Part shown: piece after piece, positions 1 through 45,390 of the stretch
Numbering within the stretch: position 1 is the first letter of the stretch
Layout of the letters: each line of letters starts with the position of its first letter
Assembly: GCA_964373855.1 (NCBI GenBank)
Contig: CAYJWL010000004.1
Coordinates: 1-45,390 of the forward strand
DNA: 45,390 nucleotides
Direction of reading: 5' to 3'
DNA from: an uncultured Candidatus Saccharibacteria bacterium
GTDB taxonomy: Bacteria > Patescibacteriota > Andersenbacteria > UBA10190
Made by a program: the position numbers and the translations under genes
Notes under the pieces: generated by a model
Told to the model about the DNA's origin: nothing
The model's database searches: none
What the model saw: the letters and a program-made list of their open reading frames with translations, nothing else

Positions 1-614
1 TCCTCGTCGTAGCGACGAAGAACCGCCCGGACAATTCCCTGAATAACCGGGGTTTTTGTAAAGATCGGTTTCATTTTTTTATTGGCTGGTTGCAAACGGA
101 TGCGGTCGAGCTCGCGGTAGTATCTTTTTAATGTCGCATGGTCATTGTCAAGAAGCGCGACAACGGTGTCGCCGTTATTTGGATAGAAGTTCCGTTCAAC
201 TATGACATAGTCTCCATCAAGAATGCCGTCTTCGATCATGGAATCTCCGCTGACCTTAAGAACATAGCAATTGAGATTAGGCAACAACTCAATCGGCACC
301 GTCATTGCTTCTCTGCCCTCGATGGCTTCAATCGGCTTGCCGGCGGCAATCAAACCGACCAGGGGCAATTCAATACCCTTCGTAAATACGTTCGATTTTT
401 CCGTAAGTTCAGCAGATCGCATCTGCCCATCGCGCAGGCGAATGTACCCCTTTTCCTTCAATTGCTGCACATGATTGTAGGCAGTGGCCGGGGATTTAAT
501 GCCCAAAGCTCTCATAACCTCACGGTAGCTGGGGGCATAGTTATGATTGGCGAGAAACTCCCGAATGACATTCAGCGTTTCGCTTTGTTTTTTGGTGAGA
601 TCGCTGTAAGGCAC
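1..614 (-). CDS. lexA: LexA repressor (S24 peptidase family); the last C-terminal residues run off the window edge
   Basis: My reverse-strand translation from GTG (614-612) is stop-free down to position 1. It reads VPYSDLTKKQSETLNVIREFL..SYREVMRALGIKSPATAYNHVQQLKEKGYI (winged HTH), then VLKVSGDSMIEDGILDGDYVIV (catalytic Ser), HATLKRYY (catalytic Lys) and IQGIVRAVLRRY. An in-frame TGA lies just upstream of the GTG. The ORF is absent from the track because it has no stop inside the window. Confidence 0.88.
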   Translation of the reverse strand, partial: MPYSDLTKKQSETLNVIREFLANHNYAPSYREVMRALGIKSPATAYNHVQQLKEKGYIRLRDGQMRSAELTEKSNVFTKGIELPLVGLIAAGKPIEAIEGREAMTVPIELLPNLNCYVLKVSGDSMIEDGILDGDYVIVERNFYPNNGDTVVALLDNDHATLKRYYRELDRIRLQPANKKMKPIFTKTPVIQGIVRAVLRRYDE

Positions 615-624
615 AGGTGGTCAT

Positions 625-666
625 TAGAAATTAGAAAGTAGAAATTGGAAATTAGAACCGGAAACA
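625..666. repeat. Six tandem 7-nt units T(A/G)GAAA(T/G) in the lexA leader
   Basis: Direct reading gives TAGAAAT TAGAAAG TAGAAAT TGGAAAT TAGAACC GGAAACA. Similar heptad runs occur at 1309-1336 and 6742-6769. Confidence 0.7.
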
Positions 667-669
667 GAC

Positions 670-688
670 AATGTATACGAACATTATA
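670..688 (-). promoter_or_regulatory. lexA -10 box overlapped by an inverted repeat; candidate LexA operator
   Basis: The minus strand reads TATAAT (688..683). The repeat AATGT-N6-ACATT (670-685) overlaps it. This position fits autoregulation, but the spacing differs from the CTGT-N8-ACAG and GAAC-N4-GTTC consensus boxes. Confidence 0.3.
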
Positions 689-853
689 GCAACAAACAAA
701 AAGAGATAGCAGAGAAGTTATACACAGTTCGACGCGGCTGCTTTAGCTACAGCCTGGCTCACCCAAAAACACAGAGTGTGATCCAGGCCCCCGGTGTTGT
801 ATTATTTCCCGTTATCCATTACAGATTACTGGTTACAAGTTATTATATGACTT

Positions 854-1306
854 ATGCGCATGGTCTTTGATACGAATGTTCTGATTGATGGATTTCAGGA
901 TGATTACAGCGCCCAAGCACGCCTCATCGGCGCGGCGTTGGCAGGTGAAATTACGGTGCTCGCAACGAGCGCTATTCATCGGGAATATCAAAAGATGCTC
1001 CGTCGTCTCATTGATGATCCGGCCTATAAGAGAAAAATATCTGAATTTTTAGCTGCCACTGAAATGGTTGAGCCGAGGGTGGTGGCTGTTACCATAGATG
1101 ATGAAGAGGATATTAAGTTTCTGCAGGCGGCTGTGGGCGGAGGAGCTGATATTCTCGTGACTAATGATCGTCATCTCCTTGATGTTGGTGAAGCCGGGGG
1201 CGTGGATATCATAAAGCCCGAGGAAGCCTGGAACCGCCATGCAGATACTACCGGCCAGTCAAGCGAATGGGAAGAATTTGCCAAGGGATTGGGGATAGGG
1301 AAGTAA
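854..1306 (+). CDS. PIN-domain protein (putative toxin-antitoxin toxin / ribonuclease)
   Basis: The product has MVFDTNVLIDG at the N-terminus, and DDEEDIKFLQAAVGGGADILVTNDRHLL, a typical PIN acidic-residue pattern. A TTACAG-N16-TATTAT promoter ends 7 nt before the ATG. Confidence 0.7.
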   Translation: MRMVFDTNVLIDGFQDDYSAQARLIGAALAGEITVLATSAIHREYQKMLRRLIDDPAYKRKISEFLAATEMVEPRVVAVTIDDEEDIKFLQAAVGGGADILVTNDRHLLDVGEAGGVDIIKPEEAWNRHADTTGQSSEWEEFAKGLGIGK

Positions 1307-1316
1307 GATAGAAATT

Positions 1317-2636
1317 ATGAATTATGAATTAAGTATCAGACTGGCTGTGATAACGGTCTGGGGAATGGTTGTGGTTTTGGTTGCTCTACCGGTTCTGGCC
1401 CAAACAGTCGCGCCGACACCGGTGGCGACAACCACTGACCAAGAGGGCAAAGCTAAGCAGGAAATTTCTGACCGAGAGGCAGCCATTCAGAGGCTTAATC
1501 AGCACATTGAGGAGCTGGCACAGAAGCGTGATACAACGGCAGCTGCAGCCGAGGTCATCTTGCAGAAACTGGATCAGTTGCGCTATCAATTGCAAAAAGC
1601 GGAACTGGAGCTGGAAAAAACACAATTAACAATCAGCCAGGTTGGAGCAGAGCAGGGGCAGACCGAAAAAGATATTGCCATGTTGCAACAAGATGTGGAG
1701 ATGAAACGGGAACAATTACGCCTGCTCGTGCGCGATCTCTACGAGAAAGAACAGTCTTCGTGGGTCCGCTTATTTTTTGACACCTTAAGCTTGAGCGAGG
1801 TACTGGCGCAGCGGGCCGCTGTCATGACCATCCAGGATAAAACCTTGCAGCTGGTGCGCGACATGCGTGAACAAGTAGAAGCCTTGCACCAAAAAGAGGC
1901 CGAGTTGGAGCAACAAGCCCTTGATCTAAATCAGCTTGAGAATCTGCTATCACTTCAGCAGGCGGAAGTTGCGACGCAGAAATCCGAGCAGCAAAAATTT
2001 CTCAACGCCAAGCAGTCAGAGCAAGCCGCTTATGAGCATTTACTGAAGGACGCTCAGCAGGCCCGCCAGGAAATTGCCAAGCAGATATTCACATTGAAAG
2101 AGGCAGGGGTGGAGGTGACGCTCACCAGCGCGCTGGATATGGCCAGGTATGCCGGCTCTCGCACTGGAGTTGATCCGGCTATTCTGCTGGCTGTGCTAAA
2201 AGTGGAATCTAATGTTGGCACGAACATTGGCGGAGGCGCTTTCCCTGACGACATGCACCCGGACAGCCGCGATGCTTTTTTACGAATCACCAAGAAGCTT
2301 GGACTGGATCCGCTTAAGACACCAGTAGCGCGCCGACCTCCTAGCGGCGAGGGATGGGGAGGAGCCATGGGCCCGGCCCAGATCATGCCCGCCACTTGGG
2401 AGGGAATTGAGGAGAAAATTGAGCAGCTGGCCGGTAAGTCACCTGTCAATCCGTATGATCTGACGCACGCTTTTGTGGGGACATCAATATTGCTTGCCAG
2501 GGCCGGTGCCAACGATCCGACCCATGTCAGAGAAGCCGTGGGCAGATATATTGCCGGACCCAATTGGCAGTATTACAGCTGGTACGTTGACCGCGTGATG
2601 GCCGTGGCTAATGAATATGCCAAAGAATTGCACTAG
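1317..2636 (+). CDS. Membrane-anchored coiled-coil protein with a C-terminal lytic transglycosylase (SLT-like) domain
   Basis: An N-terminal hydrophobic anchor is followed by ~230 aa of heptad-rich Q/E/L sequence. The C-terminus has LAVLKVESNVG (catalytic Glu-Ser) and AMGPAQIMPATW, as in SLT/GH23 enzymes. Confidence 0.7.
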   Translation: MNYELSIRLAVITVWGMVVVLVALPVLAQTVAPTPVATTTDQEGKAKQEISDREAAIQRLNQHIEELAQKRDTTAAAAEVILQKLDQLRYQLQKAELELEKTQLTISQVGAEQGQTEKDIAMLQQDVEMKREQLRLLVRDLYEKEQSSWVRLFFDTLSLSEVLAQRAAVMTIQDKTLQLVRDMREQVEALHQKEAELEQQALDLNQLENLLSLQQAEVATQKSEQQKFLNAKQSEQAAYEHLLKDAQQARQEIAKQIFTLKEAGVEVTLTSALDMARYAGSRTGVDPAILLAVLKVESNVGTNIGGGAFPDDMHPDSRDAFLRITKKLGLDPLKTPVARRPPSGEGWGGAMGPAQIMPATWEGIEEKIEQLAGKSPVNPYDLTHAFVGTSILLARAGANDPTHVREAVGRYIAGPNWQYYSWYVDRVMAVANEYAKELH

Positions 2637-2676
2637 CGGCTGGTCATGGCGCCTAGTGTTTTAATAATTTGACGCC

Positions 2677-3015
2677 ATGCTGGCCCGTTTCCGCCGACCT
2701 TGGCCTGTACTTTTTGGACTGGGCGTAGTCGCCAACGTTGTGCTGTGGCTGATGGTTCTGCTTACGTTTCCCATTGAAGCGCCGGTTTCCATTCTTCATT
2801 ACAGCGTCGGCATCGGTATTGACTTTATCGGTCAGGGTAGCGAGATTATAACGCTGCCGGCAATTGGCAGCATCTTATTAATTGGCAATAGCTTATTAGC
2901 GTGGCCGATGTATCGGCTGAACAGCCGCGCCAGCTGGATACTTTTGAGCGGCGGTTTTATTGTCCAATGTATATTGTTAGCAGCCTACATATTGTTATGG
3001 AAACTAAACGTTTAG
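2677..3015 (+). CDS. Small polytopic membrane protein, function unknown
   Basis: The 112-aa product has 3-4 hydrophobic helices. It is tightly coupled (19-nt overlap) to the following GT2 gene. Confidence 0.5.
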   Translation: MLARFRRPWPVLFGLGVVANVVLWLMVLLTFPIEAPVSILHYSVGIGIDFIGQGSEIITLPAIGSILLIGNSLLAWPMYRLNSRASWILLSGGFIVQCILLAAYILLWKLNV

Positions 3016-4655
3016 GAATTCCGCGTGTTGAGTTTGAGGTTGATATATCGCACGTTCGGCAGCGGCTATGGCAGATCATCCCCGGTGCTCTTTCTTGGCT
3101 CACATTGATCGCTCTGTCAGGGCTGGCGTTTGTCGTGCCTTTTTGGATTTCCATATTTATTATCGCATACGATGTTTACATCCTGGTGAGAATTGCATAC
3201 ATGACAGTCCACCTGCTGTACGCATACCGGCAGCTGCGGGCATACCGCGGCATCGATTGGCTGACGCGATGCCGGGGGGTTTCGGGCGATATACGTCAGT
3301 ACCGGGCAAGTCTGCAGAAGCAGGCAAAGCACGCTAGCGGTTCACGGCTGGCTAACATTAAGCGCCACCGGAGCGAAATAGAAATACTGGTGTCCAGTCA
3401 AGCGCAAATTTTCAACTGGGAAAACGTACACCACGTAATAATCTTTCCCACCTACGACGAATCCCTCATGGTCTTACGAACATCGTTACGGGCTTTGGCA
3501 GCCTCTGATTTTCCCAAGGACAGGATGCATGTGGTGGTGGGTTTTGAAGGACGGGCAACTGGAGCACGTGAGCGCGCGGCCGCTTTGCGCCAGGAATTTG
3601 GCCAGATCTTCAAGACATTTTTGACTACTTTTCATCCTGATGGGTTGCCGGGAGAGAAGCGTGTTAAGAGCGCCAACGCTACTTGGGCGATTCAGGAAGT
3701 GGAAAAAAAACTCGCAGCCTACCACATATTGCCCGAGCAAGTCCTCGTCAGTAATTTTGATTGCGACACAGTGGCACCCCCGGAGTATTTTTCATATCTC
3801 ACGTACACATTTATTACGCACCCCCAGCGCTATCGCGTGAGCTACCAGCCGATCCCCGTATACAACAATAATTTGTGGGACGCGCCGTCTTTTTCCCGCG
3901 TGATTGCTATGGGTTCAACCTTTTGGCAGATGATAGAATCAACACGCCCGGAAAGACTGGTTACGTTTTCCAGCCATTCTATGACGCTGCAGGCATTGCG
4001 CGGCGTAGGCTACTGGCAAACTGATATTATTTCCGAAGATTCCCGCATCTTTTGGCAAGCCTTGCTGCGGTATGATGGTCACTACCGCACACACCCTCTC
4101 TACATCACGGTATCGATGGACGCGGCTCTGGCTCCCACCTGGTGGCAGACGCTGAAGAATCAATATAAACAAAAACGGCGCTGGGCTTGGGGGATCGAGA
4201 ACTTCCCATTTTTGGTTGAAGGCTTCATGAAAAATAAGAACATTCCGGTCCGGGTAAAGTGGACATACATCTTTCGTACCCTTGAGGGACATTATTCTTG
4301 GGCAACGGCTTCGATCATTGTCGCTGGCCTGGGCTGGCTGCCTATTTTCTTCGGCGGTCCGGAATTTAGCGCCACCGTGCTTTCCTACAGCTTACCCTTC
4401 GTCACGAGGACTATAATGACGATAGCGATGAGCGGCTTGATTGTATCCGCGGCGTTGGCGTTGCTTCTGATGCCGGCGCGACCCGGGCGGTATAGCCGCT
4501 GGCGATACTGGTACATCTTGGTCCAGTGGGTATTGGTGCCTATTGTTGCTACTTTGCTGTCGGCTTTTCCGGCCCTTGATGCTGAAACCAGGCTTATGCT
4601 CGGACGTGATTTGCATTTCAACGTGATGGAGAAGACGCGTCGGCAAGATGTTTAA
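2997..4655 (+). CDS. Membrane-embedded family-2 glycosyltransferase (processive, cellulose/chitin-synthase-like)
   Basis: Motifs seen: VIIFPTYDES, FDCDT, and QYKQKRRWAWG (a QxxRW motif), with multiple TM helices at both ends. I moved the start from the track value 2901 to ATG 2997 (METKRLG) to avoid a long overlap with the upstream gene. Confidence 0.75.
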   Translation: METKRLGIPRVEFEVDISHVRQRLWQIIPGALSWLTLIALSGLAFVVPFWISIFIIAYDVYILVRIAYMTVHLLYAYRQLRAYRGIDWLTRCRGVSGDIRQYRASLQKQAKHASGSRLANIKRHRSEIEILVSSQAQIFNWENVHHVIIFPTYDESLMVLRTSLRALAASDFPKDRMHVVVGFEGRATGARERAAALRQEFGQIFKTFLTTFHPDGLPGEKRVKSANATWAIQEVEKKLAAYHILPEQVLVSNFDCDTVAPPEYFSYLTYTFITHPQRYRVSYQPIPVYNNNLWDAPSFSRVIAMGSTFWQMIESTRPERLVTFSSHSMTLQALRGVGYWQTDIISEDSRIFWQALLRYDGHYRTHPLYITVSMDAALAPTWWQTLKNQYKQKRRWAWGIENFPFLVEGFMKNKNIPVRVKWTYIFRTLEGHYSWATASIIVAGLGWLPIFFGGPEFSATVLSYSLPFVTRTIMTIAMSGLIVSAALALLLMPARPGRYSRWRYWYILVQWVLVPIVATLLSAFPALDAETRLMLGRDLHFNVMEKTRRQDV

Positions 4656-5700
4656 TCTTAAGACTATGTTGGATTTTACGCCCTTGGAATCCTGGCATCT
4701 GCTGCTCTTTATGATGGTCTTTAGCAGCACGTATGTTTTGCTCCAGCTGCGCGCGCTCAAAACCTACCACGCTCGCGAGCAGGGGGCTGTGAGGAAAATA
4801 AAGCAATACGCGGGGATTATATTATTAGGTGTTACCGTGCTCGTGGCTTTTTTTATTGTCCAGGATATAGCCCTGAAAATTGGGCTGGGTGCGGCAGCCG
4901 TGGTCGTCGCGCTGGTCGGCCGAGCCGATGAAATACAGTCGCTGTCTCCTAAAACGCAGTTTCTTTGGCAGCTTGTGATCGTTTTAATTCTTGTAACAAG
5001 CGGCTGGACGATACCTTTTGTGAGCAATCCCTGGGCTGGGGGCATATTGAAGCTTGATTGGTTAGAGGTTGGCACGTGGCTTTTTCCCGGAAGCGTTTTG
5101 GCAGCATTATGGCTCCTCTTCTTTATGAATTCGATCAATTGGCTAGACGGGGTTGACGGTTTGGCGGGAAGTGTCGTGTTGATGGCTCTCCTGGCGCTGG
5201 TTGCTGTCAGCTTGTTGCCCGCAACGCAGGATCGGCAGACGCTCGTGCTGGCATTAACCGGCGCGGCCGCTCTGTTAGCATTTGTGCTGTGGAATTTTCC
5301 TCCGGCACAGATATATCTTGGTACAACCGGCAGCTGGTTCATTGGATTATATGTCGCGCTGGTGGCGATGATCGGCGGCGGGAAGATTATCACCACAGCC
5401 CTCGTGTTAGCTCTGCCGGCGCTCGATGCTTTATATGTCATCGTGCGGCGTTTATGGTCGGGCCGGCGTCCCTGGCATGGAGATACCGTCTCGCATTGGC
5501 ATCACCGGCTTCTGGGCACCGGCGTCTCAACTCGGTCCATCACTTTGGCCGCCGCTGCTCTAACGGCCGTCTTAGCGGCTGTCAGTATCATGGCATCAAC
5601 TCCGGCGAAGCTTGGAATTTTAACTGTCGTCGTGTTAGGGTTTGTAGTTGCCTTTTTAATAGATCAGGGTGTGCTAAAGTTCAAAGTGGATAAGTCATGA
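4648..5700 (+). CDS. Polyprenyl-phosphate sugar-1-phosphate transferase, GT4 MraY/WecA/TagO family (WecA-like)
   Basis: The product has NSINWLDGVDGLAGS and a C-terminal HWHHRLL motif, with ~10 TM helices. The gene overlaps the GT2 gene by 8 nt. Confidence 0.8.
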   Translation: MFNLKTMLDFTPLESWHLLLFMMVFSSTYVLLQLRALKTYHAREQGAVRKIKQYAGIILLGVTVLVAFFIVQDIALKIGLGAAAVVVALVGRADEIQSLSPKTQFLWQLVIVLILVTSGWTIPFVSNPWAGGILKLDWLEVGTWLFPGSVLAALWLLFFMNSINWLDGVDGLAGSVVLMALLALVAVSLLPATQDRQTLVLALTGAAALLAFVLWNFPPAQIYLGTTGSWFIGLYVALVAMIGGGKIITTALVLALPALDALYVIVRRLWSGRRPWHGDTVSHWHHRLLGTGVSTRSITLAAAALTAVLAAVSIMASTPAKLGILTVVVLGFVVAFLIDQGVLKFKVDKS

Positions 5701-6167
5701 GCAGAGAATTAATAATCATCAGCGCGATTGTGGTACTTGTACTGGCAGGTCTTGGAGCATATGTGATTTCGCGTCAGACGCCGTGCCGCGACTTTAATCA
5801 AGAAAAAATTACAGTTGGCTCAACAAAATTTTCTGTGCACGTGGCGGCCACGCAGGCGGAGCGGATTCGTGGCTTGGGCGGATGTACCTTTGTTCCCGAA
5901 GCAAGCGGCATGCTGTTCCGCTATGAGGCCCCGCAAAGGGTGGCTTTTTGGATGAAAGGCATGGTCATTCCGCTTGATATGATTTGGATTGCGGATGGGG
6001 CAGTTATTGGCATGGTGGAGCAGGTACCGCCGCCGGGTAAAACAAAAACCGAATTACTCCCGCAGTATAAACCGCCGCGCCCAGTGGATGCAGTGCTGGA
6101 AATTGAAGCAGGCGGCGCTAAGAAGTACGGCATTGTGATCGGTAGTCCGGTAACGCCAAGTCAGTAA
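5697..6167 (+). CDS. DUF192 (COG1430) family protein with an N-terminal membrane anchor
   Basis: The product shows GMLFRY..FWMKGMVIPLDMIWI...AVLEIEAGGAKKYGI, the typical DUF192 pattern. Its ATGA start overlaps the upstream stop. Confidence 0.7.
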   Translation: MSRELIIISAIVVLVLAGLGAYVISRQTPCRDFNQEKITVGSTKFSVHVAATQAERIRGLGGCTFVPEASGMLFRYEAPQRVAFWMKGMVIPLDMIWIADGAVIGMVEQVPPPGKTKTELLPQYKPPRPVDAVLEIEAGGAKKYGIVIGSPVTPSQ

Positions 6168-6170
6168 CGA

Positions 6171-6372
6171 TCTGCGGGTCCTGTAGGCGGGCTGCCTCCC
6201 ACCCCTGCGGCCGCAGTCGCTTGAGTGTGCTTAGTGCTCCTGAAAAGGGCGGGCAGTCCCGCCATGCTACCTGCCATGCACGTAGACAGAAAGGGGTGGC
6301 GCGAGCTTAAGGCCACCGCGGGAGCGCAATGTCATGAGCACCCGTGGGGAGAAAGCAAGCGACAGGACCCTT
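6171..6372. ncRNA. GC-rich ~200-nt structured intergenic element, class unknown (candidate ncRNA or 3' UTR structure)
   Basis: A closing helix pairs GGGUCCUGU (6176-6184) with ACAGGACCC (6362-6370). Nested hairpins are 6205-6216 (CUGCGGCCGCAG), 6248-6263 (GGCGGG-CAGU-CCCGCC) and 6295-6317 (GGUGGC..GCCACC). The element lies upstream of, not within, the rplU transcript predicted from the 6395 promoter. Confidence 0.3.
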
Positions 6373-6394
6373 GTTTGTAAGTTCTCCCTCGCAT

Positions 6395-6423
6395 TTGACA
6401 GGTAAAGAGTCTTGCCGCATTAT
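6395..6423 (+). promoter_or_regulatory. Sigma70-type promoter of rplU (TTGACA-N17-CATTAT)
   Basis: The -35 TTGACA is at 6395-6400 and the -10 CATTAT at 6418-6423. The ATG is at 6438, giving a ~8-nt leader without a Shine-Dalgarno site. Confidence 0.5.
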
Positions 6424-6437
6424 CGTACAATATTCAT

Positions 6438-6758
6438 ATGAAAGCAGCAGTTATAAAAACCGGCGGCAAACAATATGTTGTCGAAGAGGGTATTAAAATC
6501 AAGGTGGACAGTCTCGGCGGCAAAGCCGGCGATGCTTTGAAGTTTAAAGAAGTGCTGCTGACAGCTACCGACAAGAGTATTTCAGTGGGAACGCCGACGG
6601 TGAAAGGCGCGGCTGTTGCAGCGGAAATCATCAAACACGACCGGTATAAAAAGATTGTGGGCGTCAAAATGAAAGCTAAAAAGCGCTACCGCCGCTATTT
6701 CGGACACAAGCAGGCATACTCGGAAGTGGAGATTAAGAACATTGAAATTGGAAAGTAG
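6438..6758 (+). CDS. rplU: 50S ribosomal protein L21
   Basis: The product begins MKAAVIKTGGKQYVVEEG and ends KKRYRRYFGHKQAYSEVEI, a full-length L21 signature. Confidence 0.95.
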   Translation: MKAAVIKTGGKQYVVEEGIKIKVDSLGGKAGDALKFKEVLLTATDKSISVGTPTVKGAAVAAEIIKHDRYKKIVGVKMKAKKRYRRYFGHKQAYSEVEIKNIEIGK

Positions 6759-6913
6759 AAATTGCAAGTTTCAGCAGCCGGTAATCGGTAACTCGTAAAA
6801 GTGCCCTCGCAAGCATTTATTATTGAAACTTGTGAGTCTAGCCTTTGACTTGGCGCATCATCGAAGTCCGCAGTCCCGCTGGTAGCGGGGCGAAGGCAAA
6901 AGCCGGTCAAGAG

Positions 6914-7519
6914 TCATGACAACTGCTTCCGTCCCTGGAAAGCAGCTGTGAGCGTCATCGCATCAGCAAATTCAATGTCTCCTCCGGTGGGCAAGCCCCG
7001 GGCGAGACGTGTCACTTTCAGACCCTTCATATTCAACCCCACCAGAATATGCCGAGTGGTGGCTTCGCTCTCCATGTTGTGATCAAGCGCGATAATAAGC
7101 TCCTGAATATTTTCCTTCTCCAGCCGCTCGAATAATTCAGAAATTGCCAGTTGTTCCGGACCGATCCCTTCCAGGGGGGAGAGCACGCCGCCCAGCACAT
7201 GATAACGGCCATTATACGATCCGGTTCGTTCAATTGATTCCACATCAAGCGTATCCTCAACAACACAGAGAACGTTGCTGTCGCGGGTTTTATCCCGGCA
7301 GATAATGCAGGTTTCTGCGTCTGCCAGGTTGTAACAAATGGAGCAGGTGTGAACGCTGGCATGAAGATTTTCCACGGTCTGTGCGAGCCGGCCCACGGCC
7401 GCTTGTGGCTGGCGCAGCAAATGTATCGCCAGGCGCTGCGCGCTCTTCGGACCAATGCCGGGCAGACGGGTCAATTCATACGTAAGATCACGAACTGCTT
7501 TAGGGAGGACGCTTGGCAT
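6914..7519 (-). CDS. recR: Recombination protein RecR
   Basis: The product has LPGIGPKSAQRLAIHLL (HhH), the zinc finger CSICYNLADAETCIIC, and a Toprim region VVEDTLDVESIERTG. Confidence 0.95.
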   Translation of the reverse strand: MPSVLPKAVRDLTYELTRLPGIGPKSAQRLAIHLLRQPQAAVGRLAQTVENLHASVHTCSICYNLADAETCIICRDKTRDSNVLCVVEDTLDVESIERTGSYNGRYHVLGGVLSPLEGIGPEQLAISELFERLEKENIQELIIALDHNMESEATTRHILVGLNMKGLKVTRLARGLPTGGDIEFADAMTLTAAFQGRKQLS

Positions 7520-7572
7520 AATGTGTTACGGCCTCTCATGGTAACTGAATTTTGGGCCGTGTCTACCCGCTT

Positions 7573-8967
7573 TCACCCGACTGCAACTTTATCTTTGCTG
7601 GGAGCCTCTTCGGCGTCGTGCAAGTGGTCCATTTCGTTATACGTCACATACCGCATGTGGAAGTTAAGCGGGACACGGCCGGTCGGGCCGTTGCGGTGTT
7701 TTTCTATCAAAAGATCAACTTCCGCAACGTCCGGCGCTTCTTCCTCACCCTCAACCGGCAGGCGGTGCAGAAACATGACGACGTCCGCATCCTGTTCGAT
7801 GCTGCCACTTTCTCTCAAATCGGAAAGTTTTGGCCGCTGGCTGGTGCGCATTTCAACCGCTCGCGATAGTTGGGAGAGAGCAATGATAGGCACGTTGAGC
7901 TCGATGGCCAACTTCTTAAGATTGCGGGAGATATCCGACACTTCCTGAACGCGGTTATCTACGTAGCGGCTGGATTCCATTAGTTGCAGGTAATCAATAA
8001 TCAGCAAATCAAGCCCATATTCGGCTTCAAGACGCCGCGCCATCGTACGCATGACCATGACGTTAGCTGAAGGGCGATCATCAATATAAATGGGAGCAGA
8101 TGATAGGTCCTCCATGGCTTTGGCCAGACGGCTGTAATCGTCAAATTCGCCGCCGGACTCCAGACGCCCGGTGCGCAGGCGCCACAAATCAACATGAGCA
8201 TGAGCGGCCAGCAGCCGGTCAACCAACTGATCCTTGGACATTTCCAGGCTGAAAATGCCTACCTTGGCTCCGTTCAGTGCCGCGTGACGGGCGAAATCCA
8301 GCGCCAGCGTCGTTTTTCCGACGCTCGGCCGGGCGGCTAAAATAATCAGATCGGATTTTTGCCAGCCAGCCATGCGGTCGTCCAGTCTGGCAAATCCGGA
8401 TGTGACTCCGCGCAGTACGTGGTCGCCTTTTTGCAACTGATCGATCCGGCTAAACGCTTCTTCCAAGGCGACGGAGAGCTGGATAAATTTTTGGTGCTTG
8501 TGGCTTTGCGACACCGAAAAAAGTTTTTTTTCAGCATCGTCCATGATGACGTCAATGTCCTCCTCCTCATTAAAGCCCATTTCTGTAATGTCCGAAGCGG
8601 CCGAGATAAGACGGCGGCGGGTAGCATTCTTCTGAACGATCCGGGCGTAATGCACGACATTACCGGCAGTGGGTACAAGCGTAGCCAAGCGTGTAACAGC
8701 GGTCTCCTCACCAATTTCGCTCAACTGATTTTTTTCCTTCAAGCGATTGATCACGGATAGGACGTCGATCGGCTCGCCTTGGGCATAAAGATCTATCATT
8801 GCCCGGTATATCTTCTCGTGTTTTCCCTGGTAAAAATCATGAAGGCCAAGCCAGTCAACAATTTTAATAATAGCATTTTTGTCAATGAGCAAACTGCCGA
8901 GGGTGGATTCTTCCGCCTGGAGGTTATGGGGGGGCAGCCGCAACTCTGATGTGGTAGAACGTGGCAT
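7573..8967 (-). CDS. dnaB: Replicative DNA helicase DnaB
   Basis: The product has PPHNLQAEESTLGSLL at the N-terminus, Walker A AARPSVGKTTLAL, and LIIDYLQLM, SRNLKKLAIELNVPIIALSQLSR and IEQDADVVMFLHR. Confidence 0.95.
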   Translation of the reverse strand: MPRSTTSELRLPPHNLQAEESTLGSLLIDKNAIIKIVDWLGLHDFYQGKHEKIYRAMIDLYAQGEPIDVLSVINRLKEKNQLSEIGEETAVTRLATLVPTAGNVVHYARIVQKNATRRRLISAASDITEMGFNEEEDIDVIMDDAEKKLFSVSQSHKHQKFIQLSVALEEAFSRIDQLQKGDHVLRGVTSGFARLDDRMAGWQKSDLIILAARPSVGKTTLALDFARHAALNGAKVGIFSLEMSKDQLVDRLLAAHAHVDLWRLRTGRLESGGEFDDYSRLAKAMEDLSSAPIYIDDRPSANVMVMRTMARRLEAEYGLDLLIIDYLQLMESSRYVDNRVQEVSDISRNLKKLAIELNVPIIALSQLSRAVEMRTSQRPKLSDLRESGSIEQDADVVMFLHRLPVEGEEEAPDVAEVDLLIEKHRNGPTGRVPLNFHMRYVTYNEMDHLHDAEEAPSKDKVAVG

Positions 8968-9224
8968 ACCCAGTAAGAATAACTTCAGGCGGCAACGCCG
9001 CCAAAAAGCGAGCCGGTGGTCTTACATGACAATATGCAAGCTATTGACGGCATTGGTTGCTCCTTAAGAAGAGAGAGTGTTGCCAACCACAAGGCGAGCT
9101 TGGTGAGGTTTTCTTACTGGGCATACGACCTTCGTTAAGTACCTTTCACTATACGCTCCTAAGGCAAAGCCGGCGAGTGGAAAAGGTGTGAATTCTCTCC
9201 GCCCCGGACCCGAGCGGAAGGAAC

Positions 9225-10652
9225 TTAGGCAGCCTTGATGATCCGTGGGCCAGAAGCAGTGTCTTCAATTGTGAACCCCTTCGCCTCCAATTTCAGGCGC
9301 AGGCTGTCAGCAGCTTCAAAATTGCTCTCCCGGCGGGCCTGCTCGCGCTGCTCGGCCAGCTGGCGGATTTCTGGCGGAATAGTCTCATTACGCGCTTCGT
9401 TTTCCAGAGAACCTACCATTCCCATAACTTTATCCATGGAGGCAAGGGTGGGGGCGATTGAGGCCATCGGTTGTGGTGCGGGAGTTTTCGCCAGCAGCTT
9501 GTTCGCATTTTTTACGTATTGCAGGAACACGGCTAGCGCTTTGGGCGTATTGAGATCCGATGCCAGCGCCCGCTTAAACAGTAAGATTGTCTCCTCATCA
9601 ATGACACCAGTATCATCGGTCTGATGCACCAGCAGCTGGCGCAGCAGCTGCTTGACGGCTGCCACGTGCTCCGCGGCGACGGCCAGCGCCTCCCAGGAAA
9701 ATTCCAGCTGGTTGCGGTAGTGGGTGCCGAATACCAGCAGGCGAAAGGCGAAGGGAGAGAATTTGCGCTCACGCAGCGAGTCGAGCGTCAGCTGCCTTCC
9801 CTCGCTCTTGGCCAATTTTGCGCCCTTGAGCTGCAGGTGGCGGTTATGCATCCAATGGCGTACAAACTTCTCGCCGGTGGCGCCTTCCGATTGGGCGATT
9901 TCGTTCTCGTGGTGGGGGAAGATGTTATCCTCACCGCCGGTATGAATATCGATGTCGGACCCAAGATACTCAAGACTCATGGCTGAACATTCAATATGCC
10001 AGCCGGGGTACCCACGGCCCCATGGCGAATCCCACTGCTGCAAGTGCTTGGGGTCATCAGTTTTCCAGAGCGCAAAATCAGCCGGATGTTTCTTTTCACC
10101 GCGTACTTCTATCCGCTTACCCGCAATAATATCCTCGAGCTTATTGCCGGACAGGCGGCCATATTGAGGGAACGATTGAACGTCGAAGTAGACGCCGCTG
10201 GCTGTCTGATAGGCATGCCTGCGTTCAAGTAATTTCTGGATCAGCTCCTGCATCTGCGCAATATGCCGGCTGGCCCGCGGGTACGTATGAGCTGGCTTAA
10301 TATTAAGCGCAGCTCGGTCGGCAAAGAAAAGTTTCGTTTGTTCAGCCGCTATTTCCTGCGGGGTTTTCTTCCGGCGGGCTGCTTCTTTTTCCAGCTTATC
10401 CTCACCCGCATCAATGTCAGCCTGCGTCAGATGACCGACATCGGTGATATTCGTTATGTCCCGCACTTCATACCCCAGGTACTCCAGGCTGCGGCGGAGG
10501 AAATCAGAAAAGAGAAAGCGCCTCATATTTCCGAGGTGCTGGCGTTTGTAGACAGTCGGACCGCAGTTATAGATACGGACTTTGCCTTTGTCTTTTGGCA
10601 AGAAATCGGCAATTTTCTTAGTCAGCGAGTTGTAGAAGCGCACTTGATCCAC
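9225..10652 (-). CDS. cysS: Cysteine--tRNA ligase
   Basis: The product has FYNSLTKK..IYNCGPTVYKRQHLGN (HIGH-like), WHIECSAM and KLAKSEG (KMSKS-like). I moved the start from the track value 10835 to GTG 10652. The longer ORF would overlap the upstream gene. TTGTGG-N18-TACAAT sits 6 nt upstream of this GTG, and the N-terminus then aligns with other CysS proteins. Confidence 0.88.
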   Translation of the reverse strand: MDQVRFYNSLTKKIADFLPKDKGKVRIYNCGPTVYKRQHLGNMRRFLFSDFLRRSLEYLGYEVRDITNITDVGHLTQADIDAGEDKLEKEAARRKKTPQEIAAEQTKLFFADRAALNIKPAHTYPRASRHIAQMQELIQKLLERRHAYQTASGVYFDVQSFPQYGRLSGNKLEDIIAGKRIEVRGEKKHPADFALWKTDDPKHLQQWDSPWGRGYPGWHIECSAMSLEYLGSDIDIHTGGEDNIFPHHENEIAQSEGATGEKFVRHWMHNRHLQLKGAKLAKSEGRQLTLDSLRERKFSPFAFRLLVFGTHYRNQLEFSWEALAVAAEHVAAVKQLLRQLLVHQTDDTGVIDEETILLFKRALASDLNTPKALAVFLQYVKNANKLLAKTPAPQPMASIAPTLASMDKVMGMVGSLENEARNETIPPEIRQLAEQREQARRESNFEAADSLRLKLEAKGFTIEDTASGPRIIKAA

Positions 10653-10693
10653 GTGTCCATTGTAGGAGCTAAATCGAGCCGGCCACAACTTTA

Positions 10694-11599
10694 TTAAATA
10701 GCTTTGCGCCGCTTTGCTTTCAGGAAGATGAAGAGAAGCACGATTATCAGGACGCCCAGAACAGTCCAAAACACAATCTGGTCTGTGGCGGAAGCAACGC
10801 CGTCGCCCGGAGTATAGGGCGTGACGAAAATCCAAACAGGAATAGCGATAATGGAATAGATAGTGAGCATCCGCAGCAACTCGTTCTCCTTGTACTGCAG
10901 TAAAGAATTGTTAGTGTTCTGCAAAACTCTCGTGCTTTCATTCAGGCTCGCGAGTATTTCCCATAACTGATCATATTGGCTGGCGACTCGTTGCCATTGC
11001 GTCTTCATGTCCTCATCGCCGGCTACATCTTCGGGGACAGTTTGAAATAAGGCAACTTGCGGACGGATTACTTTGCGGAAATCAAGCACATCACGCGTTA
11101 AAACAGCGATTTCCTCCACCATCTTGCGTTCATTACCGTGAAAAACAGCGTCCTCGCCAATCTCAATGTGCTTCGTCAGGCGGCGTACTTTGTTGAAAGA
11201 AGCTTCGTTCAGCACGCTTATCACATAAAGCGCTAAACTTAGCGGGCTGTTGCTGAAATATTCTTCCTGCTTTTCCGGGTGATCGGTAAAATCCAGAATG
11301 ATTTTTTTCAGGGAGACAATTGGCTGGTAATGCAGCGTATATATGCGTTCGGGATGGACGAGGAGGTACAGAGGCACACCGCTGGTCACACGCAATGTTT
11401 TGTCATAGACCGGTACCTGCAAAAGAAACAGCCGGTAATTCGGACGCGTGGCAATTTCTGGCCGCTGATGATCACGCACAAGGAACTCGGCATCAACCGG
11501 CGCCAGATCAACTTCTCGGACAAACGCAGCCAACTCCTCGTTGCTTGGTTCCTCGATGTTTATCCAGGTGATGTCTTTTGAGGATTGCTCCAGGCGCAT
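10694..11599 (-). CDS. CorA-like divalent-cation transporter family protein lacking the canonical GMN motif
   Basis: The N-terminal CorA-like cytoplasmic domain reads ITWINIEEPSNEELAAFV...DHQRPEI. Two C-terminal TM helices are present, but YGMNF is replaced by TPYTPGDG. The start is set to ATG 11599 (MRLEQSS), which is preceded by TGGTATAAT. Confidence 0.65.
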   Translation of the reverse strand: MRLEQSSKDITWINIEEPSNEELAAFVREVDLAPVDAEFLVRDHQRPEIATRPNYRLFLLQVPVYDKTLRVTSGVPLYLLVHPERIYTLHYQPIVSLKKIILDFTDHPEKQEEYFSNSPLSLALYVISVLNEASFNKVRRLTKHIEIGEDAVFHGNERKMVEEIAVLTRDVLDFRKVIRPQVALFQTVPEDVAGDEDMKTQWQRVASQYDQLWEILASLNESTRVLQNTNNSLLQYKENELLRMLTIYSIIAIPVWIFVTPYTPGDGVASATDQIVFWTVLGVLIIVLLFIFLKAKRRKAI

Positions 11600-11613
11600 G
11601 CTACTATTATACC
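11600..11613. promoter_or_regulatory. 14-bp divergent spacer carrying two overlapping -10 boxes
   Basis: The spacer reads CTACTATTATACC. TACTAT (11602-11607, + strand) lies 6 nt before ATG 11614. TATAAT (11611..11606, - strand, extended TGG) lies 6 nt before ATG 11599. Confidence 0.5.
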
Positions 11614-12774
11614 ATGAACAGACGGTTAGCTGTGTTTGCGCCGGTGGCGGCGCTGGCGTTACTTCAGTTGAGCGGCTGCGAACGGGCCGTCCCACCCCCG
11701 CCGCCCGGCGGTGTCTATCGATCTCATACTGCCGGTGCCAGCTTCGAGCAGTCCGTTGACATCGCGGGAAAAACCGGCGAGTATGTCGCGTTGTTTTCCC
11801 TGTTTGATATCTTTCGTTCGCCGGAACAGCCAGATCGAATTTATATTGCCGCGGGAGGACGGGGCATAGTGGCATCAGATAACGATGGGGTGAGCTGGCA
11901 GATTATTCCAACCCCCTTGGCTAATACCTACGATGTCACCGTCTTAGGCAGCGGTATACTAGTTGCCTCGGGCAGTGATGGAGCCGGGCAAGGATTTGTC
12001 ATTCGCAGTTTGGATGAGGGCAAGAGCTGGCAAACGGTCTTAACCGTGCCCGTGCCCGTTGATGAATCGGGTTTTAAAATTATTGGCGGCGCCCCAACCG
12101 TTCCGTCGGTGGTGCTGTCGCTGGAGCGGGATCCTTTTAACAGCGAACGGGTGTGGGCGGGGAGCAGTTTAGGCACCTTGTTTGCCGGAGAGCAATCGGC
12201 TAAAGTTTGGCGGAATTTTCAGACATTGAAGCCGGATGCCTTCAATCCGCAGTTGCAACCAACCAACGTGACGATTAAGAAAATAGTGGTCTCTCCTCAC
12301 CGCCCTAACGAGATGCTTGTTATAACGCGACCAGGACAGATGATCCTGGTGAATGGCGATGACCAAAAGAAAATAAAAGTGCCGCAGTATCTCAATACAC
12401 CCCCGCCGGTCGGGACAAGTTCCGGTAATAAAAAGATACAAGACGCAGTCTTTATTCCTGGGTTTCCAGACGCCTTGCTGGTTGGCGTTGAAGACGGCGC
12501 TGTTGTGACGCGTGATGGTGGCCAGACCTGGGTGGCGCTGCCTGTTCCGATCGAGCCGAACCAGAAATTCAATTCAATTGTCGTAGCCGTTAGTCCGACC
12601 AACACAAACCGCCTGCTGGTAGCAGTCAATGATGTTATCTATCGCTCGGAGGACGGCGGCAATACTTGGAATACGTTCGCCCTCGGCTTGCCTGCCCATC
12701 TGGTCACTGGCTTATCCATTAATCCGGATAATGCAGCTAGAGTCCTGATTGTGACATCAACCAATCAATCGTAA
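11614..12774 (+). CDS. BNR/Asp-box repeat beta-propeller lipoprotein (Ycf48/sialidase-like fold)
   Basis: A lipobox signal MNRRLAVFAPVAALALLQLSGC is followed by Asp-box repeats SDNDGVSW, SLDEGKSW, TRDGGQTW and SEDGGNTW. I moved the start from 11578 to ATG 11614. Confidence 0.7.
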   Translation: MNRRLAVFAPVAALALLQLSGCERAVPPPPPGGVYRSHTAGASFEQSVDIAGKTGEYVALFSLFDIFRSPEQPDRIYIAAGGRGIVASDNDGVSWQIIPTPLANTYDVTVLGSGILVASGSDGAGQGFVIRSLDEGKSWQTVLTVPVPVDESGFKIIGGAPTVPSVVLSLERDPFNSERVWAGSSLGTLFAGEQSAKVWRNFQTLKPDAFNPQLQPTNVTIKKIVVSPHRPNEMLVITRPGQMILVNGDDQKKIKVPQYLNTPPPVGTSSGNKKIQDAVFIPGFPDALLVGVEDGAVVTRDGGQTWVALPVPIEPNQKFNSIVVAVSPTNTNRLLVAVNDVIYRSEDGGNTWNTFALGLPAHLVTGLSINPDNAARVLIVTSTNQS

Positions 12775-12880
12775 TGTTGAGCTTGGCGCAAAACACTAAA
12801 GATCCCTGGCAGGTGGAGCATTTTAATCCGGGGTTGACCCATTCGACTTAAGCTCATGGTCAGGCTGAACTTGTTGAAGC

Positions 12881-12908
12881 TTGACACAGACGGTAAAATT
12901 AATAATAT
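12881..12908 (+). promoter_or_regulatory. Promoter of the hrcA-grpE-dnaK operon (TTGACA-N16-TAATAT)
   Basis: The -35 TTGACA is at 12881-12886 and the -10 TAATAT at 12903-12908, immediately upstream of the CIRCE element. Confidence 0.6.
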
Positions 12909-12913
12909 TGCTA

Positions 12914-12940
12914 TTAGCACTCTTAGTGTCGGAGTGCTAA
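12914..12940 (+). promoter_or_regulatory. CIRCE operator (HrcA binding site)
   Basis: TTAGCACTC-ttagtgtcg-GAGTGCTAA is a perfect match to the CIRCE consensus TTAGCACTC-N9-GAGTGCTAA. It lies 29 nt upstream of hrcA. Confidence 0.92.
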
Positions 12941-12968
12941 TTAGTAACTCTCTATTTTAGCGCTATCC

Positions 12969-13682
12969 ATGAACAGCCGTCACCAGGATATATTATTTCA
13001 TCTGGTTGATGATTACATCAGAACCGCCCGTCCCGTCGGCAGCACGCATCTGGTTGCCCGGATGAGGTTAGATGCCAGCTCCGCGACGATGCGAAACATT
13101 CTCCGTGAGCTGGACGAGCAGCACTATGTCTACCAGCCCCATCCCTCTGCCGGTAGAATTCCGACCGACTTGGGCTACCGTTTTTATGTAAATAGACTGG
13201 GGGTGCGTCGGCCCACGCGAATTGAGGTCCGCCGGTTACGCGGCTTGTTCAGTGATTATCAGGAGACGTTCGCCAGTCCAGCCCGGGCGGTTGCAAAACT
13301 GCTGGCTGCCATGGCGCATTCAGTGGCGATTAGCACGTGGCTCTCCTTGCGGGATATCCATGAAGCTGGTTTGGCTTCGTTATTTGACCAGGCAGAACAC
13401 GCCGAGGAAACGGCCAAAGAAGTTTCCGACCTGCTGGACCACGCTGATCAATATGTGGCACAATATGCCACCGAAGCGGCAGACGATATTCAAGTGTATA
13501 TTGGACAGGAAAATACCGCCTTTCCGGCGCGGCATACCAGCGTGATTGTGCGCCGGGTGGCGAGGCCAGATGGTGTCAATATTGTCCTGGTTCTGGCCGG
13601 TCCCAAACGGATGGCGTATCGGCGAAACCTAGCAGTGGTAAACGGAGTGGCTTCAGTTATTGAGCGCGGCAACATCATATGA
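12969..13682 (+). CDS. hrcA: Heat-inducible transcription repressor HrcA (short form, 237 aa)
   Basis: The product has ILFHLVDDYIRTARPVGSTHL and ASSATMRNILRELDEQHYVYQPHPSAGRIPTDLGYRFYV. The CIRCE operator lies upstream. Confidence 0.9.
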   Translation: MNSRHQDILFHLVDDYIRTARPVGSTHLVARMRLDASSATMRNILRELDEQHYVYQPHPSAGRIPTDLGYRFYVNRLGVRRPTRIEVRRLRGLFSDYQETFASPARAVAKLLAAMAHSVAISTWLSLRDIHEAGLASLFDQAEHAEETAKEVSDLLDHADQYVAQYATEAADDIQVYIGQENTAFPARHTSVIVRRVARPDGVNIVLVLAGPKRMAYRRNLAVVNGVASVIERGNII

Positions 13683-14140
13683 TTAATTCACAAGCACTAC
13701 ACTCGGCCCCTTCCGCCAAAGAACTGGAATATTTAGATGGCTGGAGGCGAGCGCTCGCGGACCTTGATAATTACCGCAAGCGCATCGCCGCCGGGCAGGA
13801 GCATGAGAAGGAAAGAATTAAGCGGGAGGTGGTAGCCCAATTCCTGCCGTTAGCCGATAATTTCCAGGCGCTTGTCAGGCATGTGCCCGCCAGCGGTAGC
13901 TACCATGAATGGGTAGAAGGGGTGCTGCACATCGCCCGCCAATTGGAGCAGCTGATTGAGAGTTTAGGAATTGAAACTATCAATCCGAAGGGAATGCCGT
14001 TTGACCCGATGGTGCATGAGGCGGTAGCAGGGGTGCAGCCGGATGGCCAGCAGCGGGGAGTAATCACTGAAGTCACACAGCTCGGGTATCGGATCGGCGA
14101 TACGGTAATACGGCCCGCCCGAGTGAAAGTGGCGTCGTAA
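13679..14140 (+). CDS. grpE: Nucleotide exchange factor GrpE
   Basis: The product has WRRALADLDNYRKR and FDPMVHEAV..VTEVTQLGYRIGDTVIRPARVKV. The gene overlaps hrcA by 4 nt. Confidence 0.9.
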   Translation: MINSQALHSAPSAKELEYLDGWRRALADLDNYRKRIAAGQEHEKERIKREVVAQFLPLADNFQALVRHVPASGSYHEWVEGVLHIARQLEQLIESLGIETINPKGMPFDPMVHEAVAGVQPDGQQRGVITEVTQLGYRIGDTVIRPARVKVAS

Positions 14141-14180
14141 ATCAGCCAAACAAATTAATTGTTAATGATTTCAACATCGT

Positions 14181-16076
14181 ATGAATAGAATAGTCGGTAT
14201 TGATCTGGGCACAACTAACTCGGCCATAGCGTATGTCGAGGGCGGCCAGCCCACCATTATTGAAAACAGCGAAGGAAACCGCACCACCCCTTCAGTTGTT
14301 GCCTTAAGTAAAAACAATGAACGCTTAGTAGGTGTTATTGCCAAGCGCCAGGCAGTAGTTAATGCCGAGCGAACGATCTTTTCTGCCAAACGCCTGATTG
14401 GCCGGAAATGGAGCGATGCCAGCGTGCAGAAAGACAAAGAGCTGTTGCCGTATGAGCTGCAGGAAGGAGCAGACGGCGGTGTGGAAATTAAATTCGGCGA
14501 CGAGTGGCTGAAGCCGGCAGAAATATCAGCCATCGTGCTGCAAAAACTCAAGGTGGACGCAGAACGCAAGCTGGGTATCACCATCACCGACGCCGTTATC
14601 ACGGTTCCGGCATATTTTGATGACTCGCAGCGTAAAGCCACCAAAGACGCCGGCACCATTGCCGGGCTGAATGTCAGGCGGATTATTAATGAGCCCACCG
14701 CGGCAGCTTTGGCCTATGGTCTCGATAAGAAAAAGGACGAGAAAATTGTCGTCTTTGACTTAGGCGGGGGCACATTCGATGTCTCCATTCTGGAAGTGGG
14801 AGCAGACACCATTGAAGTCAAAGGCACCTTTGGCGACACACACCTCGGCGGTGATGATTTTGATCAGCGGATCATAGATTGGATGGTCAGTGAATTCAAA
14901 TCGCAGTCCGGAATTGATGTATCTAAGGACCACATGGCCTTACAGCGCCTCAAGGAAGCGGCCGAGCGCGCCAAGCACGAGTTATCCAGTTCGAACACTG
15001 CAGAAATTAACCAACCGTTTATTACAACCGGGCCGGATGGACCAAAACACCTGGTGCTATCATTATCACGGGCCAAGCTTGAAGACCTGGTGGCTGATCT
15101 GATTGAGCGGACGGTTCAAGTGACAAAGGAAGCGTTGGCGCAGGCCACCATGGCGGTATCGGACATTGATGAAATCGTACTGGTAGGGGGACAAACCAGA
15201 ATGCCAAGAATTGTTGAGGTGGTCAGCCAGTTGTTCGGCAAGCAGCCTCACCAGGGAATCAACCCCGATGAAGTCGTCGCGGCCGGCGCGGCTATTCAGG
15301 GAGGAATTCTCGGCGGCGAAGTCAAAGACGTGCTGTTGCTTGACGTGACGCCATTAACCCTCGGTATCGAGACCTTAGGGGGAGTGCGCACCCCGCTGAT
15401 CGAAAAAAACACGACAATTCCAACAAAGAAAGCGCAAACCTTTTCCACCGCTGCTGATAATCAGCCGCAGGTCGAAGTGCATGTTCTGCAGGGAGAGAGG
15501 GAAATGGCGGCCGACAATAAATCACTGGGGCGGTTCATTCTGGATGGCATTCCGCCCTCGCCCCGCGGCGTCCCGCAAATTGAAGTCATGTTCGATATTG
15601 ATGCCAATGGCATTCTCAATGTTTCAGCGAAGGACAAAGGCACCAGCAAAGTGCAAAGTATCCGCATCGAAGGGTCGTCCGGGCTTTCGGCCGAGGATGT
15701 AGAGCGGATGAAACAGGATGCCAGTAAACATGCGGCAGCCGATAAAGTGAAGAAAGAAGCCGTCGAGGTTAAAAATCAGGCAGAGCAGCTGGTGTACATG
15801 GCGGAAAAAACACTGAAAGAAAATAGTAGTAAGCTTCAGGCCGAGGTGAAAAAAAGTGTTGAAGAAAAATTGGCGGCGCTGAAAAAGTTGCAGGCCGGAA
15901 GCGACGTTTCCGCGATCAAGCAAGCGACCGAGGCGTTGGCCAGCGCCATCCAGAAAGTCGGCCAGCAGGTATACCAGGCTGCGCAGCCATCTGGGCCGCC
16001 CGGACAAAGGAAAACGGCCGCGGCCGGCGCGCCAGAAGATATAGTCGAAGGCAAGGCTAAAAAGGAAGGCAAGTAA
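14181..16076 (+). CDS. dnaK: Molecular chaperone DnaK (Hsp70)
   Basis: The product has [19 protein letters not shown] and [12 protein letters not shown], and is a full-length Hsp70. Confidence 0.97.
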
Positions 16077-16118
16077 GTTTTGTTATACTGCCTTAATGGG
16101 TGAAGTATTGTTACCGGG

Positions 16119-17051
16119 ATGACGCTGCAGCGAAAAAAGGAGATTGGCATTGTAAGCTTTGTTGGTTTATACACCGTGCTGTTTTTTCTGCTGGTTGCTG
16201 TGCTGATCAATGATCACCAGCAATGGGTATCTTTGACTGGAATGCTTGTTGGTCTGGCCGGGCTCGGCTGGGTGGCGCTGATGGGAACAGCGATGGCCTT
16301 TCTTTTCCAGCGTCCGAATATCAATATTGTATTGATAGCAATACCGTGCGTGGCGGTAATCTTCATCGGTTTGTTCTCTCTGGAATCGTTGATCGGGGCG
16401 GCTTTATTAGCTGTATTTTTGTTGGTTGCCAAGCGGGCGCTGACCCGTGACATAGAGAGTCGCGTTCAATTTCGCGTCAACTCTGTCTTTTACTGGCCAA
16501 CAAAAATTATAATCGTGGGGCTGATTGTATCTGTGATAACGCTAACTCTGCCTGAATTACGGGCGCGCCTGACAGCTGGCGAGCTGTCGCTGCCGCTTAA
16601 GACCGTCGAGGCTGTCATTGAGCCTGTAACGCCACTGATCAGTCGCTTGATTCCAGATTATCACGCGGCGGCTACTGTCGACGATATTATTAACGCCCAG
16701 CTGGCGCGGCAGTCGGGCAGTGTAGCCCCGCCGCCGAACTTGTCTCAAGAACAGCGCGAGGTGTTGCGCGCGCAACTCGCGCAGCAACTAGGTGTAGAGC
16801 TTTCGGGGAACGAAACCTTAGCCAGGCTGCTGGCCGTGCAGGCTAATCAGTATGTGCAGCAACTGGCGAATCAGCCAGGTCTGGTTGTTCTGGCTCTCCT
16901 CGTCGCCGCGTTTCTTGCGCTGCGGGCCATCGTGCCACCTCTGGCTTGGCTGGTATTGAGCATCGCCGCCCTGCTAGTGTATGTATCCGAGCGAGTCGGT
17001 TTAATTTCTCTGTTAAAAACTCAAGTTACGGTTGAGCGCTTATCTCTTTAG
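16119..17051 (+). CDS. Polytopic membrane protein of unknown function inserted between dnaK and dnaJ
   Basis: The 310-aa product has about 6 predicted TM helices and no motif I recognise. TATTGT (16106-16111) lies 7 nt upstream of the ATG. Confidence 0.6.
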   Translation: MTLQRKKEIGIVSFVGLYTVLFFLLVAVLINDHQQWVSLTGMLVGLAGLGWVALMGTAMAFLFQRPNINIVLIAIPCVAVIFIGLFSLESLIGAALLAVFLLVAKRALTRDIESRVQFRVNSVFYWPTKIIIVGLIVSVITLTLPELRARLTAGELSLPLKTVEAVIEPVTPLISRLIPDYHAAATVDDIINAQLARQSGSVAPPPNLSQEQREVLRAQLAQQLGVELSGNETLARLLAVQANQYVQQLANQPGLVVLALLVAAFLALRAIVPPLAWLVLSIAALLVYVSERVGLISLLKTQVTVERLSL

Positions 17052-17079
17052 ATAAGGCGCTGGGCAGTAGGGGAATAGT

Positions 17080-18165
17080 ATGCCTGACTACTATGAAACA
17101 TTAGGGGTGGATCGAACTGCTTCAAGCGACGATATCAAAAAAGCCTATCGTCGCTTGGCTCATAAATATCATCCGGATAAAGCTGGTGGTGATGAAGAAA
17201 AGTTCAAAGAGGTAAACGAAGCCTATCAGGTATTAGGAAACGAGCAGAAGCGCAATCAGTACGATCGCTTTGGGCAGGCCTTTGAGGGAGAACCAGGTCC
17301 TTTTGGCAGGGGGGGATTTTCTGGACAGGGTTTTAATTTTAATTTTGAGGATCTCGGTGGGATCAGCGATATTTTCGACACGTTCTTTAGCGGAGGGCAG
17401 ACGACGAGGACCCGCCGGAGAAGGGGGAATGATGTTCAAATTGATGTTGAGATTGCCTTTGCTGACTCGGCCAAGGGAAAAGAACAGGCAGTGAACCATC
17501 GGTTGTACCAGGTGTGTTCCAAATGTAATGGTAATGGGGTAGAGCCCGGGACGCCGATAGAAGAATGTAAGCAGTGCGGCGGCCGCGGCCTGATCAGTCA
17601 GACCAGGCGCACGCCCTTTGGCGTGTTCACCACTCAATCTGAATGCCCGGCTTGCCGCGGTGAAGGCAAGCAAGCAAAAACGGTTTGCTCACGTTGCCGC
17701 GGGGAGGGGAGAGAATTGAAAGATCGTATGTTAACTTTTGATATACCGGCGGGCATTCGCGATAATCAAACGATTCGGCTTAGCGGCAAGGGTGAAGCCC
17801 CGCCCCGGGGAGGGGAGACGGGCGATTTATATGTTACCGTGCATGTGCAGCCCGATCCTTCCGGGATGACGAGAGACGGGGACAACGTTCGTTCAGCCGT
17901 CTCCATTCCTTTTATTGAAGCGGCACTAGGCATAGTCATTTCCCTTCCGACTTTGGCGGGAGCCAAGGAATTGCAAATTCCGGCTGGTACTCAACCGGGC
18001 AGCGAGATTCGCATGGCCGGGGCCGGGTTTCCGCAGCTGGGCGGAGCGCGCCGGGGCGATCACATAGTAACTGTCCAAGTTGAAGTGCCGCGCCGGCTTT
18101 CCCGCAAGCAGCGGCGCCTGCTTGAGGAATTTAAATCTGCCGGCAGACGAGGCTTTTTCTCATAA
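17080..18165 (+). CDS. dnaJ: Molecular chaperone DnaJ (type I)
   Basis: The J domain reads [22 protein letters not shown] region follows, then four CxxCxGxG zinc motifs ([32 protein letters not shown]). Confidence 0.95.
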
Positions 18166-18206
18166 ATGCCTAAAGCGCGGCCATTACAAGGCCGCGCTTT
18201 AGGCAT
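18166..18206. terminator. Perfect 17-bp inverted repeat between convergent genes (hairpin / probable bidirectional terminator)
   Basis: ATGCCTAAAGCGCGGCC-attacaa-GGCCGCGCTTTAGGCAT begins 1 nt after the dnaJ stop. There is no clear U-tract on either strand, so the terminator call is tentative. Confidence 0.5.
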
Positions 18207-18227
18207 TAGGTCACCAAACAAGGGGGT

Positions 18228-18878
18228 TTAGAGCTCGTTGAACTGGCTGACAGCGTAGTGGTTTGAATTAATGACTTCGCCTTTCACTCGAACAGATTGG
18301 CTATTAGCTGTGACCTCGTCAAGTAATTTGACGTTACCCAGGGCTGATAACTTGGTCGTGCCGTTAATGCGCATGCGCACATCCTTGTCGACTATTTGTG
18401 ATTGCTTATAAGTCGAGTTGCCAACCTCAACCGTAATCCAGCCTTCATCGGTTTTACCAGCATCACGCTCGACAGCCTTGAGCTTGCCATTGATAGTGAA
18501 CGATCGGTCATTAATTACGACCCAGCTGGCGACAAATACGCCATTGCTTTTCTTGACTCCGTTTACCACTACCTCTTGACCAGGAACAAGGCTGCTGGAT
18601 TTAACCCGCTTTTTTACAAGCTTGCCCGATGAGTCCTTTGTCCATTTATAGATCTTGGCCGTGCTGACGCTTATATCATTTCTTATACCGGATAAATCAG
18701 GGTCAGCTTGTCCAGAGGCGTGTGTGAAATAGACATTAAGATCATCGCCTCCGATAATCACCAGACCACGAGCCAAAAACTTATACTCATCGGTTGCAGC
18801 CGTGGTTGATAAACCGACAACGGCCAAGGCACTTACGACAATCGCAACAGCGCCGCTAAATAAAAGTCCTTTCTTCAT
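18228..18878 (-). CDS. Secreted or anchored beta-rich protein of unknown function
   Basis: The product has the N-terminal signal MKKGLLFSGAVAIVVSALAVVGL, then repetitive V/K/G-rich strands. Confidence 0.55.
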   Translation of the reverse strand: MKKGLLFSGAVAIVVSALAVVGLSTTAATDEYKFLARGLVIIGGDDLNVYFTHASGQADPDLSGIRNDISVSTAKIYKWTKDSSGKLVKKRVKSSSLVPGQEVVVNGVKKSNGVFVASWVVINDRSFTINGKLKAVERDAGKTDEGWITVEVGNSTYKQSQIVDKDVRMRINGTTKLSALGNVKLLDEVTANSQSVRVKGEVINSNHYAVSQFNEL

Positions 18879-19143
18879 GGTATTACTGTTTGTGTTTAGA
18901 AATTAAACTGTCTTGCAGGCCGTTGCTTTTTAGGCGAGGTCAGCCCTCCTTCGCGTGAAGCTATGGACGGCATAGGCCGATAGCCTGTTTCTGTAAGCAA
19001 TCTTTCCTCGTCTTTAGGCGAAGTTGCTTGCAGGCCGAAGCCTTGGCGAAGGCCTGTGGAAAACATCAGATTTAGTATACCATAGATTGCAATAAGAGGG
19101 AAATCCAGTTAGGCTATAGCAGTTAGATACAGTGTAAGTATGA

Positions 19144-19216
19144 GCGTCCGTAGCTCAGTTGGTAGAGCAGTGGCCTTTTAAGCCAACGGTCGTGGGTTCG
19201 ATTCCCTCCGGACGCA
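19144..19216 (+). tRNA. tRNA-Lys (anticodon UUU)
   Basis: A hand-folded cloverleaf gives acceptor GCGUCCG/CGGACGC, D arm GCUC-AGUUGGUA-GAGC, and anticodon loop CUUUUAA (UUU at 19177-19179). The T arm is GUGGG-UUCGAUU-CCCUC and the discriminator is A. CCA is not encoded. There are two mismatches, G27-A43 and U50-U64. Confidence 0.9.
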
Positions 19217-19276
19217 CACAGTGCAAGACGGGGCTGACGGAATTAGGCAGCTGCCGGGCAAAATTGTCACCCGCAG

Positions 19277-19304
19277 TTGACAAAATTAAAGCAGGGAGTA
19301 TGTT
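19277..19304 (+). promoter_or_regulatory. Promoter TTGACA-N16-TATGTT upstream of the orphan ORF
   Basis: The -35 is at 19277-19282 and the -10 at 19299-19304. The in-frame ATG at 19311 lies 6 nt after the -10. Confidence 0.45.
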
Positions 19305-19403
19305 GAGCGTATGTCGCCTTGCGCGGCCTGTTATTTGCAGAATTTTCGCCAGCCAGCAGTGGATCGGCTGGTACTATCGGTGTCCTTGGAAGGAGTAGGG
19401 GGA

Positions 19404-19865
19404 ATGAGCAGTAACGGAAATGGAAGGTCTGGTGGCAAAAAGTGCGGGGGTAAGATCGTGCGGGATTTTACCATGGGAGAACTTGAAGCCCAAGCAAAAA
19501 GACGGGGCTTCCAGCTGGTTCTGAAAGATCCCGCAACACCTGCCTACTGCGGTTTTCTTGAGTGCGGCCATGATTTCCGTCGTAAGCAGCGCGTCCAGCT
19601 TGTGAAGGATCTCGGGTCAGGGCGAATTTGTTTATGGTGCGCTTATCGACACCAATGGCCGGCAATTCGGGCGATATATGTGCGTTGGGATGACTTGCTT
19701 TTCACAATTGCCAAGGTTGCCGGCTTTAAGCTGGTTCCGCTGGGTCAGATATCAGATGAGCTCCCCATACGGCAGGACAGTGAGCCCAACGGAAGAAAAA
19801 AACGCAGAATACGCCTGCGCCGCCGGTCAAGCCACCGCCCAGCGTACAGCCAGTTTCGGCACTAG
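19404..19865 (+). CDS. Orphan basic protein with Cys/His cluster (possible zinc ribbon); alternative leaderless start at 19311
   Basis: GGAAGGAG lies 8 nt upstream of ATG 19404. The product has CGFLECGH...CLWC and an Arg/Lys-rich tail GRKKRRIRLRRRSS. It is followed by a strong intrinsic terminator. I recognise no family. Confidence 0.5.
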   Translation: MSSNGNGRSGGKKCGGKIVRDFTMGELEAQAKRRGFQLVLKDPATPAYCGFLECGHDFRRKQRVQLVKDLGSGRICLWCAYRHQWPAIRAIYVRWDDLLFTIAKVAGFKLVPLGQISDELPIRQDSEPNGRKKRRIRLRRRSSHRPAYSQFRH

Positions 19866-19900
19866 CTGATTATATTCACAACGCGACTTCAGCAGTACAA

Positions 19901-19937
19901 GGCAGAGAAGCTTTAGAAGCATCTCTGCCTCTTTTTT
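19901..19937 (+). terminator. Rho-independent terminator
   Basis: The stem GGCAGAGA-(13 nt)-TCTCTGCC is followed by TCTTTTTTAT. Confidence 0.75.
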
Positions 19938-20031
19938 ATATATATATTCCCGTTCCGCTCTCTACTTCAGGGTCAAGCTGAACGGTCTAAGTATGGTCAC
20001 AGATCACTTCTATTAATACACTATGCACTTT

Positions 20032-20189
20032 AAAACACGCCCAGCACAATCCTGTGAGCGGCTTCTAAGGCTGTTTTGGCATAGTACCCGCCGAAGCGTT
20101 AGCGAAGGCGGGGCAAAACAGCCGCAGCCTCGGAAGCCCCGCGCTGGCGGAGCGAGAATGAGCGAACAAGATTGTGCTGGGCGTGCTTT
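20032..20189. repeat. 158-nt rod-like inverted-repeat element (function unknown; MITE-like or hairpin RNA)
   Basis: The outer arms are CACGCCCAGCACAATC (20036-20051) and GATTGTGCTGGGCGTG (20170-20185), a perfect 16 bp that extends to 19/20. An inner 10-bp helix pairs GGCTGTTTTG (20069-20078) with CAAAACAGCC (20114-20123). The apex hairpin is CCCGCC..GGCGGG. Confidence 0.6.
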
Positions 20190-20219
20190 CACGAAAGTAA
20201 AGAGGTACAAAGCCGAAGC

Positions 20220-20247
20220 TTGACATAATCTCATTTATGGTTATAAT
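20220..20247 (+). promoter_or_regulatory. Consensus sigma70 promoter TTGACA-N16-TATAAT with no adjacent CDS
   Basis: The -35 TTGACA is at 20220-20225 and the -10 TATAAT at 20242-20247. The nearest credible CDS (aspS) starts 610 nt downstream. Confidence 0.65.
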
Positions 20248-20288
20248 GACCAGTTCTTTAGATGTGCGTTTTTCGACAGTTTTCCAAC

Positions 20289-20457
20289 TTATCTGTGGTA
20301 AGGAGGGCCTTCTTTACGTGAAGAAGGGATGCTTTCCGCAACAGAGCTAAGGCAGTTTCCCCGCTTTACGGCGAGGCAGACTTTCTTCGTCTTGAGCAAA
20401 AAAGTGCTTCGTGTGGGCCTAAAGCCCATGCGAATGATCACTCTTTACCACAGATAA
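20289..20457 (+). ncRNA. Candidate structured RNA, ~170 nt, closed by a 17-bp helix, about 35 nt downstream of the predicted TSS
   Basis: UUAUCUGUGGUAAGGAG (20289-20305) pairs with CUCUUUACCACAGAUAA (20441-20457), giving 16 Watson-Crick pairs and one G-U. Internal hairpins are CCUUCUU-uacgug-AAGAAGG and UUCGUGUGGGC-cuaaa-GCCCAUGCGAA. I recognise no Rfam-class motif by eye. Confidence 0.4.
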
Positions 20458-20646
20458 AGGGGAAAGCAGCGATTGGTCATCTGCAGGTGTCATACTTGCA
20501 TTTTCCTGCCTGCCCGGTACAGTATTATGTTCTCTTTAAAACCTCTGCTGGTGCCTCGTACACGCTTGCATTCCTTAGCGATTTCATGAAGAGATTGTTG
20601 GGGAATGTGCGCCTTTGTGGTGCACAGTGTCCTTTACCTCAATTGA

Positions 20647-20756
20647 GGGGCGTATGAAGGAGCGCCCCGCATCCTAGGCATACGACCTTCTCGCCCCGCC
20701 CTATAAGCGGGGTGAGAACCTAGGAGAGTGCAGTTCGTTGCCGGACTTTACTCTCC
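20647..20756 (+). other. Three consecutive stable hairpins in the aspS upstream region
   Basis: The first is GGGGCG-(10)-CGCCCC (20647-20668). The second is CCUAGG..UUCUCGCCCCGC-ccuauaa-GCGGGGUGAGAA-CCUAGG (20673-20724). The third is GGAGAGU-(20)-ACUCUCC (20723-20756). Confidence 0.5.
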
Positions 20757-20856
20757 TGGGTATGAACGCGGCCGCGTCGGCGCACGGCAGCAGCCCCCTC
20801 AAGTATGGGTCAGCTGTATTTTTTTGGCTTTTGCCTTTACTCTGTACGCTATATCT

Positions 20857-22680
20857 ATGTCCAAAAGCCAGCATATTTCTGACACCGTTTACCGCACGCA
20901 TACCTGCGGAGAGTTGCGTCCCGATCACGCCGGATTGAGTGTTCGCTTGGCCGGATGGGTACATGCTCGGCGCGATCATGGCGGGCTGATTTTTATTGAC
21001 CTGCGCGACCGGTGGGGGATTACACAACTTACGTTTGATCCAAACAAGAACAACCAGCCCTGGCAATTAGCAGCTACTTTGCGTTCAGAGTTTGTTATTC
21101 AGGTCGAAGGGAAAGTAATGGCCCGGCCCAATGATATGGTGAACCCCGCTCTGCCTACCGGAGGAGTAGAAGTAGCAGTGAGTCACATGACCCTTTTAAG
21201 CGCCTCTGACCCTCTGCCCTTTGAGGTGGCAAAGGATGACCATGTGAACGAAGACATCCGTCTCAAATATCGCTTTCTTGACCTGCGCCGTCCTCGTCTG
21301 CGCGCCATACTGGAGCAGCGCGACCGGTTTATTAGTCACATCCGCCGCTACATGCAGCAGCATAGTTTTATTGAGGTACAAACGCCGATATTGGCGAACT
21401 CATCTCCTGAAGGAGCCCGGGATTATCTGGTGCCCAGCCGCCTCCACCCGGGAAAGTTTTACGCGTTACCGCAAGCGCCGCAGCAGTTCAAACAGTTACT
21501 GATGGTTGCCGGATTGGATCGGTATTTTCAGATCGCTCCGTGTTTCCGCGATGAAGATCCCCGAGCCGATCGCCATCCCGGCGAATTCTACCAATTGGAT
21601 TTAGAAATGAGTTTTGTGGCGCCGGAAGATGTTTTTGCTGTGGTCGAGCCGCTGATGATTGAGCTGACGGAAAGATTCAGCACCAAGGAGATTACAACCA
21701 AGCCGTTCCCGCGCATTCCCTGGAAAGAGGCCATGACGAAATACGGCACTGATAAGCCCGATTTGCGCTATGAACTTTTCATCAGCGACGTATCGAACAT
21801 TGTATCGGAGTCAAAATTTGAGGTTTTTGTCCAAGCTTTGGCAAACGGGGGAGTAGTCCATGCGCTGCACGTGCCGGGTGGCGCTGGCTTTACCCGAAAG
21901 GATATTGATGATCTCACGAACAAGGCTAAGATGTTGGGCGTAGGCGGTTTGGCCTATCTAAGCATCAAGGAAAAAGCCTCTTCTCCTATTCTAAAATACC
22001 TGGGCGAGCAGCTTGCTCAGCACGTTGTCCAGGCGGTGGGAGCCAGTCGAGGTGATATACTATTTTTTGCGGCGGGCAAATGGCCAGAAGTATCCCGGGC
22101 GCTGGGCGCCACCCGTGATCTGGCCGCGGCCAAACTGGGACTCAAGGATCCAGATAAAGCTGCCTGGGCCTGGGTAGTTGATTTTCCTATGTACGAATTC
22201 AACGAGGCAGCAGGAAAAATTGATTTTTCCCATAATCCTTTTTCTATGCCTCAAGGGGGGAAGGAAGCGCTGACTACTAAGGATCCGACAGCCATCGTGG
22301 GGTATCAATATGATCTGGCTCTCAATGGCTTTGAGATCAGTTCGGGCGCGATCCGCAACCACGATCCCGAGCTCATGTACCAGGCCTTCGCCATTGCCGG
22401 CTATGCCCGCCGCGAGGTTGATGCAAAATTCGGCGGCTTGATTTCGGCATTTCGTTACGGCGCGCCGCCTCATGGCGGCTTGGCTCCGGGCATTGACCGG
22501 TTGATGATGGTGCTCTTTGACGTGGATAGCATCCGTGATATTTACGCGTTTCCCAAAAATGGACGCGCTCAAGATGTTTTGATGGGAGCGCCGTCAAAAG
22601 TCGACGATATATTGCTGCGCGATCTTCATCTCAAGCTAGATATACCGGGCAACAAGACTGGACAGGGAGAGGCGGCATGA
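20857..22680 (+). CDS. aspS: Aspartate--tRNA ligase (bacterial type with GAD insertion)
   Basis: The product has RTHTCGELR, WVHARRDHGGLIFIDLRD, FRDEDPRADR (motif 2) and GGLAPGIDRLMM (motif 3). I moved the start from 20728 to ATG 20857 (MSKSQHISD). Confidence 0.95.
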   Translation: MSKSQHISDTVYRTHTCGELRPDHAGLSVRLAGWVHARRDHGGLIFIDLRDRWGITQLTFDPNKNNQPWQLAATLRSEFVIQVEGKVMARPNDMVNPALPTGGVEVAVSHMTLLSASDPLPFEVAKDDHVNEDIRLKYRFLDLRRPRLRAILEQRDRFISHIRRYMQQHSFIEVQTPILANSSPEGARDYLVPSRLHPGKFYALPQAPQQFKQLLMVAGLDRYFQIAPCFRDEDPRADRHPGEFYQLDLEMSFVAPEDVFAVVEPLMIELTERFSTKEITTKPFPRIPWKEAMTKYGTDKPDLRYELFISDVSNIVSESKFEVFVQALANGGVVHALHVPGGAGFTRKDIDDLTNKAKMLGVGGLAYLSIKEKASSPILKYLGEQLAQHVVQAVGASRGDILFFAAGKWPEVSRALGATRDLAAAKLGLKDPDKAAWAWVVDFPMYEFNEAAGKIDFSHNPFSMPQGGKEALTTKDPTAIVGYQYDLALNGFEISSGAIRNHDPELMYQAFAIAGYARREVDAKFGGLISAFRYGAPPHGGLAPGIDRLMMVLFDVDSIRDIYAFPKNGRAQDVLMGAPSKVDDILLRDLHLKLDIPGNKTGQGEAA

Positions 22681-22780
22681 GCCGAGCTAACGCGTGTAGT
22701 TGTTATCGGTATAGAAGAATCATCCAGAATCAAGTAGAGTAAACACTACATGTGCCACTAAAGCACGGGATCAACAGCCC

Positions 22781-23995
22781 ATGACTGTGAATGTTCCTAT
22801 AAACTCAAGAGGCGGCCGCATACGACGATATGCCGGTTTCCTGACGCTCCTTCTCCTGGGCCTGGTGATTGGCCGGTATGTTGTTCCCTTCAACGCCGGT
22901 CTCTCTGGTCCTCTGGAGGTGGTATCCAATGTCAACGGCAACCGCCAATTTGCATTTCCTACTTTTTGGGAAGCGTGGGATACGCTGCACACACATTATA
23001 TAGACAAGCTGGATGATCTGGATCTTTTTTATGGTGCGGTGGCTGGGATGGTGCGGGCCACGGGCGATCCTTACACCGTCTTTGCTGATCCGCAGGATAC
23101 AAAGCAGTTTCAGGAGACACTACAAGGCGAGTTTTCCGGCGTGGGCGTGGAAATCGGGGTGCGCAACGGCCTGATAACTGTAATCGCGCCCCTGGAAGGA
23201 TCTCCGGCTGATGCTGCCGGTGTGCTGGAGGGGGATGTCATCGTGGCGGTTGATGATGACCCTATCACACAAGATATGTCCATTGATGATGTTGTTCAGC
23301 GGATACGCGGCCCCAAAGGTGCCACAGTGATACTCACTGTCATACATCAGGGCGAGAACGACACTCAGGACATTTCAGTTGTCCGGCAGACAATTGCGGT
23401 CGCCAGTGTAAAATTGAGCACAGACGCCGGCATTGCTCGTTTCGAAATCACGAGCTTTAGCGAAGACACGGCCGGGCGGTTTGCACAACTTGCTCAAGAG
23501 GCCAAGAATCAAAAGGTGAAAGGCGTGATAGTGGATGTGCGCGGTAATCCAGGCGGATTCTTGCAAAGCGCAGTTGATATTAGCTCTTACTTTCTAAAGG
23601 CCGGAACTACTGTTGTAAGCGAGCGGGGCAAGACAGATAAAGAATATAAAGCTCGGCGCGGATCCCTGTTTGTCGATACGCCAACGGTTGTTTTGGTGAA
23701 CCGCGGCTCGGCCTCAGCCTCAGAAATTTTAGCCGGTGCGCTGCAAGATCAGCGCCAGGTGCCGATTGTCGGAACCAAGACGTTTGGCAAAGGATCGGTT
23801 CAGGAATTGTTAACCTTAAAAGACGGTTCGAGCTTGCGCGTGACGGTGGCTAAGTGGTATACGCCCAGTGGTCGGTCCATCAGCGACGAAGGGATTGAGC
23901 CAACTACTGAAGTTGAGGACAATCGCGAAACAGATGAGGACGAACAGTTGGAGGCGGCGCTGGAAATGTTAGAGAAAACTATTAGTTCCAGTTGA
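22781..23995 (+). CDS. Carboxyl-terminal processing protease (S41 family, PDZ domain)
   Basis: An N-terminal TM anchor is followed by a PDZ domain (GDVIVAVDD). S41 motifs are DVRGNPGGFL, GSASASEILAGAL and TFGKGSVQ. Confidence 0.85.
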   Translation: MTVNVPINSRGGRIRRYAGFLTLLLLGLVIGRYVVPFNAGLSGPLEVVSNVNGNRQFAFPTFWEAWDTLHTHYIDKLDDLDLFYGAVAGMVRATGDPYTVFADPQDTKQFQETLQGEFSGVGVEIGVRNGLITVIAPLEGSPADAAGVLEGDVIVAVDDDPITQDMSIDDVVQRIRGPKGATVILTVIHQGENDTQDISVVRQTIAVASVKLSTDAGIARFEITSFSEDTAGRFAQLAQEAKNQKVKGVIVDVRGNPGGFLQSAVDISSYFLKAGTTVVSERGKTDKEYKARRGSLFVDTPTVVLVNRGSASASEILAGALQDQRQVPIVGTKTFGKGSVQELLTLKDGSSLRVTVAKWYTPSGRSISDEGIEPTTEVEDNRETDEDEQLEAALEMLEKTISSS

Positions 23996-24028
23996 GAATT
24001 GTTTTCGGTCGGTGGTATCCTAAGCCCG

Positions 24029-24529
24029 ATGTCTGGACGAATAAAAGTCGTATTACTTGAAGACGTGGCGGCACTCGGCCAAGCCGGGGAGGTCGTGAGT
24101 GTGTCAGAGGGATACGCGCGTAATGCTCTTTTCCCCGAAGGCAAAGCGGCGCTTGCCACGGAGAACATTCAACGCCGGCAGAGTGAGCAAGCAGCCATTC
24201 ACCAGGCAAAGGAGAAGGCAGGCTTAGCAGCGCTTCAAGCCACGGCGGAAAAGCTTGATGGCACTGAACTGGCGATTGGCGCGCGGGTGAAAAAAGAAGA
24301 CCGGCTCTTTGGCCATATTTCAGCCAAGCAAATCGCCAGCGAGCTGAATGCACAAGCTGGTCTTCAGATAAAGCCCAGCGCGATTGTTATGAAGGAATCG
24401 ATTCAGAAGATCGGCTCCTACCCGGTAACGGTGAGGCTCTCACCGGAAGTTGAATTCGACGTCCAGGTAACGGTCACGGCGGCACCCGGCACAAAGGGAT
24501 CCGCCAAGTCAGAGCCAGAAGAAGGATAA
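24029..24529 (+). CDS. rplI: 50S ribosomal protein L9
   Basis: The product begins MSGRIKVVLLEDVAALGQAGEVVSVSEGYARNALFPEGKA. I moved the start from 23999 to ATG 24029. Confidence 0.9.
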   Translation: MSGRIKVVLLEDVAALGQAGEVVSVSEGYARNALFPEGKAALATENIQRRQSEQAAIHQAKEKAGLAALQATAEKLDGTELAIGARVKKEDRLFGHISAKQIASELNAQAGLQIKPSAIVMKESIQKIGSYPVTVRLSPEVEFDVQVTVTAAPGTKGSAKSEPEEG

Positions 24530-24565
24530 AAAAGATAGGTAATTAGTGAGAAACGTAACCAAAAT

Positions 24566-26197
24566 ATGACGGAAAAAAAGAAGCCCAAGTATATCTTTGT
24601 CACTGGCGGCGTGCTGTCCGGACTGGGAAAGGGGATTACCTCGGCCTCGATCGGCAATATCCTCAAGGAGCGCGGCCTGGCAGTTAATATGCAGAAGTTC
24701 GATCAATATATTAATGTAGACGCCGGCACTTTGAACCCGGCGGAGCACGGAGAAGTGTTTGTGACAGACGATGGGGCGGAAACGGATCTTGACCTGGGAC
24801 ATTATGAGCGTTTCCTTGATCAGAATCTGAAGGAGGATTCCTCCGTAATGACGGGGGACATATATCGGGAAGTGATTAACCGGGAGAGACGGGGCGATTA
24901 TCTCGGCAAAACTGTTCAAGTCATCCCACACTTAACTGATGAGGTTAAGCGGCGCGCCACGCAAGCTGCCCTCCGCAACAGATACGACGTGCACATTGTA
25001 GAGATCGGCGGGACGGTGGGCGATGTGGAAGGATTTCATTTTTTGGAGGCGGCCAGGCAGATGGCCCTTGATGAAGGCGCAGCAAATGTTTTGTACGTTC
25101 ATGTTGTTTTTCTTCCCTATCTGAAAGCTTCAGACGAGGTTAAAACGAAGCCGGCGCAGAATAGCGTTCGGGCACTGCGCAGTATTGGGATTCAGCCGGA
25201 AATAATTATCGCCCGCGCCGATCAGCCGGTTGATGAAGGCTCTATCCGTAAACTCTCCCTCTATTCTAATGTCGAACCGGAGGCCATCCTGCCTTTGGAA
25301 ACTGTCAACAGCGTGTACGAGGTTCCGCTAATAATGGAGAAGCATAAACTGGATGAGGTTATTATGAAAAAGCTGGAGCTGGCGCCGCGCAAGCGAATCA
25401 ATGGTAATTGGGAACGGCTGGTGAACCAGATTAAGCGGCCAAAATCTAAAGTTTCGATTGCGGTGGTTGGCAAATACACCTCCATGCTTGATACCTACAC
25501 CAGTTTAGTGGAGGCCTTGAAGGCAGCGGCCTGGCAGAAAAACCGGGATTTGGACATTAGATGGGTTGATGCCGAGGAGCTGGAAAATAGCCAAGATCTG
25601 GCTGTTGTGTTTGCGGGTATTAAAGGGATTGTTGTGCCCGGTGGATTTGGTGTGCGGGGGACAGAGGGCAAAATCCGTGCCATCCAGTATGCCCGCGAGC
25701 AAAAGGTGCCCTATCTGGGATTGTGCCTGGGAATGCAGTTGGCTGTGATTGAATTTGCCCGGCATGTCGCCGGAATTAAACAAGCAACCAGCCAGGAATT
25801 TATTGATGAGGGGGATCAAAGCAAGCATCGCTTACGCGGCTGCGTGATTCACATCATGCCGGAGCAGAAGGCAATAACAGATAAGGGTGGTACCATGCGG
25901 CTGGGCGGATGGGATTGTGTTGTCAGCAAAGATTCATTCACGGGTCGTGCCTATGGCCAGCGAAAAATCCGCGAGCGGCACAGACATCGGTATGAGTTCA
26001 ATAATGATTTCCGGCAGAAACTCACCGCGGCGGGATTGCGCCTAGCCGGCACAACTCTGGACAAAAATTTGGTCGAGGTGATAGAAGTAGCTGATCACCC
26101 CTGGTTTGTCGGCGTGCAATTTCACCCGGAATTTACCTCACGACCCCTGAGCGGACACCCGCTTTTTAACGCCTTTATTAGCGCCGCCACGGCATAG
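24566..26197 (+). CDS. pyrG: CTP synthase
   Basis: The product has KYIFVTGGVLSGLGKG, and the GATase motifs GLCLGMQ and HRHRYEFN. Confidence 0.97.
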   Translation: MTEKKKPKYIFVTGGVLSGLGKGITSASIGNILKERGLAVNMQKFDQYINVDAGTLNPAEHGEVFVTDDGAETDLDLGHYERFLDQNLKEDSSVMTGDIYREVINRERRGDYLGKTVQVIPHLTDEVKRRATQAALRNRYDVHIVEIGGTVGDVEGFHFLEAARQMALDEGAANVLYVHVVFLPYLKASDEVKTKPAQNSVRALRSIGIQPEIIIARADQPVDEGSIRKLSLYSNVEPEAILPLETVNSVYEVPLIMEKHKLDEVIMKKLELAPRKRINGNWERLVNQIKRPKSKVSIAVVGKYTSMLDTYTSLVEALKAAAWQKNRDLDIRWVDAEELENSQDLAVVFAGIKGIVVPGGFGVRGTEGKIRAIQYAREQKVPYLGLCLGMQLAVIEFARHVAGIKQATSQEFIDEGDQSKHRLRGCVIHIMPEQKAITDKGGTMRLGGWDCVVSKDSFTGRAYGQRKIRERHRHRYEFNNDFRQKLTAAGLRLAGTTLDKNLVEVIEVADHPWFVGVQFHPEFTSRPLSGHPLFNAFISAATA

Positions 26198-26244
26198 CAG
26201 GGGAGTGCTAAAAGCAACGTGCCACTTCCGGCCTCAAGCCGCCG

Positions 26245-26523
26245 CTAGCGACGATTGACGTTGACGTAAATCGAATCTTGCAGTTTACCCGTGAAATTTT
26301 TGACTTTTTTCTGAGCAAAGGCGACGGTGCCGGCCATGGCTGCATACAGGGTATCATCGCCGCCACGACGGACGTTACTGCCCGCTCTATATTTAGTCCC
26401 GCGCTGGCGAATGATGATCTCGCCGGCTCCCACAATCTGGCCGCCATAAACCTTCACGCCCAAGCGCTTGCTGGCTGATTCTCGTCCTAATTGTGTTGAT
26501 CCGCCGGCTTTTCTATGTGCCAT
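26245..26523 (-). CDS. rpmA: 50S ribosomal protein L27
   Basis: The product begins [40 protein letters not shown] moved the start from 26757 to ATG 26523. TTGACG-N17-TAGGAT lies upstream. Confidence 0.95.
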
Positions 26524-26598
26524 AGATAAGAGTGTACCAATCCTATCGAATGAAAGGAAAAACGTCAATTCTCTTTTCGGTCGTGTATTATATACGAT

Positions 26599-27045
26599 AT
26601 GTTTGATGGGACTTCCTGGTGGGTTTTTTTTCAAAAGCACAAGCAATTTCTTAATCAGGCGTTGCTGGGGCTTTTGCTCTTCACCGCGGGCTGGCAAGCG
26701 GGCAGAGTGATGTCGCCGTATTATTCTTCTCAACCAATCATTTTTGAGGATCGGCAATGTGCGGCTTGTTCAGGGTCGGGCGGTACAGTGTCCGAATTGC
26801 AAGCGCTTAAAGACGAAGGGATCGCCAGCCGACGGCCTGCCGCCTCGCCGGCAGTAGCAGCCGCGGCCAGCACGGCACAGGGAGAGTTTGTTGCCAGTAT
26901 TAATTCTGATTTATACCATCATTCCAGTTGTCCGGCTGCTAAGAGGATAAATCCGGAGAATCAGGTGTGGTTTACTACCAATGCAGAAGCAGAGGCGGCT
27001 GGATACTCTCCCAGTCAGTGTGCGAAAGAGAAACTGGGTTTGTGA
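26599..27045 (+). CDS. Membrane-anchored protein with a C-terminal sunset/Ada-like metal-binding motif
   Basis: An N-terminal TM helix is followed by C-terminal [37 protein letters not shown]. This fits the YHxxxC...N..F....A...GY.P..C pattern. TATTAT lies 7 nt upstream of the ATG. Confidence 0.5.
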
Positions 27046-27530
27046 GGAGAGAAACTTTACCTCGGCTTTCTAGTATATGACTTGCCTGCCCATTCTGGCG
27101 CAGAGGAGGGGAGTTGTTGGGATGGGGCATCTGCCCGGCAAAGTGCGTACTTAAATGACGGGGAAGTCATTTTTTTCCCAGCAGGTCATGACATTAAATG
27201 TATTCGAAGGCACTTTTTTGACACCAGTACTATTTGTGTTCTTATGTGTGGAAAACTAGTATGGAACCAGGGTACGTCGCAAAAGATATATTGAGCGACG
27301 TTTCGTCTTGCTGCCTTTATTGTTCTGTATAATCTTTTGTCTTGCCTCTGTTACCTTTCCAATCAACCATTGTGTACCGCTCACTCCTCTGACGTACTTC
27401 CCCGCCAAACTATTTTTTTCTCGCCCATCGTGGTAGATATGTACCTGCTCTTGCGTTAATAATGTGAGCCAGCTGTAGGCCAGCTGCTTTATAGATGATA
27501 TAGTTTGCCGTATGACTTTATTAATACATC

Positions 27531-27550
27531 CCAGGTCATATATGACCTGG
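27531..27550. repeat. Perfect 20-nt palindrome CCAGGTCATA|TATGACCTGG
   Basis: Read directly from the sequence: 10-bp arms with no spacer, inside an ORF-poor segment that looks AT-richer. Confidence 0.9.
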
Positions 27551-27869
27551 GTATGATGATATAGCCCGATTAAATCGCTCACGAGTACCGCAAGACTTCT
27601 TTCAGCTGTAGTCAGCTGTATAGTGTTTGCCCGTCAAGCCATATCACATAGCCAGATCAATGCGGTAGTTTCTTAGGATCTGACTGTCACGAAATGCAGA
27701 CAGGGTTGTGTTGGGTAAGCCACCATCGGCTGACGCGGACAAATGTCGTAAAATGTAACTTTATTTAGTCTAGGCGCTCGCCAGCTTGATACAGCAACGG
27801 CATTGGAGGGTTTTCTTACCTGAAGGTTTTTAAATTGCAGCACATGCTTCGCGGCACCGGCGGCAATAT

Positions 27870-28160
27870 TTAGGGAGAGGGCAACAAGGGTACCTGTCCC
27901 CCACTCTCCGTGGTTTCAGTAATCTCGTCGATAACGTCTTGGGTGCGCGGCTGACTTGTTTCAAAGAGGGTTGTCAAGTACCGATAGACAAGGAAAAATA
28001 CTAGGCCGACCACAGCTAAGACAAATAGCCACTTTATACTTTTCAAAAAGATCTTTACGAGGAACACTAGAGCGAGAAATATCACCCCTGCTACTACATA
28101 TCCTACTGGTGTGTGCGGTAACCAAGGAATGATGTACTGCAGGTATGGATCAAGTGTCAT
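27870..28160 (-). CDS. Small two-TM membrane protein, last gene of the M23 peptidase operon
   Basis: The 96-aa product has two hydrophobic helices. Its ATG lies 1 nt after the stop of the upstream sORF. Confidence 0.5.
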   Translation of the reverse strand: MTLDPYLQYIIPWLPHTPVGYVVAGVIFLALVFLVKIFLKSIKWLFVLAVVGLVFFLVYRYLTTLFETSQPRTQDVIDEITETTESGGQVPLLPSP

Positions 28161-28161
28161 T

Positions 28162-28287
28162 TTAATGGCGTTTGCTCATAAACTCTCTCCAGACGAGGCG
28201 GGCAATGTAAAACAGGGCATAAAACGGACCCCAGATCGGCACCAGGGCGTGAACCCACTTTTCAAAGACTGCATCTGGATTAGCCAT
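28162..28287 (-). CDS. 41-aa small hydrophobic protein (below the track length cut-off)
   Basis: My translation gives MANPDAVFEKWVHALVPIWGPFYALFYIARLVWREFMSKRH. The ATG lies 3 nt after the M23 stop and the stop lies 1 nt before the next ATG, so the gene fits tightly in the operon. Confidence 0.4.
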   Translation of the reverse strand: MANPDAVFEKWVHALVPIWGPFYALFYIARLVWREFMSKRH

Positions 28288-28290
28288 ATG

Positions 28291-29493
28291 TTATAAAAAC
28301 TGGCGAGGGTTTACTGCCATGTTATTCTGGCGAACCTCGAAATGCAGGTGGGGGCCGGATGATAAACCTGCCCCGCGCGTACCCGGTGCACCACCAGTAT
28401 ACCCTACCGTTGTCCCTCTTGTGATCAGCTGGCCCTCGTTGACGGCAAAACCGGAAACGTGCCCGTAAACAGTAGAAATATTGTCGCCATGTATCACCAA
28501 AATATAGCTATATCCCGGATTGCCCGCATCGTGCGTTCTCGCTACGTATCCGTCTGCGGCGGCATTGATGGGTGTGCCCACGTTGGCCGGTATATCAATG
28601 CCGGAATGAGGCCCGATGAGGCTCTCGTACGGGTATCCCGCGCAGTGAAATTCGCACGACACACCAAATATAGCTTCAATCGGCCACCTAAGCGTGCCGA
28701 CCGACGGCAGGTTTCCAATCCCCTGTTTGCGCAATTCTTCTCGTATGCTGGCGTCAAGGGCAGCAATGGCGGCTTGGGATTCTTTATGAGCTTGTTGCGC
28801 CTGCTTGAGGAGGTCCTGGTATTGCGTTTCCTGCTGGTTGGTGAGCGTAAGAATACGTTGTTTTGCATCGCGCTGCGTCGTGAGCGTCACTTGCTGGCCT
28901 TCCTGGCGCTTCTGCAGCGCGGCCAGCGTTTGCTTAAAATCTTCCAGTTCACGCCGTTTGGTTAAAAGTTCTTGATGGAGTTTCTGGATGGTTACTAAAG
29001 TCTCCTGCCCCCTGTTCTGAAGCTCCTGGACCGTGGCCGATTCATTGATAGCTTCAGAAAATGTGCCGTACTTGAGAAAGACGGTCACGGCTGATTGCTG
29101 GTCAAGGTAATACAGTGAACGGATATGTTCGGCCAACACATCTTTTTGATGAGCTATTTCCTCTTCGCGGGCGACGATATCAGCCTGCACCGCTTCTATT
29201 TCCACATCAGTTTTTTCGATTTCGGCCAGCGTTTGGTCAATCCGCAACTCAATTTCAATGATGTTGTCGTCAATCAGGGAAATCTGATCGGCTAAAGTTC
29301 GCGCCTCTTTCTTTTTCTCCTGTATTTCCTGTTTAAAATTATTGATTTTATCCTCCGTTGTCTGCAAAGCCTTTCTTTTGGCTTCTAATTCGCTACGCAA
29401 TTCCTCAATCGTCTTGGCAAACGTCAAAGTCGGCGCGCCAGAGAGCGCAACCATAACAATAACAAAGGATAGGCGTACGGCTTTTAGATACAT
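28291..29493 (-). CDS. Coiled-coil M23 metallopeptidase (EnvC-like murein hydrolase or activator)
   Basis: A signal anchor is followed by ~230 aa of coiled coil. M23 motifs are HSGIDIPA, ILVIHGDNISTVYGHV and GPHLHFEVR. I moved the start from 29541 to ATG 29493 (MYLKAVRL). Confidence 0.85.
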   Translation of the reverse strand: MYLKAVRLSFVIVMVALSGAPTLTFAKTIEELRSELEAKRKALQTTEDKINNFKQEIQEKKKEARTLADQISLIDDNIIEIELRIDQTLAEIEKTDVEIEAVQADIVAREEEIAHQKDVLAEHIRSLYYLDQQSAVTVFLKYGTFSEAINESATVQELQNRGQETLVTIQKLHQELLTKRRELEDFKQTLAALQKRQEGQQVTLTTQRDAKQRILTLTNQQETQYQDLLKQAQQAHKESQAAIAALDASIREELRKQGIGNLPSVGTLRWPIEAIFGVSCEFHCAGYPYESLIGPHSGIDIPANVGTPINAAADGYVARTHDAGNPGYSYILVIHGDNISTVYGHVSGFAVNEGQLITRGTTVGYTGGAPGTRGAGLSSGPHLHFEVRQNNMAVNPRQFL

Positions 29494-29696
29494 GCAAGAC
29501 AACACTTCCGATTGAGCGCTCATATTATGACACAGCCACAATACCCCAGCAAGAGAGGCGTTTTACTCCATCCCAGCTGCTTATTTTCTGTCCATTACAC
29601 AAACGAAATCATCACCATGCCCAAGGCAATCATAGCTACCAGGATTGCGTATAGAATCTTCGCCCACCGGCGTCGTGCCAACATAGTACTAATATA

Positions 29697-31037
29697 TTAT
29701 CCGGGAAGCTTCGCCTGCGCCAGACGGAGGCGCCGGATACTTTCTTCTTTACCGATAACGGCAGCCACCTGGAACGGACTAGGAGAATGTTCCCGACCGG
29801 TTAAGGCCACTCTCATGGGCCAAAGGGTATCTCCCCTGCCGAGAGCGTTGGCATCAATCCAATGCAGGAGAAGCTGTTCCAGTTTTTTTTCAGAAAATAG
29901 AGACTCCGGCAGAGTCAATATTTTCCCTGTTAACTGGCCAAGGAGTTCTCTCGTTTCTAGTGCCTTACGTTTCTTCCAAATCAACAGGTCAGCCGCGTAG
30001 CCGGCCTGCCAATCGGGCAGGAAAAAAGCAATCGCTTCGGGCAGCTCGGCCAATGTTCCCACCCGTTGCTGCTCAATTTCCAGCGCCCTGGTTAAACGCT
30101 CACTGTGTTCTACGGACATTCCCGATTTTTGTAAAAAAGGTGTGGCCGCTTGCAAAAGCTGACGGCCGTCCAGTTTTCTCAGGTAGTGCTTGTTCATTGC
30201 GGTCAGTTTTGTTTCAGAAAAGATGGCTCCGCTTTTCTGCACGCCAGCCAGGGAAAATAATTCCGCCAATTCATCGTGGTTAAAGTATTCTCGGTCGTCT
30301 TTTGCGCTCCAGCCCAGCAGCGCCAAATAGTTCAGCATGGCTTCCGGCAGAAATCCCCTATCGCGGTACGCCAGGAGACTGGTTTCACCGCTGCGTTTGG
30401 AAAGTTTCCGGCGCTGGACATCAAGCAAGAGGGGTAAGTGAGCATAGACGGGCTGATTGTAACCAAGTGCCCGCTGAATCAGAATATGCTTGACCGTGTT
30501 GTGAAGATGGTCTTCGCCTCTGATAACATGGGATATCTTCATGGCGGCATCATCAACGACTACCGCCACGTGATAGAGGGGGTCATTAATGGATCGGGCA
30601 ATAATAAAATCTCCGGCAAAACTATTAGTGTGCACCCGTACTTCTCCTCTGATGTCGTCCGGAAACGTAATGGCCTGCGGCTCGACTTTCAACTTGATGG
30701 CCTCTCCTTCTTTATATGCTGCCTTACTGTCCAGGAGTTGCTGAAGTGCTTCCTGGTAGTGCTGCTTGCGTTCTGATTGACGATACGGCCCGTACTCCCC
30801 TCCCACATCAGGTCCTTCGTCCCAGCGCAATCCCAGCCATTCTAGGCCTTCGCTAATATCCAGCTCATACTCCGACTGGGACCGGACCGGATCAGTGTCT
30901 TCAAAGCGCAATATAAAAGTTCCCGCATATCGGCGGGCAAACAGTTCGTTGAAGAGCGCCGCGCGCGCCGTGCCAACATGCAGCCGGCCGGTTGGACTGG
31001 GCGCGATTCTCACTCTTACCGGAGCCGGGTTACCCAT
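29697..31037 (-). CDS. gltX: Glutamate--tRNA ligase
   Basis: The product has RIAPSPTGRLHVGTARAALFN (HIGH) and KLSKRSG (KMSKS). Confidence 0.95.
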   Translation of the reverse strand: MGNPAPVRVRIAPSPTGRLHVGTARAALFNELFARRYAGTFILRFEDTDPVRSQSEYELDISEGLEWLGLRWDEGPDVGGEYGPYRQSERKQHYQEALQQLLDSKAAYKEGEAIKLKVEPQAITFPDDIRGEVRVHTNSFAGDFIIARSINDPLYHVAVVVDDAAMKISHVIRGEDHLHNTVKHILIQRALGYNQPVYAHLPLLLDVQRRKLSKRSGETSLLAYRDRGFLPEAMLNYLALLGWSAKDDREYFNHDELAELFSLAGVQKSGAIFSETKLTAMNKHYLRKLDGRQLLQAATPFLQKSGMSVEHSERLTRALEIEQQRVGTLAELPEAIAFFLPDWQAGYAADLLIWKKRKALETRELLGQLTGKILTLPESLFSEKKLEQLLLHWIDANALGRGDTLWPMRVALTGREHSPSPFQVAAVIGKEESIRRLRLAQAKLPG

Positions 31038-31596
31038 AGAGCAAATTATACAGGGTTTCTTTTTTCTTACGATCGAGCCGCGCTTCCAGTAAAATAATGC
31101 GCAGCATTTTATCGCGCAGGCTGGGGTGGCTGCCTAATGCAAGGAATTCATCGAAGGCAAATGTGCGCAGCTCGATTCTTTCACCGGCATCGGGCGTTGG
31201 CTCGCTCACGCGCCTGAGATTTTTCCCGACAAAGGCATAGACCATCCAGTCCGTCTTAGCGCTTGGGGCATACTCGTGCCAGGGCATAAGTGTACCAATC
31301 TTATAACCCGTTTCTTCAAGAAATTCACGCTTGGCTGCCGCTGCGGGCGTCTCACCTGCCTCCACCCGCCCTCCGGCCGGTGTCAGGACGCCTGAGCGGT
31401 CTGGTTGTTCATCCCATGTCAGCAGAATTTTTTTATTCAGCAGCACGCCGACCGTGTGAACCGCGTCGGCTCTCTTTACCCGTTCAAATGTGGCAGTGGT
31501 GCCATCGTACAGCTCCTGCTTCCACTGCCACACCGAGAATATTTTACCCTGGAAGACCTTCCGGGCATGGTCGGGAATGTGCTCGCTCGATTCCAT
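31030..31596 (-). CDS. NUDIX hydrolase (ADP-ribose pyrophosphatase-like)
   Basis: The Nudix box reads GGRVEAGETPAAAAKREFLEETGY. The gene overlaps gltX by 8 nt. Confidence 0.85.
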   Translation of the reverse strand: MESSEHIPDHARKVFQGKIFSVWQWKQELYDGTTATFERVKRADAVHTVGVLLNKKILLTWDEQPDRSGVLTPAGGRVEAGETPAAAAKREFLEETGYKIGTLMPWHEYAPSAKTDWMVYAFVGKNLRRVSEPTPDAGERIELRTFAFDEFLALGSHPSLRDKMLRIILLEARLDRKKKETLYNLLYG

Positions 31597-31688
31597 ATGC
31601 CTCAGTTTGCCCGAAAATCAGCCGAAAAATAATGTTGACAAAACAAGCTCCTTATTACGTTGGGTTTATATCTCCTGACACTGCCACT

Positions 31689-32054
31689 TCAAACTTTCTG
31701 CTCTAGGCGAAGTATCTGACTTTCCAGCCTGACGAGATTTTCTCGCTCAGCTTTCGTGGGTAATGCTAGTTTAATGGCTTCCACATCTACCCGTAATATC
31801 CCGACCTCTTCGAAAGTGGCGTCGAGGGTTGATTGTATGTACGGTATGACCTGCACTACTTCCTGCAACTGGTTAATATCAGCCCGTATATCCGGTATGA
31901 CCTGCACTACTTCCTGCAACTGGTTAATATCAGCTTGCATTTTCGGGATGGGCTGTACAGCCTCATGGACAGCCTTCACTTCATCCAGGATGTTTTCTAA
32001 GAGAGCATTGGTGTAGCCCGCTGAATTTGGATTGTGTTTTATTTTCTTTGTCAT
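31689..32054 (-). CDS. Small coiled-coil protein with an internal 17-aa tandem duplication, function unknown
   Basis: The product contains ADINQLQEVVQVIPDIR followed by ADINQLQEVVQVIPYIQ. TTGATT-N17-TAGAAT ends 8 nt before the ATG. Confidence 0.5.
   Translation of the reverse strand: MTKKIKHNPNSAGYTNALLENILDEVKAVHEAVQPIPKMQADINQLQEVVQVIPDIRADINQLQEVVQVIPYIQSTLDATFEEVGILRVDVEAIKLALPTKAERENLVRLESQILRLEQKV
31842..31943. repeat. Two tandem 51-nt units inside the CDS (first 42 nt identical)
   Basis: CGGTATGACCTGCACTACTTCCTGCAACTGGTTAATATCAGC occurs at 31842-31883 and again at 31893-31934. Confidence 0.9.
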
Positions 32055-32210
32055 TCTCAGTAATTCTATGTCTGTCCAGTAGGCTAATCAAGTGAGCTAA
32101 TGCACTACGCCCTAACTCTCTATCCGCCAAGCAGCGGCCTCCGACTCCGGGGCGCAGGCTTTAAGGAGCAAACCCTGCCGGACTGGCGGGCAACCTGTGT
32201 CCGAGCGCGA

Positions 32211-33218
32211 CTACCACTTCAGGCTGCCGGCATTTTGATACTCGGTTACTCGTGTCTCGAAGAAATTCTTTTCTTTGCGCAAATCAATAATTTCACTCAT
32301 CCACGGGAAAGGGTTCTTGGCGTTGTAGACTTTCTTGAGGTTAATGCGCTCTAGCCGGCGGTCCGCGATATGTTTGAGGTATTCCTCTATGGTATCGGCG
32401 TTGAGGCCCAATATGCCGTGCGGTAAACAATCTCGGGCATAGTCATTTTCGAGTTCAACACCGCGTTTAATATTTTCCGTGATAGTCGTCTTGAATTCGT
32501 GCGTCCAGATTTCCGGATTTTCTTTCACAATGGCGTTAATGAGGTCACTGCCGAAGGCTAAGTGAACCGACTCGTCACGCAGTATGAATTGGAACTGCTC
32601 CCCCACTCCCACCATTCGGCTGCGTCGCAGGAAGGACAACATCATCACAAAGCCCGCGTAAAAGAAGATACCTTCCATGATCACGTAAAACCCGACTAAG
32701 TCATGGACGAACCGTTGAATGTTTTCTGTGCCGGCGGTGCTAAAATTGGGATCAAGGATGGATTTGGTCATACCGACAACGAAATCATCCTTCTTTTTGA
32801 TACTGGGGATGGTGAGATACATGTTATATACCTCGTGCGGATCCAAACCAAGTGTGTCACAGCAATAAATGAAGGTATCCGTGTGAACAGCTTCCTCGAA
32901 GGCTTGGCGCAGCAGGTACTGCCGGCATTCAGGATTGGTAATGTGCTTATAAATGGTTAGCACGAGGTTGTTGGCCGTCAGACTCTCGGCGGTGGAGAAA
33001 AAACCCATATTCCACATGATGAGCCGCCGTTCATCGTCTGTCAGAGCCTTGGGGTTTTTCCAGGTTTCTACGTCTTTCTGCATATTGACTTCATCCGGCG
33101 TCCAGTTATTGGCCACGCCATTCTTATAATGCTGCCGCGCCCATTTATATTTCATGGGCAGGATCTTATTGGGGTCGGTGGTCTCGCAGTTGAGGATTTT
33201 CTTTTCTGACTGATCCAT
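32211..33218 (-). CDS. nrdB: Ribonucleoside-diphosphate reductase subunit beta (class I)
   Basis: Di-iron ligand motifs are EEAVHTDTF and RDESVHLAF, followed by FFYAGF. I moved the start from 33302 to ATG 33218, which lies 16 nt after the nrdA stop. Confidence 0.93.
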
Positions 33219-33234
33219 ATTGATGTATGTTACA

Positions 33235-36072
33235 TTATTGACAAGACTCGCAGATATTAAGATTGGGGTCCCCCGCGGTGGCTGATACCGGTTGGCTGCC
33301 AAGAGACACGGGCAGTGGCTGGGGTTGGCTTTTTCTTTGGATGCTCACGACCGGCTGCGCCTCGATTTCTTGGCCGGTGGGGCTGGATTGCTGACTGATA
33401 CTAATGGTGCTCTTCTCCACACCCGTGGCTGCCAGGGTGCGCAGGTAATACGTTGTTTTGAGGCCGGCCCGCCAAGCCTCAAAATACATATTGGAAATAT
33501 CTCTGCCCGACTCGGTGTGCAGGAAGAGGTTTAGTGATTGGCTCTGATCAATCCATTTGCTGCGGCGGGCTGCATGTTGAATAAGCCAGGTGGGCTCAAT
33601 CTCAAATGTTTCCTTGTACCGGTCCTTAATTTTCTGAGGAATTTCCGGAATATCCTGGATACTGCCATCATGCCGCTTAATTTTTTCCAGCATGTCCTGA
33701 TTCCAAAGATTATGTTCCTTAAGCTCGTTGACGAGTTCGTCGTTAATGACGACAAACTCACCCGTGACATTCGATTTGGTATAAATATTCTTGTAAATTG
33801 GCTCAATTGACGGCAGGCAGCCGGCAATAGTTGAGATAGTCGCTGTCGGCGCTATAGCCATGCAGTTTGAATTCCTCATGCCGTGCTGCTTGATGGACTC
33901 ACGTACCGGTGTCCAATCCATCCGACTGCTGCGGTTGACTTCAATTGTTATTCCCCGCTCGTTTTCCAGAAGATCAATCGTGTCTATCGGCAGCAGATCT
34001 CTGTCCCACTTTGATCGCTGGTACGATTCATATTTGCCTTTTTCCTCAGCCAGTTTCGAAGAGGTTAGAATGGCATGGTAAGAAATAAATTCCATGATTT
34101 CATCGGAGAGTTCAACTGCTTCTGGGCTGTCAAACTGCATGTCTAAAGAGTACAAGGCATCTTGCCAGCCCATAATCCCTAGCCCCACGGGGCGATGCTT
34201 CAAGTTGGACCGCTTGGCTTCTTTGGTCGGGTAAAAATTTACATTGATCACGTTATCCAACATGCGCATAGCGATGGCGGTGGTGTTTTCCAGTTCGTCT
34301 TTATCAATTGCGCCATCCCTAACGTGCCTCATGAGATTGATCGATCCCAGGTTGCAGACGGCTGTTTCGGTCTTAGACGTATTCAGGGTTATTTCCGTGC
34401 ACAGATTTGAACTGTGAACTACTCCGGCGTGGTCTTGGGGCGATCGGATATTGGCCGGATCCTTGAAAGTAATCCACGGATGGCCGGTCTCATACAGCAT
34501 GTTGATCATTCTTCGCCACAGATCAGCCGCTGGCACTTTTTTCATCAGGCGAATTTCTCCTCTGGCTGCCGCCTCTTCATATTCCAGATACTTCTTCTCA
34601 AACTTTTTTCCATACAAGTGATGTAATTCCGGTGTCTCTTCTGGTGAAAACAGCGTCCACGTCTCATCTTTCAGGACCCGTTTCATGAACAGGTCGGGAA
34701 TCCAATTAGCAGTATTCGTGTCGTGCGTCCGGCGGCGCTCATCGCCAGTGTTCTTGCGCAGCTCCAGAAAATCTTCAATGTCGTAATGCCAGGTTTCCAA
34801 GTAGACACACGTAGCGCCCCGCCGCTTGCCGCTGCGGTTAATGGCGGCGGTGGTGGCGTCGGATATTTTTAGGAAGGGAATAACTCCCTGGCTGCCCACA
34901 TTAGTGCTTTTGATCAGGGCGCCGGTGGCGCGAATATTGCTCCAGTCATTCCCCAGCCCGCCGGACCATTTAGATAATTGGGCGTTGTCGCCAATCGACT
35001 TAAAAATGTGATCGAGGTCATCCTCCACGGTAGTAAGATAGCAAGAACTCATCTGCGGGTGAGCAGTCCCGGAATGGAACAGGGTCGGTGTTGAGGGTAC
35101 ATACCGCAAGCTTGAGATACCATTGTAGAATTCAATGGTTTTTTCCAGCCGGATGCTTTTTTTCTCCTCCAGCGCCAAGCCCATGGCCACGCGCATCCAG
35201 AAGTATTGCGGCACTTCAAGAATCCTCTGATCTGAATCGCGAATGAAGTAACGTTCATACAAGGTCTGTATTCCCAGATAATTGAAGAGCTGGTCGCGGC
35301 TGGGGTCAATCGCCCTGCTTAATTTTTTCAGGTCATGATTTAGCATACGCTCGTCAAGCCGTCCGGCCGCGACGCCAAGCTTTATGCTCTCGGCCAGGCC
35401 GAGCCTATATGTTTCTTCGAAATGTGCGTCGAACTGGTCAACGCGAATCACGTCCCGATAAAGGTCATTGCGCAACACTCGCGCCGCTAAATAAGAGTAA
35501 AGTGGATCTTGCTCAATTCGGGCCCGTAGAGACATTATAAGAGCCTGATTGATTTCGGAGGTGGAGATGCCGTCATAGATATTTGAGAGGCTTTCCATGA
35601 CAATCTGATCAATGATGGAGGGTTTTAGATCCTCTCCGCAGAAGCGCTCGATGGCTGCGCGGATTTGGGTGACATCAAAAGGCACGCGGCTGCCGTCGCG
35701 CCGGATGACGTGCAGTTTTTTGGCGCTTATTTTTCGCTTGAGCTCCTGCTGTTCTTTGGCCCGCCTTTCCTCATGCTCTTTGCGGTACAGAATGTACGCC
35801 TTGGCGACGTCAAACAATCCCCGCTCGGCAATTTTCTTTTCTACGACATCTTGAATAGTTTCCACCTCGGGAATTCTGTCAACGAACGTTGCCTCAAGAT
35901 CGTGAACCACTTCATCGGTGATAGTATCAGCGATTTCTGCGTTATCTTGATGACGAGTTGCAGCGTAAGCCTTGTGGATCGCCCGCTGAATTCGATCGCG
36001 ATCAAAATCAACAATAGTCCCGTTCCTTTTTTTGACCTTCTCAATAGCCATCGCGATGATGATTAAAGACAA
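33235..36072 (-). CDS. nrdA: Ribonucleoside-diphosphate reductase subunit alpha (class I) with N-terminal ATP-cone
   Basis: The ATP-cone reads [20 protein letters not shown]. The product also has the active-site motif NLCTEI and a C-terminal CESCQ. The TTG at 36072 has GAGGGG 8 nt upstream; ATG 36051 is an alternative start. Confidence 0.95.
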
Positions 36073-36134
36073 AAAATAATCCCCTCTTCATAATAAGGCA
36101 AACATGTTGGGCGCTAGACTTGAGGCAGTCAGAA

Positions 36135-36149
36135 ACACTCAACGAGTGT
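36135..36149 (-). promoter_or_regulatory. Palindrome ACACTC-N3-GAGTGT in the nrdA upstream region (NrdR-box-like operator candidate)
   Basis: The inverted repeat has ACAC...GTGT ends and sits downstream of candidate -10 boxes (TATAAG/TAAGTT on the minus strand). I found only one box, not the usual tandem pair. Confidence 0.3.
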
Positions 36150-36249
36150 ATACTCAAGCAGGTGCCACACAACTTACCAAAGAAGGAAACTTAGCCGTAC
36201 TGCTTATAGTAGCAACTTGCACGAAATTAGTCTTGGTTGGGGAGGCCAT

Positions 36250-36258
36250 TTATCCACA
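36250..36258. promoter_or_regulatory. Perfect consensus DnaA box TTATCCACA upstream of nrdAB
   Basis: This is an exact 9-mer, located between the upstream terminator and the nrdA promoter region. My rough chance expectation for one exact box in this window is about 0.35. Confidence 0.35.
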
Positions 36259-36270
36259 ATTACATCAAAC

Positions 36271-36300
36271 ACCCACCCCGTGATTCGGGGTGGGTTTTTC
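36271..36300 (-). terminator. Intrinsic terminator hairpin downstream of the 36321-36950 gene (possibly bidirectional)
   Basis: ACCCACCCCG-tgatt-CGGGGTGGGT is a 10-bp GC-rich stem. It is followed by TTTTT on the + strand and TGTTTGATG on the - strand. Confidence 0.65.
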
Positions 36301-36320
36301 GATCAGGTCTTCCGTACATT

Positions 36321-36950
36321 TCACGCGCTCAATACATACGTATACTGGGATAGATTTCGTAGTTGCTGGTCGGTGAGCTGTCCGGCCGCCGCCACCGCTT
36401 CTCGAATAAGATCATATGATATGGTCGCTTCTTCTCCGAGGGCCAGCATCTGGCTCCCCACCTTGTCTTTGATGTAATCCTCAATATATATTCGATGCTC
36501 ATTTGTCATGGCAAAGTCAACCGTATTTTCACCGAGGAATCGGGTCGTCGCCCGCCGCGCCAAATGGGTAACGCCATCTCCCCTTTGGGCTACTTCCACA
36601 TACCCAGTGTCTGTTTTCCTGGCTTCGGGAAGTGTTTGGGCCTGTTCGGAGATTGTCACTTGCTCTATCGGCGCTGGAGTCGCGCCCTTTGGCGCCGGCG
36701 TAGCTTCTCCCGCAGGTTCTTGGCCAGGAGGAGTTGGCTCAATCCCTAGTCCTTCCTCGGTGGCAGCTCCTTCATCAGTTGTGGTTACGGCCGGTTGCTG
36801 CTCGTTTCCCGAGAAAGCATAGATTGCCGCAGCCACGATCAGAATAATAATCAGGGCTGAAACAGTACGGGGAGATTCTTTTATGCGTTGCACAAATCCC
36901 CCATCTTCCTCATTTTTATTGTCGTCTTGTTCGTACTCCATTGGATCCAA
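36321..36950 (-). CDS. Membrane-anchored protein with acidic N-terminus and Pro/Thr/Glu-rich linker, function unknown
   Basis: The product has a single TM helix (ALIIILIVAAAIYAF), a low-complexity linker and a conserved-looking C-terminal domain. The start may be TTG 36950 or ATG 36941. Confidence 0.55.
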   Translation of the reverse strand: MDPMEYEQDDNKNEEDGGFVQRIKESPRTVSALIIILIVAAAIYAFSGNEQQPAVTTTDEGAATEEGLGIEPTPPGQEPAGEATPAPKGATPAPIEQVTISEQAQTLPEARKTDTGYVEVAQRGDGVTHLARRATTRFLGENTVDFAMTNEHRIYIEDYIKDKVGSQMLALGEEATISYDLIREAVAAAGQLTDQQLRNLSQYTYVLSA

Positions 36951-37133
36951 GTCACCCCCTTGCGGTCATTCATATAAGTTATCGCCCCTCCAGCTTCATC
37001 TGGTGATCCCGCGTCCTTTTAGGCGCACACAGGCATCATCTCAACGTAAACCAGGCTGTTATGAAGAGCAAACATGGTTTTCCACTCATCGTCTCATAGC
37101 TACGCTCAGACCAGTTTTTGTCGATGATGTTGC

Positions 37134-37916
37134 TTAGGTGTCTGCCTTTTTCTGCCGATGGACGAGACGCGGAAATGCCACCACCGCCCGCCAGATACGC
37201 GGGAAGCGCGCTGGCTCTAATAAGAGCCGCCACAGCCACTCCAGGTTGAGGCGGCGCAGCCAACGTGGAGCCCGCACAGTGGCTTCGCTTAGGATTGCAA
37301 ATGCGCCGCCGACACCAGTCGCGATCCGCACTGAAGGCAATTGATTGCGATTTTTTTCAATCCAGAGCGTTTGCCCCGGAGCGCCATAGGCTACAAAAAG
37401 AATGTGAGGCTGCTTGGCGCGGATGTCCTCAAGTATTGCCGGGGGGCCGGTGACATCAAATGAATGGTCTTTTGAAGTCTGTATGATAAGATCGGGAAAT
37501 TGGCGTTTGAGAAACTCGGCGGCGCCTGAAACCTGCGCGGCGGTACCGCCCAGAAGATAGACTGGCAGACCGCGGTGGGCGGCGATCCGGCAGAGATTAA
37601 CGACAATATCAACGCCGGGTATTCTCTCGGCGTGGCGGAATGAAAATGCAATTAAGCTTGGCAACAATGACCAGAATTGCGATCGGATATACCAGTGAGC
37701 CCAGATCAGCCCTGAGCCATCTGGCACACGGATATCAGCGTGTTGCACTGCCCGGGAAAAGCCCTCGTGAGTTTCCGCGAGCATCACCATTTCCGGATTG
37801 AGCGTAACAACATGGTGGAAATGCTTGCTGCCCAGCCATCGTTGGCAAAGCTCAAGAAAATCGTCCTCGCGCATAAGGTCGCTGCTGACCTTCCCCAGTT
37901 TTAAGGTTTCAGTCAA
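37134..37916 (-). CDS. WecG/TagA/CpsF family glycosyltransferase (GT26)
   Basis: The product has HVVTLNPEMVMLA, ADIRVPDGSGLIWA, PVYLLGG and RAPRWLRRLNLEWLWRLLLEP, a typical GT26 tail. Confidence 0.85.
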   Translation of the reverse strand: MTETLKLGKVSSDLMREDDFLELCQRWLGSKHFHHVVTLNPEMVMLAETHEGFSRAVQHADIRVPDGSGLIWAHWYIRSQFWSLLPSLIAFSFRHAERIPGVDIVVNLCRIAAHRGLPVYLLGGTAAQVSGAAEFLKRQFPDLIIQTSKDHSFDVTGPPAILEDIRAKQPHILFVAYGAPGQTLWIEKNRNQLPSVRIATGVGGAFAILSEATVRAPRWLRRLNLEWLWRLLLEPARFPRIWRAVVAFPRLVHRQKKADT

Positions 37917-37926
37917 GAGACGTTGT

Positions 37927-38514
37927 TTACGATGTTAAGGCAATTGTGCCTACAGTCTCATAGCGCGAAGCGGCCGCGCCTCTGGCGGCCGACACCTGCT
38001 CTCTTGGCCAGCTGCGATACACATGAGCCTGGGTGGCCGTAAAAAGACGGGACGAGAGAACATCAGGCAAACGAGGGCCATCTGATTCCTCTCTTTTAAG
38101 GGTGGCCACTCGGACATGCGGCACAAAGTGAGATTTTTGATATTGCTTCCAACCGCTATGGCCGGCAGTCAGCAGTCGGTTCTCGATGTCTTGCTTGAGG
38201 GCGTCAAGCGCGGCTGTGCGGTGAACGTAAGCCCACAGCTGGTGGTGTTGCCGGCCATAGCCCAGGTGGGTAAAGGAGACAGTGGGTACAAAGGTTCGCG
38301 GCAATGGCTTAATCAGGGCTGTTATATACGGCTCGTACTCATCAACTTCTCCCAAAAACACTAACGTCACATGCCAGTCAACTTCGTCTGTATATCGCTC
38401 AATATGGTCACGAAAGCTTTTCATTGATTGCCTGATGGTGTGTTTTGCCGCGTCCGGGATAGGCAGACCAATAAAGAGCCGCGCGCTGGTGTCTGTAACA
38501 CGCTGCTTTGGCAT
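37927..38514 (-). CDS. 2H phosphoesterase superfamily protein (LigT/ThpR-like 2'-5' RNA ligase)
   Basis: The product has RLFIGLPIP and a first HxT motif in HVTLVFLGE. The second motif reads PHVRVATL, so Thr/Ser is missing. I moved the start from TTG 38523 to ATG 38514, which has TATAGT 8 nt upstream. Confidence 0.6.
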   Translation of the reverse strand: MPKQRVTDTSARLFIGLPIPDAAKHTIRQSMKSFRDHIERYTDEVDWHVTLVFLGEVDEYEPYITALIKPLPRTFVPTVSFTHLGYGRQHHQLWAYVHRTAALDALKQDIENRLLTAGHSGWKQYQKSHFVPHVRVATLKREESDGPRLPDVLSSRLFTATQAHVYRSWPREQVSAARGAAASRYETVGTIALTS

Positions 38515-38619
38515 ACGCCTCAACTATAGCAAATGACGTTGATTTAGCCATGCTCTGTTGGCATCTTTAGATGCGCTGTGTTGATTGGTGATTTAAAGTA
38601 CTCAACGTATGCTGCAGGT

Positions 38620-39141
38620 ATGGAAGGAAGCAATGTCACCAAGCTGGCCAAGCTGGCTGCGCAGGAATACGTCCGCCACAACCGCCTGCCGGAAATAAAC
38701 TGGGCGCTGCCGCCGGATTTAGCGGCCCAACGCGCCTGTTATGTTACTATTCTTGAAAACCCGGGACGGCGGTTTCGGGTGATGTGGGGATATCCCTTTC
38801 CGCAGCAGTCCTGCCTGGCGCAGGAAATAATGGTGAATGCGGTTGAGGCTATCCGCCGGCAGATTACAAGTAATGTGCGCAAAGCTGATCTACCCTATCT
38901 GGTGTATTCGGTTGCCGTGCTCGGGCCGATGGAGCGGGTAACGAGCTCCGCCCATCTTAATCCCGGCGTTTTTGGCCTTTACCTTTCTTCGGACCGGCGT
39001 AAATCAGCTATTTTGCTGCCGCAGCGCACAGGTATCGAGACGCCCGATGAGCAAATAGCCACAGCATTAAGGGAATCCGGCGTTGATACCAGCCAGGAAG
39101 CAGTTACCATGTACCGGTTTCAGGTGCGACATTATGATTGA
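38620..39141 (+). CDS. AMMECR1-like protein (divergent)
   Basis: The product shows the pattern ACYVTILEN...VSVL-like...SAILLPQRTG, but the usual LRGCIG motif is absent. The start is set to ATG 38620, with TATGCT 6 nt upstream; GTG 38578 is an alternative. Confidence 0.55.
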   Translation: MEGSNVTKLAKLAAQEYVRHNRLPEINWALPPDLAAQRACYVTILENPGRRFRVMWGYPFPQQSCLAQEIMVNAVEAIRRQITSNVRKADLPYLVYSVAVLGPMERVTSSAHLNPGVFGLYLSSDRRKSAILLPQRTGIETPDEQIATALRESGVDTSQEAVTMYRFQVRHYD

Positions 39142-39293
39142 GCCCCTGCCATTGTCGCGGATCCTGTCCGCGTCTTCACCCCCACGATGTGCTCATTCCA
39201 TTGCGCGCCTCGTGCGGGATCCTGCCGCGCCACCCGCGCCATAGGCGTAAATAGATAATCAAACCGGACTGTTGTTAAGCAATTTGTTAAACA

Positions 39294-39437
39294 GGCACCA
39301 AGTTTTTTTTGCGGGCCCCTCGCAGCCTTGTCGAGCTTGGCCCCTAAAGTTTATTGAAGGGTCGACAAGGCGAGAAGGAGGCGGCATGCTCCGCTGGAGA
39401 GCATGAACGTCGACCCGAGAAAAAGATACTTGGTGCC
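39294..39437 (+). other. Structured element upstream of priA (long closing helix and two hairpins)
   Basis: GGCACCAAGU (39294-39303) pairs with ACUUGGUGCC (39428-39437) and is extended by U-run/A-run pairing. CCUUGUCGA (39326-39334) pairs with UCGACAAGG (39362-39370). There is also a hairpin CAUGCUC..GAGCAUG. The individual helices are short enough to arise by chance. Confidence 0.25.
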
Positions 39438-39452
39438 GAAACGTAAAAAATT

Positions 39453-41369
39453 ATGAAGAAAGGTAAAACATACGTCGATGTTGCGCCCGCCATTCCCTTG
39501 CCCACCGGCAAGGTGCAGGCGTTTACCTATCAGCTTGATGACGCCAAGCGGGCTGATCGCTTTTCCCTGGTCACGGTACCGGTGGGGCGCCGGAAAATCC
39601 CCGGGGTTATTTTAGAAATTCACCAGCGATCGCCGCTGTACCCCACCAAGCCGGTGGCGCGGCTCTTTGCTGCGCGCTTAACTCGCGAGCAAGTGCTGAT
39701 GGCGCGCTGGATCGCTCGCACCATGCAGGGCGGGCTGGGATACACGTTGCGTTTATTTACACCGCCGGCGGGCCTTCGCCTCGCCGCCGCAGGCTCTGGC
39801 TCCGCGGAGGCTAGCTGGAGCAGACAGGATGCTCTTACTAGTCGCCCTGATCCGTTGGAACGTTCAGCAGAAGTTCTCAAGAAAGAAAAAAACAGTCGGA
39901 AATGTGCTCTCATTGATATGGCAGAGAATCGGTACAGATATCTTGAGCGTGCGGTGACACAACACCTGCAACAGAAACACCAGGTGTGTATTTGTGTGCC
40001 GGAAGTCTGGATGATTGAGCGCTTGCTCCGCGTGATTCCCGGCTCTGTCGCTTATCATGCCGGGATGCTTGGCTCGGAGGCTGGTACCATATGGCGGCAG
40101 ATATATGCCGGCGAGCCGCTCGCTGTGATTGGCACACAAAAAGGTCTCTTCCTGCCCTGGAGAAATTTGGGCTTGGTTGTTCTGGAGGAAGAGCAATTCT
40201 CAAGTCACAAGCTCTGGGATCAATATCCGCGCTTACATAATGTGTATGGTGCTAACCTCTTAGCGCGTATTCACGGTGCAGACATGCTTTTTGCCTCATC
40301 TTTCCCATCATTGCGTTTGTGGCGGGATGTACACGAGAAGCAAGTTACGACTCTCGCTTATAACCCAGTGAGGCGCCGGACAGCCATCACGCCGCTTTCC
40401 TTTGAGGACAGGCGCAATAACTATCTGTTGCCTATGGAGTTTACGGGCAAGCTGAAAAAGTGGCTGGCCGCCGGTGAAAAAATCTTGATGGTATATAACC
40501 AGCGCGGCTCATGGCGATCGGCCCGCTGCCGGTCGTGCGAAAAAACTGTGTTGTGTCCCGATTGCAAAATTTCTCTGACAGTCCACGGCATCGGCAAAAA
40601 AAAGATGTTGATCTGTCATCAGTGCGGCTGGCAGCAGCCGGTGCCGAAGAAGTGCCCGTTGTGCCATAAAGGATCACTGCGATTTACTGGCATCGGCACG
40701 CAAATCATTGAGCGGCTGGTGAATGAATTATCTTTTTTCAGGGGCGCTCTCGTGCGCATTGATACTGATGTATTGGCCCAGACATCGGCGTTTGCGCTCA
40801 GAAGAAACATTGAGCAGTCGGCCATACTCTTAGGCACCAGTTCCGTATTTTCTCTAGTAAAGGACAGACAGTTCGATCGTGTGGTCTGGTTGTTTCCGGA
40901 ACGAGGCTTACAATATCCCGACTTTCGCAGCACCGAACGCAGCCGGACACTGCTGGCCCGCCTGCAGCAGTTGCTTCCTCCTCGCCGCGTACTGGTAATC
41001 GTGACGCGGCGGCAGGATCTGGTCGAGAATCATCTTACATCCGACCTGGAATCTTTTTACGAGAGATTGCTCAAAGAGCGCCGGCGGCTGTATTACCCCC
41101 CTCTTAATGACCTGATCCGGCTAACCATCACTTCCAGCACAGTTGAGAGGGCACTAAAACGCGCGGAGGTTCTCCGGGAAAACCTTGAACGGCGCAACGG
41201 CCATAGTCCGTCGGTGCTGATTCGCGGTCCGTATCAAAGCTTTTTACCGTTTCGGCAAGGTAAGGCGGAAGTTCATGTGACTTTACTGGGGCCGGCAGCA
41301 GCGCTGACCCGACTCTATGATGGTCTGCCCGTTGATATTGTCGACCTCGAGCCGATGCGAGTGCTATAG
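39453..41369 (+). CDS. priA: Primosomal protein N' (PriA) with degenerate helicase motifs
   Basis: The product has a PriA N-terminal 3'-DNA-binding region and the Cys-rich zinc region CRSCEKTVLCPDC...CHQCGW...CPLC. Walker A, Walker B and motif VI positions read DMAENRYR, LEEEQ and LARLQQL instead of GVTGSGKT, DEEH and AGRAGR. Confidence 0.85.
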   Translation: MKKGKTYVDVAPAIPLPTGKVQAFTYQLDDAKRADRFSLVTVPVGRRKIPGVILEIHQRSPLYPTKPVARLFAARLTREQVLMARWIARTMQGGLGYTLRLFTPPAGLRLAAAGSGSAEASWSRQDALTSRPDPLERSAEVLKKEKNSRKCALIDMAENRYRYLERAVTQHLQQKHQVCICVPEVWMIERLLRVIPGSVAYHAGMLGSEAGTIWRQIYAGEPLAVIGTQKGLFLPWRNLGLVVLEEEQFSSHKLWDQYPRLHNVYGANLLARIHGADMLFASSFPSLRLWRDVHEKQVTTLAYNPVRRRTAITPLSFEDRRNNYLLPMEFTGKLKKWLAAGEKILMVYNQRGSWRSARCRSCEKTVLCPDCKISLTVHGIGKKKMLICHQCGWQQPVPKKCPLCHKGSLRFTGIGTQIIERLVNELSFFRGALVRIDTDVLAQTSAFALRRNIEQSAILLGTSSVFSLVKDRQFDRVVWLFPERGLQYPDFRSTERSRTLLARLQQLLPPRRVLVIVTRRQDLVENHLTSDLESFYERLLKERRRLYYPPLNDLIRLTITSSTVERALKRAEVLRENLERRNGHSPSVLIRGPYQSFLPFRQGKAEVHVTLLGPAAALTRLYDGLPVDIVDLEPMRVL

Positions 41370-41386
41370 GATGTGCGACTTTTGAT

Positions 41387-42550
41387 TTAGGGAAAAATAA
41401 CGGCGGGATTTATCCACCCACCCAGCTCACTTTCATTCGGCACATAGCCGCGCAGATCGACTGATGTGCCTCGGAGAAGGGCGAAGTGCAGGTGCTTGCG
41501 CTCTCCGTCTGTTTCGGCGGTGCCGCCATCGCCGAGGATTCCAACCGGATCACCTGCTGTGAGCACCTGGCCAACCGACGGCAGGCTTCTGGGATCGAGA
41601 TGCCCGTAAATTGCCACAACCTCCTGGCCATTAATTTCGTGTTGAACCGCTACCACTCCCCCGTACCCCGAAGCCGTACGGGCTTGCACAACGTTGCCGT
41701 TGGTTACCGCTTTTACGACCACGTCTCCCGCCGCATCTTCATATTCGATATCTACTCCCGTGTGCCAGCCGGAAAAACGTTCTGGCTGGACGGGAGATGT
41801 AGCTGGAGTAATCTGGATGCCGAACGGTTTTTTGGTGAGGCGCTGGCGGAATTCCGCAACCGGTTCGGTTAAGCCGGTGTTGGCGGGCGCGTTTTCCTGG
41901 GCGGTAACTGCCAGGTTCTCCAAAAACCGCTGGTAGATGCGGGCGTCCAAATCCGGCCGCTTGGCTATGACATAAAACACAGAAGGATTTGTGTCAGCTA
42001 CCCTGATATCTGTCACCATATGCTGCTCGTTTCTCCAGCTTGGCTGGTTAGGAAAATCCGGTACCTCCGGTTTTTTGGCAATAACGTAGCGGACAGCCGG
42101 CCGTTTCTTAATCGTCAGGCTTTCCCGACTGCGAATCGTGACGGTTGCTAGCGTGAGAAAATCATTGCCGCTGAAATGCCGCATAAAAATCTGCGATTTT
42201 TCCAGATTGTTCTCTCCTTCTCCCTCCGGATCAAAAAAATTAACAGCCTCACTGGCCGGTATTACTTCCGCCTGCCAGCTGGCTGGCATGACCGCTAAAA
42301 ATGTGAAGGCGGGCGCCGCGCCCGGAAGGTCCGATGCTGGCACGGTTTTTTCATCCCGCATTTTTGCTTCACCGCTTACGGTCACGCCAACCATTACATC
42401 GTGCTGGTTATCGCGGTCGGTGTTGGGGTCCGTGTCCGACAGCTCATTGAGCGCTGGAGCCTCGCTTGGGAAAAATCTGGATACCACCAACAACCCGCCC
42501 GCGACAATGAGGAATATGGCTACGGCAACTGACAGGGATATCTTTGACAT
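41387..42550 (-). CDS. Membrane-anchored M23 metallopeptidase
   Basis: An N-terminal TM helix is followed by C-terminal WHTGVDIEY, VVAIYGHL and RKHLHFAL. Confidence 0.85.
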   Translation of the reverse strand: MSKISLSVAVAIFLIVAGGLLVVSRFFPSEAPALNELSDTDPNTDRDNQHDVMVGVTVSGEAKMRDEKTVPASDLPGAAPAFTFLAVMPASWQAEVIPASEAVNFFDPEGEGENNLEKSQIFMRHFSGNDFLTLATVTIRSRESLTIKKRPAVRYVIAKKPEVPDFPNQPSWRNEQHMVTDIRVADTNPSVFYVIAKRPDLDARIYQRFLENLAVTAQENAPANTGLTEPVAEFRQRLTKKPFGIQITPATSPVQPERFSGWHTGVDIEYEDAAGDVVVKAVTNGNVVQARTASGYGGVVAVQHEINGQEVVAIYGHLDPRSLPSVGQVLTAGDPVGILGDGGTAETDGERKHLHFALLRGTSVDLRGYVPNESELGGWINPAVIFP

Positions 42551-42571
42551 GGTTTCAGGTGTCAGTATAGT
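42544..42571 (+). promoter_or_regulatory. Promoter TTGACA-N16-TATAGT for the C39-like peptidase gene; its -10 overlaps a minus-strand TATACT
   Basis: The -35 at 42544-42549 overlaps the M23 start codon. The -10 is at 42566-42571, with ATG 42583 lying 11 nt downstream. The minus-strand TATACT (42570..42565) lies 14 nt upstream of ATG 42550. Confidence 0.55.
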
Positions 42572-42582
42572 AGGATACCACT

Positions 42583-43404
42583 ATGAAAACGAGCGTATTG
42601 TTCGGGTTGATAGCGATGGTGTCCCTGGCTGCCGGTGTGGCGTTATCTGCTGTTTTTTTATCGGAAGGTGAAGAGGTAGCCGAGAGGGCACCAGCCGAAC
42701 TATCTGGCCCTGTCCCCACCGTAGCCCACACTCTGGCCGACGCTCTCGCTCAGACTGCGCCTGCGCTTTCGCCTACCCCGACCGGCAGTTTGGCCGCGCC
42801 GGTTATCCCCGATGCAGCGGTGCCCAGCCAAGTACCCTTCACCGCCCAAGCTCCCCTCGGTCAATGGTCTGACTCGCGGTATCAGGATGGATGCGAGGAG
42901 GCTTCACTCTTAATGGCCATACGGTGGACGGAGGGAAAGCAAACGATCACAAACCAAGAAGCGAATCAAGTCATTGCCGACATGTCCCAGTTTGAGTTGA
43001 CCAATTACGGAGAGTTCCGCGACCGGTCGGCCGCCGATACCGCTCAACTTATGAAGGATTATTTTAACTATCAGGCGGTTGCCGTTGCCGCCCATGTTAC
43101 CGTGGCAGAAATGCGGCGGGAGTTGGCTGCCGGCAATCTTATCATCGTCCCGGCCAACGGCCGCCTTCTGGGAAACCCGCATTTTACGCCGCCCGGGCCC
43201 GAACGGCACATGGTGGTGGTACACGGGTATGACGCTGCCCGTCGGCAGTTTATTACGAACGATCCGGGAACGCGCTTTGGACGTGATTACCGGTATGCCG
43301 AGGCGACTCTTTTTAACGCCATACGCGATTATCCAACCGGCTACCACGAGCCCATTCCTGGAGTCCAAAAAGTCATGATTGTTGTTAGTCCCGCAGCTAT
43401 CTAG
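42583..43404 (+). CDS. Peptidase C39-like domain protein (secreted or anchored)
   Basis: A signal anchor is followed by VPFTAQAPLGQWSDSRYQDGCEEASLLMAIRW (catalytic Cys context) and HMVVVHGYD (His). Confidence 0.7.
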   Translation: MKTSVLFGLIAMVSLAAGVALSAVFLSEGEEVAERAPAELSGPVPTVAHTLADALAQTAPALSPTPTGSLAAPVIPDAAVPSQVPFTAQAPLGQWSDSRYQDGCEEASLLMAIRWTEGKQTITNQEANQVIADMSQFELTNYGEFRDRSAADTAQLMKDYFNYQAVAVAAHVTVAEMRRELAAGNLIIVPANGRLLGNPHFTPPGPERHMVVVHGYDAARRQFITNDPGTRFGRDYRYAEATLFNAIRDYPTGYHEPIPGVQKVMIVVSPAAI

Positions 43405-43425
43405 AACGTGGCCTGGGGAGGCTGG

Positions 43426-43569
43426 CTAGATCAAAAAATCAAGTGCCACCAAAAACAACACCAGAGCCAAAAGAATCATCCGATATTTTCGGCGTTGCGC
43501 TGCGGCGAAGCGAAATTTTTGATCCGGAACTAAATGGGCGGTGCCTGCCCGATCGATGTTTTTTACCAT
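43426..43569 (-). CDS. 47-aa tail-anchored small membrane protein (below the track cut-off)
   Basis: My translation gives MVKNIDRAGTAHLVPDQKFRFAAAQRRKYRMILLALVLFLVALDFLI. The ATG lies 8 nt after the upstream gene's stop. Confidence 0.35.
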   Translation of the reverse strand: MVKNIDRAGTAHLVPDQKFRFAAAQRRKYRMILLALVLFLVALDFLI

Positions 43570-43577
43570 GGCCGACC

Positions 43578-44114
43578 TTAACGAAGTAATTGAATCGACT
43601 CCTGTTCAAAAGCCTTCGTGATTTTGAGTGATACGGTGGACACTATTTTTTCCGGGCGGAAAATTTGCAAGGTATAATCGCCCGGCTCACCAATCTGCCA
43701 GCAGCAAAACGTGCTGGTGCCCGGAAAAAAATTCACGGTGGTGGGATCTAGCTCAATAATTTTATTGGCCGGGGTGAGCAGCCGGACGTTCAGGGCGTAG
43801 GGTTTAACAACCTCGGGCGAGGTGACAACGCGCAGCGCCAGTTTATCAAGTGTTGTATAGGATGGCAGGATTTTAACCGGCGGATTCGGTGTTTTTTCGG
43901 TCGGCAGGCTGACCGGCGAGCCAACAGTGATTTCCGATATTAAGGTAGGTTTATAATTAGCTAAGCCGTCGGAACGAATACTTGGCTGCAAGGGCTTAAG
44001 CTTCACTGTCAGCACCACGCCTAAAATAGCGGCCAGCGCAAGCACGCTAACTAATATCGCATATCGTTTTTGGCGCGAAGACTGGTAGATATCTTTGGAG
44101 GGTTGGGACAGCAC
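43578..44114 (-). CDS. Membrane-anchored beta-rich protein, function unknown
   Basis: The product has a single TM helix (AILVSVLALAAILGVVLTV) and a ~120-aa extracytoplasmic domain. The start codon is GTG. Confidence 0.5.
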   Translation of the reverse strand: MLSQPSKDIYQSSRQKRYAILVSVLALAAILGVVLTVKLKPLQPSIRSDGLANYKPTLISEITVGSPVSLPTEKTPNPPVKILPSYTTLDKLALRVVTSPEVVKPYALNVRLLTPANKIIELDPTTVNFFPGTSTFCCWQIGEPGDYTLQIFRPEKIVSTVSLKITKAFEQESIQLLR

Positions 44115-44175
44115 AGTTCACTCGGACGGATTATGCATGTATTGTACGCCAACCGCTGTGCGGCGAGAAGCGATT

Positions 44176-44964
44176 CTATAAAAGTTCGCCTTGAACCCCA
44201 GTCCCGCCGGTGGGCGGCAGCGCCGAACTGGCCGCCTCACGGTAGCCGCAATAGGCGCAGTCCTCCCCGGCCGCTGGTGGTTGCTCTGATTTCAGGCAGG
44301 CCTGGATTTGGTGCAGGGCATTTTCGATCCAGCCGGCACTCCCCTTGTAGGGCAAAATACTGATGGCGAACTCCAGATGATTTTGAAAATCATTCCGGTC
44401 AGTTTTGCCATTACAGTACAGGAAATAGCCTGTTTCAGAGACTGTGAATCCATTTTGCCGCAAGAGCCACTGATATACTTCCATCTGACGCTTGTAAGCT
44501 ATTTGCCAGGGTGCATCAATATTTACCGCGCTCTGCTTGCTCGTTGCTTTATAGTCTACGACTATTAATTCCCCTTTCGGGTTGACCCAGACATCGTCAA
44601 CCGCTCCCATTACTTCCAGATTGCTGGGAGTATGCTGGTGGCGGATGCCCTTGAAATTGTTCCGCCACATATCCAGATTCTCGTGCTTGAACGGAATTGC
44701 CTCGATGCTGAATTCTTGCATCAGCGGATGGATTTTCTGGTTAGCGCGATAGAAATCGAATTCTTTTTTAAGAAGCGTATCAACAGCAGAGTTTAAATTG
44801 AAAGGAAAGCCGGGCGGCCGCGATACTCCCAGGCGGCGGTCCAGGTAAAAGCAGCGAGGGCACTCGAGAAACAAGTCAATTTTTGAACGGCTGACCGTGA
44901 AGGGTCTTGAACTGCCCGGCTGGAATAGCCGGCTTGCTTTACCTGATCGAAAGTTAATTGCCAT
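44176..44964 (-). CDS. PD-(D/E)XK nuclease with a Cas4-like four-Cys cluster
   Basis: The product has N-terminal ECPRCFYL, the core GAVDDVWV..GELIVVDYKATSK..QMEVYQ, and C-terminal IQAC...CAYCGY. I moved the start from 45018 to ATG 44964. Confidence 0.72.
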   Translation of the reverse strand: MAINFRSGKASRLFQPGSSRPFTVSRSKIDLFLECPRCFYLDRRLGVSRPPGFPFNLNSAVDTLLKKEFDFYRANQKIHPLMQEFSIEAIPFKHENLDMWRNNFKGIRHQHTPSNLEVMGAVDDVWVNPKGELIVVDYKATSKQSAVNIDAPWQIAYKRQMEVYQWLLRQNGFTVSETGYFLYCNGKTDRNDFQNHLEFAISILPYKGSAGWIENALHQIQACLKSEQPPAAGEDCAYCGYREAASSALPPTGGTGVQGELL

Positions 44965-45001
44965 ATATCTAGAGCGTACATTATTCTGCCGGGTGGTGGG
45001 A

Positions 45002-45028
45002 TAAAAAAATGCGGACATTTTTGTCCGC
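45002..45028 (-). terminator. Rho-independent terminator after the 58-aa gene
   Basis: The minus strand reads GCGGACA-aaaa-TGTCCGC followed by ATTTTTTTAT. Confidence 0.75.
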
Positions 45029-45053
45029 TGTGGCGCGTTGTCTTAAGGAGGGG

Positions 45054-45230
45054 TTAAGATTCGTCAGGCTGCTCCAGATCGTCGGGGTCGTTGGGGAATG
45101 ACACAACAAGACGGGACGGTCCTTGGCTTATTGTGTGTGGCTCGCTGGCTGGTTGCTCTGATTTCCCGTTGTCTTCGCGGTTGTCGGTGGTTCTTTTCCG
45201 TCTGGCGACGAGAGCGGTGGGCCGCGTCAT
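45054..45230 (-). CDS. 58-aa protein with basic N-terminus and acidic C-terminus, likely disordered; function unknown
   Basis: AAGGAGG lies 6 nt upstream of ATG 45230. The product is MTRPTALVARRKRTT...NDPDDLEQPDES. The gene has its own terminator. Confidence 0.5.
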   Translation of the reverse strand: MTRPTALVARRKRTTDNREDNGKSEQPASEPHTISQGPSRLVVSFPNDPDDLEQPDES

Positions 45231-45390
45231 GCACATCCTCCTTGGGATCCTAAAGTACAATAAACTTTCCTGTAGCCGTATTCACACTATATCATACCCT
45301 ATCATACTCTTCAAGGAGTTATGCACACCCAGTAACAATACGTTACAGCCCTCCCCTAAAGGCGGGGCTGTCCCGGCCCTGCATAGCAGG

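What the first reader, a model, noticed from the sequence alone, without database searches (positions are those of the whole stretch)
19866..20856. ~1-kb ORF-free, promoter-bearing, densely structured region upstream of aspS
Other intergenic gaps in this window are mostly under 300 nt. Here 991 nt between the orphan gene and aspS contain no credible CDS. The only track ORFs are mirror-image artefacts of a palindrome and an antisense run into aspS. The region contains four things:
- a 158-nt rod-like inverted repeat;
- a consensus TTGACA-N16-TATAAT promoter;
- a ~170-nt domain closed by a 17-bp helix;
- three further stable hairpins.

Helices of 16-17 bp at these distances are far beyond chance; my rough expectation is below 0.01 per window. 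Large ornate RNAs such as GOLLD and ROOL are often tRNA-adjacent. This may instead be a long regulatory leader for aspS of an undescribed type, since I could not find T-box motifs. It is the best candidate for something new in this window.
Basis: partly seen in the sequence, partly recalled or inferred. Interest (0 to 1): 0.7.

Follow-up and report, generated by a model that had tools for sequence, protein, structure and literature searches.

The report
Two conserved RNAs upstream of aspS
The "empty" kilobase before the aspartyl-tRNA synthetase gene of this uncultured (Andersenbacteria-like, CPR) bacterium holds two conserved, previously undescribed structured RNAs; the second is built like a terminator/antiterminator switch and sits where sister lineages carry a classical T-box leader.

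Summary
In detail: 19866-20856 has no credible CDS, a perfect sigma-70 promoter, long helices, and folds far better than shuffles (z = -14 on the + strand, -6.8 on the - strand). It is not one ornate RNA.

- **Palindrome (20032-20189):** a lineage-specific insert upstream of the promoter, absent from relatives.
- **Conserved part (20220-20761):** two tandem units. Each has its own TTG-N19-TAnnnT-N5-GTTC promoter/start module, a pattern found only twice in the 45-kb window.
- **Unit A (~20253-20506):** a ~200-250-nt RNA closed by a ~23-bp helix. 33 of 47 pairs show compensatory changes.
- **Unit B (~20529-20761):** invariant GAAGGAG loop and CAUACGACC bulge. Helix P3 shares its 3' strand with a strong downstream hairpin, and both pairings covary, so this is a three-strand switch.

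About 25 distinct homologues exist, all in Andersenbacteria-like CPR genomes. B always lies 5' of an AspRS gene, of bacterial, GAD-less or archaeal type. Sister CPR phyla have sub-threshold canonical T-boxes there. Units A and B match no Rfam family.

Best reading: a new non-T-box antitermination leader for aspS, effector unknown (tRNA-Asp status favoured). Main rival: two independent sRNA genes, because aspS has its own leaderless-type promoter.

The parts
19900..19938 (+). Hairpin plus T-run directly after the upstream 184-aa ORF. Likely that gene's intrinsic terminator; not part of the conserved RNAs.
   Evidence: Inverted repeat I6, 14-nt arms, 93% complementary. The following CTTTTTT is read directly from the sequence.
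20032..20189 (.). 158-nt rod-like palindrome. A lineage-specific insert upstream of the Unit A promoter, of unknown nature.
   Evidence: z = -6.8. No counterpart in L001, L084 or any other relative, nor in plasmid records. In L084 the gap between the upstream ORF and the promoter is only ~55 nt.
20220..20256 (+). Unit A promoter and start module: TTGACA-16-TATAAT, then 5 nt, then GTTC.
   Evidence: 12/12 consensus match. Same module at the homologous position in relatives. The composite pattern occurs only twice in the window, against 0.05 expected.
20253..20506 (+). Unit A RNA. Elements: closing helix P1 20281-20305 / 20441-20465; optional hairpin 20308-20327; long imperfect hairpin P2 about 20338-20397; hairpin P3 20408-20434; terminal hairpin 20482-20500 followed by TTTT.
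   Evidence: RNAalifold on 15 homologues gives 47 pairs, 33 with compensatory changes. 92.6% of cells are paired, 0/500 shuffles reach this, and slid controls give 43-49%. Terminator-like site. Coordinates.
20496..20532 (+). Unit B promoter and start module: TTGCAT-16-TACAGT, then 5 nt, then GTTC. The -35 element overlaps the 3' arm of the Unit A terminal hairpin.
   Evidence: Homologous TTGCAn-16/17-TAnAnT-N5-GTTC is seen in most relatives. It is absent in L098 and L112, where A and B are contiguous.
20606..20626 (+). Unit B hairpin H1 (UGUGCGCC / GGUGCACA), followed by conserved CAGUGUyCUUU.
   Evidence: 5 of its 7 pairs show changes on both sides across 21 sequences.
20647..20668 (+). Unit B hairpin H2: 6-bp stem with loop U-N-U-GAAGGAG. 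GAAGGAG is invariant.
   Evidence: 100% paired, with GGGGCG/CGCCCC in the window against GCCCCG/CGGGGC and GCCGCG/CGCGGC elsewhere.
20672..20725 (+). Antiterminator-like domain. P3 pairs 20672-20678 with 20719-20725. It carries the invariant 9-nt 5' bulge CAUACGACC (20679-20687) and a variable inner hairpin P3a (20688-20718).
   Evidence: P3 is 100% paired in 21 sequences. The central pair is AU:11, GC:6, CG:4. P3a sequences are unrelated but always fold as a hairpin, and P3a is absent in L096 and L108. Coordinates.
20719..20760 (+). Terminator-like hairpin. Its 5' arm (CCUAGGAGAGUG) contains the 3' strand of P3, so it is mutually exclusive with P3.
   Evidence: 93.7% paired, and 7 of 12 pairs change on both sides. 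Present in all 24 homologues at -18 to -33 kcal/mol. Window energies: terminator state -117.0, P3 forced -103.6 kcal/mol, and the transcript lacking the third strand folds with P3. No U-run follows in the window (TATGAAC).
20824..20859 (+). aspS proximal promoter-like element (TTGGCT-15-TACGCT-6-ATG) and the aspS start codon at 20857. Suggests a leaderless aspS transcript.
   Evidence: TTGCTC-17-TACNCT-6/7-ATG is found in 12 of about 19 relatives. The window copy has a short 15-nt spacer, read directly from the sequence. Window genes lack Shine-Dalgarno sequences, and many have TAnnnT 6-8 nt before the start codon.

Best explanation
Downstream of a lineage-specific palindromic insert, the gap encodes a clade-specific RNA module, Unit A followed by Unit B. 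It occupies the position 5' of the AspRS gene where sister CPR phyla have a T-box.

Unit B is a conditional terminator/antiterminator leader, and I propose it works as follows.
1. As it is transcribed from its own promoter (about 20529 onward), it folds H1, H2 and P3. P3 carries the invariant CAUACGACC bulge next to the invariant GAAGGAG loop.
2. If an effector holds this fold, the P3 3' strand (CCUAGGA) stays sequestered. The 42-nt hairpin cannot form, and RNA polymerase reads on into aspS.
3. Otherwise the downstream strand (ACUCUCCUGGG) displaces the P3 5' strand. The much more stable hairpin forms and ends or blocks the transcript.

The effector is unknown. My favoured guess is tRNA-Asp status, with the invariant GAC triplet in the bulge read by the GUC anticodon. 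A small molecule or a protein is not excluded.

Unit A is a separate structured RNA, co-transcribed with B in some relatives. It always accompanies B, and its role is unknown.

**Shown:** conservation, covariation, the mutually exclusive pairings, the promoters, and the gene association. **Inferred:** termination control, its direction (ON when bound), and the effector.
For: 1. **Real RNAs on the + strand.**
   - Unit B: 97.8% of cells paired, 12/20 pairs changed on both sides, 0/500 shuffles as good, slid controls 25-59%. Many G-U pairs would be A-C mismatches on the other strand.
   - Unit A: 33/47 pairs compensatory.
2. **Three-strand switch.** The same columns (203-209) pair with 122-128 (P3) and with 258-264 (hairpin), and both pairings covary. 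All 24 homologues keep the overlap. The energetics fit a kinetic switch.
3. **Gene association.**
   - About 25 distinct homologues were found, both through AspS and by a context-blind DNA pattern scan of metagenomes.
   - B lies 1-135 nt upstream of an AspRS gene in most.
   - The AspRS genes are non-orthologous: bacterial type, GAD-less type, and archaeal-type Asp-tRNA(Asn) ligase.
   - Genes upstream of A differ between loci, while A-B-aspS stays linked.
4. **Sister phyla carry a T-box in the same place.** L002, L003, L007 and L011 have canonical T-boxes directly upstream of aspS (45-63 bits, E 1e-6 to 1e-11). The same model finds nothing here at E <= 10.
5. **Same topology as a T-box antiterminator.** The 3' half of Unit B runs hairpin, 3 nt, helix, 5' bulge ending in ACC, inner helix, with the 3' strand shared with the terminator (compare).
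6. **Co-transcription and termination signals.** In L098 and L112 no promoter or terminator separates A from B, so there they form one long leader. A U-run follows the hairpin in L001, L005, L083, L107 and L114.
Against: - Only about a third of the hairpins are followed by a U-run. The window's is not (TATGAAC).
- aspS has its own promoter-like TTGCTC-17-TACNCT-6/7-ATG element in 12 of about 19 loci. It could therefore be expressed as a leaderless mRNA independently of B.
- In L006, L089/L105 and L106 a convergent STAS-domain gene plus a strong terminator lie between B and aspS.
- In L094 the next gene is purC, and in L100 an unknown ORF.
- A and B each have their own promoter, and in L110 a 500-aa gene separates them. 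That is how independent sRNA genes look.
- Nothing identifies the effector. There is no UGGN, no Stem I-like platform, and only a 3-nt codon-like match to tRNA-Asp. No tRNA-Asp sequence from this clade was available.
- There are no expression data.
Confidence: 0.55

Rival explanations
1. Units A and B are two independent small-RNA genes, trans-acting or housekeeping, and Unit A may be 6S-like. They are merely syntenic with aspS. The hairpin is B's own terminator, and aspS is transcribed only from its proximal leaderless-type promoter.
For: - Each unit has its own promoter, and Unit A ends in a hairpin plus U-run.
- aspS has its own promoter-like element.
- A STAS gene is inserted between B and aspS in one subclade.
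- A 500-aa gene lies between A and B in L110.
- Unit A has a long closing stem around an internal loop region, and a perfect consensus promoter, as expected for an abundant RNA.
- B. subtilis 6S-1 also lies next to aspS (papers found).
Against: - A constitutive terminator would not preserve covariation of P3, which uses the same nucleotides and is about 13 kcal/mol less stable.
- The A-B-AspRS link survives changes in the upstream genes and replacement of the AspRS type.
- In L096 the AspRS start codon abuts the hairpin, with no room for a separate promoter.
- Sister phyla have a cis-acting leader at this position.
- The Rfam 6S models give no hit on Unit A at E <= 10 in a 265-nt search.
Confidence: 0.3
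2. Unit B is a true but extremely diverged T-box. It descends from the T-box of sister phyla and still binds the tRNA-Asp acceptor end.
For: Same genomic position and the same antiterminator topology. The bulge ends in ACC, as in UGGNACC. CPR T-boxes are already short and score below the Rfam threshold.
Against: - No T-box covariance-model hit at E <= 10.
- The invariant bulge CAUACGACC has no UGG to pair with NCCA.
- No F-box (CCGUUA), no specifier hairpin and no K-turn are recognisable.
- No intermediate forms were found among 80 genome loci.
Confidence: 0.07
3. One reading: one large ornate RNA of GOLLD/ROOL/OLE type spanning about 1 kb and including the 158-nt palindrome.
For: A high density of stable helices and a very low fold z-score for the full 991 nt. 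A tRNA gene lies nearby.
Against: - No Rfam hit.
- The palindrome lies upstream of the promoter and is not conserved.
- The conserved part is two units with an internal promoter and terminator, and relatives have insertions between them.
Confidence: 0.02
4. The region is a decayed gene or a mobile-element remnant.
For: The gap is unusually long, and a palindromic insert is present.
Against: tblastx finds no frame-consistent similarity. Conservation follows base pairs, not codons. There is no similarity to plasmid records.
Confidence: 0.02

Closest known systems
T-box leader (Rfam RF00230), the tRNA-sensing antitermination leader of aminoacyl-tRNA synthetase genes
   Same: - It lies 5' of an aaRS gene.
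- A structured leader ends in an antiterminator helix with a 5' bulge and an inner helix.
- The 3' strand of that helix is shared with a terminator hairpin, and a hairpin sits 3-4 nt before the antiterminator.
- Sister CPR phyla have real T-boxes at exactly this position upstream of aspS.
   Different: - No covariance-model match.
- The bulge is CAUACGACC (9 nt, invariant) rather than UGGNACC, so it has no complement to the tRNA NCCA end.
- No Stem I, specifier loop, K-turn or F-box.
- An invariant GAAGGAG loop instead.
- Only some copies have a U-tract.
- It is accompanied by a second RNA, Unit A, with its own promoter.
ON-type transcriptional riboswitches in which the aptamer's closing helix is the antiterminator (for example the pbuE adenine riboswitch)
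   Same: The 3' strand of a ligand-stabilised helix is the 5' strand of the terminator. The terminator state is thermodynamically favoured while the aptamer forms first during transcription. The conserved core is compact, with variable peripheral hairpins.
   Different: No known aptamer fold or Rfam family matches. The ligand is unknown. The associated gene is an aaRS, which known small-molecule riboswitches do not typically control. The comparison with pbuE rests on my own knowledge and was not tested here.
6S RNA (comparison for Unit A only)
   Same: About 200 nt, driven by a strong consensus promoter. The 5' and 3' ends form a long closing stem around an internal unpaired or branched region and a long internal hairpin. 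In B. subtilis, 6S-1 lies beside aspS.
   Different: No hit to the Rfam 6S models. The interior is a multi-branch junction with conserved internal loops rather than a simple central bubble. It is always linked to Unit B.

Membership tests
T-box leader | Match to the family covariance model (RF00230) | tested here: not met
   No T-box hit at E <= 10 in window 19000-21000, window 20248-20512 or L001 3500-3990, nor in the whole window at E <= 0.05. As a positive control, the same model finds aspS T-boxes in L002, L003, L007 and L011 at 45-63 bits.
T-box leader | Conserved T-box sequence with a UGGN bulge complementary to the tRNA NCCA end | tested here: not met
   The antiterminator bulge is CAUACGACC in 23 of 24 sequences and UAUACGACC in one. 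It has no UGG.
T-box leader | Stem I with a specifier loop presenting the cognate codon, plus a K-turn and distal platform | tested here: not met
   No such element appears in the Unit B or Unit A consensus. The only invariant Asp codon (GAC) is in the antiterminator bulge itself.
T-box leader | Mutually exclusive antiterminator and terminator upstream of an aaRS or amino-acid gene | tested here: met
   P3 and the hairpin share columns 203-209, and both covary. An AspRS gene lies downstream in most loci.
T-box leader | Binds uncharged cognate tRNA | not testable with these tools
   Needs binding and antitermination assays. No tRNA-Asp from this clade was in the held sequence.
Riboswitch (generic, transcriptional) | Conserved aptamer with covariation-supported helices and invariant unpaired nucleotides | tested here: met
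   H1, H2 and P3 covary. The GAAGGAG loop, the GCA joint and the CAUACGACC bulge are invariant.
Riboswitch (generic, transcriptional) | Expression platform: an intrinsic terminator (stem plus U-tract) overlapping the aptamer | tested here: inconclusive
   The overlapping hairpin is present in 24 of 24 sequences. A U-tract is clear only in L001, L005, L083, L107 and L114, weak in L094 and L115, and absent in the window and others.
Riboswitch (generic, transcriptional) | Direct binding of a small-molecule ligand | not testable with these tools
   The purC case (L094) hinted at aspartate. However, purC in another Andersenbacteria genome (L153) has no Unit B and is simply a neighbour of aspS.
6S RNA (Unit A) | Match to the Rfam 6S models; rod with a central bubble; RNA polymerase binding and pRNA synthesis | tested here: not met
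   No 6S hit at E <= 10 in 265 nt. The consensus structure is a branched junction inside a 23-bp closing stem. RNA polymerase binding is not testable here.
GOLLD / ROOL / OLE / raiA large RNAs | Match to the family covariance models | tested here: not met
   No hits at gathering thresholds or at E <= 10.

The most novel reading that the evidence does not exclude
In one CPR lineage the T-box upstream of aspS has been replaced by an unrelated two-RNA system. Unit B is a new class of antitermination sensor that reads tRNA-Asp (or aspartate or AspRS status) through its invariant CAUACGACC bulge and GAAGGAG loop. The always-linked, separately transcribed Unit A acts with it, for example as a trans-acting partner or a second sensor. 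This would be a new solution to aaRS feedback control, in organisms that use neither Shine-Dalgarno sequences nor long leaders.
Probability: 0.3. Interest if true: 0.85.

Novelty: new variant of a known kind. Interest (0 to 1): 0.66.

Why it matters
- **aaRS control beyond the known cases.** Feedback control of aminoacyl-tRNA synthetase genes is understood mainly through T-boxes and a few protein-based mechanisms. Here a whole lineage of ultra-small, uncultured bacteria has lost the T-box that its sister phyla keep at aspS. In the same place it has a different, highly conserved switch RNA plus a companion RNA.
- **If the switch senses tRNA-Asp,** it would be a second, independent RNA solution to tRNA sensing. 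**If it senses a metabolite,** it would be a new riboswitch class controlling an aaRS.
- **Testability.** The conserved core is about 60-130 nt, small enough for direct biochemical and structural work.
- **Annotation gaps.** CPR T-boxes fall below Rfam's gathering score and are missed by default annotation. These genomes also appear to rely on leaderless, Shine-Dalgarno-free initiation.

Tried and rejected
- **Rfam.** Seven searches at gathering and E-value thresholds, on the window and on relatives. Nothing was found for Units A or B. Weak hits (RAGATH-23 on the minus strand at 20179-20274, E = 0.02; IMPDH; Betaproteobacteria toxic sRNA on the minus strand of L001) are chance matches over the promoter or over H2.
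- **Coding potential.** tblastx and the ORF lists give no coding signal.
- **Palindrome.** No similarity in plasmid records or in any relative.
- **Viral-contig scan.** A relaxed Unit B pattern gave 37 matches, all chance; none matches the Unit A or B profiles.
- **False positives in the metagenome scan.** L086, L092, L097, L099, L101, L102 and L104 were discarded. They lie in coding or archaeal contexts, or lack the H2 hairpin.
- **Aspartate riboswitch idea.** It was prompted by B followed by purC in L094, and is weakened. The purC homologue in L153 has no Unit B and sits 2 kb from aspS, so L094 looks like a local rearrangement.
- **A-B base pairing considered.**
  - Unit A loop CCUACUGC with Unit B GCAGUG.
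  - Unit A GGUCGUGUG with the Unit B bulge.
  - In both, complementarity is not maintained across loci (by inspection).
- **H2-loop pseudoknots considered.** With the bulge or with the terminator 3' arm. Neither shows supporting covariation.
- **Hidden-identity checks by eye.** Hammerhead core, RNase P CR-I, tmRNA and SRP motifs were compared. Only isolated single-sequence coincidences turned up.
- **Leader peptide or real Shine-Dalgarno at GAAGGAG.** No start codon follows it.
- **tRNA-Asp sequence.** None is present in any held locus, so complementarity to the real tRNA could not be checked.
- **Literature.** Five searches found nothing describing these RNAs.
Full report
**Organism and context.** The AspRS encoded at 20857-22680 is at most 71% identical to anything in the genome collection. 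Its best matches are Candidatus Andersenbacteria MAGs and other Patescibacteria (CPR). Local gene order is dnaK, unknown 310-aa ORF, dnaJ, unknown(-), tRNA-Lys(UUU), 184-aa orphan, the gap, aspS, S41 protease, then further genes including pyrG. The aspS, S41 protease, rplI, pyrG block recurs in relatives, while the genes upstream differ between loci.

**Checking the observation.** All described features are present.
- There are no ORFs above 73 aa, and the largest are mirror images across a palindrome or run antisense into aspS.
- The inverted repeat has 35-nt arms at 20032-20066 / 20155-20189. Its fold is -90.8 kcal/mol with z = -6.8.
- A 12/12 consensus promoter lies at 20220-20247.
- A 25-nt helix pairs 20281-20305 with 20441-20465, and several further hairpins follow.
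- The 991 nt fold at z = -13.95 on the + strand against -6.77 on the - strand.
- Rfam gives only the tRNA, at gathering thresholds and at E <= 10.

**What is conserved.** nhmmer aligns window 20218-20730 to the region upstream of aspS in L001 (E = 1.7e-25). The match starts exactly at the promoter. The 355 nt before the promoter, including the palindrome, have no counterpart in any relative or in plasmid records. In the most syntenic relative (L084) the promoter follows the upstream ORF after about 55 nt. The palindrome is therefore a lineage-specific insert and not part of the conserved element.

More homologues came from three sources:
- contigs encoding close AspS relatives (L081-L084, L110-L115);
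- one context-blind scan of metagenome contigs with the most conserved 32-nt core;
- one Andersenbacteria contig reached through purC (L153).

After removing duplicates and seven chance matches, about 25 distinct sequences remain. None of the roughly 70 aspS loci from other phyla matches.

**Two units, not one RNA.** The conserved stretch splits into two units.

*Unit A* (window about 20253-20506) starts at the consensus promoter.
- It is closed by a helix of about 23 bp.
- Inside are a long imperfect hairpin with conserved internal loops (GCAACAUAGCU / CUUGAG) and a hairpin whose loop is usually CCUACUGC.
- In most loci the closing helix or an extra hairpin is followed by a U-run.
- RNAalifold on 15 sequences predicts 47 pairs, 33 with compensatory changes. 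92.6% of cells are paired against 76.5% in shuffles and 43-49% when partners are slid.

*Unit B* (about 20529-20761) has its own TTGCAn-16/17-TAnAnT promoter in most loci.

The composite pattern TTG-N19-TAnnnT-N5-GTTC occurs exactly twice in the 45-kb window, at 20220 and 20496, against 0.05 expected. Both RNAs therefore begin with GUUC.

Unit A is found upstream of Unit B, on the same strand, in every locus with enough sequence. The spacing varies.
- In L110 a 500-aa gene lies between them.
- In L098 and L112 there is no promoter or terminator between them, so there they would be one transcript.

**Anatomy of Unit B.** On a 21-sequence alignment (A2) the elements are:
- hairpin H1;
- a conserved linker, CAGUGUyCUUU...CAAAAnnAG;
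- hairpin H2, whose loop ends in the invariant GAAGGAG;
- GCA;
- helix P3 (UCCYRGG / CCYRGGA) enclosing an invariant 9-nt 5' bulge, CAUACGACC, and a variable inner hairpin.

The inner hairpin is absent in the variants upstream of archaeal-type aspS, where CAUACGACC is simply the loop of P3. H1, H2 and P3 are 97.8% paired, and 12 of 20 pairs change on both sides. 0/500 shuffles reach this, and slid controls give 25-59%.

The 3' strand of P3 is also the start of the 5' arm of a strong hairpin (CCYRGGAGAGUG...yACUCUyCYRGG). This hairpin is present in all 24 sequences at -18 to -33 kcal/mol, with unrelated inner sequences. It is 93.7% paired, and 7 of 12 pairs change on both sides.

Column 205 pairs with column 126 in P3 (AU:11, GC:6, CG:4) and with column 262 in the hairpin (CG, UG, GC, UA). 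Three strands therefore co-vary, which is the signature of a switch.

In the window the full transcript prefers the hairpin state (-117.0 kcal/mol, against -103.6 with P3 forced). A transcript that ends before the third strand folds with P3. That is the behaviour of a co-transcriptional, kinetically controlled antiterminator/terminator.

**Gene association.**
- The hairpin ends 1-135 nt before an AspRS start codon in most loci.
- The AspRS genes are of three kinds: bacterial type with the GAD domain, a shorter bacterial type without it (L087/L091), and archaeal-type Asp-tRNA(Asn) ligase (L093/L095/L096/L108; NCBIfam 508 bits).

Exceptions:
- A convergent STAS-domain gene plus a strong terminator is inserted in L006, L089/L105 and L106, although not in the closely related L005.
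- purC follows in L094, and an unknown ORF in L100.
- The purC case does not generalise. In L153 purC lies 2 kb from aspS on the other strand without a Unit B, while A and B sit upstream of aspS as usual.

**The T-box connection.** When I inspected the aspS upstream regions of other CPR phyla, I saw GGUGGCACCGCG-type sequences. The Rfam T-box model confirms leaders in L002, L003, L007 and L011 at 45-63 bits (E 1e-6 to 1e-11). These are below the 93-bit gathering score, which is why the default search missed them. The same model finds nothing in the window or L001 at E <= 10.

The Andersenbacteria-like clade therefore lacks the T-box that its relatives have at aspS, and carries Units A and B there instead. 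The 3' half of Unit B has the same topology as a T-box antiterminator: hairpin, 3 nt, helix, 5' bulge ending in ACC, inner helix, with the 3' strand shared with the terminator. The bulge, however, has no UGGN, and there is no Stem I, specifier loop or F-box. By its defining features it is not a T-box, but it plausibly does the same job.

**Complications.**
- Genes in this window have no Shine-Dalgarno sequences, and about ten have a TAnnnT hexamer 6-8 nt before the start codon.
- aspS itself has TTGCTC-17-TACNCT-6/7-ATG in 12 of about 19 loci. The window copy is a weaker variant, TTGGCT-15-TACGCT-6-ATG.
- aspS can therefore probably be made as a leaderless mRNA from its own promoter.
- Only about a third of the Unit B hairpins have a U-tract.

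These facts, together with the separate promoters and the insertions, keep alive the rival that A and B are independent sRNA genes. Against that rival, a constitutive terminator would not maintain covariation of the competing, weaker helix P3. The linkage to AspRS also survives replacement of both the flanking genes and the AspRS type.

**Effector.** It cannot be determined here. tRNA-Asp status is favoured for three reasons: Unit B stands in for a T-box, the association is specific to AspRS genes, and an Asp codon (GAC) is invariant in the bulge. There is no extended complementarity to test, because no tRNA-Asp of this clade was in the held sequence. A small molecule or a protein remains possible.

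**Unit A.** Its function is unknown. It resembles 6S RNA only loosely and fails the Rfam 6S model.

**Verdict.** It is a clade-specific pair of undescribed structured RNAs. The second is a terminator/antiterminator-type switch at the position of the aspS T-box. It is a new RNA family working like a known kind of system. The mechanism of sensing is open.

Noticed in passing
L002 3685-3839, L003 3708-3866, L007 3643-3852, L011 3703-3861: Canonical but short T-box leaders lie upstream of aspS in Falkowbacteria-like CPR genomes. They score 45-63 bits, well below Rfam's 93-bit gathering score, so default annotation misses them. By eye, the specifier-like hairpin loop reads GAC-A in L011 but AAC-A (an Asn codon) in L002 and L003.
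   Followed up: partly
window, gene starts throughout (for example 19277-19313, 1317, 2901, 16119, 42583): No Shine-Dalgarno sequence precedes any of 33 gene starts. About ten starts have a TAnnnT -10-like hexamer 6-8 nt upstream; for example TTGACA-16-TATGTT-6-ATG at the orphan gene. This suggests widespread leaderless mRNAs in this lineage.
   Followed up: partly
window 19144-19217; also L001, L081, L084, L094, L096, L103, L106, L107, L109: A tRNA-Lys(UUU) gene lies within a few kb upstream of the A-B-aspS block in many relatives, on either strand. This looks like local synteny rather than a functional link.
   Followed up: no
window 20032-20189: The 158-nt palindrome is specific to this genome. 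Its apex (CCCGCCGAAGCG..GCGAAGGCGGG) has short, weak matches in several other CPR loci (L002, L003, L085, L087, L107). It may be a recurrent hairpin or a small repeat element.
   Followed up: partly
L006 about 400-780, L089 3595-3975, L106 2183-2551 (all minus strand): A 122-126-aa gene that by eye resembles a STAS-domain anti-sigma-factor antagonist, plus a bidirectional terminator, is inserted between Unit B and aspS in one subclade. It is absent from the closely related L005.
   Followed up: partly
L093, L095, L096, L108: An archaeal-type non-discriminating AspRS (Asp-tRNA(Asn) ligase, 454-456 aa) occupies the slot behind Units A and B in place of the bacterial-type enzyme. Its start codon abuts the Unit B hairpin.
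   Followed up: partly
window 20253-20256 and 20529-20532, and homologous positions in relatives: Both RNAs begin with GUUC, usually followed by a U/A-rich stretch (GUUCnUUnAAAA). This shared 5' module, in two otherwise different RNAs, is unexplained.
   Followed up: no
window 23687-23808 (minus strand): A sub-threshold Rfam hit to Rickettsia sRNA47 (31 bits, E = 2e-4) lies inside the S41 protease gene. It is probably a chance match.
   Followed up: no
window 20788-20825: A weak hairpin followed by a run of seven T lies between the Unit B hairpin and the aspS promoter-like element. It could be the actual termination point in this genome, whose Unit B hairpin lacks a U-tract.
   Followed up: no

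What the first reader, a model, noticed from the sequence alone, without database searches (positions are those of the whole stretch)
20220..20500. Consensus promoter driving a non-coding, 17-bp-closed structured domain
TTGACA-N16-TATAAT is the best promoter match in the window, yet no gene start follows it. The predicted TSS (~20254) is followed by a 19-codon ORF of doubtful value (20262-20321). Next comes the domain 20289-20457, whose ends pair over 17 bp. The 5' arm contains UAAGGAGG, a perfect SD-like sequence, which is sequestered by pairing with CUCUUUACC. A weak hairpin with a U-rich tract (GCAGGU-gucau-ACUUGC-AUUUUCC, about 20482-20505) could end a ~250-nt sRNA. Otherwise the transcript continues about 600 nt into aspS.
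Basis: partly seen in the sequence, partly recalled or inferred. Interest (0 to 1): 0.62.

Follow-up and report, generated by a model that had tools for sequence, protein, structure and literature searches.

The report
New folded small RNA beside aspS
The consensus promoter drives a real, previously uncatalogued folded RNA of about 200 nt that sits immediately upstream of the aspartyl-tRNA synthetase gene in 30 of 35 genomes of one family of ultra-small (CPR, Candidatus Andersenbacteria) bacteria, most likely as a separate small RNA gene, with its function still unknown.

Summary
TTGACA-N16-TATAAT (20220-20247) is a 12/12 promoter match. The domain 20289-20457 is closed by the stated 17-bp helix (MFE z = -5.45).

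The fold is selected. A covariance model finds one copy in 30 of 35 genomes of the same taxonomic family and none in 381 other Patescibacteria. Across 28 sequences, 35 of 49 pairs show compensatory changes.

The RNA ("A") is a three-way junction closed by a helix of more than 21 bp. It matches no Rfam 15 family.

An AspRS gene lies 170-850 nt downstream on the same strand in 29 of 29 loci, whereas the upstream neighbour is not conserved.

Between A and aspS lies a second, equally conserved element ("B", about 20596-20765). B is a switch-like leader with alternative alpha/beta/gamma pairings, and in most relatives it appears to have its own promoter.

In at least 18 of 29 relatives A is followed by a U-tract or a separate strong terminator before that second promoter. 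I therefore read A as a separate, strongly expressed small RNA gene locked to the aspS regulatory unit (about 0.55). The main rival is an upstream cis module of the aspS leader (about 0.28).

The SD-like UAAGGAGG is one strand of a covarying helix and is followed by no conserved mini-ORF.

Function is inferred only.

The parts
20220..20247 (+). Promoter P_A: TTGACA, 16-nt spacer, TATAAT. The predicted TSS is about 20252-20254, at the A/G/T of AGTTC.
   Evidence: 12/12 match. The same near-consensus promoter (TTGACA, N16-18, TATAAT or TATACT) precedes the RNA in at least 21 of 30 relatives by a strict regex. RGTTC follows the -10 by 4 nt in all 7 sequences first aligned.
20252..20282 (+). Variable 5' leader of RNA A. 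In the MFE fold it pairs with 20459-20481 and lengthens the closing rod. It contains the non-conserved 19-codon ORF.
   Evidence: MFE structure. Length varies from about 8 to 45 nt among relatives.
20283..20305 (+). P1, 5' strand (closing helix plus covarying extension). Contains GUGGUAAGGAGG.
   Evidence: Covariance-model hit 20283-20463. Helix 1: 21 pairs, 15 with changes on both sides, 93.7% of cells paired.
20308..20327 (+). P2, an optional hairpin. It is present in the window, G005, G003 and G002, and absent in G001, G033 and G032 (genus g2).
   Evidence: Inverted repeat I14. Gap pattern in alignments A1 and A2.
20331..20407 (+). P3, a long irregular arm: GCUUUCCGCAACAGAGCUAAGGCAGUUUC ... 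CUUCGUCUUGAGCAAAAAAGUGC. In this genome it carries an apical extra hairpin (about 20359-20377). Conserved internal-loop motifs are GCAAYAYAG and CUUGAGC.
   Evidence: RNAalifold consensus. Helices 2-5: 14 of 19 pairs with changes on both sides. Conserved columns.
20409..20434 (+). P4 hairpin, UCGUGUGGGCC-UAAA-GCCCAUGCGA. In most relatives the loop is CCUACUGC.
   Evidence: Helix 6: 9 pairs, 6 with changes on both sides. Alignment.
20441..20463 (+). P1, 3' strand (CUCUUUACCACAGAUAAAGGGGA).
20482..20505 (+). Weak hairpin plus UUUU, the likely 3' end of RNA A in this genome. It overlaps the -35 of the proposed second promoter.
   Evidence: Terminator-like site. Relatives have a U-run directly after P1 (15 of 29) or separate hairpins of -10.6, -19.4 and -24.9 kcal/mol followed by U5-U7 before P_B (3 more).
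20496..20535 (+). Proposed promoter P_B for aspS: TTGCAT (20496-20501), 16-nt spacer, TACAGT (20518-20523), then GTTCTCT (20529-20535).
   Evidence: By analogy only. This site scores 8/12 and was missed by the scan. Relatives have TTGCAx/TTGCCT, N16-17, TATAGT/TATACT, then N4-5 and (A)GTTCTCT at the matching place.
20596..20765 (+). Domain B, the conserved aspS leader.
- B1 hairpin: 20606-20626.
- B3 hairpin: 20647-20668, with invariant loop UGAAGGAG.
- alpha: CCUAGG, 20673-20678.
- Junction: CAUACGAC, 20679-20686.
- Variable hairpin: 20687-20718.
- beta: CCUAGG+AGAGU, 20719-20729.
- B5 hairpin.
- gamma: ACUCUCCUGGG, 20750-20760.
   Evidence: Model R3 hit 20596-20730. alpha:beta is 6/6 paired in 27 of 28 loci, using four different sequence pairs. 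beta+5:gamma is 9-11/11 paired in 24 of 28, and the 5-nt extension changes on both strands.
20857..22680 (+). aspS, a bacterial-type aspartate-tRNA ligase of 607 aa. This is the gene to which A and B are linked.
   Evidence: NCBIfam NF001750 at 789 bits and TIGR00459 at 645 bits. Lies downstream of A in 29 of 29 loci.

Best explanation
RNA A is an uncatalogued, lineage-specific structured RNA gene.

How it is made:
- A consensus sigma-70-type promoter (20220-20247) starts transcription at about 20253.
- The transcript folds into a three-way junction (long arm P3, hairpin P4, optional P2).
- The 5' and 3' parts pair over more than 21 bp (P1, 20283-20305 with 20441-20463).
- It most likely ends shortly after P1, at the 20482-20505 hairpin and U-tract in this genome. 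This gives a stable, abundant sRNA of about 210-250 nt.

How it relates to aspS:
- aspS itself appears to be transcribed from a second, weaker promoter just downstream. Its mRNA carries a separate switch-like leader, domain B.
- A is permanently linked to this unit. I therefore infer that it acts in aspartyl-tRNA synthetase control as a free RNA. Its conserved junction and loops would bind a partner that also matters for the aspS switch, such as tRNA-Asp, AspRS or the leader itself.

Shown: the sequence features, conservation, covariation, phyletic distribution, synteny, and the terminators and second promoter motifs in relatives.

Inferred: the transcript ends, the abundance, and any function.
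For: - Structure under selection: 28 homologues, 91.6% of cells paired against 75.4% in shuffles. 35 of 49 pairs have double changes. Covariation score is 0.544 against 0.247 in shuffles (0 of 500 reach it) and 0.10-0.14 with slid partners.
- Single copy per genome, in 30 of 35 family genomes and 16 of 18 genera. 0 of 381 other Patescibacteria sampled have it.
- The four family genomes that lack both A and B are explained by assembly gaps. In G007 aspS starts 185 nt from a contig end. G019, G028 and G034 lack aspS itself.
- The near-consensus promoter is conserved upstream.
- aspS is downstream in 29 of 29 loci, while at most 4 of 30 share an upstream gene.
- Insulation from aspS: a U-run directly follows P1 in 15 of 29 relatives. 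Three more have separate hairpins of -10.6, -19.4 and -24.9 kcal/mol followed by U5-U7 before the second promoter. Promoter-like hexamers with RGTTCTCT lie between A and B.
- In some relatives 250-600 nt are inserted between A and the second promoter, yet A is equally conserved there.
- Not a repeat: A is single copy in its own genome.
- Not coding: indels are not in multiples of three, and no conserved start codon follows the SD-like motif.
Against: - There are no expression data.
- In this genome P1 is not followed by a U-run. The only terminator candidate is weak (8 pairs, 3 G-C). P_B here scores only 8/12, so read-through into B and aspS may be substantial.
- Strict same-strand adjacency to one gene is more typical of cis-regulatory elements than of trans-acting sRNAs.
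- In the sister family an A-like helix-closed element lies upstream of aspS without an obvious terminator after it.
- One incomplete genome (G016) has B and aspS but no detectable A.
- A crude cognate versus non-cognate duplex test gave no sign that A and B co-evolve as pairing partners.
Confidence: 0.55

Rival explanations
1. A is the upstream module of one long aspS leader, acting in cis. Transcripts from the strong P_A either stop at P1 plus its U-tract or read through B into aspS. The three-way junction would be an aptamer for an effector such as tRNA-Asp, AspRS or aspartate, which sets how often P1 forms. The weak P_B gives only basal expression.
For: - aspS is adjacent on the same strand in 29 of 29 loci, while upstream neighbours vary.
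- A and B have identical phyletic distribution.
- P1 followed by a U-run looks like a terminator whose loop is a folded domain in 15 of 29 relatives.
- In the window there is no strong terminator between A and B.
- The A-like element of sister-family genomes is followed directly by the aspS leader.
Against: - Strong hairpin-plus-U-run terminators lie between A and the second promoter in L061, L066 and L067. By eye the same holds in L064, L070 and L072.
- Promoter-like hexamers stay next to B, not next to A, when 250-600 nt are inserted between them.
- G016 keeps B and aspS without A.
- No T-box or other known leader model matches.
Confidence: 0.28
2. A is the lineage's version of a housekeeping protein-binding RNA, such as a 6S-like regulator of RNA polymerase. 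Its position next to aspS would then be historical.
For: - About 200 nt, consensus promoter, 5' and 3' ends paired, single copy.
- Rfam 6S is found in none of the 35 family genomes, so the 6S role is unfilled.
- From memory only: the B. subtilis 6S-1 gene bsrA lies in the aspS-yrvM intergenic region.
Against: - No 6S hit even at E <= 10 on this region.
- The consensus is a three-way junction. In G001, G033 and G032 (genus g2) the 5' strand between P1 and P3 is 0-3 nt, so there is no two-sided central bubble to mimic an open promoter or to template pRNA.
- A is restricted to one taxonomic family, whereas a housekeeping RNA should be wider.
- RNase P RNA is elsewhere in the genome, on contig C28.
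Confidence: 0.1
3. A is a ribosome-engaging RNA. Its masked strong Shine-Dalgarno sequence (UAAGGAGG) would be exposed under some condition to load ribosomes on a mini-ORF, or to titrate 30S subunits. Earlier notes of this scan proposed this for other Andersenbacteria RNAs.
For: - GGAGG or GGAG is present in the 5' strand of P1 in about two thirds of members.
- Domain B also displays an invariant GAAGGAG in a hairpin loop.
- Earlier AI notes report masked SD plus mini-ORF RNAs in this class. These are leads only.
Against: - No conserved start codon or ORF follows the motif. Only 10 of 30 members have any start codon 3-13 nt downstream, at differing positions and with different ORF lengths.
- The motif drifts (AAAGAG, AAUGAG, CAACUCAU) with compensating changes on the other strand, as expected of a plain helix.
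Confidence: 0.05
4. The pairing is a DNA-level inverted repeat (MITE-like element or protein-binding palindrome) or a chance fold, not an RNA.
For: A multi-copy rod-like inverted repeat does lie immediately upstream, at 20030-20200.
Against: - A is single copy in its genome.
- It keeps its position and strand relative to aspS.
- It shows G-U-tolerant, strand-specific covariation. The reverse strand scores 29 bits against 169.
Confidence: 0.02

Closest known systems
T-box riboswitch (Rfam RF00230)
   Same: Both are structured RNA upstream of an aminoacyl-tRNA synthetase gene. The neighbouring domain B has mutually exclusive helices, one of which is followed by a U-run in four relatives, which resembles terminator/antiterminator logic. 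B also carries an invariant GAC (an Asp codon) in a junction. A carries UGGY in P1, which could in principle pair with the GCCA end of tRNA-Asp (discriminator G).
   Different: There is no match to the T-box model even at E <= 10. There are no Stem I motifs, and no AGGGUGGNACCGCG box with a UGGN bulge. In A the UGGY is simply part of a long covarying helix. A appears to be a separate transcript upstream of the aspS promoter.
6S RNA (Rfam RF00013)
   Same: Similar size, consensus promoter, paired 5' and 3' ends, single copy. No other 6S candidate exists in the family.
   Different: A is a three-way junction rather than a rod with a two-sided central bubble. No covariance-model match. Distribution is restricted to one family.
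Riboswitch-terminated transcripts that also act as sRNAs (for example Listeria SreA/SreB; from general knowledge), and orphan structured sRNAs from comparative genomics (Weinberg et al. 2017, PMC5737381)
   Same: A folded domain ending in a terminator, made from its own promoter and sitting next to the regulated gene. Like those orphan RNAs, it is recognised only through covariation.
   Different: No ligand or target is known. A is followed by another promoter rather than directly by the coding region.
E. coli thrS operator (autoregulation by tRNA mimicry; general knowledge)
   Same: An RNA element linked to a synthetase gene, which could bind the synthetase.
   Different: A has no conserved GUC anticodon-like loop. 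A precedes both bacterial-type and archaeal-type AspRS genes.

Membership tests
T-box riboswitch (RF00230) | Match to the family covariance model | tested here: not met
   cmscan of 19850-20900 at E <= 10 lists no T-box hit. There is none at gathering score in the window, nor upstream of aspS in 16 other CPR loci.
T-box riboswitch (RF00230) | Conserved T-box sequence with a UGGN bulge in an antiterminator that competes with a terminator | tested here: not met
   A has GUGG(U/C) only as the base-paired 5' strand of P1, with no bulge. No AGGGUGGNACCGCG-like box is seen in A or B.
T-box riboswitch (RF00230) | Specifier codon matching the regulated synthetase, displayed in a Stem I loop | tested here: inconclusive
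   A has no conserved GAC or GAU in a loop. Domain B has an invariant CAUACGAC junction in 28 of 28 loci, and the tRNA-Asp anticodon is GUC.
6S RNA (RF00013) | Match to the family covariance model | tested here: not met
   No hit on the region at E <= 10. No hit above cut-off in any of the 35 family genomes.
6S RNA (RF00013) | Rod with a large two-sided central bubble flanked by helices | tested here: not met
   The consensus is a three-way junction. In G001, G033 and G032 (genus g2) the 5' strand between P1 and P3 is 0-3 nt.
6S RNA (RF00013) | Binds the RNAP holoenzyme and templates pRNA | not testable with these tools
   Needs biochemistry.
MITE / repeated palindromic element | Multiple copies per genome with terminal inverted repeats | tested here: not met
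   The only full-length match in the 0.89-Mb genome is the element itself. The neighbouring element 20030-20200 is multi-copy.
Stand-alone sRNA gene (own promoter and terminator) | Conserved promoter upstream | tested here: met
   12/12 match in the window. TTGACA, N16-18, TATAAT or TATACT in at least 21 of 30 relatives.
Stand-alone sRNA gene (own promoter and terminator) | Intrinsic terminator before the next transcription unit | tested here: inconclusive
   Met in at least 18 of 29 relatives: P1 plus U-run, or a separate strong hairpin plus U-run. In the window there is only a weak hairpin with UUUU at 20482-20505.
Stand-alone sRNA gene (own promoter and terminator) | A discrete transcript is observed | not testable with these tools

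The most novel reading that the evidence does not exclude
A and B together form a two-RNA control system for aspartyl-tRNA synthetase that replaces the T-box in this CPR lineage. B would be a new riboswitch-like class that senses uncharged tRNA-Asp (through its invariant GAC junction) or free aspartate. A would be an abundant free RNA that binds the same effector, or the leader itself, and so sets the threshold of the switch as a natural decoy or anti-switch.
Probability: 0.15. Interest if true: 0.8.

Novelty: new member of a known kind. Interest (0 to 1): 0.55.

Why it matters
CPR/Patescibacteria are almost all uncultivated, and little is known of their regulatory RNA. This locus gives a covariation-supported RNA family absent from Rfam 15. 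Its genetic link to an essential translation gene is unusually clear.

It sits beside a second conserved element that behaves like a new type of switch controlling an aminoacyl-tRNA synthetase without a T-box.

If A works together with that switch, it would be a rare natural case of a free structured RNA tuning a cis-acting RNA switch. It would also show how organisms that depend on their hosts for amino acids monitor aspartate or tRNA-Asp charging.

Even if A's function proves unrelated, it is a well-defined candidate for structure probing and pull-down experiments.

Tried and rejected
1. Known RNA families. Rfam at gathering score on the window, and at E <= 10 on 19850-20900, gave only a weak minus-strand RAGATH-23 hit (26 bits against a 92.6 cut-off) and noise.
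2. MITE or repeat. A is single copy.
3. RNase P, tmRNA and SRP.
   - RNase P RNA is on contig C28.
   - ARAGORN finds no tmRNA in the genome.
   - I saw no tRNA-like end or SRP helix-8 motif in A.
4. 6S RNA. Rfam finds no 6S anywhere in the family, and A's fold does not fit 6S.
5. Conserved mini-ORF behind the masked SD. None found.
6. Leader-peptide attenuation. The 19-codon ORF has no Asp codon and lies in a stretch of variable length.
7. A pairing with B in trans.
   - RNAduplex energies for cognate versus non-cognate A/B pairs were -90.1 against -89.1 kcal/mol, with cognate ranks spread evenly. The test is crude and shows no signal.
   - Loop complementarities I noticed by eye (CCUACUGC with GCAGUG; the P4 5' strand with CAUACGA) are not kept in the window or in genus g2.
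8. Shared CAYRCGAY motif between P4 of A and the junction of B. It occurs in only 9 of 30 A sequences.
9. RGTTC after the -10 as a general promoter feature of the genome. It occurs at only 3-4 of 29 near-consensus promoters. Its meaning at P_A and P_B remains open.
10. Apparent loss of A and B in some family genomes. This is an artefact of contig ends and missing aspS.
11. Literature searches for an aspS motif or CPR ncRNAs found nothing relevant.
12. RNA-seq evidence.

Full report
**Observation.**
- The window lies on contig C4 of a 0.89-Mb, 61-contig genome. Its nearest named relatives are Candidatus Andersenbacteria, in the Patescibacteria/CPR.
- TTGACA, a 16-nt spacer and TATAAT at 20220-20247 match 12/12. 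This is one of about eight perfect matches among 29 near-consensus promoters in the genome.
- The arms 20289-20305 and 20441-20457 pair as described. The pairing extends to 20281-20305 / 20441-20465.
- The predicted transcript 20254-20510 folds to -99.4 kcal/mol, z = -5.45 against dinucleotide shuffles.
- No ORF of note follows the promoter. aspS (NCBIfam NF001750, 789 bits) starts at 20857.
- Rfam 15 has nothing for this region, even at E <= 10.

**Is it an RNA under selection?**
- A blastn-type search of 60 relatives gave one clear and several weak matches.
- Read in the right orientation, these shared three things: a TTGACA...TATAAT/TATACT promoter, AGTTC four bases after the -10, and the closing sequences GUGGUAAGGAGG ... 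CUCUUUGCCAC.
- A covariance model built from seven sequences found exactly one strong hit in 30 of 35 genomes of the taxonomic family, covering 16 of 18 genera.
- On the resulting 28-sequence alignment, 91.6% of cells form standard pairs, against 75.4% in shuffles.
- 35 of 49 pairs have changes on both sides.
- The covariation score is 0.544. Shuffles give 0.247 (0 of 500 reach the observed value), and slid partners give 0.10-0.14.
- The closing helix alone has 15 of 21 pairs with double changes. The alignment was fitted to the model, which inflates these numbers somewhat, but the margin is large.
- The consensus fold is a three-way junction:
  - P1, more than 21 bp.
  - An optional P2.
  - A long irregular P3 with conserved GCAAYAYAG and CUUGAGC.
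  - A P4 hairpin whose loop is usually CCUACUGC.
- A is single copy in its own genome. The rod-like element just upstream (20030-20200) is, by contrast, a multi-copy repeat.

**Distribution.**
- A refined model found A in all 20 family genomes included in a 401-genome sample of the phylum. It found none in the other 381, including the sister family.
- The family genomes that seemed to lack A do so for assembly reasons. In G007 aspS begins 185 nt from a contig end. G019, G028 and G034 lack aspS altogether.

**Context.**
- In 29 of 29 loci with enough flank, an AspRS gene lies 170-850 nt downstream on the same strand.
- No upstream gene is shared by more than 4 of 30 loci.
- The synthetase is the bacterial type in most genomes. 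In four it is the archaeal-type non-discriminating AspRS (TIGR00458, 419 bits).

**Domain B, a second conserved element between A and aspS.** In the window it spans about 20596-20765. Its parts are:
- A covarying hairpin followed by GCAGUGWUCUUU.
- A hairpin with the invariant loop UGAAGGAG.
- A helix alpha/beta (CCYRGG/CCYRGG) that encloses an invariant CAUACGAC junction and a variable hairpin.
- A further hairpin whose base pairs beta with a third segment, gamma.

Evidence that B behaves like a switch:
- alpha:beta is fully paired in 27 of 28 loci, using four different sequence pairs.
- beta+5:gamma has 9-11 of 11 pairs in 24 of 28 loci, and the 5-nt extension changes on both strands.
- In four relatives gamma is followed by a U-run.
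- In a subset of genus g2 the aspS AUG follows gamma directly.
- So B is a switch-like leader in which beta chooses between alpha and gamma.
- A model of B has exactly the same phyletic distribution as A.
- An earlier AI note (e1-1005099) describes what appears to be the same switch in another genome. I could not link the two by sequence.

**Is A part of the aspS transcript or a gene of its own?**

Evidence for a separate gene:
- Between A and B most relatives carry promoter-like hexamers: TTGCAx or TTGCCT, N16-17, then TATAGT or TATACT. RGTTCTCT follows 4-5 nt after the -10.
- These hexamers stay next to B even where 250-600 nt are inserted after A.
- In the window the matching site is TTGCAT (20496-20501), a 16-nt spacer, TACAGT (20518-20523), then GTTCTCT. 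It scores only 8/12 and rests on analogy.
- Directly after P1, 15 of 29 relatives have a U-run.
- Three more have separate hairpins of -10.6, -19.4 and -24.9 kcal/mol followed by U5-U7, just before the second promoter. By eye so do L064, L070 and L072.
- In genus g2 the -35 of the second promoter lies inside the 3' strand of P1.
- A is as well conserved in species where such terminators should cut it off from aspS. Its function therefore cannot depend on co-transcription. This is the main reason I favour a discrete sRNA.

Evidence against:
- This genome has only the weak hairpin and UUUU at 20482-20505.
- The strict adjacency to aspS looks cis-like.
- Two sister-family genomes carry an A-like element upstream of aspS: a roughly 20-bp closing helix, GUGGUAACCCRGGCAAG ... 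CUUGCYYGGGUGCCAC. No evident terminator follows it.
- The covariance model does not recognise this element, so homology is unproven.

**What A is not.**
- Not a T-box. There is no model match, no T-box sequence and no specifier in A.
- Not 6S-like in fold. Rfam 6S is absent from all 35 family genomes, so the 6S role is unfilled.
- Not RNase P RNA, which lies on contig C28.
- Not a masked-SD mini-ORF RNA. The purine strand drifts with compensating changes, and no conserved start codon follows it.
- No evidence that A and B co-evolve as pairing partners.
- The CAYRCGAY resemblance between P4 and the junction of B holds in only 9 of 30 sequences.

**Mechanism and odds.**
- Best reading (0.55). 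P_A makes an abundant RNA of about 210-250 nt, closed by a long helix. It is released before P_B, and its conserved junction and loops bind a partner relevant to AspRS control.
- The partner is unknown. Candidates are tRNA-Asp (anticodon GUC, discriminator G), AspRS, or the B leader.
- Cis-leader rival: 0.28.
- 6S-like or other housekeeping RNA: 0.10.
- Ribosome-engaging masked-SD RNA: 0.05.
- DNA repeat or chance: 0.02.

**Novelty.** I did not find the family in Rfam 15 or in the papers searched. In kind it is a conserved structured bacterial sRNA or leader next to a synthetase gene. I therefore rate it a new member of a known kind. The upside is that A plus B may be a new, non-T-box way of controlling an aminoacyl-tRNA synthetase.

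**Limits.**
- No transcript data.
- E-values from the home-made models are rough.
- Several terminators and promoters in relatives were judged by simple scripts or by eye.

Noticed in passing
window 20030-20200: The rod-like inverted repeat just upstream of P_A is a multi-copy element of this genome, with copies on C15, C8, C27 (two) and C29. Three copies lie 20-120 nt upstream of near-consensus promoters: the window's P_A, C8:16142 and C27:6111. It may act as an insulator or terminator-type repeat.
   Followed up: partly
window 20596-20765: Domain B is a conserved switch-like aspS leader. It has an invariant UGAAGGAG hairpin loop and a CAUACGAC junction (GAC is an Asp codon). The helices alpha/beta and beta/gamma are mutually exclusive. 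It has the same phyletic distribution as A and matches no Rfam family.
   Followed up: partly
window 20819-20850: A U7 run (20819-20825) and a GUACGCU motif (20844-20850) lie between domain B and the aspS AUG. (A)GUACGMU-like motifs recur 10-15 nt before the start codon in many relatives, and several relatives have a canonical terminator here.
   Followed up: no
L048, L049, L053, L059 (relatives): The same A-plus-B leader precedes an archaeal-type non-discriminating AspRS (TIGR00458) instead of the bacterial-type enzyme. This implies that the synthetase was replaced in place behind a conserved regulatory region.
   Followed up: partly
L178 1097-1204 and L179 1178-1296 (reverse-complemented loci, sister family): An A-like element closed by about 20 bp (GUGGUAACCC.GGCAAG ... 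CUUGC..GGGUGCCAC) lies upstream of aspS. It is followed by TATACT+GTTC and a long hairpin with a U-run. Model R2 does not detect it.
   Followed up: partly
G000:C8:16142 onward: A near-consensus promoter (TTGACA, 17-nt spacer, TATCAT, then TGTTCGTAAATG) is followed by about 680 nt without an ORF of 90 aa or more. This is another possible non-coding RNA locus.
   Followed up: no
P_A (window 20248-20262) and P_B (window 20524-20545), and relatives: Both promoters are followed, 4-5 nt after the -10, by RGTTC(Y)(Y)T..AAA. This is rare at other strong promoters of the genome (3-4 of 29). It could be a shared operator or a shared 5'-terminal RNA motif.
   Followed up: partly
G000 whole genome: ARAGORN finds no tmRNA gene in this 93%-complete assembly.
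   Followed up: no
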